Shown here: piece after piece, positions 1-39,867 of the stretch
Numbering within the stretch: position 1 is the stretch's first letter
How the letters are laid out: each line of letters starts with the position of its first letter
Translations under genes and position numbers: made by a program
The notes under the pieces: model-generated
What the model was told of the DNA's origin: nothing
Databases searched by the model: none
Seen by the model: the letters and a program-made list of their open reading frames with translations, nothing else
Virus record (IMG/VR): IMGVR_UViG_2579778622_000004
Source of the DNA: a virus
Taxonomy: Duplodnaviria > Heunggongvirae > Uroviricota > Caudoviricetes
DNA length: 39,867 nucleotides
Direction: 5' to 3' (one strand)

Positions 1-698
1 ATGCGAATGCCAGCGGCGCTTGCTGATTCTTCATATGCGCGTTTAGCAGCGTTAAGGATTGCTGCCAGTGGCGTATAGCCGCCATCCATTCGGATTGTGT
101 TGTGGATGCCAGCCATTGTGTCGCGCAATTTGCTGTGGCTAGCAGACAGTTCTGCAATGCGCTTCTCTGCGGCTTCCAGCGCCGCAACCAATTCGTCTAC
201 AGTTCCGGCAGCTTGCAGTGCGTAATCGGTAATAGACATCTCATGATCAATTTCAGTACCGTTCTCATTAGTTGAGGTGATAGCAAAATAATCAGAGTCG
301 ATTTCGTTATCAGCTAAGTGGCGTAGCGTATCGGCAACAAGCTGACCGTTTTCGATTAACAGCTTCCCTACCGTTAGCGCAATATCCTCGTTCTCCTGAT
401 CGCGGCGTTTTATGTATTGCTGGTTTCTTTCCAGTTCATCCAGTAATGCCGTCACGGTAGCTGGATTGGCTGCGGCGATGAATTCAGCATTGGCCTGCTG
501 TTCTATTTGGAAATCTTCATCGAAACCGCTTTCAGGATGCGCTCCTTCAATTCTGCAAATGGGAATATATCCAGCAACTTCACGATGAATTAGCGCATCA
601 TCACCATCAAATCGGCTCTTTCCATATTCGAGCGACCACTCGCCACACGTTGCTTTTTCTGCCTTAGCACGCAGTGCCTGATAATCAATCTTGCTCAC
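1..698 (-). CDS. Ead/Ea22-like protein, paralogue 1 (3' end runs off the window)
   Basis: GTG start at 698 preceded by AAGGAGG; N-terminus VSKIDYQALRAKAEKATCGEW and FIAAANPATVTALLDEL resemble Ead/Ea22-family signature; open frame to position 1; GTGA stop/start overlap with upstream ORF. Confidence 0.5.
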   Translation of the reverse strand, partial: MSKIDYQALRAKAEKATCGEWSLEYGKSRFDGDDALIHREVAGYIPICRIEGAHPESGFDEDFQIEQQANAEFIAAANPATVTALLDELERNQQYIKRRDQENEDIALTVGKLLIENGQLVADTLRHLADNEIDSDYFAITSTNENGTEIDHEMSITDYALQAAGTVDELVAALEAAEKRIAELSASHSKLRDTMAGIHNTIRMDGGYTPLAAILNAAKRAYEESASAAGIR

Positions 699-1408
699 TG
701 GTTGCCTCCTTTGCGAAGCTGGGCAGCAAAGTCAACTAACCACTCAGTCATTTCAACCTTCCCTACCAGGTCTGAACCAGGGTGCATACAGCAATCACTC
801 TGCGCCGCTTTGAAATCCTTATACTCATATTCTTGGGCCACCAGATTTTTTGCAGCTTCTATAGCAGCATCCACCCCCTGCGCCCGAACTTCAGCCAGGA
901 AAGCGTCGGTGGCTGGAATTTGCGGCATCCCTCCGTCTGTTGCGCAGATATACGCATCAGATATTTCATCCTGCTGGCCATCAAACACGTAGCAACAGCC
1001 CCTGATAAACAGCTTCATTGAGGCATTCTCCACTGCCAGCGCCGTGCGATTACCATCCAGCTCTGCAATGCGCTGTTTTGCGGCATCCAGTTCAATCGAC
1101 AATTTTTCCAACTGCTCTTGATGCTTCTTGTATTCCTGATATGCGTGCCAAGACTGACCTTTGCGCACACTATCAGTGATATCAGTAATCTGTTCTGGTG
1201 TTAGCGTGGTCAGTGGCTGTGATGGGAAAATAAGCACTTTCCCGGAATCCCAATCAAAACCAGCGTGAATTGACTGAACCTCAACTGAAGGTGTTGAACC
1301 AATGCTGCCAGGCGAATGAACAACGATTGTTACATCCATATCGCGACGATGGCTGTGGTTGTTGGACAAAATACGATTCACCAACTCAGAAAATTTGGAA
1401 AATTTCAT
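695..1408 (-). CDS. Hypothetical protein; C-terminal half shared with Ead-like paralogues, different N-terminus
   Basis: 237-aa ORF; shares PATDAFLAE(V/I)RA segment and terminal QLRKGGNQ tail with 1692..2393; ATGA overlap with upstream ORF. Confidence 0.5.
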   Translation of the reverse strand: MKFSKFSELVNRILSNNHSHRRDMDVTIVVHSPGSIGSTPSVEVQSIHAGFDWDSGKVLIFPSQPLTTLTPEQITDITDSVRKGQSWHAYQEYKKHQEQLEKLSIELDAAKQRIAELDGNRTALAVENASMKLFIRGCCYVFDGQQDEISDAYICATDGGMPQIPATDAFLAEVRAQGVDAAIEAAKNLVAQEYEYKDFKAAQSDCCMHPGSDLVGKVEMTEWLVDFAAQLRKGGNQ

Positions 1409-1695
1409 GCTGATTCCCCTTTCTCTGCTCTCTCCTGTCGGAACATCACTATCATCAGGTCGCCTTTTGTCGCTATCCTGGCTGTTGTACCTGGTTCAAT
1501 GCGGCTAAGCTCAAATGCGTCATAGAACGCTTCTAATGCCTTCTGGCGTAGTTCCTGTTTGCGCCGTTTTTTCCACTGTTTTAGGAAAATGGAACCCAGC
1601 CATCGCCATGTACGGGACATGATGTAAAGCCAACCGAGAAGTGCCAGACCGGTATTTAGGAGCGTATCGATCGTTATTGTCGTGTCGATATTCAC
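1405..1695 (-). CDS. Small membrane protein
   Basis: GTG start at 1695 in GTGA overlap with upstream stop, RBS AAGGAAG; hydrophobic segment LLNTGLALLGWLYIM; ORF track gives longer 1405..1728 version. Confidence 0.4.
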   Translation of the reverse strand: MNIDTTITIDTLLNTGLALLGWLYIMSRTWRWLGSIFLKQWKKRRKQELRQKALEAFYDAFELSRIEPGTTARIATKGDLMIVMFRQERAEKGESA

Positions 1696-2393
1696 TGGCT
1701 GCTTCCTTTGCGAATCTGTTCCGCCCATTCTTCAAGGGATTTCTCCGCATATTCACCAGACAGGCCATCAATCGGATGCGCTTCATTAGCCAACTCTTCT
1801 TTCGCTGACAAAATCATGCGTGTAACGTCGAAAACTTCACGCAAAGACTTATTGATAAATCCGTGATTGAACGCAGCAGCAAGACGGCTGGCGGTATAGT
1901 TAATCCCCTCGTTGCGTGCTTCCGCACGAATTTCAGCCAGAAAAGCATCGGTAGCTGGAGTTTCGCTGTGGTGTAGGGCATCGTTGATAATCATTGCAGC
2001 AACACCAGCCTGCCCTGCATCCGTGACCGACACATGCTCAAGAGTTACGGCCATTGCGTGTTTCAGCCCGGCGTTCTCTGCCACCAGCGCCGCGAGCTTA
2101 GTCTCAAGCGGTGCTATTCGGCACATAGCATCAATATTTGTGTCCTCCAGGCGCTTAATTTCACCAAGTAGCGCCAGTGCAACCTTTGGGTTGAATGCGG
2201 CAACATAACGAGCGTTGTTCTCTGCGTTTTTCAGCCCATCAAAGCCGGTCCATTTGATAACATCTTCACATCGTTTATCACCGGGCGTATGCACCGCATA
2301 CGTACCAGTACCCGGCGAAATAAATGCGACCCATTCGCCCTGTGTTGCCTGTTTTGCTATCTCACGCAGTGCCCGGTAATTAATTTTGCTCAC
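1692..2393 (-). CDS. Ead/Ea22-like protein, paralogue 2
   Basis: GTG start at 2393 with AAGGAGG RBS (ORF track extends to 2429 but without RBS); N-terminus VSKINYRALREIAKQATQGEW, AAFNPKVALALLGEI; ends AEQIRKGSSQ. Confidence 0.5.
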   Translation of the reverse strand: MSKINYRALREIAKQATQGEWVAFISPGTGTYAVHTPGDKRCEDVIKWTGFDGLKNAENNARYVAAFNPKVALALLGEIKRLEDTNIDAMCRIAPLETKLAALVAENAGLKHAMAVTLEHVSVTDAGQAGVAAMIINDALHHSETPATDAFLAEIRAEARNEGINYTASRLAAAFNHGFINKSLREVFDVTRMILSAKEELANEAHPIDGLSGEYAEKSLEEWAEQIRKGSSQ

Positions 2394-2629
2394 TGGCTGC
2401 CTCCTTTGCGGAGTTGCGCTTCGATGCACGAAAAAAAAGACTCCCGAGTATGACTGTTAAGAGCTGGTGCGAACGCCGCGTTAAGAACGGCAGCATCACA
2501 GCCGTCATCAATATAGAGCGCAATTTTTTTCTCCAGGCGCGCTTTGGCTTCCTGCAACTGCATACCCCGGCACGCACGCGGGATATAATCAGCAATTTGA
2601 GCGATAGCTTTTTCGTTCTGTTTAAACAT
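2390..2629 (-). CDS. Hypothetical small protein (79 aa) ending in the shared QLRKGGSQ tail
   Basis: ORF with GAGGTG RBS; stop overlaps GTG of next gene. Confidence 0.35.
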   Translation of the reverse strand: MFKQNEKAIAQIADYIPRACRGMQLQEAKARLEKKIALYIDDGCDAAVLNAAFAPALNSHTRESFFSCIEAQLRKGGSQ

Positions 2630-2825
2630 GCTTCACCTCGATAGGCTTGATGGTGTCTAACAGCAGTCGACGGCGCGTATTTTCTGCAAAGTGGCGGCGT
2701 CCGGTATCTTTGTGGTAAAACTCATTTTTGCCGACGACCCACATCCGCTCTGTTTGGTGCAGTTTTTTTACCTGCGGACCGTCTTTGGTGATCACGGTGC
2801 CGGTATGGGTTTTTACGATTGTCAT
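2622..2825 (-). CDS. Hypothetical small basic protein (67 aa)
   Basis: ORF in operon context; 8-nt overlap with downstream start. Confidence 0.35.
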   Translation of the reverse strand: MTIVKTHTGTVITKDGPQVKKLHQTERMWVVGKNEFYHKDTGRRHFAENTRRRLLLDTIKPIEVKHV

Positions 2826-2908
2826 GCCACTACCTATTCGAACAGATGAACGAGACAGGCTGATGCTCGTCCACCTGAAAAACTGACGATTTGATGCATA
2901 CTCACGGT

Positions 2909-3637
2909 TTATTCCTGAATGCGCTTAAACTCGATTACCCACACCCAGGGATTAGCGTTCCAGCTTTCTTCACCATAGATGGATTCCCACAGGCGCTGGA
3001 ACGCAACCTTGGCCATTGCGAAATCCCCCTTGGGAGTAAGGAATGTTCCCGGGTGATCAGGAAGCAAACTTCCAGCAGGCGGAACGCCCTCAGCCCTTGC
3101 ATCGCATTCGCTGATATCGTTCAACCGTTCAACGCGCACGTTGGTAATTTCCAACAGAATGCGTGATGCCCATCGCGGCATGTGAATTGATGGACGCCAC
3201 CCACCATCAAACTTTTCATTCACAGTGTGAGGTTTCCAGTCGGCATCATCGGGTATCGACCATAAGCCGTAATCACCAGGTTTTTGCTCGCAACTGGCCC
3301 GATAAATCCTTGCTGCGTTCTTCTCATCGCCACGACAAAGGTTGTCGTTCCAGTCCACACTGCAACCATCCTCATTGCCTAATATCGCCCATGTTTCACG
3401 AACCCAAATTCGATCGCCGACGATACCAAAGGGGCAATTGAAAACACTGCTTACACCATCAGCCCCGTACCACTGAAAACCTGCACCAATTTCCCTAACC
3501 ATCACTGGTGCTTCTGGACCAACTTCCGCAGGCTGATTTTTCATTATCCGCCGCGTCTGCGTTTTCCTTCCTTCGAGGATGGCTCGGACCATCTCATCGT
3601 TGAAAATCATGCCGCGCTCTTTCACTTCGCCTTTCAT
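2909..3637 (-). CDS. ASCH/PUA-like domain protein with extra C-terminal domain
   Basis: N-terminus MIFNDEMVRAILEGRKTQTRR matches the ASCH-domain opening motif as I recall it; 242 aa. Confidence 0.45.
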   Translation of the reverse strand: MKGEVKERGMIFNDEMVRAILEGRKTQTRRIMKNQPAEVGPEAPVMVREIGAGFQWYGADGVSSVFNCPFGIVGDRIWVRETWAILGNEDGCSVDWNDNLCRGDEKNAARIYRASCEQKPGDYGLWSIPDDADWKPHTVNEKFDGGWRPSIHMPRWASRILLEITNVRVERLNDISECDARAEGVPPAGSLLPDHPGTFLTPKGDFAMAKVAFQRLWESIYGEESWNANPWVWVIEFKRIQE

Positions 3638-3646
3638 GCATCCCCC

Positions 3647-3733
3647 TTACCCATGCGCGACGATGCCGCCAAAAGTGATAGAGAACAGCCAGAAATAGAT
3701 CGCGGCCATAATGATTTTGAATGCCGTGTTCAT
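3647..3733 (-). CDS. Small hydrophobic peptide (28 aa), single predicted transmembrane helix
   Basis: ATG at 3733 preceded by CAGGAGCTG; MNTAFKIIMAAIYFWLFSITFGGIVAHG; not in supplied ORF track (below size cutoff). Confidence 0.3.
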   Translation of the reverse strand: MNTAFKIIMAAIYFWLFSITFGGIVAHG

Positions 3734-3815
3734 ATTTTCAGCTCCTGTGATTGATTGGATACATGCCGCGCCTTACGGCATGTTTTTATTTTCACTTTCT
3801 CTGTTTTAAAAATCA

Positions 3816-3832
3816 AGATTTATTAGAGCAAT
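3816..3832 (-). promoter_or_regulatory. C1-type operator (16/17 match to ATTGCTCTAATAAATTT)
   Basis: Reverse complement of 3816..3832 is ATTGCTCTAATAAATCT; lies between HAD gene stop and the small-peptide/ASCH operon. Confidence 0.55.
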
Positions 3833-4338
3833 TATTGTTGATGTAGAAGCGCGTTTTCATACTCCCTGACCATTAACGTAAGTACGCCGTGACTCCTGAA
3901 AACACGCGCCACTTCAATCTTATCTTCCAGCGCGAACGCAATTTTACTTAGACCAATTTTCTTCAGGAGATCAATCTTTGCTGGACCGTCATTTCTGTCA
4001 TCGGTGGCAGGACGCATAGATAGCAAAGGCTCCGCCCCATTTGTTACGTGCTTACGCAACCAGGCTCGTGTTTTATCCCTGGCTATCTCACAGCGCCCGG
4101 TTACAAACCAGAGGGTGTAAATGCCGGACAACTGGCGCACCATATCAATAACTGGAGTGATGGGAGCATCAGTGTCACAGGCAAGGTTAAACTCGTTCCA
4201 GTGCTCTGTTAATGCACCTTTGCCAGGTGGTGGAAGTAAATGCAGCCTGTCTTCCGTTGCCTCTGATATCGTCCCATCAATATCTACTATGACGATGTAC
4301 GGACGTTCCTGGTGTGCGTGTTTATTGAAAATACTCAA
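3832..4338 (-). CDS. HAD-superfamily phosphatase-like protein
   Basis: 168 aa; motif I VIVDIDGTI (DxDGT), downstream conserved T/K/acidic motifs. Confidence 0.55.
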   Translation of the reverse strand: MSIFNKHAHQERPYIVIVDIDGTISEATEDRLHLLPPPGKGALTEHWNEFNLACDTDAPITPVIDMVRQLSGIYTLWFVTGRCEIARDKTRAWLRKHVTNGAEPLLSMRPATDDRNDGPAKIDLLKKIGLSKIAFALEDKIEVARVFRSHGVLTLMVREYENALLHQQ

Positions 4339-4410
4339 ATGCCCTCCTCATTGGACGAAAAAAATGCTGGTGGGCGCACTCCACCAGCATTAAATGTGAC
4401 ACTGTAACTA

Positions 4411-5673
4411 TCAGCGAACGTAAATAGTGCCGCCGTTCTCTTTTTCCCATGCATCGCTAAGTGCATAGCAAACATCAAGAAGTCTTCTTGCCGCTGTTTC
4501 CTCTAAACCCAATTCGACAACCAACTGCTCATGACGGCGGGTAACCACATCAAACAGGGTATGCAGCCCTTTAGTTGCCAGATCATCAATGAATTCCGGT
4601 TCGAACGGCAGCTCTACCTCTGCCAACATAACCTCTTGCGCCCACTCAACTCGACGGACCAGTTCCGGGCGGCGGCTTTCCATCTCTTTACAGATCAATT
4701 CATGGAAGAACTCTACCCAACCTTCCGGCTGGAACTCGCGGAAAATTGCCAACGGCTGGAAGTTTGGCATCAACCATTCGTTGATCCGGATATCAATGGC
4801 ATAGCCCATGTCGCAGCAGAACTGATAAGCAAAGTCCAGCTTAGAAACGATATAAGGACGCTCGTTATTGAACTCTTTAGGCGATGAGATCCCATAAGCC
4901 AGGAGGCGCGGGAAGAAGGAGATTTGCCCTAACGTCGGATGAAGTTTGCTTGCAGGGAAACGGCGCTCAGTAATGCCATACATTTCCTTCTTGAGCGTCG
5001 CAAATTTGGCATTCTCATTAACCAGCGCGGTAACCTCTGCTTTTTTATTAGCAAATGCCACGCGCGCTTCGCTTGCATCTTTAATAGTTTTTTTGAGCTG
5101 TTGGTTAAGGTCGGCGACCTGCTTACGCAGTTCCTGTCGCTCGCTTTTAGCTTTGTTATAGCGTTTCTCAAGGTTAAAAGGATCAAGTTTCATGATCTCT
5201 TTATATTGAGATTTTAGCGTTGAAATCTGTGAGTTCCGCAGTTCAACCATCGCGGTCATTTCATTGAGTTTTGTTTCCAGCTCAATGCTTATACGTTCGG
5301 CATTATCAGCACGCTGGTTGGCGTCATGCGTCGCATCGTCGATCGCGTCCTGTTGCTGGCGTTTCAAATGTTCAATTTGCAGCTGAAGCTCTTCAATTTC
5401 TTTACCCTTCAGACCGAGATCCAACTGCATATTTTCAGCTGCATCTACCAGGGAGTTATGGCTATCAGCTTCTGCGTTATAAACATCAATAAGCTGTGCG
5501 TGAAGCATCTCCGCTGACTGAACCGCATTATCAAAAAAACGTGCTGTGAGGTCATCACAACTAACGCGGCGTTGCGCGGCCCGGATGTTCTGGATAATGG
5601 CCGGGATACCGGCATTCAGGACATCAGGGATAGATACATTTTCGATTGATTGGTTTTGTGCTGAAGTGCTCAT
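4411..5673 (-). CDS. Coiled-coil protein of unknown function (420 aa)
   Basis: Long heptad-like charged central region (approx aa 90-240) and Cys/Trp-containing C-terminal domain; no recognisable catalytic motif. Confidence 0.6.
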   Translation of the reverse strand: MSTSAQNQSIENVSIPDVLNAGIPAIIQNIRAAQRRVSCDDLTARFFDNAVQSAEMLHAQLIDVYNAEADSHNSLVDAAENMQLDLGLKGKEIEELQLQIEHLKRQQQDAIDDATHDANQRADNAERISIELETKLNEMTAMVELRNSQISTLKSQYKEIMKLDPFNLEKRYNKAKSERQELRKQVADLNQQLKKTIKDASEARVAFANKKAEVTALVNENAKFATLKKEMYGITERRFPASKLHPTLGQISFFPRLLAYGISSPKEFNNERPYIVSKLDFAYQFCCDMGYAIDIRINEWLMPNFQPLAIFREFQPEGWVEFFHELICKEMESRRPELVRRVEWAQEVMLAEVELPFEPEFIDDLATKGLHTLFDVVTRRHEQLVVELGLEETAARRLLDVCYALSDAWEKENGGTIYVR

Positions 5674-5674
5674 T

Positions 5675-5893
5675 TCAAAGTTCCGTATTAGCTTGTGCTT
5701 CGGTCATTTTTCCTAAGTATGAAGGAGGAAGGACTACGCAATTTGTATCCAGTCCCTCACCTATGGCAGCCTGTAAAATTCTGGCTAAGGTGAGTCTCTT
5801 GTTGCGATACCTGGTGATGACATGCCTGATACCGCCGGTCGGCGTAACAAAGGCGATCAGCCAGTAGTGATATTTCCGTCGGAATGGCCACAT
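5675..5893 (-). CDS. Hypothetical small protein (72 aa)
   Basis: ATG at 5893 with AAGGTG RBS; stop adjacent to next start. Confidence 0.35.
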   Translation of the reverse strand: MWPFRRKYHYWLIAFVTPTGGIRHVITRYRNKRLTLARILQAAIGEGLDTNCVVLPPSYLGKMTEAQANTEL

Positions 5894-5907
5894 AGTGCAC
5901 CTTGTAG

Positions 5908-5924
5908 ATTGCTCTAATAAAAAA
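5908..5924 (+). promoter_or_regulatory. C1-type operator (14/17)
   Basis: ATTGCTCTAATAAAAAA; overlaps left arm of hairpin. Confidence 0.45.
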
Positions 5925-5948
5925 CGTGATGAGTGTACATCACGTTTT
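5921..5948. terminator. Bidirectional rho-independent terminator-like hairpin
   Basis: AAAACGTGATG / CATCACGTTTT 11-bp inverted repeat with 6-nt loop, A-run before and T-run after on both strands. Confidence 0.55.
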
Positions 5949-5956
5949 AAAAATAT

Positions 5957-5973
5957 GGAATTATTAGAGCAAT
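5957..5973 (-). promoter_or_regulatory. C1-type operator (14/17)
   Basis: Reverse complement ATTGCTCTAATAATTCC; abuts stop of 5975..6676. Confidence 0.45.
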
Positions 5974-5974
5974 A

Positions 5975-6676
5975 TTATTCTGATTCTCGCTCAAAAAACG
6001 AGCTAATAAGGGGAAGCCAATCCTCTGACACTTCGCGAGGTCGCGGTTTGCCGTGGAAAAAGATTATTCGGCAGTCCTTTGGTAATGCCCCATTCCCCCT
6101 GGAGTAACGCGCGCTCGCATATTTTGAACCAGGTTCCACAACATCGGCCTTGTAACTTACAAACCATCCTGGATACAGATCCTGAAATGCTGGTGTATCA
6201 TCGCCCATAACCTTCCGTAAGAACCCCTGATCACCCCAGCACTCAGTAGTGACACAACGAGAAATCCAACCTTCCGGATCTTGCCAGAATGAACTCCAGA
6301 TATGCGCTTTAACACTATTTGGTATCCACAAGGCACCGCTGCCACGATATTGTGGATGGTAAAAATCCCTAAGCATGGTGAAGCTGGTTGGTGGATGCTC
6401 TAGGATTGGGCGTATATCACCGGCAATAACCGTGTCCAAATCCAGATAGAACAGATCATCGGTTATATCCGGTCGGAACAACTCGATTTTCGCCCACCAG
6501 CCACGGCACTTTTGCCACTGGTTGATCAATGGGACAACTTTGACGCCAGGTACATGTAAACGCTTCAGGTCTGTCAGGCAAATAATTTCATAGCCTTTTG
6601 GCAGTTGATTAACCAGCCACTGCACATCGGAAGCGTTATAGTCACCACCAGAGCGAAAAACTAAAGCAATCTTCAT
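5975..6676 (-). CDS. Putative GT-A-fold glycosyltransferase (DXD-type)
   Basis: 233 aa; [14 protein letters not shown]-terminus, LDLD acidic motif, GWWAKIELF; assignment by pattern only. Confidence 0.4.
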
Positions 6677-7365
6677 GCTGCACCATCACCTTTCACTTTC
6701 ATCAATGTCAGGTTTCCGCAAAATACGGCACCAGTGTCGATATACTGCTGATTCCAGAATGTCTTCGGGCTTTTCACCGGAGTGTGACCAAAGATAAAAC
6801 GATCTGCGCCCGAAATTTCGCCACCAATATCATCCATCGAATCACTGATACGCTCGCGCGCCCAGACAACGTTGAAAAGCGGCACCTCCTTACCGAATTG
6901 GTATTCATTATCCGGATAGTCGGCATGGGCTATAACGATAGTTTCTTGCCCGGTGTTCAACTCAATGATATAGGGCAGACGCTTTACCAGCTCCACCAGC
7001 GCCCAGGCTAATATTTCCTGATCAGTGTCCAGCATGAAGAACCATTGTCCGCCATTCATTAGCCAGTTATTCACGTTGCCATCTGGACTTAACGCATCAA
7101 TCATCAGCCGCTCATGGTTCCCCATCACTGCCCTGAACCAGGGCATCTGCAATAGTTCCAGACATTCGACATTTTCAGTACCGCGATCGATAAGGTCGCC
7201 GACCGATATCAGTAAATCCTGCGCCGGGTCAAAATCCACACGATGGAGTTCGGACATCAGTCTGGTGTAGCAACCATGCAGATCACCAACAACCCAGACA
7301 TTCCTGTATTTGGTACCGTCGATACGGTGATAAATTGTGGGTGCCATCATGTATTCTTCAGCCAT
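6673..7365 (-). CDS. Ser/Thr protein phosphatase, lambda-PPase/PrpA-type metallophosphoesterase
   Basis: GDLHG, GDLIDRG, GNHE motifs in canonical order; ATGA overlap with downstream gene. Confidence 0.85.
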
Positions 7366-7973
7366 TCTTTAAGAGTCATCTGCGGAATACCTCCCATTTT
7401 CCCGCATGAAACAACGTCAATCCGTTCACGCGCAGACTGGAATAACAAAGGCAGGTGACTTAGATTTTTTGGCGTGCCGCCGGAGTGAACGCGTGGTTCT
7501 TGTGTAGCGTCAACGCCCACCAGGGCGACATGTTTGAATCCGATATGGAAAGCCAGGTTCAGAGCACCATATGCACTATTGCCGCTGGCAATTTCATTCT
7601 CATCTTCGCAAAGTCCGAAATGTGCGGACCAGCGCCACGCCCACCACTCGGGAGAATTCGTATTTTTTGGCTCCATGCCACGTTCAGCCACACGACGGAA
7701 GCACAGAACGCCGTCTCTGACTTCACGTTCTTTAACATCGGGTAGTGCCATGCAATAACAAACACCACGGCGACGGCGGCCACGACCAACGCGCCGCATA
7801 TTGTCTGGCGATGGATCAAGTGTGAAAAAATAAGAAGCGCGGTACAGCCAGTCGATGGCCCCATTGACCGCTATAATCGGCACTCCGCGCGGCGCAACAA
7901 AGTTTGCGGCGCTTGGGCCACTGCCGACGATAATAACGCGATCACTGCCTCTAAATTTATTCTTGGGAAACAT
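7347..7973 (-). CDS. GT42 (CstII)-like / DUF115-like nucleotide-sugar transferase-fold protein, paralogue A
   Basis: [13 protein letters not shown]...IIAVNGAI and [24 protein letters not shown] resemble CstII-type N-terminal Rossmann motif. Confidence 0.45.
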
Positions 7974-8533
7974 TGAATTGCACTGCTCCTACTTGCATTC
8001 AAAATATGTAAATCTGCGTGTTTTTTGCGGGTATCCAGGAACTGCTGTTGCCATTTTGAAATAGACACCTGCGTTGGATTCCGTAGGGCTTGAGGGTGCG
8101 CGCCATGCCAATGAAGGCCGTTTTGCAGAGAACAGTCATAGCCGACTAATACCACTACTTCAGCCCCTGATTCAGCAGCCAGACTGATAGCCTGCGCGCC
8201 GCTATTTACCCCTTCCGCCGGTCCACAATATCGCCTGTACTCCAACGAAAATGATTTCGCCGCCGCCAGGTTGGCTGTCACTTTGCGGAATCTCCCTCCC
8301 GGTATGGTGGATCCGTATTGCTTCCACCATGACAAATCACCGGCGTATAAGGCATAAATGTCATCGAACATCTGCCAGGAATTGTTAACCGCGATGATTG
8401 AACAGCCAGTTTTTTCTATAGCAGCACAGTCCTCACGAGTGAGTGACGGACCGCTACCGACACAAAAAACAGTCCTAGTCGCCCTGGGTGGTATGTTCAT
8501 TCTCAGCTGCAAATTCAGCCTCCAGGCGAGCAT
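7871..8533 (-). CDS. GT42 (CstII)-like / DUF115-like nucleotide-sugar transferase-fold protein, paralogue B
   Basis: VFCVGSGPSLTRED...IIAVNNS and NSGAQAISLAAESGAEVVVLVGYD; paralogous to 7347..7973. Confidence 0.45.
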   Translation of the reverse strand: MLAWRLNLQLRMNIPPRATRTVFCVGSGPSLTREDCAAIEKTGCSIIAVNNSWQMFDDIYALYAGDLSWWKQYGSTIPGGRFRKVTANLAAAKSFSLEYRRYCGPAEGVNSGAQAISLAAESGAEVVVLVGYDCSLQNGLHWHGAHPQALRNPTQVSISKWQQQFLDTRKKHADLHILNASRSSAIQCFPRINLEAVIALLSSAVAQAPQTLLRRAECRL

Positions 8534-8696
8534 TCATTTCAGCGATTACAGGGTCCACTACAGCATCTGTTTCCTGTTCATTACGCGGCATGATCGATGC
8601 CAGCGATTCATAATTAGCCTTGGATGACACGACTATTCTCCCGATGTTAATGTGCGCTATATCAAATGGCGCATATGTACTAATTAATTTATTATT

Positions 8697-19656: not shown

Positions 19657-21665
19657 ATACCCAAAACGTCATGAGCTACACCTCGAGTGTCCCCCTTACA
19701 AGACACAGAACGTCTGGCAAAAAGAGGTTCCACTCTGAAGCCACTGTCATGATAAAGCTCTCTGATGTTTGGCGCGCCACTGTTAGTAATGAGAACCTTT
19801 GCACCTCGACGATGAGCATCCGTCAACAGAGACACCAGGCGTTTTTGCTCTTCAAACTTAAAGTCATGACCGGAATAGTTCGTGAATCCCTCTGTATTTG
19901 GAAGCGGTTCATACGGCGGATCGCAAAAGATGACATCTCCTTCTCCGGCAGCTTCAATCACCGCTGCAAAATCACCGCATACAAACTCAGACCGCCCTTC
20001 CGCACCGAGGAAGGCTTCCATCTCCTGTAATGGGAAATACGGAGTTTTATACTTCCCATAACCGACATTGAACTCACCGGCCTGGTTGTAACGCGTCAAT
20101 CCGTTAAAACAATGTCGGTTCAGGAACAAAAACGCCGCTGCGCGATGTAAATCATCATAGACTTGTTTGTTAAACGCATTCCGTACTGCCAGGTATCCTT
20201 CCTGTGTGTTGTAGTCCTGGAAGAAACGATGTGCCAGAGTGATAAGTGAATGCGCCTCGCGTTGCAGAGTCTTGTAAAAGTTAATCAGGTCAGCATTCAC
20301 ATCATTTAGCAGATTTTCCTGGTATCCGGCATTCATGAAGACAGCTCCGCCACCAACGAAAGGTTCAATCAGGCGCTTCCCTTCTGGCAAATAGCGAAAG
20401 ATTTGTTCCAGAACACCAAATTTTCCACCAGCCCATTTGAATATGGACCGTTCGAATTCTGCCGCTGGTTTAACTTTTCGCTCTTTTGTTTCACTTCCTT
20501 CTTTCTGCCGACATACGGCCTTAGTAATCCGATCGCCAATCCAGCGCATTACTGGTATTGCCATACTATTGCCGATCGCTTTGTAACGCGGTCCGTCAGC
20601 TGCAAGCATCGCGGCCTCTTCTTCGCTCAAATCAGGATAGTTTTTGCGAAGGTATGCCAGTTCATCTGAAGAAACTTTTTTACGCTTTTCCGTAGGGATC
20701 AATGTATGTCCATCAGGAAAACCTTGCAGCCTTTCACATTCGACAGGGATAAGACGGCGCATTCTACCGTCGCCGAGCAATACAATTGGTGCTTCATGGT
20801 TACATGTCAAAGTTGGTGCCGAATTATCGGTTTTTATCTCAGCCCCTCCTTGCCCATGTGCCATGGCAACTATGTTTGTATCATCGCAAGATCTGATAGC
20901 GATGTTTGAAGTATATCTGGTAGTTTCCTTCCCCTCGCCTCTGCTCGGCGCAATATCCCGGCGCACGCCTTCGAACTCAAAAAGTACCGTTGCGGGATCG
21001 AGGTCTGTTCGAGCACTTGCGACAACAAACACGCGTCGGCGTCGTTGTGCCACTCCGAAGTATTGGGCATCAAGGATTCTCCAGGCCACTTTTCGCTGCG
21101 GTCCATAAATACAACCACACTGCGGCCACTTTGGAGCATGGCAACCGGTTTTGACATCCCACCGCCAGAACGCGTTACTTTTTCCTGATTCAGGTCGATC
21201 ACCTGGTTCGAATGGCGCATCTTCTCCAGCCAATCCGGCAAGGAAACATCCGAAGGCGTTATCTGCCGATGACAAGACTCCTGGGACATTTTCCCAGACG
21301 ATAACGGATGGTTTGAGAAATGACTCAGCCCGTTTGTCGTCAATTGCATTTGCAAGCTCCACATACTTTAAAGTTAGCGCGCCACGCTCATCATCAAGCC
21401 CACCACGTAATCCCGCGATACTGAATGCCTGACAAGGTGTTCCCCCGACGAGCACATCAGGGGATTCGATTTCCCCAGCCAGGACTTTTTTGGCAAGTTT
21501 TGTCATGTCGCCAAGGTTGGCGACATGGGGCCAGCGGTGCGCAAGAACGGCAGATGGAAAAGGCTCGATTTCAGCAAACCACGCCGGACGCATACCCAAC
21601 GGTTCCCAGGCAATACTCGCGGCTTCAATTCCACTGCAAACAGATCCATAGCACAGCTCTTTCAC
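19647..21665 (-). CDS. dmt: Fused DNA methyltransferase: N-terminal C5-cytosine MTase, C-terminal Dam-like N6-adenine MTase
   Basis: 672 aa; GGTPCQAFS (PCQ) and ENV motifs in N half; KWAGGK and DPPY motifs in C half. Confidence 0.85.
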
Positions 21666-22567
21666 TGCTTAGCCTCTCCACCAAGGGCATTTACCAGAGC
21701 ATCAACCAGGCACGAAATTTCACTGGTCAACAGGAAGAAATCTGCGTCCAGTCGCTGCGCTACATCTTCACTATCAATATCAGAGTTCTGATCAAGCAAT
21801 TCATCCGCAAATTTGACGCTGGTAAGGCTGAAGTTATGGTCCAGTGTAAATTTAATGCGGTTCTGCCAGTCGAGTGCCAACTTAGTGACGAGCTTGCCAG
21901 CTTCCAGGTGTGTGGAAATTTCATCGCTTCCCAAATCCTGCTTTTTCACTCGGGCAATACCGCCATCCTCAAGCACTGCCTTAAGTTCTGCCGCATCCCC
22001 CATTTGAAATCCCTGTGGAGCACTACCATCACGTACCCAGTCGGTCAGCGTTAATTCAATGGGATTTTCAACACTCAGGGGAACAACAGGAAGAGAACCC
22101 AGAGACTTACGCATAAGCGCGAGCATATCCTCTGCCTGCCGCGCGCTGGCATTGATATAGATACGTTTAGTTGAACCGTCGTAGATCGCCTGGATAACAG
22201 AAAACTTTGAAAAAGCCCGTGGCAGAAGAGAATGCAGAACTTCGTCTTTCAGGGAGTCCTTCTCTGTTTTCTTCAGTTTACGCGCTTGTTCTTGCTCAAG
22301 TTTTTCAATTTTTTCTTGAATAGCTCGCTGGATAACCGGCGGGGGAAGAATTTTTGTTTCGCGCTTTGCTTCAACAAGGATAAAACCATTTCCATGCATA
22401 GCGATAACTTCGGAATTATCACCAAATGGAGATACAAAACCGAACTTGGCCATATCCTGACTACCGCATGGCGTGAAAAGGATCATTTTCTTTTTATCTT
22501 CTAAGTCGGTCAGATCCGCCTCACGAGAAAGTTTATAAATAGTAATGTTTTTCCAGTGCTTAAACAT
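21662..22567 (-). CDS. hrdC: RdgC-like recombination-associated protein (P1 HrdC-like)
   Basis: Strong resemblance to E. coli RdgC throughout ([35 protein letters not shown]); likely start MFKHWK at 22567 rather than track start 22681. Confidence 0.85.
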
Positions 22568-22907
22568 GTTGTAACCCTTGAATATCAACCACAGAAAGCT
22601 CGTCTTTGTAGAAAAAGGCCAGGTTGTGGCACCCCCTCGTTTGAGCGTATGAGCTGGGACCAATTTCGTTCTTCCAGACAAATGGCTTCAAATCCGTACG
22701 GCGAAGCATAAAAACGCGATTTGTTCCGCTCTGATTCCCAATGAGGCAAAAGCCTTCTTTCACCTTGATAGCCTGCAAGTTGTCGAGTTCACCGCTGGTT
22801 ACACGGCTATCGAACTCTTTGCGGCTTATTAGCTCCATCTGCATCTGACGACTCCAAACAAATGCCCATTGAAGGGCGATGGCTGAATGGTACCGAAAAT
22901 ACGACAT
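22560..22907 (-). CDS. Hypothetical protein upstream of hrdC
   Basis: ATG at 22907 (track uses TTG at 22916); overlaps hrdC start. Confidence 0.4.
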
Positions 22908-22915
22908 AAAAAACA

Positions 22916-22932
22916 ATATTTATTAGAGCAAT
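22916..22932 (-). promoter_or_regulatory. C1-type operator (16/17)
   Basis: Reverse complement ATTGCTCTAATAAATAT immediately upstream of the uhr-hrdC-dmt-like operon. Confidence 0.55.
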
Positions 22933-23013
22933 TTTGCAATAGTTGAACTCCATGTAGACCACAAACAACCTGAGTTAAAATAACGAAAATCAGAGCAAAT
23001 AATTGGTGATGAC

Positions 23014-23298
23014 GTGGCAAGTATTGCAACAAAAGACAGCATTTGTTCGGGGCACGGAGGATTCCCATCCAGGCCTCCTGTAGAGAGTGAACCACTACTT
23101 AAAGTCAACGGAGTCGAAGTGTTAGTTGATGGTAAGCAATATGCACAGCATACCGATGGAAACAGTACGCACGGTGGGCAAGCTATATCAACCAGGGCAT
23201 GGTTTACCGTCAATGGTAAAGGGATCGTATGCGTTGGTGACCCTGTTTCATGCGGATCTACCGTAGCGTCCGGAGACGGCCTGGTTCAGGTAAGTTAG
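23014..23298 (+). CDS. PAAR-like spike-tip protein candidate
   Basis: GTG start; NSTHGGQAI, FTVNGKGIV, GDPVSCGS repeats resemble PAAR-repeat proteins. Confidence 0.45.
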   Translation: MASIATKDSICSGHGGFPSRPPVESEPLLKVNGVEVLVDGKQYAQHTDGNSTHGGQAISTRAWFTVNGKGIVCVGDPVSCGSTVASGDGLVQVS

Positions 23299-23306
23299 GA
23301 GATATC

Positions 23307-24095
23307 ATGCTGGAAAAAGACTACCAGTTATCCGCATATAAAAAATTGGCTGCCGCCGGTGGGATGAAAACACCTGGTGCCATAACATCGGCACGAAACA
23401 GTGCTAACACAGCAAAACTGCTTGCAGAAGAATTGACCGGATTAATTCTGGATACAATTGTCTATCCCGACACTATTACCAGCTATGTTTCAACGATCAG
23501 AACAACCACAACCGGCTTAACGAACATTGGAGAACTGGCAACTAAGCACGCGGACCTGTTGGCTGGTTATGCAGATCTGTCAATGCTGCTTCAACTCGAT
23601 ATTGGTTGGGATGTTTACTGCCGTGCTAATGAGCGAGAAGTATCAGAACTGCCGATCTCTATTGCCATTGGTGATGTGACTATTACTAAATCGCTTGAGG
23701 ACGCTGTAAACGCGCTTAATACATCAAGTTTAGTCGCTGCTATGGGGGAGATTAACCAGACCCTTAACACTGGCTCAGGAAGCTCGTCAGGCTCTGGTTC
23801 AGGCGGCGGCACTGCCACTCCCCCACCAGCACTAACAGAAGAGCAAATTGAATCTCTGAAAGTAGCAACTGAACAGTTTGGGGTTGTTTTCAACCAGACA
23901 ACAGCGCCCACAACTGCGTTACAACAGCAGTATGAACGAGCGAATGAAAGCGCCAATGTAGCCATAACTGCTTATAACCATGCTATCGGTACTGCTCTTG
24001 CGGAAGCATCAGCAAATAAGGCCAGCACAGCCAGCGCAGTTGCTGCTTTGGTTCCTGATTCTGTTCTTGATGAATTAAACAAAGCGGCACAGTAA
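23307..24095 (+). CDS. Hypothetical protein with Gly/Ser-rich linker
   Basis: ATG at 23307 with AGGAGATATC RBS; GSGSSSGSGSGGG linker. Confidence 0.5.
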   Translation: MLEKDYQLSAYKKLAAAGGMKTPGAITSARNSANTAKLLAEELTGLILDTIVYPDTITSYVSTIRTTTTGLTNIGELATKHADLLAGYADLSMLLQLDIGWDVYCRANEREVSELPISIAIGDVTITKSLEDAVNALNTSSLVAAMGEINQTLNTGSGSSSGSGSGGGTATPPPALTEEQIESLKVATEQFGVVFNQTTAPTTALQQQYERANESANVAITAYNHAIGTALAEASANKASTASAVAALVPDSVLDELNKAAQ

Positions 24096-24134
24096 CAAAG
24101 GACTTCATTGATAATTTTTTTTCAGGAGGAAGAC

Positions 24135-24557
24135 ATGTCATTCTTTTCTACGTTAAAAACAGCTTTGTCTTTGAAGGAGAAACTTGCTGCTACTGGTGTT
24201 CTTGTTCTGATTTGCGCACTTGTTGGTGCTGGGTTTGCATGGGAACGTCATCAGCTAAAGCAAGCCATCGAGAAAATTGGCAGTCTTGATCAGGCTGTTA
24301 AGGAACGTGATAAGTCAATAATGGATCTTAACCAGACCATTGAGACGATGAACAAAGCAGAGCAACATTTTCACAGCCAGGAAGTGAAAAATGAATCAGA
24401 ACAAGCCAAATATGCTGACAGGCAAATGGAACGAAAAGCTGAAGTTCAGAAACAACTGGTTGCGGCGGGTAATGTTCGCCAGCGCATTCCTGCTGACACT
24501 CAGCGGTTGCTCCGGGAGTCGATCAGCGAATTTAACGCCGACGCCGACAAAGGTTAA
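24135..24557 (+). CDS. i-spanin (Rz)-like membrane-anchored coiled-coil protein
   Basis: ATG at 24135 after AGGAGG; N-terminal TM GVLVLICALVGAGFAW then charged coiled coil. Confidence 0.5.
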   Translation: MSFFSTLKTALSLKEKLAATGVLVLICALVGAGFAWERHQLKQAIEKIGSLDQAVKERDKSIMDLNQTIETMNKAEQHFHSQEVKNESEQAKYADRQMERKAEVQKQLVAAGNVRQRIPADTQRLLRESISEFNADADKG

Positions 24558-24723
24558 CCACCCTGCCCCCAAAAGTGCATTTATGTGCAGAATGCCAGAG
24601 TTTAGCAGTGAATATTTTGATGATCTGCCAGCGTATATCCTCGATACAGAAACGATGCTGATGGGGATTAACAGGAAGAATCGCAACGTTAATGATTACA
24701 ACCGCGCTATCAGCGGTAACTAA
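24472..24723 (+). CDS. o-spanin (Rz1)-like lipoprotein in +1 frame overlapping the i-spanin-like gene
   Basis: Lipobox LLTLSGC, proline-rich PTPTKVNHPAPK, later Cys; starts inside and extends past 24135..24557. Confidence 0.5.
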   Translation: MFASAFLLTLSGCSGSRSANLTPTPTKVNHPAPKSAFMCRMPEFSSEYFDDLPAYILDTETMLMGINRKNRNVNDYNRAISGN

Positions 24724-24734
24724 AAGGGATTTTT

Positions 24735-25127
24735 ATGTCTGATAAAGTAACAGTAAAGCAAACTATCAACAAAGCGACTTCAATCTACAAAATTGAGCAC
24801 ATCACTGTTGGCAAGCCAGGATCTGAACAATACCGTCATGCTTTCGAGCTTGCCGATCAGCTTGGTTTAAAACACCCGGATTGCATTGAGCATGTATTTC
24901 CGACCTATGCTGATGAGCAATGTACTCATGTTCTTACCGAAGAGGATTTTTTCAGCACTGAAGAACGAGAAGGCGTTGATCGCTGCATTGGTGTGATTTG
25001 CTCTTCAGTGAGTTATGAGTTATTCCCTAATGTCCATGAAAATGGTGGTATTGGATACCAATTCCTGTACGAAGGCGATGAGCTTAAATGTTATGAACAT
25101 GGTCTTCTTATCGAAAGCGTAGAATAA
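24735..25127 (+). CDS. Hypothetical protein (130 aa)
   Basis: ORF with RBS, followed by terminator hairpin. Confidence 0.5.
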   Translation: MSDKVTVKQTINKATSIYKIEHITVGKPGSEQYRHAFELADQLGLKHPDCIEHVFPTYADEQCTHVLTEEDFFSTEEREGVDRCIGVICSSVSYELFPNVHENGGIGYQFLYEGDELKCYEHGLLIESVE

Positions 25128-25140
25128 TACCCTTCCTTCC

Positions 25141-25166
25141 AACCGGCTATGTTGGCCGGTTTATTC
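25141..25166 (+). terminator. Terminator-like hairpin upstream of origin
   Basis: AACCGGC tatgttg GCCGGTT then TTATT. Confidence 0.5.
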
Positions 25167-25169
25167 AAC

Positions 25170-25260
25170 TTATCCACAGCATAGATCCAATAAACAGATC
25201 CTAAAGAGAACCCAGGAAGATCCAAAGAAGATCCCGGATCGCTGTAAGCCGCGCCATTTC
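25170..25260. promoter_or_regulatory. Origin elements: DnaA box (TTATCCACA at 25170..25178) and cluster of five GATC sites
   Basis: Perfect DnaA box consensus; GATC at five closely spaced positions. Confidence 0.65.
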
Positions 25261-25281
25261 TGGCCTGAAATGGGATCAACA

Positions 25282-25386
25282 TTGACTATACGCGATTTTA
25301 TGTTGACTGTGCACGATTTATTGTTGACTGCACGCGATTTATTGTTGACTATACGCGACAGAAACATTGACTGTACGCGATTTTAG
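25282..25386 (+). repeat. Five direct approx 21-bp iterons (TTGACTRTRCRCGA core) upstream of repA
   Basis: Repeats begin at 25282, 25303, 25324, 25345, 25367. Confidence 0.8.
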
Positions 25387-25460
25387 AGCCTGACTATTCA
25401 CAGTTGTTGATAACTGCAATCCAGATGACGCCAGGCCGCGACACATATGGAGAAACCACG

Positions 25461-26345
25461 ATGCCGGAAGAAAATAAAGGCTTCCTTAGCGTTGAAGAAG
25501 TTGCAGGAAATACAGGAGAAATCCACAGCCTGAAACCCAATAACAATAGCACTATACAACCCATCGCTTTGTTGCGCTTAGGTGTGTTTGTGCCAACCTT
25601 AAAATCTACCAATGTGGCACTACGTCGCGGATCGTCAGTTACTACAAACACAACGAACGCAACCGAAGAACTATCAAGCCTCAAAATTGTTGAGCAGGAA
25701 GGCTATGAGGGAATTGAAATACATGGTCCACGCCTGGATATGGATACTGATTTTAAGGTGTGGGTGGGCATAACCTCCGCGTTGTTTGACTACGCACCTG
25801 ATGATGACGGCATAATCACCCTGCCATTCTCCGAGTTTGCCGATCGATGCGGCTATCCACGTAAGCGCCTTTCAAAGGCGTTCCGTAAAAGTATTGATGA
25901 CTCTCTGACACGCATTCAGCAGACAGTTGTCAAATTCCGCTTCCCGGCGGCAAAAGGTCATCTCAATAACATTAACGTCAACTTGTTGGCATATAGCAGC
26001 CTGAATACCGAGCTTGATGTTATCGAGATCCAGCCGCAGAAACAGCTATCTGAACTTTACTATGTTGACTATAAGCGAATCCTGAAGCTGAAGATGCTGG
26101 ATAAGCTCGGGCGCAAAGAGACGGCCAAGGTACTGTATACATTCTTTGAGGCTCTACCTGCCAACCCGGCACCTGTCAGCATTGAGCGCCTTAGAGCAAG
26201 GCTTAATCTCAAATCATCCGTTAGCGTGCAAAATAGCGTTATCAGAAAAGCCATGAAAGATTTGGAAGCTATTGAATATCTTAAATTTTCAGAGATAAAA
26301 AACGGCAGGAAAATCGGCTTCCAGATCCATAAGCGCAATCCATAA
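25461..26345 (+). CDS. repA: Iteron-binding plasmid replication initiator RepA
   Basis: ATG at 25461 with GGAGA RBS (track starts 25404); flanked by iteron arrays; QPIALLRLGVFVP segment. Confidence 0.75.
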   Translation: MPEENKGFLSVEEVAGNTGEIHSLKPNNNSTIQPIALLRLGVFVPTLKSTNVALRRGSSVTTNTTNATEELSSLKIVEQEGYEGIEIHGPRLDMDTDFKVWVGITSALFDYAPDDDGIITLPFSEFADRCGYPRKRLSKAFRKSIDDSLTRIQQTVVKFRFPAAKGHLNNINVNLLAYSSLNTELDVIEIQPQKQLSELYYVDYKRILKLKMLDKLGRKETAKVLYTFFEALPANPAPVSIERLRARLNLKSSVSVQNSVIRKAMKDLEAIEYLKFSEIKNGRKIGFQIHKRNP

Positions 26346-26347
26346 TA

Positions 26348-26603
26348 TTGACTATATGCGATAGCGAGAAGTTGACTATAGGCGACATTCGTTGACGCTG
26401 GTGGATTTTTGCTGGCGTCAATATTCTGCAAGCTGCTATTGAGATGGCTTTTAGGGTCATTTCATCGCGTATAGTCAACGTTTCTCCCGACAATATCTTA
26501 CATAGTCGATTTTTGGTGGAGTTAAATCGACTACAGTCAACTTTTGACTGTAGTCACATCGCGCATAGTCAACTATTCACATTAACTTTCGCGCATAGTC
26601 AAC
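26348..26603. repeat. incA-like iteron array in both orientations downstream of repA
   Basis: TTGACTATATGCGA, TTGACTATAGGCGA forward; TCGCGTATAGTCAAC, TCGCGCATAGTCAAC (x2) reverse; palindromic GACTACAGTCAACTTTTGACTGTAGTC. Confidence 0.75.
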
Positions 26604-26637
26604 ATTTGCGCGGTTCTCATCAAGCAGTGGTATTGAT

Positions 26638-27447
26638 ATGCAAGAAGAGAAACAACACTACCTCTACGTTCTGGTGCCGGAGAACGGAGATACTTTTAAA
26701 ATCGGCATTTCATGTGGTCCATTGGCACGGTTTAAAGGGCTACAAGTGAATCCCGATTTTGCGCTTTCACGGGTCTATCGTGGTACGCGTTTGGCAATAG
26801 TTAATCTTGAGCGGGCTTTACACGCAACCTTTTTCCCCTGGAATGCGCCGTGGGAGAAAAGCGCCGGTGGCGGGCATACTGAATGGTTTACACGAGAGTG
26901 TCTTGATAAGGTTTTGGCTCATATCGAATATCTAAATGATATGTGGGGAGGGATTCTCGAGCGGATTAAGTCGAATGATTTACTTCAGCGTCCAGTAGAT
27001 GCTGCTCGCTCTTTCGAAAAAGAACTGGATGTTACTTCTATCGTGACTTTCAAAGATGACGCAGGAATGAGGGATGTGGCTTATGTCTCCATATCTGGCT
27101 ATGAACCTGACGCGATCCGCGCTCAATGTGAATTGCTGAAAGCGATGTTTACGCTTCGGACTAAATATCCCTGGGAGACAGGGCGGGTGTGCTTCCCTAT
27201 GGAAGAGTTAACCGCCACCATTGATTCCCAGCTTTACCACGATAATCCAGAGAAGTTTTTTAGCCTTTTAGCCGGTAATGGGCTTAACTGTGTGTCCGGA
27301 CTGGGGCGAAGTAGAATCCAACATGCCTCGCTCTTCGGTCCCTTCTTTTACGATCGAAACGGGTGCTTTGAGGCTGAACTTCCGGCGCTTACGCGTGCTA
27401 TAGATACTATCGATTTCGAACGATTATTCGCAGCTCTTAACAAATAA
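26638..27447 (+). CDS. GIY-YIG superfamily (T5orf172-like) domain protein with unknown C-terminal domain
   Basis: N-terminal HYLYVLV...FKIGIS...ARFKGL...GGGHTEWF matches GIY/YIG/R/E spacing of T5orf172-type domains; 269 aa. Confidence 0.5.
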   Translation: MQEEKQHYLYVLVPENGDTFKIGISCGPLARFKGLQVNPDFALSRVYRGTRLAIVNLERALHATFFPWNAPWEKSAGGGHTEWFTRECLDKVLAHIEYLNDMWGGILERIKSNDLLQRPVDAARSFEKELDVTSIVTFKDDAGMRDVAYVSISGYEPDAIRAQCELLKAMFTLRTKYPWETGRVCFPMEELTATIDSQLYHDNPEKFFSLLAGNGLNCVSGLGRSRIQHASLFGPFFYDRNGCFEAELPALTRAIDTIDFERLFAALNK

Positions 27448-27454
27448 CACTGAT

Positions 27455-27475
27455 GCCCCTGAACGGGGCTTTTTT
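27455..27475 (+). terminator. Rho-independent terminator
   Basis: GCCCC tgaac GGGGC followed by TTTTTT. Confidence 0.7.
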
Positions 27476-27564
27476 GTGCCCTCCTTGCAACTCTCTATCG
27501 TGCAAAATGAACCAAACATGCAGAGAATGCTATGTACAAGCATCTACGCATACATTATTATTTT

Positions 27565-27603
27565 ATGCAGCATTTTTAATTAAATTCAAAAATACAGCAT
27601 AAA
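27565..27603. promoter_or_regulatory. par promoter/operator imperfect palindrome
   Basis: ATGCAGCATTTTTAATT / AATTCAAAAATACAGCAT inverted repeat just upstream of parA. Confidence 0.6.
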
Positions 27604-27615
27604 GGATGACTTTCG

Positions 27616-28812
27616 ATGAGTGATTCCAGCCAGCTTCACAAGGTTGCTCAAAGAGCAAACAGAATGCTCAATGTTCTGACTGAACAAGTACAGTTGCAAA
27701 AGGATGAGCTACACGCGAACGAGTTTTACCAGGTCTATGCGAAAGCGGCACTGGCAAAACTGCCTCTACTGACTCGAGCGAACGTTGACTATGCCGTAAG
27801 TGAAATGGAAGAAAAGGGTTATGTTTTCGATAAACGCCCTGCTGGCTCTTCAATGAAATATGCGATGTCAATTCAGAACATCATTGACATATATGAACAT
27901 CGCGGAGTGCCAAAATACCGGGATCGCTACAGCGAAGCGTATGTGATTTTCATCTCCAATCTTAAAGGCGGTGTGTCAAAAACTGTATCGACGGTTTCTC
28001 TGGCGCATGCAATGCGTGCTCACCCTCATCTTCTGATGGAAGATTTAAGGATTCTGGTTATTGACCTTGATCCGCAATCTTCAGCAACGATGTTTTTAAG
28101 CCATAAACACTCTATTGGTATCGTAAACGCAACATCTGCACAGGCTATGTTGCAGAATGTAAGCCGTGAAGAGCTGTTAGAGGAGTTTATTGTTCCTTCT
28201 GTTGTACCTGGGGTTGACGTTATGCCTGCGTCGATTGACGATGCCTTTATTGCATCCGATTGGAGAGAGCTGTGCAATGAGCATCTACCGGGTCAGAACA
28301 TCCATGCTGTCCTGAAAGAAAATGTGATTGATAAGCTGAAGAGCGATTATGACTTTATCCTCGTTGATAGTGGTCCTCACCTTGACGCCTTCCTGAAAAA
28401 TGCTTTGGCCTCGGCCAATATACTGTTTACACCTCTGCCGCCAGCAACTGTCGATTTCCACTCATCGCTTAAATACGTTGCCCGCCTTCCTGAGTTGGTG
28501 AAACTCATTTCGGATGAAGGCTGCGAGTGCCAGCTTGCGACTAACATTGGTTTTATGTCCAAGTTGAGTAACAAGGCAGACCATAAGTATTGCCATAGCC
28601 TGGCTAAAGAAGTGTTCGGTGGGGATATGCTCGATGTCGTCCTCCCTCGCCTTGACGGTTTTGAACGTTGCGGCGAGTCTTTTGACACTGTTATTTCAGC
28701 TAACCCGGCAACGTATGTTGGTAGTGCTGATGCATTGAAGAACGCGCGAATTGCCGCGGAAGATTTTGCTAAAGCAGTTTTTGACCGTATTGAATTTATC
28801 AGATCTAACTGA
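27616..28812 (+). CDS. parA: Partition ATPase ParA (type Ia, with N-terminal DNA-binding extension)
   Basis: 398 aa; deviant Walker A SNLKGGVSKT; length and N-terminus match what I recall of P1 ParA. Confidence 0.9.
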   Translation: MSDSSQLHKVAQRANRMLNVLTEQVQLQKDELHANEFYQVYAKAALAKLPLLTRANVDYAVSEMEEKGYVFDKRPAGSSMKYAMSIQNIIDIYEHRGVPKYRDRYSEAYVIFISNLKGGVSKTVSTVSLAHAMRAHPHLLMEDLRILVIDLDPQSSATMFLSHKHSIGIVNATSAQAMLQNVSREELLEEFIVPSVVPGVDVMPASIDDAFIASDWRELCNEHLPGQNIHAVLKENVIDKLKSDYDFILVDSGPHLDAFLKNALASANILFTPLPPATVDFHSSLKYVARLPELVKLISDEGCECQLATNIGFMSKLSNKADHKYCHSLAKEVFGGDMLDVVLPRLDGFERCGESFDTVISANPATYVGSADALKNARIAAEDFAKAVFDRIEFIRSN

Positions 28813-28828
28813 GGAGTAAGAAACCCCC

Positions 28829-29830
28829 ATGTCAAAGAAAAACAGACCAACAATTGGGCGAACCCTTAATCCTTCAATATTAAGCGGATTTGATAGTTCT
28901 TCAGCCTCTGGCGATCGAATCGAGCAGGTATTCAAGTTATCAACTGGTCGCCAGGCCACATTTATCGAGGAGATAATTCCTCCGAACCAGGTAGAAAGCG
29001 ATACCTTTATTGATCAGCATAACAACGGGCGTGACCAGGCATCTCTTACGCCAAAATCATTAAAAAGTATCCGAAGCACTATTAAGCATCAGCAATTTTA
29101 CCCTGCAATAGGTGTTAGACGGGCTACAGGGAAAATTGAAATTTTGGATGGTTCCCGGCGTCGAGCTTCTGCCATCTTAGAGAACGTAGGGTTGCGGGTT
29201 TTAGTCACGGACCAGGAGATCAGCGTTCAGGAAGCGCAAAATTTAGCGAAAGACGTTCAGACAGCATTGCAGCACAGCATTCGAGAAATAGGTCTGCGTT
29301 TGATGCGAATGAAAAATGATGGGATGAGTCAGAAGGATATTGCAGCCAAAGAAGGACTGTCTCAGGCGAAGGTCACGCGTGCTCTCCAGGCAGCGAGTGC
29401 TCCGGAAGAATTAGTCGCCCTTTTCCCTGTGCAGTCGGAATTAACCTTTTCGGACTACAAAACGCTTTGTGCTGTTGGCGACGAAATGGGGAACAAGAAT
29501 TTAGAGTTTGATCAGCTTATTCAAAACATATCCCCGGAAATAAACGACATCTTATCCATTGAAGAAATGGCCGAAGATGAAGTTAAAAATAAAATCCTGC
29601 GCTTGATAACAAAGGAAGCCTCACTACTCACGGATAAAGGTTCTAAAGATAAGTCCGTAGTTACTGAATTATGGAAATTTGAGGACAAGGATCGCTTTGC
29701 AAGGAAGCGCGTGAAAGGCCGTGCATTTTCTTATGAGTTTAATCGACTTTCAAAAGAGCTACAGGAAGAACTCGACAGGATGATTGGGCATATCCTTAGA
29801 AAGAGCCTCGATAAAAAGCCGAAGCCTTAA
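28829..29830 (+). CDS. parB: Partition centromere-binding protein ParB
   Basis: 333 aa; ParB box GSRRRAS; length matches recalled P1 ParB. Confidence 0.9.
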   Translation: MSKKNRPTIGRTLNPSILSGFDSSSASGDRIEQVFKLSTGRQATFIEEIIPPNQVESDTFIDQHNNGRDQASLTPKSLKSIRSTIKHQQFYPAIGVRRATGKIEILDGSRRRASAILENVGLRVLVTDQEISVQEAQNLAKDVQTALQHSIREIGLRLMRMKNDGMSQKDIAAKEGLSQAKVTRALQAASAPEELVALFPVQSELTFSDYKTLCAVGDEMGNKNLEFDQLIQNISPEINDILSIEEMAEDEVKNKILRLITKEASLLTDKGSKDKSVVTELWKFEDKDRFARKRVKGRAFSYEFNRLSKELQEELDRMIGHILRKSLDKKPKP

Positions 29831-29834
29831 ACTT

Positions 29835-29925
29835 TCGCCATTCAAATTTCACTGTTAACCTACTGTTTTTAAAGTAAATCAATCTAAAATTTCAAGGTGA
29901 AATCGCCACGATTTCACCTTGGATT
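29835..29925. promoter_or_regulatory. parS-like centromere
   Basis: TCGCCA hexamers at 29835 and 29903, ATTTCAC heptamers at 29846 and 29911, inverted GTGAAAT at 29897, AT-rich spacer between. Confidence 0.7.
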
Positions 29926-30055
29926 TTACCTTCCTCCCCTACTCCCGAAAAAAATAAAAAAATTGCTTGTCACGAGAAAGTCAACAAGTGACTTTCAATA
30001 AAATCTCTTCCGAAAAGGGATTCACACAAGTGCCTTGTGTTTAAGGAAGAGTAAA

Positions 30056-31762
30056 TTGAGTAACTTACGCGAATACCAGAATCGTATTGCAGATATCGCA
30101 AAACGCTCTAAAGCTGTGCTTGGCTGGGCAAGCACTGCGCAGTTCGGTACTGATAACCAATTCATTAAAGATGATGCCGCGCGTGCCGCATCTATCCTTG
30201 AAGCTGCACGTAAAGACCCGGTTTTTGCGGGTATCTCTGATAATGCCACCGCTCAAATCGCTACAGCGTGGGCAAGTGCACTGGCTGACTACGCCGCAGC
30301 ACATAAATCTATGCCGCGTCCGGAAATTCTGGCCTCCTGCCACCAGACGCTGGAAAACTGCCTGATTGAGTCCACCCGCAATAGCATGGATGCCACTAAT
30401 AAAGCGATGCTGGAATCCGTCGCAGCAGAGATGATGAGCGTTTCTGACGGTGTTATGCGTCTGCCTTTATTCCTCGCGATGATCCTGCCTGTTCAGTTGG
30501 GGGCCGCTACCGCTGATGCGTGTACCTTCATTCCGGTTACGCGTGACCAGTCAGACATCTATGAAGTCTTTAACGTGGCAGGTTCCTCTTTTGGTTCTTA
30601 TGCTGCTGGTGATGTTCTGGACATGCAATCCGTCGGGGTGTACAGCCAGTTACGTCGCCGCTATGTGCTGGTGGCAAGCTCCGATGGCACCAGCAAAACC
30701 GCAACCTTCAAGATGGAAGACTTCGAAGGCCAGAATGTACCAATCCGAAAAGGTCGCACTAACATCTACGTTAACCGTATTAAGTCTGTTGTTGATAACG
30801 GTTCCGGCAGCCTACTTCACTCGTTTACTAATGCTGCTGGTGAGCAAATCACTGTTACCTGCTCTCTGAACTACAACATTGGTCAGATTGCCCTGTCGTT
30901 CTCCAAAGCGCCGGATAAAGGCACTGAGATCGCAATTGAGACGGAAATCAATATTGAAGCCGCTCCTGAGCTGATCCCGCTGATCAACCACGAAATGAAG
31001 AAATACACCCTGTTCCCAAGTCAGTTCGTTATCGCGGCTGAGCACACGGTACAGGCGGCGTATGAAGCACAGCGTGAATTTGGTCTGGACCTGGGTTCCC
31101 TACAGTTCCGCACCCTGAAGGAATACCTGTCTCATGAACAGGATATGCTGCGTCTTCGCATCATGATCTGGCGCACTCTTGCGACCGACACCTTTGACAT
31201 CGCTCTGCCGGTTAACCAGTCCTTTGATGTATGGGCAACCATCATTCGTGGCAAATTCCAGACTGTATATCGCGACATTATTGAGCGCGTTAAATCTTCT
31301 GGTGCGATGGGGATGTTTGCTGGTGCTGATGCAGCATCTTTCTTCAAACAGTTGCCGAAGGATTTCTTCCAGCCAGCCGAAGACTATATCCAGACTCCGT
31401 ATGTTCACTACATCGGTACCCTGTTCGGTAACGTGAAAGTGTACGAAGTACCTGCTGGTATTTGTAAGAACTTAACGACAGAGAACATTCAGTTCAGCTC
31501 GATGGATGTGCTGTGCTACGTCCGTGATGAAAATCCGGGTAAAGCAGGCTTTGTGACTGGTGATGCTGTCCCGGCTATCCCGTTCCAGCATCCGACCACT
31601 CCGGCGCTGGTCAACCGTACCACACTGTGGGGTTCGGCTATCAACGATATGCACCCACGCAACGGCGCTGATTACTTCACTCGTGTAACGCTGACAATGG
31701 CCAAAAAAGGCGGGCTTAACTTTATAAGCGGCGACACGATTGATGCCGGTGACTCTGAGTAA
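30056..31762 (+). CDS. Major capsid protein candidate with N-terminal helical pro-region
   Basis: TTG at 30056 with AAGGAAG RBS (track start 30035); about 150-aa Ala-rich helical N-terminus before beta-rich body. Confidence 0.45.
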   Translation: MSNLREYQNRIADIAKRSKAVLGWASTAQFGTDNQFIKDDAARAASILEAARKDPVFAGISDNATAQIATAWASALADYAAAHKSMPRPEILASCHQTLENCLIESTRNSMDATNKAMLESVAAEMMSVSDGVMRLPLFLAMILPVQLGAATADACTFIPVTRDQSDIYEVFNVAGSSFGSYAAGDVLDMQSVGVYSQLRRRYVLVASSDGTSKTATFKMEDFEGQNVPIRKGRTNIYVNRIKSVVDNGSGSLLHSFTNAAGEQITVTCSLNYNIGQIALSFSKAPDKGTEIAIETEINIEAAPELIPLINHEMKKYTLFPSQFVIAAEHTVQAAYEAQREFGLDLGSLQFRTLKEYLSHEQDMLRLRIMIWRTLATDTFDIALPVNQSFDVWATIIRGKFQTVYRDIIERVKSSGAMGMFAGADAASFFKQLPKDFFQPAEDYIQTPYVHYIGTLFGNVKVYEVPAGICKNLTTENIQFSSMDVLCYVRDENPGKAGFVTGDAVPAIPFQHPTTPALVNRTTLWGSAINDMHPRNGADYFTRVTLTMAKKGGLNFISGDTIDAGDSE

Positions 31763-31822
31763 TCAGGGGAAGTTCTCCGTTTAACATAGCGCCCCCGTGC
31801 GGGGCGCATAACAGGGAAAGTT

Positions 31823-33412
31823 ATGTCTCAATATTCAATTCAACAGTCATTAGGTAATGCATCCGGCGTCGCTGTTAGCCCGATCAATGCCGATGCGACG
31901 TTATCTACCGGTGTTGCATTAAATAGCAGCTTGTGGGCTGGTATTGGCGTATTTGCGCGTGGCAAGCCGTTTACTGTTCTTGCGGTTACTGAGTCCAATT
32001 ACGAAGATGTTCTCGGCGAACCGCTGAAGCCGTCTTCCGGCTCACAGTTCGAACCAATTCGCCATGTATACGAAGCTATTCAGCAAACGTCAGGTTATGT
32101 TGTTCGTGCTGTTCCGGATGATGCGAAGTTCCCGATTATTATGTTCGATGAATCAGGCGAACCGGCTTACAGTGCGTTGCCATACGGTTCTGAAATTGAA
32201 CTTGATAGCGGCGAAGCCTTTGCTATCTACGTTGATGATGGTGATCCGTGTATTTCACCTACCCGTGAGTTAACCATCGAAACGGCAACAGCGGACAGCG
32301 CAGGTAATGAACGCTTCCTCCTGAAACTGACCCAGACGACTTCGCTCGGCGTGGTAACGACCCTGGAGACACACACTGTGTCTTTGGCGGAAGAAGCAAA
32401 AGATGACATGGGCCGCTTGTGTTATCTGCCTACGGCTCTGGAAGCCCGTTCTAAATATCTGCGCGCGGTTGTTAATGAAGAGCTGATTTCGACGGCGAAA
32501 GTAACAAATAAAAAATCGCTGGCGTTCACTGGCGGTACCAACGGCGATCAGTCGAACATTTCCACTGCTGCTTACCTGCGTGCGGTGAAAGTGCTGAACA
32601 ATGCGCCGTACATGTACACCGCTGTTCTTGGCTTGGGCTGCTATGACAATGCGGCTATCACCGCATTAGGTAAAATCTGTGCAGATCGCCTGATTGATGG
32701 CTTCTTTGATGTCAAACCGACATTGACGTACACGGAAGCGATCTCTGCTGTTGAAGATACCGGTTTACTTGGTACCGATTATGTAAGCTGTGCTGTCTAT
32801 CACTACCCGTTCTCCTGCAAAGACAAATGGACCCAATCCCGTGTGGTCTTTGGTCTGTCTGGCGTGGCGTATGCGGCGAAAGCTCGTGGCGTCAAGAAAA
32901 ACTCTGATGTCGGCGGTTGGCATTACTCACCGGCTGGTGAAGAACGTGCCGTCATTGCTCGTGCGTCAATTCAACCGCTGTATCCGGAAGATACCCCGGA
33001 CGAAGAAGCAATGGTCAAGGGCCGTCTCAATAAAGTATCTGTTGGCACCTCTGGCCAGATGATCATCGACGATGCTTTAACTTGCTGCACGCAGGATAAC
33101 TATCTGCACTTCCAGCACGTCCCATCCCTGATGAATGCAATCAGCCGTTTCTTTGTCCAGTTAGCCCGACAGATGAAGCATAGCCCGGACGGTATTACTG
33201 CGGCTGGCCTGACTAAAGGGATGACCAAACTTTTAGATCGCTTTGTCGCCTCCGGCGCTCTGGTGGCTCCTCGTGATCCTGATGCTGACGGTACAGAACC
33301 GTATGTGCTGAAAGTTACGCAGGCGGAATTCGATAAATGGGAAGTAGTCTGGGCTTGCTGCCCGACTGGCGTAGCCCGTCGTATCCAGGGCGTACCGCTG
33401 CTTATTAAGTAA
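31823..33412 (+). CDS. Tail sheath protein candidate
   Basis: 529 aa, upstream of tube-like genes; assignment by size and synteny only. Confidence 0.4.
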   Translation: MSQYSIQQSLGNASGVAVSPINADATLSTGVALNSSLWAGIGVFARGKPFTVLAVTESNYEDVLGEPLKPSSGSQFEPIRHVYEAIQQTSGYVVRAVPDDAKFPIIMFDESGEPAYSALPYGSEIELDSGEAFAIYVDDGDPCISPTRELTIETATADSAGNERFLLKLTQTTSLGVVTTLETHTVSLAEEAKDDMGRLCYLPTALEARSKYLRAVVNEELISTAKVTNKKSLAFTGGTNGDQSNISTAAYLRAVKVLNNAPYMYTAVLGLGCYDNAAITALGKICADRLIDGFFDVKPTLTYTEAISAVEDTGLLGTDYVSCAVYHYPFSCKDKWTQSRVVFGLSGVAYAAKARGVKKNSDVGGWHYSPAGEERAVIARASIQPLYPEDTPDEEAMVKGRLNKVSVGTSGQMIIDDALTCCTQDNYLHFQHVPSLMNAISRFFVQLARQMKHSPDGITAAGLTKGMTKLLDRFVASGALVAPRDPDADGTEPYVLKVTQAEFDKWEVVWACCPTGVARRIQGVPLLIK

Positions 33413-33421
33413 GGGAATACA

Positions 33422-34237
33422 ATGAGCAAAAACTTTTTTCAATCCGGGGCATTTTTGGGGAATGGACTGTCTCGTTTCGCTTTGAACTCTGATCCTGTGC
33501 AGCTGATGGAGTCTGCCAGAGCAAGCGCCGAACCGCCAACAGATCCGGTTATTAATAATAATCCGGAACCGGCGGCACAGACTAACGATAACGTTCCATC
33601 TGCCCCGGCTCCTGAGCAAATCCTGGAAGGGAAAGACGGTAAAGAATGGACCGTCGAACAGGCGCACCAGATGATTCTGGAAGCTGCAAATCGAAGTGCT
33701 ATGCAGAATGCGTTGAGTGATGCGGCCGACGCCGTTTTCGCCTGGGCTGATAGCGGTGATCTGACTTTCGACTCCCTTGATGGTTTCGTTCAGGCTATCG
33801 CTGGTATCTCTGATGACGACGACTCCGAAGTTACAGAAGAACAGGACGATGCCTATAACGAAGCATGGGCAAATGTTGCTGACTTCCTCGCAGCATGCGG
33901 TGTAGATGATGACCTGATCGAAGCACTGGCTGACGATGAAGACGACGACGCAGCTGCTGATGTTGGTGCCTCTATCGCTGGTTTAGATAGCGACGACCGT
34001 GACGAACTGGAAGCGGCGTTTGTTGTTGCTGGCACTTCTGATGAAATGCTGACTGAAGCATTTAAGAAGGTTGTTCGTAATGGTGAGATCAAACTCATCC
34101 GTAAACGCCTGCGTAAAAAACGTCTGACTGCGGCTCAAAAATCGGCGCTGAAAAAAGCGCGTCGAAAAGCCCAGACCGGCGCGGCAAAACTTGCCCGCAA
34201 AAAGTCAATGAAACTGCGCCGTAAGCGCCTTGGCTAA
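33422..34237 (+). CDS. Hypothetical virion-module protein: acidic body with Lys/Arg-rich C-terminal tail
   Basis: DDDDSEVTEEQDD... then KLIRKRLRKKRLTAAQKSALKKARRKAQ. Confidence 0.5.
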   Translation: MSKNFFQSGAFLGNGLSRFALNSDPVQLMESARASAEPPTDPVINNNPEPAAQTNDNVPSAPAPEQILEGKDGKEWTVEQAHQMILEAANRSAMQNALSDAADAVFAWADSGDLTFDSLDGFVQAIAGISDDDDSEVTEEQDDAYNEAWANVADFLAACGVDDDLIEALADDEDDDAAADVGASIAGLDSDDRDELEAAFVVAGTSDEMLTEAFKKVVRNGEIKLIRKRLRKKRLTAAQKSALKKARRKAQTGAAKLARKKSMKLRRKRLG

Positions 34238-34272
34238 AGGAGGAGGCCGGAGAACTCCGGCCTTTAACTTGA

Positions 34273-34854
34273 ATGGCACCTATACCTTATGGGGTTTACA
34301 GCCAGGCTGACGGTGTATCGCCATTTCTGAAAGTTACTTTAACGAACTCTCAGTACCAGGTTACCGGATATATCAGCCAGGGGGCAGCAATGAACATGGC
34401 CCAGAATTGGGAAGCGCCGTTTACCGGTATGTCCATGGGGTCTGTTGCTGGTGCTTTCAGTGGTTTTGCGCAGGTTGGTACTGAAACAACGTCGGTGGCC
34501 CGTTGGAACAGCTTAATGGTTTGGGAGGGGGGAACACCGCCGACTTTCACGCTGCCAGTAACTTTCATCGCTTTGTTTGACCCATTCACGGAGGTTTCAG
34601 GAGCTATCGCCGCATTGTCAGCGATGATTAGCCCGGAACTTAAAGATGCCAGCATTGGTGGTCGAATCCCGGAGCGTGTGACGCTAAACATTGGTCGCCG
34701 GATCAACATCATTGATGTCGCCATCCAGGACTTAAGTTTTGATCTCGATGCGCCAAGGGACAGTAATGGATATTTCCTGAAAAACACCGTCAACCTCCAG
34801 TTGACCGGTTCTTCGATATATAACAGCTCCGATATTGTTCGGGCGTTCCAGTAA
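34273..34854 (+). CDS. Tail tube-family or tube-associated protein candidate
   Basis: 193 aa between sheath candidate and tube gene. Confidence 0.35.
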   Translation: MAPIPYGVYSQADGVSPFLKVTLTNSQYQVTGYISQGAAMNMAQNWEAPFTGMSMGSVAGAFSGFAQVGTETTSVARWNSLMVWEGGTPPTFTLPVTFIALFDPFTEVSGAIAALSAMISPELKDASIGGRIPERVTLNIGRRINIIDVAIQDLSFDLDAPRDSNGYFLKNTVNLQLTGSSIYNSSDIVRAFQ

Positions 34855-34865
34855 AAGGATTTTAT

Positions 34866-35375
34866 ATGGGGCACAATAACACTAAGGGAAACCGTAAATT
34901 TATTAAGGGCCGCTATACTGCCAACGCGGCCAAAGGCGAACGACTGGTATCTTCTGAATTCCAGCTCACTTTTGCAGGCCATGAAGATATCAGCGTACTG
35001 GTTCGCACGTCGCAAATTCCTGAAATGACCCGCGAGGATGTGGAGGACTATGGTCCGAATGGTGTGAAGTTCAACCAGCACGGACCAATTCGAAACTCTG
35101 GGGAAATCCAGGTCCAGTGCGTGGAGACTATCGAAGGCGATATTCTTCAGTTCATCAAGGATCGCATTGCGGCGAAGGACTATGTTGATATCACGATGGC
35201 TGCTACCCCTGAATCCAAATCTTCCGGGGTTAACGCTGTGACAAAAGCTGCTACAACAATTGAAATGTTGGACTGCAAAATCTACAGTGATGCAATCGAC
35301 TTTAGTACCGAAGATGTGACTGCTGCTGTGCGCCCGTCACTTCGTATCGTCTACAACTGGATTGAGTGGGATTAA
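34866..35375 (+). CDS. Tail tube protein candidate
   Basis: 169 aa; C-terminus RPSLRIVYNWIEWD resembles conserved tube C-terminal segment. Confidence 0.5.
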   Translation: MGHNNTKGNRKFIKGRYTANAAKGERLVSSEFQLTFAGHEDISVLVRTSQIPEMTREDVEDYGPNGVKFNQHGPIRNSGEIQVQCVETIEGDILQFIKDRIAAKDYVDITMAATPESKSSGVNAVTKAATTIEMLDCKIYSDAIDFSTEDVTAAVRPSLRIVYNWIEWD

Positions 35376-35394
35376 GAGTCATCCCTTGTATTTT

Positions 35395-35418
35395 AAAGCT
35401 CCTTCGGGAGCTTTTTTT
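35395..35418 (+). terminator. Rho-independent terminator
   Basis: AAAGCTCC ttcg GGAGCTTT followed by T-run. Confidence 0.75.
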
Positions 35419-35546
35419 ATAACTATTTTATATAAACATGCATCGATAACATTGTCTGGAGTTTTATGTTAGATTATTAATGTTCTAATAAACTACAATT
35501 ATTGAGGTAGATGTTTGTGCCTGTACTGTTAAAGGGGGACTCTAAA

Positions 35547-36143
35547 ATGGCTGTGATTCCAATGTCGTACTCCCCGGGTACTGTCGCTCGTCGATTTTCG
35601 ATCCTGGACGGAGTTACCATCCAGGGTGTGCTTTACCAGGTTATATGGGATTCCAAAACCCCATTTGCAGCTGTAATAGAGGCTGCGCCTTCTATTATCG
35701 ATGGTGATATGCGCCATAAGGTTGTCGCTACTCTTGAACTTCAACGTCGCCCGCAGCTTGAAGGCGTACTGGTAAGGAAGTTCTGGGAGGATAGCGATGT
35801 TGCCCAGATTGAAGGTATCGTGGTTGATGGAACCGTCCGGGATGTCGGTTTAGCTACTTTTGTTTACGAAACCGTAGCCTCAAAAGCTGGTGTTGTTTTG
35901 CTCAGTGATAATGAGCAATACGAAGGTGGAAAAGCTCTTTGGCAACACATCGCCCGTCGCTCTTCCGAGCTAAAAGTGTTTATCCTTGACACCGATGCCG
36001 CTCAGTATTACCCGTTTGACGGCGAACGTGTTTGCTATGACGGGGTAAGTATTCCTGAATCCGAGATATGGAGTGAACACCCAGATCGAAGTAAGCATGG
36101 GGTTGTTCTGGTCGCTGAATCCATAATTGGAAATGCGGCATAG
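35547..36143 (+). CDS. Hypothetical protein
   Basis: ATG at 35547 with AAGGGGGA RBS (track start 35511). Confidence 0.45.
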   Translation: MAVIPMSYSPGTVARRFSILDGVTIQGVLYQVIWDSKTPFAAVIEAAPSIIDGDMRHKVVATLELQRRPQLEGVLVRKFWEDSDVAQIEGIVVDGTVRDVGLATFVYETVASKAGVVLLSDNEQYEGGKALWQHIARRSSELKVFILDTDAAQYYPFDGERVCYDGVSIPESEIWSEHPDRSKHGVVLVAESIIGNAA

Positions 36144-36325
36144 CAGTAAAAAATTCCTTGCTCCTTAAAAGGGGAGAGGGTTAATCTACGTATGCTAAGC
36201 ATAGATATGGCCTCAGATTAATGTTAAGCGTCTTGCAGGACGCGTAATGTTATCTGGGGCTTTCTTCTATCTGCTTTTCGGGTAATGCCTGAAGCAGATA
36301 GCCTCAAGCACCCGCAACGATTGTA

Positions 36326-36568
36326 TCAATGTCTGGCTTTTTTTCTATAGAAATCACCTGGAAGGGTGAATATCCACATCAGAAGAAATGTTGCAGCAAA
36401 CATGATCCCTAATGGCCAGACCGCGCCAAAGAAAATCCATTCTAAGATCTCCTCTGCTTGTTCTTTGCGGTCGATATCGACAAGCATTTTTCGGCTGATC
36501 ATGTATACACAGAAGCCAATACAAACATATTCTGCAAAAGCGATCGCTAACTGTAAAAAATCAGATTG
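36326..36568 (-). CDS. Small membrane protein (two predicted TM segments)
   Basis: Start MQSDFLQ at 36568 with GAGGTCGGAG RBS avoids overlap with repL; half-operator ATTAGAGCAAT at 36608..36618. Confidence 0.35.
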   Translation of the reverse strand, partial: QSDFLQLAIAFAEYVCIGFCVYMISRKMLVDIDRKEQAEEILEWIFFGAVWPLGIMFAATFLLMWIFTLPGDFYRKKARH

Positions 36569-36621
36569 CATCTCCGACCTCAAACTGAAAACGCCAGGTG
36601 ACTCCAGATTAGAGCAATCTA

Positions 36622-37467
36622 TCACCCTCTGAATCCTGCCGGTATACCCCATTGTTCGTTATCTTTATTTTTGGCTAAAACCGCATTAAGAGCTTCGTTT
36701 ACCGTCATGCAATGCGGCAAATTATCGAAGTTTGATCCCCCGCCAATATCAGGAGAACGCTTGTTCTTCAGGTAAGCATATTTCCGCGCTGCCGCCTCTA
36801 CTTTCTGCTTGAACTCATGTTTTTGAGCGCGCTTTTTGGATAACCGCAGATTGTCAGCCTTTGCTTTTGCCTCAGCGATCCATGAAGTCAATTTTTTGAG
36901 TCTGCTCGTTCCGGCACCGCCGGAAACTGATCTTTTTGTTTTTTTAACTTGTGACTTCTTATTCTTTATTGCCACGTCATCCTGACAGGGGGAGGGGGTA
37001 TCATTTTGACATGGGGGTGTGGATAAAAAATTAAATAAAGCCAATGTCTTAGCGAGAACAGCTTTAACCTTGGTTGCCGCTGAAGAGATCTTTAATTTGC
37101 TTTCAATCAGCGCATTTTTGGCTTGTTGTGCGAAGGCCAAAAAGGATGGCGTAAACCGGTACAGGTTAGCGCGACGTTCACGGTGATCGCCGATAACAAT
37201 CTCTACAGACAGAATTCCTTTGTTTACAGCTTCACGGAATGCACGAACGACGGTTGATTGGCTATAACCAGTTTCTGCCGCGATCAGGCGGTGAGGCTTG
37301 TGAATGAAGTATTCACTGGTTGTTGCCGCGAGATTTGCACATTGCGACAGGATATGCCCGGCGCTACGGGATAGACCGGAGTATGTTACAAAGCAGGCCA
37401 ATTCATAGCCAGAAAAAGTAAAATCGCTCATCGTTATACAGCTCAGGAAAGTGACTTTAGCCAGCAT
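36622..37467 (-). CDS. repL: RepL-like lytic replication protein (by size and position after kilA)
   Basis: 281 aa immediately downstream of KilA-N gene in same operon; helix-turn-helix-like segment YSQSTVVRAFREAVNKGIL. Confidence 0.5.
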   Translation of the reverse strand: MLAKVTFLSCITMSDFTFSGYELACFVTYSGLSRSAGHILSQCANLAATTSEYFIHKPHRLIAAETGYSQSTVVRAFREAVNKGILSVEIVIGDHRERRANLYRFTPSFLAFAQQAKNALIESKLKISSAATKVKAVLAKTLALFNFLSTPPCQNDTPSPCQDDVAIKNKKSQVKKTKRSVSGGAGTSRLKKLTSWIAEAKAKADNLRLSKKRAQKHEFKQKVEAAARKYAYLKNKRSPDIGGGSNFDNLPHCMTVNEALNAVLAKNKDNEQWGIPAGFRG

Positions 37468-37496
37468 TACAATGCTGGTGGTTCTTACTACGTCTG

Positions 37497-38297
37497 TTAG
37501 CGCGTTGCCGCGACAGGTACCAGCACACCAGCATCAAGCAATCGCTTCATCAGCCACTGCTGACCTTTGCCGGTTATACGAGTCGTGAAAGAAATCCTGC
37601 TTCCATTGCTTGTATCGATCACGGTTTCTTTAAGGGTGAAATACCCACGGGATATGTATTCTTGTTTGGGGACGTTCCTGCGTTCACCGGTTGCGATCAG
37701 AATTCCGTTATCACGCAACCAGGTGAAGAGATAGTTTTGGCCCAGGCCGAGCACTTTGGCATAGTTGCCGATTAGAACCCCGCTGGCGGTAGCAACGCGT
37801 TCGGCGAATTCGACTTTAGGTGCATCCATAAGCATTTTTTGCTCCAGCCGTTGCTTTTGCTCTGCCAGGTCGGCAGCCAAACGGAGAGCTTCAGGGAGAC
37901 TCTGCGGAATAGCAGGTTGTAATCTTCCAGCTCGATAGTCGATAAATGTCTGGTTTACCTTCAGCCGAAACGCGGGAGAAATCCAGCCTGCGTACTCCAC
38001 AGCGAGCAATTCATGGGCAAAAGTGCCGCCGCCACGGCCTTCGAACGAAACTATGCAATTCTGCATAGTTTCTTTTTCAAGCTCTTCGATGAGCTGTTTG
38101 GCTGACAGCGTTCTTAGCCATTGAGCTGGCGCTTTATGGGCACCGAGTCCGCTCGCTCTGTGTAGAGCATTAAGGTTGTAACGGCCAGCGCGGTCGGTCG
38201 TAATTTCAACACCACAAATAACAGGCAGAGTGGTTGAAGGATCGACATTTTGATGAAGGTTTGATATATTCATATCCGCATTGAATGTTTGTTGCAT
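37497..38297 (-). CDS. kilA: KilA-N + KilAC domain protein
   Basis: 266 aa; N-terminal KilA-N (APSES-like) region, C-terminal KilAC region paralogous to Ant C-terminus. Confidence 0.65.
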   Translation of the reverse strand: MQQTFNADMNISNLHQNVDPSTTLPVICGVEITTDRAGRYNLNALHRASGLGAHKAPAQWLRTLSAKQLIEELEKETMQNCIVSFEGRGGGTFAHELLAVEYAGWISPAFRLKVNQTFIDYRAGRLQPAIPQSLPEALRLAADLAEQKQRLEQKMLMDAPKVEFAERVATASGVLIGNYAKVLGLGQNYLFTWLRDNGILIATGERRNVPKQEYISRGYFTLKETVIDTSNGSRISFTTRITGKGQQWLMKRLLDAGVLVPVAATR

Positions 38298-38366
38298 TTT
38301 TTCTCCAAATTTGCATCAACCTTCAATCACCAGCTCGAAATGGTGATTCTTTGCACTTAGAAAACG

Positions 38367-38383
38367 AAATTTATTAGAGCAAA
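38367..38383 (-). promoter_or_regulatory. C1-type operator (16/17) upstream of kilA-repL operon
   Basis: Reverse complement ATTTGCTCTAATAAATT; about 70 nt upstream of kilA start. Confidence 0.6.
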
Positions 38384-38460
38384 TTTTTCTGACTCGATCC
38401 AGATCGGGTTGGTCGATCTGCTCAGAAACCTGCCAGTTTGCTGGCAGGTTTTTTCTTTTG

Positions 38461-39504
38461 TTAACCTATTGCTACTGGTTTTAACAAACCAGCATCAAGT
38501 AGCTTGCGAGTTAACCACTGCTGGCCTTTACCCGTTAATTGGGGCGTCAGCCGTATCTGGTAGCCATTTTCATCATCCAGCACCACTTCTTTCACCGTGA
38601 AATATCCGGCGTTAATGTACTGCTGGCGCGGTACGTTTTTGCGCGCACCAAAAGCCATGAGAATGCCGTTCTGGCGCAACCATGAGAAAAGGGCGTTTTG
38701 CTTAAGTCCAACGACCTTTGCAAAGTTCCCGATCAGGATTCCATTAGCCACTGATACCCGGTCGGCAAAATCGACTTTAGGGGCTGCGGCCACCAGCTGT
38801 TGTTCCAGCTGCAATTTCTGTTCTGCCAACTCGGCAGCCAGGCGTAGGGCTTCTGGTAATGTTTGGGGGATCGATGGGGTAGGGGAGTTTGCCTGCTGCA
38901 ATTCTTCCAGTTTGTCGATCAGCGAACGGCGGACCGCTTTCGATTCGCGCGCGGCGACTCGCAGGGCTTGTTTGTAGGTCATGGTTATGACAACCATAGG
39001 CGTACCGCCACCTGGCGGCACGGTTGCACTTTTTGTGTAACCGTCCTCACCTTCTAATTCGTCGAGTATTTTTTCGATGAATTTGTTGTTCCGAACCTCT
39101 GGTTCCCCACATAACTTACGCGCTTCATTGACCATCTTTAACAGTGTCAGGCTGTCGATTGTGTCTCCGGTGGTGGGGATGACATTCACGGCTGGTGCTG
39201 GCGTTGCTGAAGCAACAGGTGCTGGTTTTTTAACATTCAAATTATTACTGGTCATTCTATGTGCCTCCTTTCTCATTTCTGCTGCCACCGTTGCGTAACG
39301 TAGACGTCCTTGTTCAATCAAATAATCCCTGATCTCGGCTATCAGTAGCCTGTTGATCACAGCCTTATCTGTTCGGGTATAAAAACGCCTGGTTATCATG
39401 AAATAGTTGGCAATTGCGCCGGGGATCTCCCGTGTCGGTATACAGGCAGTATGCAGGGCGATCGCTTCGGCTATGTCATTACGGGTGACGAGAGGTTTTT
39501 TCAT
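38461..39504 (-). CDS. ant1: Antirepressor Ant (KilAC C-terminal domain); shorter in-frame product from an internal start possible
   Basis: 347 aa; AGGGGGG RBS inside upstream ORF; C-terminal domain shared with kilA product. Confidence 0.65.
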   Translation of the reverse strand: MKKPLVTRNDIAEAIALHTACIPTREIPGAIANYFMITRRFYTRTDKAVINRLLIAEIRDYLIEQGRLRYATVAAEMRKEAHRMTSNNLNVKKPAPVASATPAPAVNVIPTTGDTIDSLTLLKMVNEARKLCGEPEVRNNKFIEKILDELEGEDGYTKSATVPPGGGTPMVVITMTYKQALRVAARESKAVRRSLIDKLEELQQANSPTPSIPQTLPEALRLAAELAEQKLQLEQQLVAAAPKVDFADRVSVANGILIGNFAKVVGLKQNALFSWLRQNGILMAFGARKNVPRQQYINAGYFTVKEVVLDDENGYQIRLTPQLTGKGQQWLTRKLLDAGLLKPVAIG

Positions 39505-39722
39505 AAACCCCCCTGAACGTCGGCAGAGAAGGGGAGGCTCCAGTAACTAAGTGAATTGCGCGAGTTAGTTGAAAAACGGGCAGTAAAAATGCAGGGGCCA
39601 TCAGGCAATTGAGAGCGTGCTTCGTCTTCAGTTGCTGCGATAACGAAGTGATAGTGGTGTTTTTTACAGGAATAGAAACGCCAGATGAATTCTGGGCGTG
39701 CGCAAGGATTGGCATTAACCAT
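39501..39722 (-). CDS. icd: Icd-like small protein overlapping the ant start
   Basis: 73 aa; stop TGA overlaps ant ATG (ATGA). Confidence 0.45.
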   Translation of the reverse strand: MVNANPCARPEFIWRFYSCKKHHYHFVIAATEDEARSQLPDGPCIFTARFSTNSRNSLSYWSLPFSADVQGGL

Positions 39723-39867
39723 AGTTACGGCCTCACAATCAGGTTTAACAACCTGCTACCCGCTGCTAAACAGGTGGCAGGACGTGACGGGGTTAGCAGA
39801 CTGGCGATTGTGAAACCAGCAGGCCGAAGCCTCCCCATCACGCCCCACCATAATTTGGGCGTAACGC

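Follow-up and report, generated by a model that had tools for sequence, protein, structure and literature searches.

A stop/start junction repeated in the early gene array of a P1-like phage-plasmid: a probable coupling signal and recombination patch

The window, the whole stretch of 39,867 nucleotides that we analysed, is a P1-like phage-plasmid. At three gene boundaries of a minus-strand array in its first 3 kb, nearly the same short sequence recurs, carrying the end of one gene and the beginning of the next. The locus thus raises the question of what this junction sequence does, and whether gene cassettes are exchanged at it. The first-pass annotation had proposed that the repeats are built-in recombination linkers for shuffling cassettes or changing their copy number. 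As set out below, the junction can be read as a signal for translation that phage recombination also makes use of.

The gene array and the three junctions

The array consists of Ead/Ea22-type, EaE-like and DUF4752 cassettes and falls within the stretch between pmgT and humD, which is known to be variable. It lies downstream of the C1 operator OpmgT, which places it in a C1-controlled operon (Table 1). Every gene pair in the array is joined by an overlap, with or without the junction, and no minus-strand terminator was found within it. Both Ead/Ea22-like genes exceed the PF13935 gathering threshold of 27 bits, Pfam returned no PF13935 match for the 237-aa and 79-aa proteins, and an NCBIfam search of the array proteins gave no matches. 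The N-terminal part of the EaE-like 237-aa protein is unrelated to Ead; in an identical context (H111) RefSeq names this gene 'eae-like domain protein'. It had been claimed that the joined genes carry different N-terminal modules on a shared C-terminal module. This held for the 237-aa and 233-aa proteins, which are 28% identical over their C-terminal ~125 aa (BLASTP, E = 3e-7), but not for the 79-aa protein, which has only the 8-residue tail in common with the other array proteins.

The closest relative (L178) is 100% identical to the window, but only over window positions 361-4314. Positions 1-360 are unmatched there, and a 251-aa Ead gene stands at the position of the window's first Ead gene. 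Most mosaic variants keep, with 88-98% identity, the 105-nt island within that gene; the island also forms a recurrent pair of breakpoints.

Table 1. Features of the array and its surroundings, in window coordinates
Feature	Position	Strand	Description
Ead/Ea22-like gene, GTG start 698	1..698	-	PF13935, 98.2 bits; runs off window start
Conserved 105-nt island within Ead gene	360..464	-	encodes ..NPATVTALLDELERNQQYIKRRDQENEDIALT, as in lambda Ea22
J1	695..721	-	tail ..AAQLRKGGNQ and TGA of EaE-like 237-aa gene, Shine-Dalgarno AAGGAGG, GTG (698) of Ead/Ea22 gene
EaE-like gene, 237 aa	695..1408	-	phrog_368 and phrog_6026
Cassette DUF4752 + EaE-like, 997 nt	695..1691	-	bounded by J2 and J1
DUF4752 gene, 96 aa, GTG start	1405..1695	-	PF15944, 143.8 bits; stop overlaps next ATG (ATGA)
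J2	1692..1718	-	tail ..EQIRKGSSQ and TGA of Ead/Ea22 233-aa gene, Shine-Dalgarno AAGGAAG, GTG (1695) of DUF4752 gene
Ead/Ea22-like gene, 233 aa, GTG start	1692..2393	-	PF13935, 93.3 bits; phrog_368; PGAP call in relative
J3	2390..2416	-	tail ..EAQLRKGGSQ and TGA of 79-aa gene, Shine-Dalgarno AAGGAGG, GTG (2393) of Ead/Ea22 233-aa gene
79-aa gene	2390..2629	-	phrog_1344, function-unknown family
67-aa gene	2622..2825	-	phrog_1226; upstream of 79-aa gene, 8-nt overlap
PmgT-like gene, 242 aa, first of operon	2909..3637	-	P1 similarity ends near 2943
C1 repressor operator OpmgT (former Op88)	3816..3832	-	one mismatch to consensus; directly after pap stop

The repeated combination of a protein tail, a ribosome-binding site and a GTG start proved real. 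A degenerate 23-mer, with up to 3 mismatches allowed, matched the window three times, at J1, J2 and J3, against 0.00 matches expected from 100 shuffles, and the three copies make up one direct-repeat family (D2) with 89% identity of each to the reference copy. On the coding (minus) strand the consensus of 23-27 nt is CGCAAAGGA(G/A)GCA(A/G)CCAGTGA, and its core, read by codon, is CGC AAA GGA GGC A(A/G)C CAG TGA (CGCAAAGGAGGCAACCAGTGA). Within the core, AAAGGAGG is the Shine-Dalgarno site of the next gene, whose GTG start is formed by the G of CAG and the TG of TGA, the TGA being the stop of the upstream gene. All three copies have the resulting 4-nt GTGA overlap (695-698, 1692-1695 and 2390-2393), as had been described, and in each the Shine-Dalgarno sequence ends 6 nt before the GTG, inside the upstream ORF. 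PGAP annotation of a 99.7%-identical plasmid gives the same GTG starts and the same 4-nt overlaps.

The first-pass annotation had called the copies nearly identical, each with a QLRKGG(N/S)Q tail and AAGGAGG. This describes J1 and J3, where the ORFs end in QLRKGGNQ and QLRKGGSQ, but not J2, where the ORF ends in QIRKGSSQ and the Shine-Dalgarno site is altered; the tail encoded by the junction in general is ..RKG(G/S)(N/S)Q. J2 is the weaker copy also in having ATAT rather than TTGC at its 5' end on the plus strand and GCTTCC rather than GCCTCC, and it precedes the DUF4752 gene instead of an Ead gene. J1 and J3 extend to an 89-nt repeat (D1; 636-724 and 2331-2419, 78% identity) because both lead into the conserved Ead N-terminus MSKI(D/N)Y(Q/R)ALR. 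We rejected an RNA element as the basis of the repeat: Rfam had no match at E up to 1 in positions 1-4400, and folding of J1 to J3 with 40 nt on either side gave z = 0.23, 0.24 and -0.22, with no significant hairpin or inverted repeat.

Proposed coupling, codon constraint and gene combinations

We believe that the junction is probably a translational-coupling signal that at the same time offers homologous recombination of the phage type a short patch of homology, a reading drawn from sequence comparison. In a tightly packed, repressor-controlled phage operon it would provide a compact inter-cistronic signal, in which the Shine-Dalgarno site and the GTGA overlap would place ribosomes that end one cistron to start the next. 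The tail R-K-G-G-x-Q would then be largely a by-product of the in-frame Shine-Dalgarno, stop and start signals. The same ~21-27 nt recur at many boundaries between genes of the lambdoid 'ea' (exo-xis / early-left) region, and the common stretch grows to 37-54 nt where an Ead/Ea22 gene, whose N-terminus is conserved, follows. Such stretches form short patches of identity in otherwise unrelated DNA, inside which homologous recombination would cross, most plausibly through a phage recombinase of the single-strand-annealing type (Red-beta, RecT, Erf), and the outcome would be the insertion, deletion or replacement of whole in-frame, translation-ready cassettes. On this reading the same process brought an ea array of lambdoid type into the pmgT operon, under C1 control, of the P1-like phage-plasmid, and it also makes the number of cassettes in that operon variable. 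In our reading the junction sequence is fully explained as a coupling signal exploited by recombination, and we infer that translation, not evolvability, is what selection maintains.

The emphasis could also be reversed. The junction might be a selected, standardised 'plug', with stop, Shine-Dalgarno site and start packed into ~25 nt so that any recombined cassette is in frame and translated, and it might be kept for the trading of early genes. We regard this as rather unlikely; if true, temperate phages of different lineages (lambdoid, P22-like, P1-like phage-plasmids) would pass accessory early genes to one another with no recombinase devoted to the task, and the array would represent a recombinase-free natural cassette system. 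In a weaker variant, the tail hydrophobic-AxQLRKGGxQ would be a functional peptide tag common to otherwise unrelated early proteins.

The coupling-and-patch reading gains from the codons of the tail. A codon-agnostic search for RK-G-(G/S)-x-Q before a stop gave 184 tails. The lysine codon was AAA in 183 of them, and GGA for the first glycine, CAG for the glutamine and TGA for the stop were used in all 184; the second G/S codon was GGC in 168, AGC in 15 and GGG in 1. The same codon invariance was seen in P1-like loci sampled through Pap, where 24 contexts held 57 instances. When two instances have unrelated flanks, the identity between them stays at a background of about 0.25, rises only from position -18, and drops after +21, or after +65 where the Ead N-terminus adjoins. 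Clustering of the flanks into 21 x 30 groups yielded 71 combinations, and at least 4 unrelated upstream and at least 10 unrelated downstream protein families are joined by the junction.

These data bear on the idea that what is conserved is first of all a peptide motif at the C-terminus, such as a partner-binding tail or a stability tag, to which nucleotide identity and recombination are secondary. The tail does occur on at least 4 unrelated protein families, and in the codons upstream of the core (-15 to -1; hydrophobic-A-A/E-Q/E-L/I) positions 1 and 2 are conserved between unrelated contexts while position 3 is random, which indicates some peptide-level constraint that the coupling-and-patch reading leaves unexplained. 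The synonymous sites of the core, however, are almost invariant, which selection at the protein level does not predict, and AAAGGAGG, read in frame, gives exactly K-G-G. Proteins of a family ending in ..NAMWRKGGNQ share RKGGNQ alone. Moreover, a second junction type ends in ..GIRIKGE before the stop, with IKGE and stop encoded by AAAGGAGAGTGA: the peptide is another one and the logic of a Shine-Dalgarno site within the tail is the same. We therefore consider a primary peptide motif unlikely.

The junction is widespread within a limited group of hosts. It is present in 423 phage records, including HK620-like EaE/EaD pairs and P22-like phages, and in 2300 of 5426 complete E. coli genomes, with 3822 junction places among them. 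The HK620-like phages N7, Gally and HF4s have it between eaE and eaD; in Gally this junction, with its GTGA overlap, has recT/abc1 on its upstream side and xis/int on its downstream side. Of 120 IMG/VR stretches, 34 carry lambdoid rec or xis markers. A scan of species-representative genomes for the exact core gave 1 Escherichia contig and 3 MAG matches, about the chance number; it says little on spread beyond placing the exact core almost wholly in phages of the Escherichia group. Lambda itself was rejected as an example: its ea22 starts with a GTG that overlaps, as GTGA, the remnant of a zinc-finger ORF lying upstream, yet the RKGG core is missing.

Crossovers at the junction

Alignment of related elements, set beforehand as the check on the linker proposal, found cassette gain and loss at the junction. 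A P1-like locus (L091) follows the window at 98% identity for 4242 nt until the junction at 1692 is reached, and then resumes directly at the window junction 695-721 with a 27-nt overlap, which indicates that the window's 997-nt cassette is an indel bounded by two junction copies. The same hybrid junction, J2 on the left and J1 on the right, recurs in L087, a stretch of lambdoid prophage that lacks this cassette as well. Comparison with relatives thus shows gain, loss and swapping of cassettes exactly at the junction, and exchange between P1-like and lambdoid elements. The junction count, 0 to 3 among the P1-like loci, agrees with the proposed change in copy number.

Breakpoints were taken from co-linear clean-indel detection with de-duplication instead of raw HSP end points, which were dropped because the junction copies give confounding paralogous cross-hits. 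In 200 related loci, 28 unique clean indels cross in the junction core and 14 more in the adjacent Ead N-terminal codons; 120 of the loci (L001-L120) were picked for carrying the exact core, a choice that inflates the number of events flanked by the junction, and the P1-like subset alone is independent of the junction. In these independently sampled P1-like loci, breakpoints are enriched 6.4-fold around the junction, with a peak at 0 to +15 from the stop and with significance computed as if the loci were unrelated. In window coordinates the junction breakpoints fall at 668-737, 1692-1704 and 2361-2419. Four loci break exactly at 1692 (L185, L125, L091 and L087) and six at 2361-2419 (L134, L138, L174, L181, L183 and L150).

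Other breakpoints lie away from the junction, at 360/464, 870-921, 1024, 1906-1965, 2062, 2837-2842, 2900-2936, 3546 and 3643, and the other hot spots include the ..GIRIKGE junction, conserved patches inside genes and plain gene boundaries. The overlap at the joint is <15 nt in 253 of the 370 clean indels and ≤5 nt in 209. This indicates that the junction is one hot spot among several; illegitimate events occur too. A view of the Hendrix type can draw on these observations: the junction would be conserved for translation only, and mosaicism would come from illegitimate recombination at random, with selection keeping those joints that fall at gene borders and the junction itself not being a preferred crossover substrate. 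Borders free of the junction (2837-2842, 2900-2936 and 3643) are indeed frequent breakpoints, and overlap-coupling of the array genes does not depend on the junction. Against this view, the change from one parent to the other in hybrid junctions falls within the sequence they share (overlaps of 26-53 nt), and 42 unique indels have their crossover in the core or in the conserved codons next to it. Unrelated proteins also share identical synonymous and spacer nucleotides (GGC, A(A/G)C) that a Shine-Dalgarno site does not need. Purely random joining is, in our judgment, quite unlikely to account for the junction events.

P1 encodes Cre and Cin elsewhere, and short repeats that bound mobile cassettes bear a superficial likeness to the target of a dedicated site-specific recombinase of the integron, shufflon or cix kind. 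Pfam and PHROGs gave no recombinase domain in the array genes, the folding and Rfam results reveal no structured site, crossovers are scattered over about 70 nt with no fixed point, and indels of this kind are also mediated by short repeats unrelated to the junction. We rejected such a system as very improbable. There is virtually no probability that the three copies resemble one another by chance or through low complexity, or that they are remnants of a recent tandem gene duplication: the outer copies do precede paralogous Ead genes and share the 89-nt extension, but the shuffles predict zero matches, the middle copy joins non-paralogous genes, and the same junction joins many unrelated genes, in varied flank combinations, in hundreds of other elements.

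Relation to known systems

In classical operons, translational coupling is seen with ATGA or GTGA overlaps and a Shine-Dalgarno site inside the upstream coding sequence. Like such coupled cistrons, the array genes have the 4-nt GTGA overlap, a strong Shine-Dalgarno site 6 nt upstream in the preceding ORF and no terminators between them. Ordinary coupled junctions are specific to a gene pair, whereas the present one is standardised across many unrelated pairs and forces a common C-terminal peptide on the upstream proteins.

P1-like phage-plasmids matter as carriers of resistance genes, and recombination of cassettes at the junction would give a mechanistic account of their variability between pmgT and humD. 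This segment, the locus of the present array, is variable region 8 in PMC9603915 (see also PMC6906374); as described in passages of these papers, pmgT/pmgU and their neighbours are replaced by unrelated ORFs in many P1-like elements, with an ea22-type gene among the replacements in JL22. Those passages deal with variability in gene content, and the junction and a mechanism are absent from them.

Integron attC cassettes resemble the array in being promoterless, gained or lost singly and read from one upstream promoter. The array differs in having no integrase, no imperfect inverted repeats and no fixed crossover point, and exchange at the junction would proceed by general or phage homologous recombination. 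For the latter, passages of De Paepe et al. 2014 (PMC3945230) present relaxed recombination by Rad52-like phage recombinases as a source of lambdoid mosaicism and put the minimal efficient pairing segment of Red-beta at 23-27 bp and that of RecA at 31-34 bp. The mosaics described there likewise have segments flanked by short or diverged homology, and the Red-beta value matches the size of the junction. Those diverged homologies span hundreds of bp, whereas here a discrete signal of 21-54 nt sits at a gene border. At the inferred crossover between the window's J2 and J1, perfect identity extends over only 11 nt, which is below the quoted minima unless the parent junctions were more alike.

The exo-xis/'ea' genes are poorly understood and influence the lysis-lysogeny decision in Stx phages; the junction is a practical marker for delimiting cassettes among them. 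It is also an unusually clean case for the dispute over mosaic genomes, which is said to set homologous exchange at short linkers (Botstein, Clark) against random illegitimate joints followed by selection (Hendrix): 21-27 nt are defined, the first-order function in translation is obvious, and there are thousands of natural copies, dozens of documented crossovers inside them and exchange between two very different temperate phage types. The linker idea is said to stem from the Susskind-Botstein modular theory of 1978, and seven boundary sequences were reportedly published for HK620. As PMC3029335 describes the work of Clark et al. 2001 (J Mol Biol 311:657), these are short conserved lambdoid 'boundary sequences' proposed as foci of homologous recombination. 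The junction shares with them its shortness, its conservation between otherwise unrelated neighbour genes and its place in the non-structural region; it differs in being intra-operonic and partly coding (tail, Shine-Dalgarno site and start) instead of lying between functional modules, and in being repeated several times per genome and present also in P1-like phage-plasmids. A full-text literature search for the junction motif strings gave no match. With its island of identity, its position at gene boundaries in lambdoid non-structural regions and the breakpoints inside it, the junction is best read as a new, well-documented member of the lambdoid 'boundary/linker sequence' class, as that class is described in PMC3029335, and it cleanly illustrates what had been proposed before for lambda-like phages.

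Gene array and junction anatomy

The 27-nt direct repeat of family D2 occurs three times on the minus strand, and a degenerate 23-mer gives 3 matches across the whole 39.9-kb window against 0 expected. The coding-strand sequence of the copies is CGC AAA GGA (G/A)GC A(A/G)C CAG TGA; the upstream gene ends in it, with the tail R-K-G-(G/S)-(N/S)-Q followed by the stop. Within it AAGGAGG, or AAGGAAG at the middle site, lies 6 nt before a GTG start, which overlaps this stop as GTGA. PGAP annotation of a 99.7%-identical plasmid has the same GTG starts and 4-nt overlaps. Because repeat statistics, coding-strand reading and PGAP starts agree, the repeated tail/RBS/GTG junction that the first-pass annotation had placed at three sites is confirmed. 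Its near-identity of copies applies to the outer two, whose similarity reaches 89 nt, while the middle copy is weaker; the "shared C-terminal module" is found in the 233-aa and 237-aa proteins and not beyond those two.

In the ORF reading of the window, all genes of 1-6000 lie on the minus strand. No terminator-like sites were found on this strand within the array.

Features of the array and its setting, genes in direction of transcription (families from Pfam and PHROGs; C1 operator matches to consensus ATTGCTCTAATAAATTT at ≤3 mismatches)
Feature	Position	Strand	Remarks
pap	3832-4338	-	HAD/PNKP phosphatase domain
PmgT-like	2909-3637	-	242 aa
Unnamed gene	2622-2825	-	67 aa
Unnamed gene phrog_1344	2390-2629	-	79 aa
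Ead/Ea22-like	1692-2393	-	233 aa, GTG start
DUF4752	1405-1695	-	96 aa, GTG start
EaE-like	695-1408	-	237 aa
Ead/Ea22-like	1-698	-	partial, GTG start, continues past window edge
Junction copies (D2)	695-721, 1692-1718, 2390-2416	-	
C1 operator	3816-3832	-	one mismatch; OpmgT (Op88)
C1 operator	5908-5924, 9581-9597	+	
C1 operator	5957-5973, 22916-22932, 38367-38383	-	
C1 operator	19629-19656		overlapping pair
25-codon ORF	3655-3732	-	MNTAFKIIMAAIYFWLFSITFGGIV..
Island inside Ead gene	360-464	-	105 nt
(P)ATDAFLAE(V/I)RAQG segment (D5)	881-921, 1923-1963		85% identity

Phage P1 itself is ~97% identical to pap and its neighbours, and P1-like phage-plasmids of E. coli give the best matches. The P1 operon is annotated as pmgT-pmgU-pmgV-upfM..hot-lxr-humD-phd-doc; in the window the array substitutes for all of its content past the first part of pmgT, and in the closest relative, L178, the array extends to humD-phd-doc. 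For P1-like phage-plasmids this locus has been published as "highly variable region 8" (PMC9603915), and PMC6906374 also reports variability of this P1 region. The operator consensus of the P1 C1 repressor is matched 8 times in the window (0.24 expected); the match directly after pap, ahead of the cassettes, corresponds to OpmgT, which the annotation of P1 gives together with the PpmgT promoters. Between this operator and the PmgT-like gene lies the 25-codon ORF, which looks hydrophobic and membrane-like by eye. In L178 an ORF at 8070-8960, a putative IS transposase judging from its translation, sits immediately upstream of pap, whose 5' end it truncates, with the match to the window resuming at 4314; the window's pap, unlike this truncated one, is intact.

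Crossovers at the junction

The junction is a stretch of identity shared by otherwise unrelated contexts. Among 127 instances, many different C-termini are joined to many different N-termini (downstream genes include Ead/Ea22 variants, DUF4752 and proteins with N-termini VTGHAAILDMCCG.. or VSIVQRCRAE..SGGKDS..). The flanks fall into nucleotide clusters, 21 upstream and 30 downstream, which occur in 71 combinations, and single-linkage BLASTP after removal of the shared tail or head gave at least 4 unrelated upstream and at least 10 unrelated downstream protein families. Between instances with both flanks unrelated, per-site identity is ~0.25, climbs only from about -18 and drops after +21; with a conserved Ead N-terminus in the next gene, the drop shifts to about +65.

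P1-like and lambdoid elements share junction cassettes. An exact-pattern scan of IMG/VR placed the junction in at least 120 contigs, and BLAST of the 81-nt junction region found 423 phage records, including Stx-converting phages, HK620-like phages and P22-like Salmonella phages; it separates eaE from eaD in the HK620-like ones and eaE from eaA in the P22-like ones. Its place in lambdoid phages is the early-left 'ea'/exo-xis region, with the recombination genes on one side and xis/int on the other; lambda ea22 has a GTG start in a GTGA overlap but lacks the RKGG core. Of 5426 complete E. coli genomes, 2300 matched the 81-nt query, with 3822 places in all (3297 chromosomal, 525 on plasmids; ≤10 per genome), and in a scan of species-representative genomes the exact core was essentially confined to Escherichia. 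Parts of the array are ~90-98% identical in Yersinia phages vB_YpM_41/44, Klebsiella plasmids and Salmonella phage SJ46, and cassettes therefore circulate beyond E. coli.

Of 80 P1-like loci retrieved through Pap, 22 carry P1-type content from 3643 onward and the others are finely mosaic; 41 have no junction copy, 24 have one, 9 have two and 6 have three. In window coordinates, breakpoints cluster at the junctions (668-737, 1692-1704, 2361-2419) and at 360/464, 870-921, 1024, 1906-1965, 2062, 2900-2936, 3546 and 3643. After de-duplication they were 6.4-fold enriched at -45 to +75 of the junction stop in these P1-like loci, with a peak at 0 to +15; the loci are mutually related, which deprives the p-value of meaning. 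An all-against-all search for clean indels (≥200 nt, flanks ≥92% identical) yielded 370 unique events, 117 with a joint repeat ≥15 nt; this repeat was the RKGG core in 28, the adjacent Ead N-terminal codons in 14, a second tail/SD junction, CGCATCAAAGGAGAGTGA(TATG), in 24 and others in 51.

Down to 1692, 4242 nt of the P1-like locus L091 match the window at 98%; the match picks up again at 721, and the two segments overlap by 27 nt. The same hybrid junction occurs in L087, a lambdoid stretch with xis nearby, whose flanks show 95.8% and 93.6% identity to the window. In the alignment the parent switches inside TTCGCAAAGGA. Since both loci carry the hybrid junction, the window's 997-nt DUF4752 plus EaE-like cassette is an indel bounded by two junction copies, those at 1692-1718 and 695-721. 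The alignment of related elements thus reveals cassette gain or loss at the junction, here and in the 28 core indels. The feature is real, and its proposed role as a recombination linker is supported by crossovers inside it, cassette indels and breakpoint enrichment.

Other patches behave similarly. The second standardised tail/SD/start junction, GGCATTCGCATCAAAGGAGAGTGATATG, encodes ..GIRIKGE* followed by ATG, the tail type of lambda Ea22; its unique indels (in L005, L082, L035 and other related loci) are about as many as those at RKGG. Window positions 1-15 encode ..SAAGIR, so this element would sit just past the window start. The 105-nt Ead island codes for ..LLDELERNQQYIKRRDQENEDIALT, a sequence also present in lambda Ea22; it is an intragenic recombination patch, because most mosaic variants retain it at 88-98% identity while the flanks vary. 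The D5 segment is shared by the 237-aa and 233-aa genes, and a 3.7-kb indel between L009 and L059 has its crossover in a 49-nt version of it. A 27-32 nt repeat with a palindrome, GGC(T/A)GGCAACTATCCGGATATTCCGGA.., flanks 1.7-2.0 kb indels in the P1-like variable region (L125, L136, L137 and L138 versus L151 and L178), ~4-8 kb downstream of pap and past the window start.

Translation signals and the probable route of exchange

A search for the peptide that ignored codon choice returned 184 tails. AAA encoded Lys in 183, and the codons for the first Gly (GGA), Gln (CAG) and stop (TGA) were invariant; the codon after the first Gly was GGC in 168, AGC in 15 and GGG in 1. Beyond this, variation is confined to the third base of Arg and to the N/S codon. 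The same pattern was seen in the P1-like loci fetched via Pap, a sample independent of the junction (57 instances, 24 contexts). The constraint acts on nucleotides. Because K-G-G is AAAGGAGG in frame and CAG-TGA provides GTG, the RKGG tail is most readily understood as a side effect of translation signals. In the 4-5 codons upstream (hydrophobic-A-A/E-Q/E-L/I), positions 1 and 2 are conserved and position 3 is random, which suggests some peptide-level constraint that this account leaves over.

Translational coupling would be the primary selected function of the junction. We believe it unlikely that the junction is kept as an evolvability device or that its tail is a functional peptide. Crossovers within junction patches probably arise through phage single-strand-annealing recombinases. 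Patches of 21-54 nt fit the shortest segment that these enzymes pair efficiently, which PMC3945230 quotes as 23-27 bp for Red-beta, compared with 31-34 bp for RecA; co-resident lambdoid prophages may have supplied both cassettes and enzymes. The scattered crossover positions, the absence of a recombinase gene among the array genes (Pfam, PHROGs) and the absence of structure at the junctions (folding, Rfam) speak against site-specific recombination.

Relation to known boundary sequences

The junction motif string had no match in a full-text literature search. Judging from the literature cited here, three aspects seem to be undescribed: the junction, with its three functions, as a standardised unit that recurs; the quantitative tie between it and cassette indels; and its role in lambdoid-to-P1 exchange. 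Short conserved boundary sequences have been proposed as foci of lambdoid recombination (Susskind and Botstein, and Clark et al. 2001, as cited in PMC3029335), mosaicism of ea22 is known (PMC10834534), and so is the variability of the P1 region; we therefore regard the junction as a further case of this class and not as categorically new. Like the proposed lambdoid boundary sequences, the window junction is short and conserved, and crossovers fall inside it.

Follow-up and report, generated by a model that had tools for sequence, protein, structure and literature searches.

The pmgR-pmgS-pap segment of a P1-like phage-plasmid: a predicted C1-repressed gene pair, a phosphatase gene probably reached by read-through and a probable misnomer in the 'head morphogenesis' label of PmgS

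The closest described counterparts of the locus analysed here lie in the genomes of phages P1 (GenBank AF234172, positions 82152–84309) and P7 (shtA-shtB-pap in AF503408), and the locus itself is nothing new since its genes, operators and promoter have been part of the P1 genome record for twenty years. Published knockouts exist for pmgR, pmgS and pap. Deletion of pmgR yields no infectious virions, just tails and incomplete heads, a defect that is complemented in trans, and the gene was scored as essential (PMC9024508), whilst CRISPRi knock-down of pmgR gave no defect, a result counted as a miss by its authors (PMC10695390). An in-frame pmgS deletion is among 24 mutants lacking any plaquing or antirestriction defect (PMC9024508), pmgS was non-essential by CRISPRi (PMC10695390), and a pap deletion shows no plaque defect. 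The main text of the virion-proteome paper contains 0 mentions of PmgS. In a P1vir transcriptome preprint, pmgS and pap are listed with the genes over-induced in an hfq-deletion host 10 and 20 min into infection, so their transcripts were measured there. The labels 'pmg' and 'sht' are guesses recorded in annotations, not results.

The window, by which we mean the whole stretch of DNA analysed (39,867 nucleotides of IMG/VR record IMGVR_UViG_2579778622_000004), carries a segment at positions 3832–5893 (minus strand) that aligns over its full length with 19 P1-group phage records at 97.4–98.9% nucleotide identity (98.2% for P1, 98.9% for RCS47, and also within 98–99% for P7). The matching records name its genes pmgR, pmgS and pap, or shtA, shtB and pap in the case of P7, and on this nucleotide identity the source is a P1-like phage-plasmid and the segment its long-annotated pmgR-pmgS-pap region. 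Genes, gene order, lengths, operators, promoter and terminator are all the same as in P1, the differences within the region being scattered point substitutions only. Divergence from P1 begins below approximately position 2943, outside the studied region. The three genes that an earlier note on this DNA had described were all recovered in their stated place, as minus-strand open reading frames (5893–5675, 5673–4411 and 4338–3832, the last with a TTG start); the note's view of the region as unassignable falls away, as the region is already named and annotated in P1. The genes are:

5675–5893, minus strand: pmgR, 72 aa, open reading frame, annotated in P1, PHROG 3177 (unknown function)
4411–5673, minus strand: pmgS, 420 aa, open reading frame, annotated in P1
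3832–4338, minus strand: pap, 168 aa, TTG start preceded by GAGGAGGG

Our reading of the whole, to which we assign a probability of roughly 85%, is that this is a P1-type segment in which pmgR and pmgS are probably expressed together under C1 repression, pap is reached by read-through, and the three products have separate jobs; the strength of the terminator, the read-through into pap and the PpmgR start site are all predictions, which counts against the model. We scanned for matches to the P1 C1 operator consensus ATTGCTCTAATAAATTT (17 bp, asymmetric), with shuffled sequence as a control. Eight matches were found in the whole window against 0.24 expected, a count reached in 0 of 100 shuffles. 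The elements that concern this locus are:

5957–5973, minus strand: OpmgRa (formerly Op86a), C1 operator with 3 mismatches to the consensus, annotated in P1
5908–5924, plus strand: OpmgRb (formerly Op86b), C1 operator matching the consensus, annotated in P1 and P7
3816–3832, minus strand: OpmgT (formerly Op88), C1 operator with 1 mismatch, annotated in P1 with promoters P1pmgT and P2pmgT
5967–5972: PpmgR -35 hexamer TTGCTC, predicted sigma-70 promoter, overlapped by OpmgRa
5944–5949, minus strand: PpmgR -10 hexamer TAAAAC, predicted, transferred from the P1 annotation via a 100% identical alignment
5921–5948, minus strand: inverted repeat AAAACGTGATG / CATCACGTTTT, perfect over 11 bp with a 6-nt loop, followed by a T run
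4363–4391, minus strand: predicted intrinsic terminator between pmgS and pap, from terminator scan, fold and repeat analysis

The operators that had been claimed at 5908/5957 and 3816 thus all match the P1 C1 consensus and the P1 annotation. These three sites are identical to P1's annotated OpmgRa, OpmgRb and OpmgT, they overlap or adjoin sigma-70 promoters, and P1 and P7 both carry the 101-nt control region in 100% identical form, so that the lysogeny-repressor logic proposed earlier is likewise sustained. The AF234172 annotation says of OpmgRa that it 'controls expression of pmgR and pmgS'. OpmgRb is inverted relative to OpmgRa and lies downstream of the predicted transcription start, and the 13-nt cores of the two sites are perfectly complementary in the repeat analysis. 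In a lysogen, C1 bound at OpmgRa (over the -35 hexamer) and at OpmgRb (just 3' of the start site) would silence pmgR-pmgS, and loss of C1 would lead to their early transcription. PpmgR is itself a prediction in the P1 record, and a generic promoter scan did not call it.

The nested inverted repeat at 5921–5948 sits between OpmgRa and OpmgRb, with the PpmgR -10 hexamer overlapping its 5' arm, and RNA spanning 5894–5980 is predicted to fold at -26.9 kcal/mol (z = -7.7), with 0 of 200 shuffles folding as well. This hairpin appears to resemble a terminator for transcripts coming from pmgQ; transcripts from PpmgR would start inside it and so would escape termination.

A single nucleotide separates the pmgR stop codon from the pmgS ATG (TGA-A-ATG), and translational coupling of the two genes is probable. 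The arrangement of pap is different. Between it and pmgS stands the predicted terminator at 4363–4391, a perfect 11-bp stem with 6 G-C pairs, a 7-nt loop and then TTTTTTT, which is also kept in P1 and P7 and which ends approximately 25 nt before the pap start codon. This element may stop most transcripts after pmgS, and pap would then be expressed via read-through only, as the gap is too short to accommodate a separate promoter. A late pap promoter was tried and rejected, the P1 -22 box (AAGTTACTT in LPhot) being matched at 6 of 9 positions with no good -10. At the other end, OpmgT and the pap stop codon share one base, the first of the operator and the final one of the codon, and as this operator overlaps the promoters of the next operon it ends the region and does not control pmgR-pmgS-pap. 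The 'operator-controlled trio' of the earlier note is therefore not sustained, the P1 record giving operator control to pmgR and pmgS and a predicted terminator preceding pap; nor is the notion of a unit bounded by operators, the operator at 3816 belonging to the promoters of the next operon. PmgR, PmgS and Pap also differ in their phylogenetic distributions, and pmgR, pmgS and pap do not form a single functional unit.

PmgR, a small factor, is confined to the P1 lineage: homologues form only 27 clusters, and every long contig carrying one is 89–98 kb, i.e. P1-sized. It adjoins pmgS in two divergent P1-like loci (L005 and L006), and no PmgR relative was found beside PmgS in the non-P1 loci, where the small upstream open reading frames are unrelated.

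PmgS matches the PHROG 1660 profile at E = 3.2e-195, residues 1–420 covering positions 1–403 of 405. Its predicted architecture, in residues and window positions, is as follows:

aa 1–40, 5554–5673: conserved N-terminal helix with RRVxCDDL
aa 41–146, 5236–5553: coiled-coil helix 1 (AlphaFold)
aa 147–164, 5182–5235: conserved apex KE..LDP..L
aa 165–232, 4978–5181: coiled-coil helix 2 (AlphaFold)
aa 233–347, 4633–4977: beta/alpha domain with no fold match
aa ~348–420, 4414–4632: (HhH)2 domain

The long coiled coil claimed for this protein is upheld by the AlphaFold helices at 41–146 and 165–232, with which weak matches to SMC, Rad50 and LmuB arms agree. The description of its C-terminal part as a 'Cys/Trp-rich' domain was right in one respect: its 188 residues include 4 Cys and 4 Trp, whereas the coiled coil lacks both. 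No domain of that kind is present; the part consists of a beta/alpha domain and, after it, an (HhH)2 domain, i.e. two helix-hairpin-helix motifs in a five-helix fold. Family-wide conservation among these residues is limited to W300, W344, W409 and, partly, C402, so that the Cys/Trp enrichment is true only in relation to the remainder of the protein and functionally meaningless. A sequence scan of the C-terminal part detected neither CxxC nor Walker A motifs. Remote-homology searches, as the earlier note would have it, gave no clear homology to any structural or replication protein that has been characterised: a Foldseek comparison with predicted viral structures returned nothing below E = 0.1, and a sequence-profile search of the PDB returned coiled-coil noise and marginal HhH matches only.

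HHH_5 and RNA_pol_A_CTD were each matched by 12 of 40 PmgS family members, and most members carry KG[IL]G in the HhH hairpin. The P1-type copy is degenerate at this point (LGLEE) and P1 PmgS has no Pfam HhH match at threshold, which together make DNA binding by the P1 copy uncertain. (HhH)2 and SAM-like domains also serve protein–protein contacts.

An exhaustive profile search placed PmgS in a family of 120 representative clusters from gammaproteobacterial prophages, plasmids and phage-plasmids, and gene neighbourhoods were sampled at approximately nine loci. In Aeromonas and Photobacterium prophages the relatives lie between repressor and integrase and adjoin a DUF3799 nuclease, RecT, Dam or MT-A70, and RdgC. 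One relative adjoins Dcm in a ParM/StbA plasmid-like contig, a Vibrio relative is near TrfA, RdgC and SNF2, another adjoins DUF4942, and in a Rosenbergiella P1-like element the relative is two genes from a Tad2-like gene. In P1 itself, a further early operon under C1 control encodes an RdgC homologue together with a methyltransferase. PmgS relatives hence belong to early blocks of DNA-metabolism genes (RecET, RdgC, orphan methyltransferases) and never lie in sampled structural modules, and for that reason the 'head morphogenesis' label of PmgS is probably wrong.

That label corresponds to a reading in which PmgS is a virion morphogenesis protein, a coiled-coil scaffold or chaperone acting with PmgR in head completion. 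It accords with the annotations (P1 'putative morphogenetic function', P7 'ShtB, sheath contraction', PHROG 1660 'PmgS-like head morphogenesis' and RefSeq), with the probable translational coupling of pmgS to pmgR, which head completion needs, and with the common occurrence of long coiled coils in assembly proteins; the persistence of pmgR-pmgS adjacency in the divergent L005 and L006 could mean that PmgS assists PmgR and hence assembly. It is nevertheless quite unlikely in our judgement, given the dispensability of pmgS by deletion and by CRISPRi, the silence of the virion-proteome main text, an annotated promoter that is early and C1-repressed rather than late, the (HhH)2 domain at the C-terminus, and relatives that lack PmgR and occur in plasmids and in prophage early operons by RecT, RdgC and methyltransferases. 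A virion structural or morphogenesis role was rejected as a candidate on the plaque, proteome, early-promoter and non-structural-context data alike.

In our main reading PmgS is a dispensable non-virion protein, a coiled-coil stalk with a conserved tip bearing a novel beta/alpha domain and an (HhH)2 domain, whose early target may be the DNA of the element or a host partner that is DNA- or RNA-polymerase-associated. This would place it with recombination, methylation and anti-defence accessory functions and not with morphogenesis. A farther-reaching reading, to which we give a little below even odds, is that the PmgS family as a whole is an uncharacterised group of early proteins of gammaproteobacterial temperate phages, phage-plasmids and plasmids, with DNA or a host factor associated with a polymerase as their target and a part as accessories to counter-defence, recombination or methylation, the morphogenesis label being wrong. 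Proximity to recombination and methylation genes makes PmgS a plausible candidate for a part in counter-defence or in DNA transactions.

A narrower possibility is that PmgS is an anti-defence protein, e.g. one that inhibits a host defence of the SMC or DNA-sensing type or serves as its decoy, and that is supplied early alongside methyltransferases and further counter-defence genes. Early expression and dispensability in the laboratory host would suit such a protein, as would the orphan DNA methyltransferases lying within two genes of the relative at five loci (L003, L004, L007, L010 and L011), the Tad2-like and DarB-like genes in the L012 neighbourhood, and a coiled coil and apex that are loosely SMC-arm-like with weak LmuB and JetC matches. 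Set against this, the methyltransferase adjacency fits a general early DNA-metabolism block equally well, the knockout library showed no antirestriction change, and the PADLOC, SMC and Rad50 matches are at E 1e-4 or worse and confined to the coiled coil, i.e. compositional; we therefore regard it as unlikely. The PADLOC and NCBIfam matches to LmuB, JetC, SMC and Rad50 were rejected because they cover only the coiled coil, and an SMC/Rad50-like ATPase was likewise discarded, the NCBIfam scores being 14–19 bits against cut-offs of 567–1000. In the literature, 'PmgS-like' and 'ShtB' retrieved unrelated acronyms only.

The third product had been called a HAD phosphatase, an assignment that stands and can be refined to the PNKP type: Pap matches PF25109 (HAD_PNKP) with 44.1 bits against a cut-off of 27.6 (E = 3e-11). 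It also matches PHROGs 415 and 505 ('polynucleotide kinase'), the latter at positions 156–292, the phosphatase part only. Scored on the active-site residues that we take to be essential in T4 Pnkp, Pap has D19/D21 for D165/D167 (DxDxT), R31 for R176, D57 for D187, T80-G-R82 for S211-G-R213, D117 for D254, K121 for K258 and E138-D139 for D277-D278, D277 to E being the one conservative change. The alignment covers T4 Pnkp residues 162–301 (PDB 1LTQ) at 29% identity. Two other assignments were rejected, a bifunctional kinase-phosphatase because Pap has only 168 aa and no Walker A motif, and a HAD class IIIB acid phosphatase, from which the name 'Pap' derives, because PF03767 reached 12.7 bits (E = 0.092), short of the cut-off of 27. 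Judged from its sequence, Pap is a stand-alone T4-Pnkp-type HAD 3'-phosphatase and neither an acid phosphatase nor a kinase, and it may strip 3'-phosphates from nucleotides or from nucleic acids that have been nicked or cleaved.

Such an activity invites the idea of an end-repair module, in which Pap heals 3'-phosphate ends, PmgS binds the substrate, Ppp helps, and tRNA or DNA cut by host defence nucleases is repaired. The retained T4 Pnkp phosphatase catalytic residues and the PF25109 match fit, as do three tRNA genes in the window, Ppp as a lambda-type metallophosphoesterase encoded two genes upstream, and a Pap-like gene four genes downstream of pmgS in the divergent L006. We consider this idea very doubtful all the same: Pap lacks both a kinase domain and a Walker A motif, the region yielded no ligase, a terminator separates pmgS from pap, no Pap lies beside PmgS at seven loci (L003, L005, L007, L008, L010, L011 and L012), and pap and ppp deletions have no plaque phenotype on laboratory E. 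coli.

The naming of these genes matters beyond P1. 'PmgS-like head morphogenesis' is spreading into new phage annotations, RefSeq and PHROGs with no experiment behind the name, and it conflicts with the knockout, virion-proteome and gene-context data; the record names given to Pap, 'acid phosphatase' and '5'-polynucleotide kinase', are misleading. PmgS represents a moderately broad mobile-element family with an unusual architecture and an unmatched domain, and existing P1 mutants would allow its role to be tested.

Compared with characterised systems, the (HhH)2 domain of PmgS resembles the N-terminal domain of RAD51C and RAD51, NusA AR1/AR2 and the RNA polymerase alpha-CTD, but unlike in RAD51C, NusA and the alpha-CTD it ends a coiled coil of approximately 190 residues and an unmatched beta/alpha domain, an overall architecture that was not found among solved structures. 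Like SMC, Rad50 and LmuB, PmgS has a long coiled coil in two segments with a conserved break or apex, and its globular parts would be expected at the opposite end, yet it is far shorter and has no ATPase head or Walker A. The end-repair idea likens the locus to T4 Pnkp with Rnl1; compared with T4 Pnkp, Pap consists solely of the phosphatase domain and lacks a 5'-kinase domain, a P-loop and an evident partner ligase, and it carries a 16-residue insert after motif I.

A megablast search with window positions 3700-6100 returned 19 phage records, RCS47, P1, P7 and SJ46 among them, which covered the whole query at 97.4-98.9% identity and in which the region is annotated as pmgR/pmgS/pap or, in P7, as shtA/shtB/pap. 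The three ORFs correspond one-to-one to CDSs of the P1 record AF234172, and upstream of pmgR on the same strand lie pmgQ and ppp, the latter encoding a lambda-type Ser/Thr phosphatase (PF00149):

5893-5675, minus strand: pmgR ORF, 72 aa
5673-4411, minus strand: pmgS ORF, 420 aa
4338-3832, minus strand: pap ORF, 168 aa
5975-6676, minus strand: pmgQ, matching a PHROG glycosyltransferase (E = 2.5e-128)

The window belongs to a P1-type phage-plasmid. Identification of the locus as pmgR-pmgS-pap is near certain, and this is a region of a textbook phage for which annotation already exists. The ORFs, the P1 match and the annotated C1 operators bear out the gene group described in the earlier note, including its limits and its link to repressor control. 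Since the megablast match to P1 begins only at ~2943 (the best-matching relatives vary in extent), we assign window positions 1-2942 to the pmgT-pmgV region, reported to be highly variable in a comparison of P1-like phage-plasmids (PMC9603915).

Matches to the operator consensus ATTGCTCTAATAAATTT numbered eight in the window against 0.24 expected, a count reached in 0 of 100 shuffles. The three operators noticed earlier are P1's annotated C1 sites OpmgRa and OpmgRb (Op86a/b) and OpmgT (Op88), so that this observation is confirmed but already on record. Over the 101 nt surrounding the pmgR start, the window, P1 and P7 do not differ (100% identity), and the Op88 region is ~98% identical. The -35 of PpmgR, a predicted promoter, is overlapped by OpmgRa; OpmgRb is inverted and ~40 nt downstream, and the 13-nt cores of the two operators are perfectly complementary. 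Nested between them (5921-5948, minus strand) is a perfect 11-bp inverted repeat followed by a T run (fold z = -7.7), the 5' arm of which is overlapped by the annotated -10 hexamer of PpmgR (5944-5949). This hairpin would end transcripts arriving from pmgQ, and those from PpmgR would start inside it and so escape termination; we infer a candidate terminator for pmgQ transcripts that is bypassed from PpmgR. No terminator feature at 5921-5948 was among the features returned for AF234172.

A single nucleotide separates the pmgR stop from the pmgS start. The pmgS/pap interval holds a strong predicted intrinsic terminator (11-bp stem, six G-C pairs, T7 tail), kept in P1 and P7, and only ~25 nt lie between it and the pap start, so pap would be expressible only by read-through. 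The P1 record notes of the operator that it "controls expression of pmgR and pmgS", and OpmgT, downstream, shares sequence with the stop codon of pap and with the promoters of the operon that follows. For these reasons the label 'operator-controlled trio' is overstated: the evidence backs the pmgR-pmgS pair as a unit, to which pap is attached as an attenuated appendage. The three genes represent three unrelated functions. Downstream of the Op88-controlled promoters, an unannotated 28-codon ORF (MNTAFKIIMAAIYFWLFSITFGGIVAHG, 3647-3733, minus strand), kept in P1 and P7, is preceded by AGGAG and by a hairpin just upstream (3761-3783); its strongly hydrophobic product could be a small membrane peptide or a leader peptide.

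pmgR is essential, as established by in-frame deletion and complementation; lysates of the deletion mutant hold tails and incomplete heads, and PmgR was not detected in virions (PMC9024508). A profile search found PmgR homologues in only 27 clusters, all long contigs bearing one being ~89-98 kb. PmgR relatives lie directly upstream of PmgS in L005 (36% identity) and L006, both divergent P1-like loci; beside PmgS relatives in the other sampled loci none was found.

No Pfam or NCBIfam family reached threshold with PmgS. In the full-length AlphaFold prediction a mixed domain follows a series of helices (15-36, 41-146 and 165-232). Remote homology and structure prediction, proposed earlier for the C-terminal part, gave a confident model of the C-terminal half (pLDDT 90.1, pTM 0.85; 27-sequence alignment); its beta/alpha domain (~aa 233-347) matched nothing in the PDB or a viral structure library. 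The description of the C-terminal domain as Cys/Trp-rich goes back to four Cys and four Trp, of which only W300, W344 and W409, and C402 partly, are conserved across the family; there is no CxxC. This domain map is an addition of the present analysis.

An exhaustive profile search returned 120 cluster representatives of the PmgS family (84 at <1e-10), mostly of 370-470 aa and matched end to end. The family alignment revealed an N-terminal (K/R)RVxGDDL motif, a near-invariant proline in the apex motif ELK.L...P..LKK at the coiled-coil break, the motif HPxLxxRxxWA and a hairpin, canonically KG[IL]G, that is degenerate in the P1 group; HHH_5 and RNA_pol_A_CTD were each matched in 12/40 members. 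Hosts are gammaproteobacteria, with members in P1-like elements (Escherichia, Salmonella, Cronobacter, Rosenbergiella, Tatumella), 80-110 kb plasmid-sized contigs (Leclercia, Raoultella, Vibrio) and chromosomal prophages (Aeromonas, Photobacterium). In two gene calls a Dcm methyltransferase (PF00145) or metallophosphoesterase (PF00149) domain is fused to PmgS sequence, probably through rearrangement or as an artefact of annotation. Several public assemblies have pmgS alleles of ~231-249 aa that are frameshifted or truncated (among proteins P0023-P0028, P0002 and P0016), consistent with dispensability.

None of the sampled PmgS copies is located in a structural module. In Aeromonas the relative lies between a cI-like repressor and an integrase (order DUF3799 nuclease, RecT, 362-aa protein, PmgS-like, Dam, RdgC), and in Photobacterium the order is repressor, YfdP, DUF2303, PmgS-like, MT-A70, integrase. 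Others lie two genes from Dcm on a ParM/StbA plasmid-like contig (L007), near TrfA, RdgC and SNF2 in Vibrio, next to DUF4942, and, in a P1-like element with C1, Lpa and a DarB-like protein, at a distance of two genes from a Tad2-like gene. In P1 an RdgC homologue (hrdC) and a methyltransferase (dmt) share another C1-controlled early operon, and relatives of both products adjoin PmgS relatives in small prophages or plasmids (L003, L007, L008). The window copy of that operon, and the window tRNAs, are:

19650-22687, minus strand: hrdC-dmt operon, operators at 19629-19656 and 22916-22932
17116-17191, minus strand: tRNA, anticodon CAT (called Met)
18820-18895, minus strand: tRNA, anticodon TGT (Thr)
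18898-18973, minus strand: tRNA, anticodon GTT (Asn)

A 67-aa window ORF (2622-2825, minus strand), downstream of a pmgT-like gene, has a homologue in L007 (2911-3099; BLASTP E < 1e-6) directly upstream of the PmgS relative, which ties this small-protein family to the surroundings of PmgS a second time.

The label 'head morphogenesis' for PmgS is still spreading in annotations, and is undermined by the company of early DNA-metabolism genes in which the family is found. Deletion of pmgS gave no plaquing or antirestriction defect (PMC9024508), the gene was non-essential by CRISPRi (PMC10695390) and the name PmgS is absent from the main text of the virion-proteome paper (PMC9024508); together with the gene contexts, these results speak against PmgS being a morphogenesis protein. 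PmgS may instead be an early accessory factor associated with DNA or with a polymerase partner, a reading to which we give slightly less than even odds (about 0.45-0.5). PmgQ, which is 56% identical to its counterpart in L005 and is listed in P1 with a 'putative morphogenetic function', may carry another 'pmg' name that does not reflect morphogenesis.

Deletion of pap gave no plaque phenotype (PMC9024508). The HAD-type phosphatase of the earlier note can be narrowed to HAD_PNKP, as Pap matched PF25109 above the cut-off; it also matched PHROG 'polynucleotide kinase' families and did not pass the model for class IIIB acid phosphatases. Given the PF25109 match, a conserved active site, the lack of a Walker A motif and kinase domain in Pap and the failed acid-phosphatase model, Pap is, as judged from its sequence, a stand-alone polynucleotide-type 3'-phosphatase, which corrects its naming. 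Aligned to the phosphatase domain of T4 Pnkp (PDB 1LTQ, residues 162-301), Pap retains the DxDxT nucleophile motif, and the rest of its active site agrees with the T4 enzyme except for the replacement of D277 by E.

Follow-up and report, generated by a model that had tools for sequence, protein, structure and literature searches.

In the literature that we found, the characterised prokaryotic T5orf172 proteins are all homing endonucleases (HEGs) or derivatives that belong to conflicts between mobile elements: the HEGs of Vibrio phage ICP1, Odn and CapR (PMC8263062, PMC10448857). The T5orf172 genes of ICP1 encode free-standing homing endonucleases and lie next to essential genes, at the boundaries of exchanged segments (PMC10448857). 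In Odn (Gp88) of the same phage, a T5orf172 nuclease is fused to a RepA_N domain with 42% identity to RepA of the PLE satellite, and Odn cleaves the PLE origin in an iteron-dependent manner; PLE escapes through changes in its iterons or by exchanging its replicon module (PMC8263062). CapR, another T5orf172 derivative, is a domesticated repressor. For the P1-like replicons that concern us here, Venturini et al. 2019 list only ‘2 orfs inserted between repA and parA’ for pSvP1 (PMC6906374), and the paper describing SJ46 remarks only that its RepA is 42% identical to P1 RepA (PMC5241659). The ORF analysed below already carries the generic annotation ‘GIY-YIG nuclease family protein’, and we found no discussion of it in the literature that we searched.

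The window that we analysed, a stretch of 39,867 nucleotides, comes from a P1-like phage-plasmid of the SJ46/RCS47/JL22 subgroup, and 4.6 kb around the ORF are 98–99% identical to the phages SJ46, RCS47 and JL22. Its replicon shares with P1 and P7 (IncY) the order of origin iterons, repA, control iterons in two orientations, Ppar, parA and parB, and it differs from P1 in its RepA (only 42% identical to P1 RepA, and 44–49% identical to RepFIB-family initiators), in iterons unrelated to those of P1, and in having a protein-coding ORF in the slot before Ppar. Except for the inverted iterons, all features lie on the + strand. Five origin iterons with a TTGACTRYRCGCGA core and 21–22-bp spacing (25280..25380; repeat families D1–D3) come first; a PrepA-like sequence read by eye, TTGACT-18-TACACT, overlaps the last of them. 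repA (25461..26345) encodes a Rep3-type initiator of 294 aa, counted from the ATG annotated in RCS47, with matches to Pfam Rep3_N and Rep3_C. Directly 3′ of its stop are two control iterons in the orientation of the origin iterons (26346..26385; repeat analysis), followed by four inverted, incA-like control iterons on the − strand (26463..26608; family D4, inverted pairs I1–I25). The iteron core 9-mer has 19 matches versus 7.1 ± 2.9 in shuffles, far above chance.

The ORF itself (26638..27447) begins at an ATG 30 nt downstream of the end of the last iteron and encodes 269 aa, lying between the post-repA iterons and the parA promoter exactly as a first-pass annotation of this DNA had claimed. 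The terminator which that annotation had assigned to the ORF is also present: an intrinsic-terminator-like hairpin, GCCCC-TGAAC-GGGGC (27455–27469), with a T-run, occupies 27455..27479 (scan and junction alignment) and is predicted to insulate the ORF from the par operon. Further downstream is Ppar (27533..27561; TGTACA-17-TATTAT), located by a scan match and by P1 annotation transferred through a 99% alignment, the region being identical to the annotated par promoter/operator region of P1. It is followed by parA (398 aa) and parB (333 aa; together 27616..29830), whose products are 100% and 99% identical, respectively, to those of P1. As argued in what follows, we tentatively read the ORF as a homing-endonuclease-like or Odn-like conflict nuclease acting among P1-family replicons, a reading to which we give somewhat less than an even chance.

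To understand how the ORF is distributed, we searched 1.84 billion representative proteins with HMMER. Only three full-length relatives were recovered, P0004 (44% identical), P0009 (28%) and P0011 (25–30%), and the similarity of about 160 other proteins is limited to the N-terminal domain. All three full-length relatives occupy the identical slot in P1-like backbones, in the order Rep3-type repA, control iterons, ORF, parA, parB and major head gene, and the replicons that hold them are diverse. Locus L003 has an SJ46-like RepA, 83% identical to that of the window; L004 and L005, from Salmonella, have RepAs 83% identical to P1 RepA together with P1-type iterons; and L006 combines a third RepA type with P7-type par genes. 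Across the four lineages that carry the ORF, the window included, the iterons belong to three unrelated sequence families, and the control-iteron layout of the window recurs in L004 and L006 with unrelated iteron sequences. In L006, junction alignment places a homologous terminator and flank downstream of the ORF as well. Because the same slot recurs across P1-family replicons, with P1 and P7 as the empty cases, the ORF is not a one-off insertion.

Comparison of these replicons with one another and with P1 shows what is inherited together. In the window, P1 homology ends at about 25264, immediately 5′ of the first origin iteron, and restarts at about 27514, just upstream of Ppar (blastn and megablast; when 25300–29900 was the megablast query against P1 records, matches began at query position 2215–2218). 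The 2.25 kb between these breaks (25265..27513) is a replicon-specific cassette that stands in place of the P1 oriR iterons, repA and incA and comprises origin iterons, repA, control iterons, ORF and terminator. The backbones of L003 and L004 are 94–98% identical, and the whole origin-to-ORF segment has been swapped between them (L004 6655–8945), the right breakpoint lying about 63–84 bp past the ORF stop. Between L004 and P1, homology is lost right after the last incA iteron and returns just before Ppar, so that the junction measures 1,018 bp with the ORF in L004 versus 214 bp in P1. Taking the three comparisons together (window/P1, L003/L004 and L004/P1), the right-hand breakpoints fall about 65–110 bp past the ORF stop. 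On these alignments the exchanged unit is a single cassette that runs from the origin iterons through repA and the control iterons to the ORF, which forms its right-hand end.

The empty form of the slot is equally well defined. P1 has no CDS between incA and Ppar, where 190 bp of unique non-coding filler follow the last incA iteron, and this contiguous empty junction is found in 144 PLSDB records; in P7-type IncY plasmids, incA and the start of parA lie about 115 bp apart, with no protein encoded in between. A tblastn search of the P1 locus with the ORFs of all four lineages gave no remnant. We also considered a 65-codon open frame in P1’s 170-bp filler and rejected it as a remnant: it is restricted to the 144 P1-type plasmids just mentioned, and no larger gene was found from which it could derive. 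As judged from the alignments, then, this is a presence/absence polymorphism at one site between homologous flanks, occupied in L004 and empty in P1 and in P7-type replicons. The first-pass annotation had described the ORF as wedged into the replicon. The empty P1 slot agrees with that description; the fixed place of the ORF in the replicon cassette and its diverged homologues in three other lineages do not. It had also named a result that would count against an insertion, a known backbone gene at this position in all P1-family replicons, and the gene comes close to this, except that P1- and P7-type replicons lack it and that its function is unassigned.

Within the main lineage the association with repA is tight. 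PLSDB has 401 records in which the ORF is encoded at 80% identity or more and 392 that include most of the repA–ORF module, and 396 records have a window-type (SJ46-type) RepA at 90% identity or more by tblastn; with 396 RepA records against 401 ORF records, the linkage of ORF and repA is about 1:1. No empty SJ46-type allele was seen in PLSDB, so there is no sporadic distribution among close relatives, and no relative of the ORF occurs in the more than 4,600 plasmids with a RepFIB-family RepA that is 44–49% identical to that of the window. These results bear on the earlier suggestion of a homing or exclusion nuclease in two ways. It is the reading that fits the evidence best, but the sporadic distribution of a homing gene is missing, and the approximately 1:1 linkage to repA, together with deep lineage-specific divergence, looks like long vertical association and not recent homing. 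On the other hand, the family is confined to P1-family phage-plasmids, which suits spread by recombination during phage co-infection.

Several observations establish that the ORF is a real gene and not a chance open frame, since it is intact at 25–44% identity in three other lineages and has a dN/dS of 0.31. Its base composition (GC 47.3%, GC3 44.8%) is like that of the neighbouring genes and gives no compositional signal of horizontal transfer. PHROG 2876, a family of unknown function, covers it end to end, and a search of NCBIfam with it returned nothing. We measured selection on 44 IMG/VR loci that carry the ORF. The dN/dS of 0.31 (0.33 in the N-terminal and 0.27 in the C-terminal domain) compares with 0.02 for repA and 0.002 for parA. 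Eight of 43 copies are disrupted, and at least four independent events account for them: S112* in five copies, W68*, Q228* (on a 103,445-bp contig) and, in one copy, a switch to foreign sequence after nt 294. In addition, there is a shortened ORF cluster of 229 member sequences that lacks the nuclease domain. Because disruptions recur, dN/dS is raised and this shortened cluster exists, the ORF is dispensable for plasmid maintenance, and because it is dispensable, its role should be sought in conflict or evolution and not in basic maintenance.

Disruption of about 19% of copies, and a dN/dS 15 to 150 times that of the neighbours, are also what might be seen if the ORF were a decaying relic without present function, kept only by its essential replicon and partition flanks. 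We find this highly improbable: both domains are intact and collinear across lineages down to 25–30% identity, dN/dS is well below 1 in both of them, and about 80% of copies are intact. The substitution pattern points instead to some purifying selection that still acts on the gene.

The first-pass annotation had proposed a GIY-YIG/T5orf172-like N-terminus, and profile searches bear this out. Residues 8–85 match Pfam T5orf172 (PF10544) at 26.2 bits (E = 1.2e-5), where the curated cutoff is 20, and the three diverged full-length relatives pass that cutoff as well; MUG113 and Tox-URI2 give sub-threshold matches. The domain spans residues 1–105 (26638..26952), and in a predicted model this part of the protein gives a tentative match to the GIY-YIG fold of SLX1; phmmer of the N-terminal domain against PDB sequences gave nothing useful. 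Among 139 N-domain homologues, Y10, K21, G23, R31, E58 and E82 are 100% invariant and H62 is 94% conserved. The catalytic-type set of the GIY-YIG superfamily (first-strand Tyr, second-strand Tyr-x-Gly, helix Arg, downstream Glu) is thereby kept as Y10, G23, R31 and E82, with the second-strand Tyr present as Phe. This Phe (F20) occurs in 77% of the homologues and is the norm for the subfamily. From these residues we predict that the N-terminal domain is a GIY-YIG-type (T5orf172) endonuclease and probably active. A second T5orf172 gene, as in an ‘HEG island’, was looked for in the window and not found.

The replacement of the second Tyr bears on two readings. It argues against a conflict nuclease, and it would suit a protein that has become a domesticated, catalytically silent DNA- or protein-binding regulator, acting for instance on par or repA expression. 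The CapR of PLE is a precedent for a T5orf172 protein turned repressor, and the ORF sits between two autoregulated control regions, as such a regulator might. However, the catalytic-type Tyr, Arg and Glu are invariant, the protein is acidic overall, and Ppar and parA are 99–100% identical to those of P1, which does without the ORF; we therefore regard a CapR-like regulator as very unlikely.

The C-terminal half is harder to place. It had been described at first as uncharacterised, and that description holds for profile searches: residues ~106–269 have no match in Pfam or among PDB sequences, and Pfam searches with the C-terminal domains of all four lineages, Rep3_N (PF01051) included, gave zero matches even at E up to 10. 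A predicted disordered linker of low pLDDT (residues ~106–125, 26953..27012) leads into the C-terminal domain proper (residues ~126–269, 27013..27444), an orphan in sequence with an acidic pI of ~4.9 and a predicted alpha/beta winged-helix fold. Structure prediction of this domain had been put forward as a check by the first-pass annotation. The full-length AF2 model is poor (pLDDT 60.6, and below 50 at residues 113–130), and we modelled the C-terminal domain on its own, from a four-lineage alignment. This model reached pLDDT 74.6 and pTM 0.73, with residues 1–20 below pLDDT 50 in keeping with a disordered linker of about 20 residues. Its best structural matches are the WH1 domains of iteron-plasmid initiators (pPS10 RepA, F RepE, R6K pi, Vibrio RctB and MSBI1.176 Rep), obtained with two independent models and two search programs over about 100 aligned residues. 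In Foldseek, Rep WH1 families came first, with a best probability of 0.90 and E of 0.027 at TM 0.36–0.42, which is in the twilight range. The predicted fold is therefore suggestive of a resemblance to the WH1 of Rep initiators.

Despite this resemblance in fold, the domain departs from Rep WH1 in several respects: it has no WH2, no match to Rep3_N, and an opposite charge. It is acidic in all four lineages (pI 4.8–5.1, net charge −4 to −9), and its counterparts are basic, at pI 9.3–9.5 for the RepAs and pI 8–10 for the Rep3 parts of proteins in which a T5orf172 domain is truly fused to Rep3. The acidity argues against a classical DNA-binding targeting domain and against simple iteron binding. 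At the level of sequence, an hhalign comparison of the C-domain profile with five P1-family RepAs gave a probability of 0.2%, and comparisons with the Rep3-like tails of the true fusions and with P0156 gave less than 1%; no Rep-like protein was recovered from the 1.84 billion representatives. An Odn-style chimera with a RepA-derived domain was consequently rejected at this level, all hhalign probabilities being below 1%. True fusions do exist nearby in the family. Only two partner domains recur in the 148 closest T5orf172 relatives: Rep3_N (WH1), seen in four of them, and Rep3_C (WH2), seen in three; P0124, P0048, P0015 and P0156, the last on a phage-like contig, have an N-terminal T5orf172 domain and C-terminal Rep3 WH1/WH2. 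An HMM built from five P1-family RepAs was too narrow for the Rep3 parts of these fusions, for which Pfam was used. The C-terminal domain of the ORF resembles no RepA in sequence and therefore points to no candidate target, which also counts against a conflict nuclease.

An acidic WH1-like domain encoded beside a basic initiator raises a different possibility, that the ORF is an accessory factor whose C-terminal domain pairs with the WH1 of RepA, much as the WH1 domains of Rep proteins do with one another in dimers and in handcuffing. Recruited in this way to complexes of RepA and iterons, it would modulate initiation, handcuffing or copy number. The Rep WH1 domains that the model matches best include the dimerisation interface, the domain and RepA are of opposite charge (acidic and basic, respectively), the ORF starts right next to the control iterons in four lineages, and it is inherited with origin, repA and iterons as one cassette. 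Against this stand the dispensability of the ORF and its common stop mutants, the P1-type, P7-type and more than 4,600 RepFIB-family replicons that work without it, and the invariant catalytic-type residues, which a regulator would not need. The comparison of the window with L003 points the same way. Their RepAs are 83% identical (WH1 82%, WH2 85%) and their iterons are of the same family, but the ORFs are 44% identical overall, with the N-terminal domain at 65% and the C-terminal domain at only 31%. Because of this difference from the RepA WH1, with the iterons the same, the C-terminal domain is not tracking its own RepA or iterons, and we consider an accessory factor of RepA unlikely. Divergence of the C-terminal domain far beyond that of RepA and the iterons is, on these alignments, what is expected of a domain that follows an external, changing target.

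Another reading is that the ORF is anti-phage defence cargo of the abortive-infection type, in which the C-terminal domain would sense a component of an invading phage and release the nuclease. Defence genes are common on phage-plasmids, a sensor coupled to a nuclease is a frequent arrangement among them, and the fast-evolving C-terminal domain, relaxed selection and frequent loss are typical of such genes. However, PADLOC-DB v2 gave zero matching families at E up to 1; in four lineages the ORF lies at a single fixed position within the replicon and not in a variable cargo hotspot; and no other type of plasmid carries it, unlike defence genes, which tend to shift from one context to another. 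We judge a defence effector to be improbable. For the separate proposal that the ORF is an anti-defence factor we found no evidence.

The position of the start codon has implications for expression. Only 20–34 nt separate the last inverted iteron from the ATG in all four lineages, and because no lineage has room for a promoter there, the earlier idea of a promoter inside the iteron array is reasonable. A scan of the + strand, however, gave no sigma-70-like promoter within the array, and the candidates picked out there by eye are weak and lack conservation among the lineages. The scan also predicted no terminator separating repA from the ORF, so that transcripts started at the autoregulated PrepA could equally well read through. 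Either route of transcription would tie expression of the ORF to RepA.

We can now return to the conflict nuclease that we favour, which would be a selfish or competitive factor and no component of the replication apparatus, and state how it might work. The ORF would be a two-domain protein in which a T5orf172 nuclease is joined to a fast-evolving, Rep-WH1-like targeting or docking module. Superinfection or co-infection would bring two related phage-plasmids together in a cell, and the nuclease would then cut the rival at or near its replicon/par region. The cut rival would be lost, or it would be repaired from the nuclease-encoding element, and repair would copy the ORF along with the adjacent ori-repA-iteron cassette. 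The element’s own DNA is presumed immune through absence of the target, and expression is presumed to be low and to depend on whether RepA occupies the iterons next to the start codon. We favour this reading because of the family precedent, the catalytic-type residues, the position at the cassette edge and the presence/absence polymorphism at one site; because of the dispensability with recurrent decay, the fast-diverging C-terminal domain and the restriction to phage-plasmids; and because of the WH1-like model of the C-terminal domain together with the true T5orf172–Rep3 fusions among the relatives.

This reading also has a more specific version. The ORF could be a weapon embedded in the replicon, with transcription gated by RepA bound at the neighbouring control iterons and a WH1-like domain that docks onto the P1-family initiator or initiator–iteron complexes of a rival, and not onto naked DNA, so that the nuclease cuts the rival’s origin. 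We think this rather unlikely. If true, it would enforce exclusion among phage-plasmids that share a par system and would drive the swapping of ori-repA-iteron cassettes, and it would be an initiator-guided, origin-directed nuclease of a kind not described for plasmids.

These results matter for a common group of elements. Phage-plasmids with the SJ46-type replicon are frequent in E. coli and Salmonella (~400 PLSDB records), and SJ46, RCS47 and JL22 carry ESBL genes. P1-like replicons are known to be mosaic, and the ORF is a testable candidate for a driver of cassette swapping and of competition between co-resident phage-plasmids. If it is a conflict nuclease, the theme of Odn and homing endonucleases would extend from the Vibrio phage–satellite system to enterobacterial plasmid replicons; should its acidic, WH1-like domain turn out to bind RepA instead, the ORF would represent a novel type of accessory factor in iteron replicons. 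In practical terms the consequences are modest: the ORF can serve as a lineage marker for the SJ46-type replicon. What the sequence comparisons add to the existing record is a slot conserved across four diverged P1-family replicon lineages, with the ORF as the edge of a swapped cassette; the dispensability and fast evolution of the ORF; a C-terminal domain that is acidic and, suggestively, Rep-WH1-like; and the presence of T5orf172–Rep3 fusions among its relatives.

Among known systems, two invite closer comparison. The free-standing HEGs of phages (the T5orf172 genes of ICP1, and among GIY-YIG enzymes T4 Seg and I-TevI) belong to the same nuclease superfamily as the ORF. Unlike them, the ORF is not sporadic in its main lineage, where it is linked to repA, and it lacks the basic DNA-binding modules of HEGs (zinc-finger, CapR-type and similar), having the acidic C-terminal domain in their place. 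Like them, it occupies an intergenic position flanked by conserved essential genes, lies where exchanged segments end, is polymorphic for presence and absence, is often inactivated and has a weak ribosome-binding site. Odn, with the related Gp5 and coliphage Inny/Muut proteins, combines T5orf172 with an initiator-type domain (PMC8263062, PMC10448857), and here the C-terminal domain of the ORF is initiator-like by model only, differing from Odn in having no sequence homology that hhalign recognises to P1-family RepAs or to the Rep3 parts of the true fusions. The likenesses are nevertheless several. The ORF, too, belongs to a mobile element in competition with related elements or parasitic ones, its closest relatives include fusions of T5orf172 to Rep3 WH1/WH2, and, just as the targeting domain of Odn changes with the swapping of replicon modules, the C-terminal domain of the ORF evolves fast.

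Comparison of the 3′ flank of the T5orf172/GIY-YIG ORF among P1-like loci offers a view of its relative age. The terminator and about 50 bp beyond it are homologous between the window (27455-27510), where the par genes are of P1 type, and a locus with P7-type par genes and a third RepA type (L006, 6000-6055), and a part of this flank containing ACGTGCAA is also present in an empty P7-type allele (L008, 1146-1185). This sharing suggests that the ORF’s 3′ flank may predate the split between the par types.

The ‘empty’ slot of P1 itself (L001, 3827-3999) holds about 170 bp that are confined to the 144 P1-type plasmids in PLSDB. This stretch contains a 65-codon open frame that extends out of the last incA iteron and reaches a TAA stop immediately ahead of Ppar. 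A larger gene from which this frame might derive was not found anywhere. In one IMG/VR copy of the ORF (L049, from 3795 on), unrelated sequence replaces the gene past nt 294, and this may mark a deletion junction or the end of an insertion element.

P0004, the ORF’s homologue in a P1-like locus with an 83%-identical RepA (L003), was extended by the gene caller 41 codons further upstream (L003 8001-8123). This extension runs into the iteron array, its repeated ‘AYSQH’ peptides being translated iterons; conservation places the start at the ATG at L003 8124.

Iteron-like sequences also lie within coding genes. The repA coding sequence contains a 16-mer, TGTTGACTATAAGCGA (window 26063-26078), that matches the origin iteron at 94% and is kept at the equivalent place in L003 repA (about 7611-7626); it could be an intragenic RepA-binding site. 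Within parA, on the minus strand (27784-27792), the 9-mer iteron core ATAGTCAAC recurs without mismatch; a lone 9-mer may match by chance. An imperfect hairpin, TTGACGC...GCGTCAA, that includes TTGACGCTGGTGGATTTT lies where the direct control iterons give way to the inverted ones (26392-26421). L003 keeps the left half of this hairpin (about 7917-7935), which could serve either to terminate repA transcription weakly or to bind a protein.

In the proteins P0124, P0048, P0015 and P0156 (L053 7001-8005), a T5orf172 nuclease at the N-terminus is truly fused to the WH1/WH2 domains of a Rep_3 initiator (Pfam E-values 1e-7 to 1e-13). The P0156 gene resides on a phage-like contig, where its neighbours are a recA-like gene and one for a phage metallopeptidase. 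These fusions look like analogues of Odn, the origin-directed nuclease of ICP1, with Rep_3 in the place that RepA_N has in Odn.
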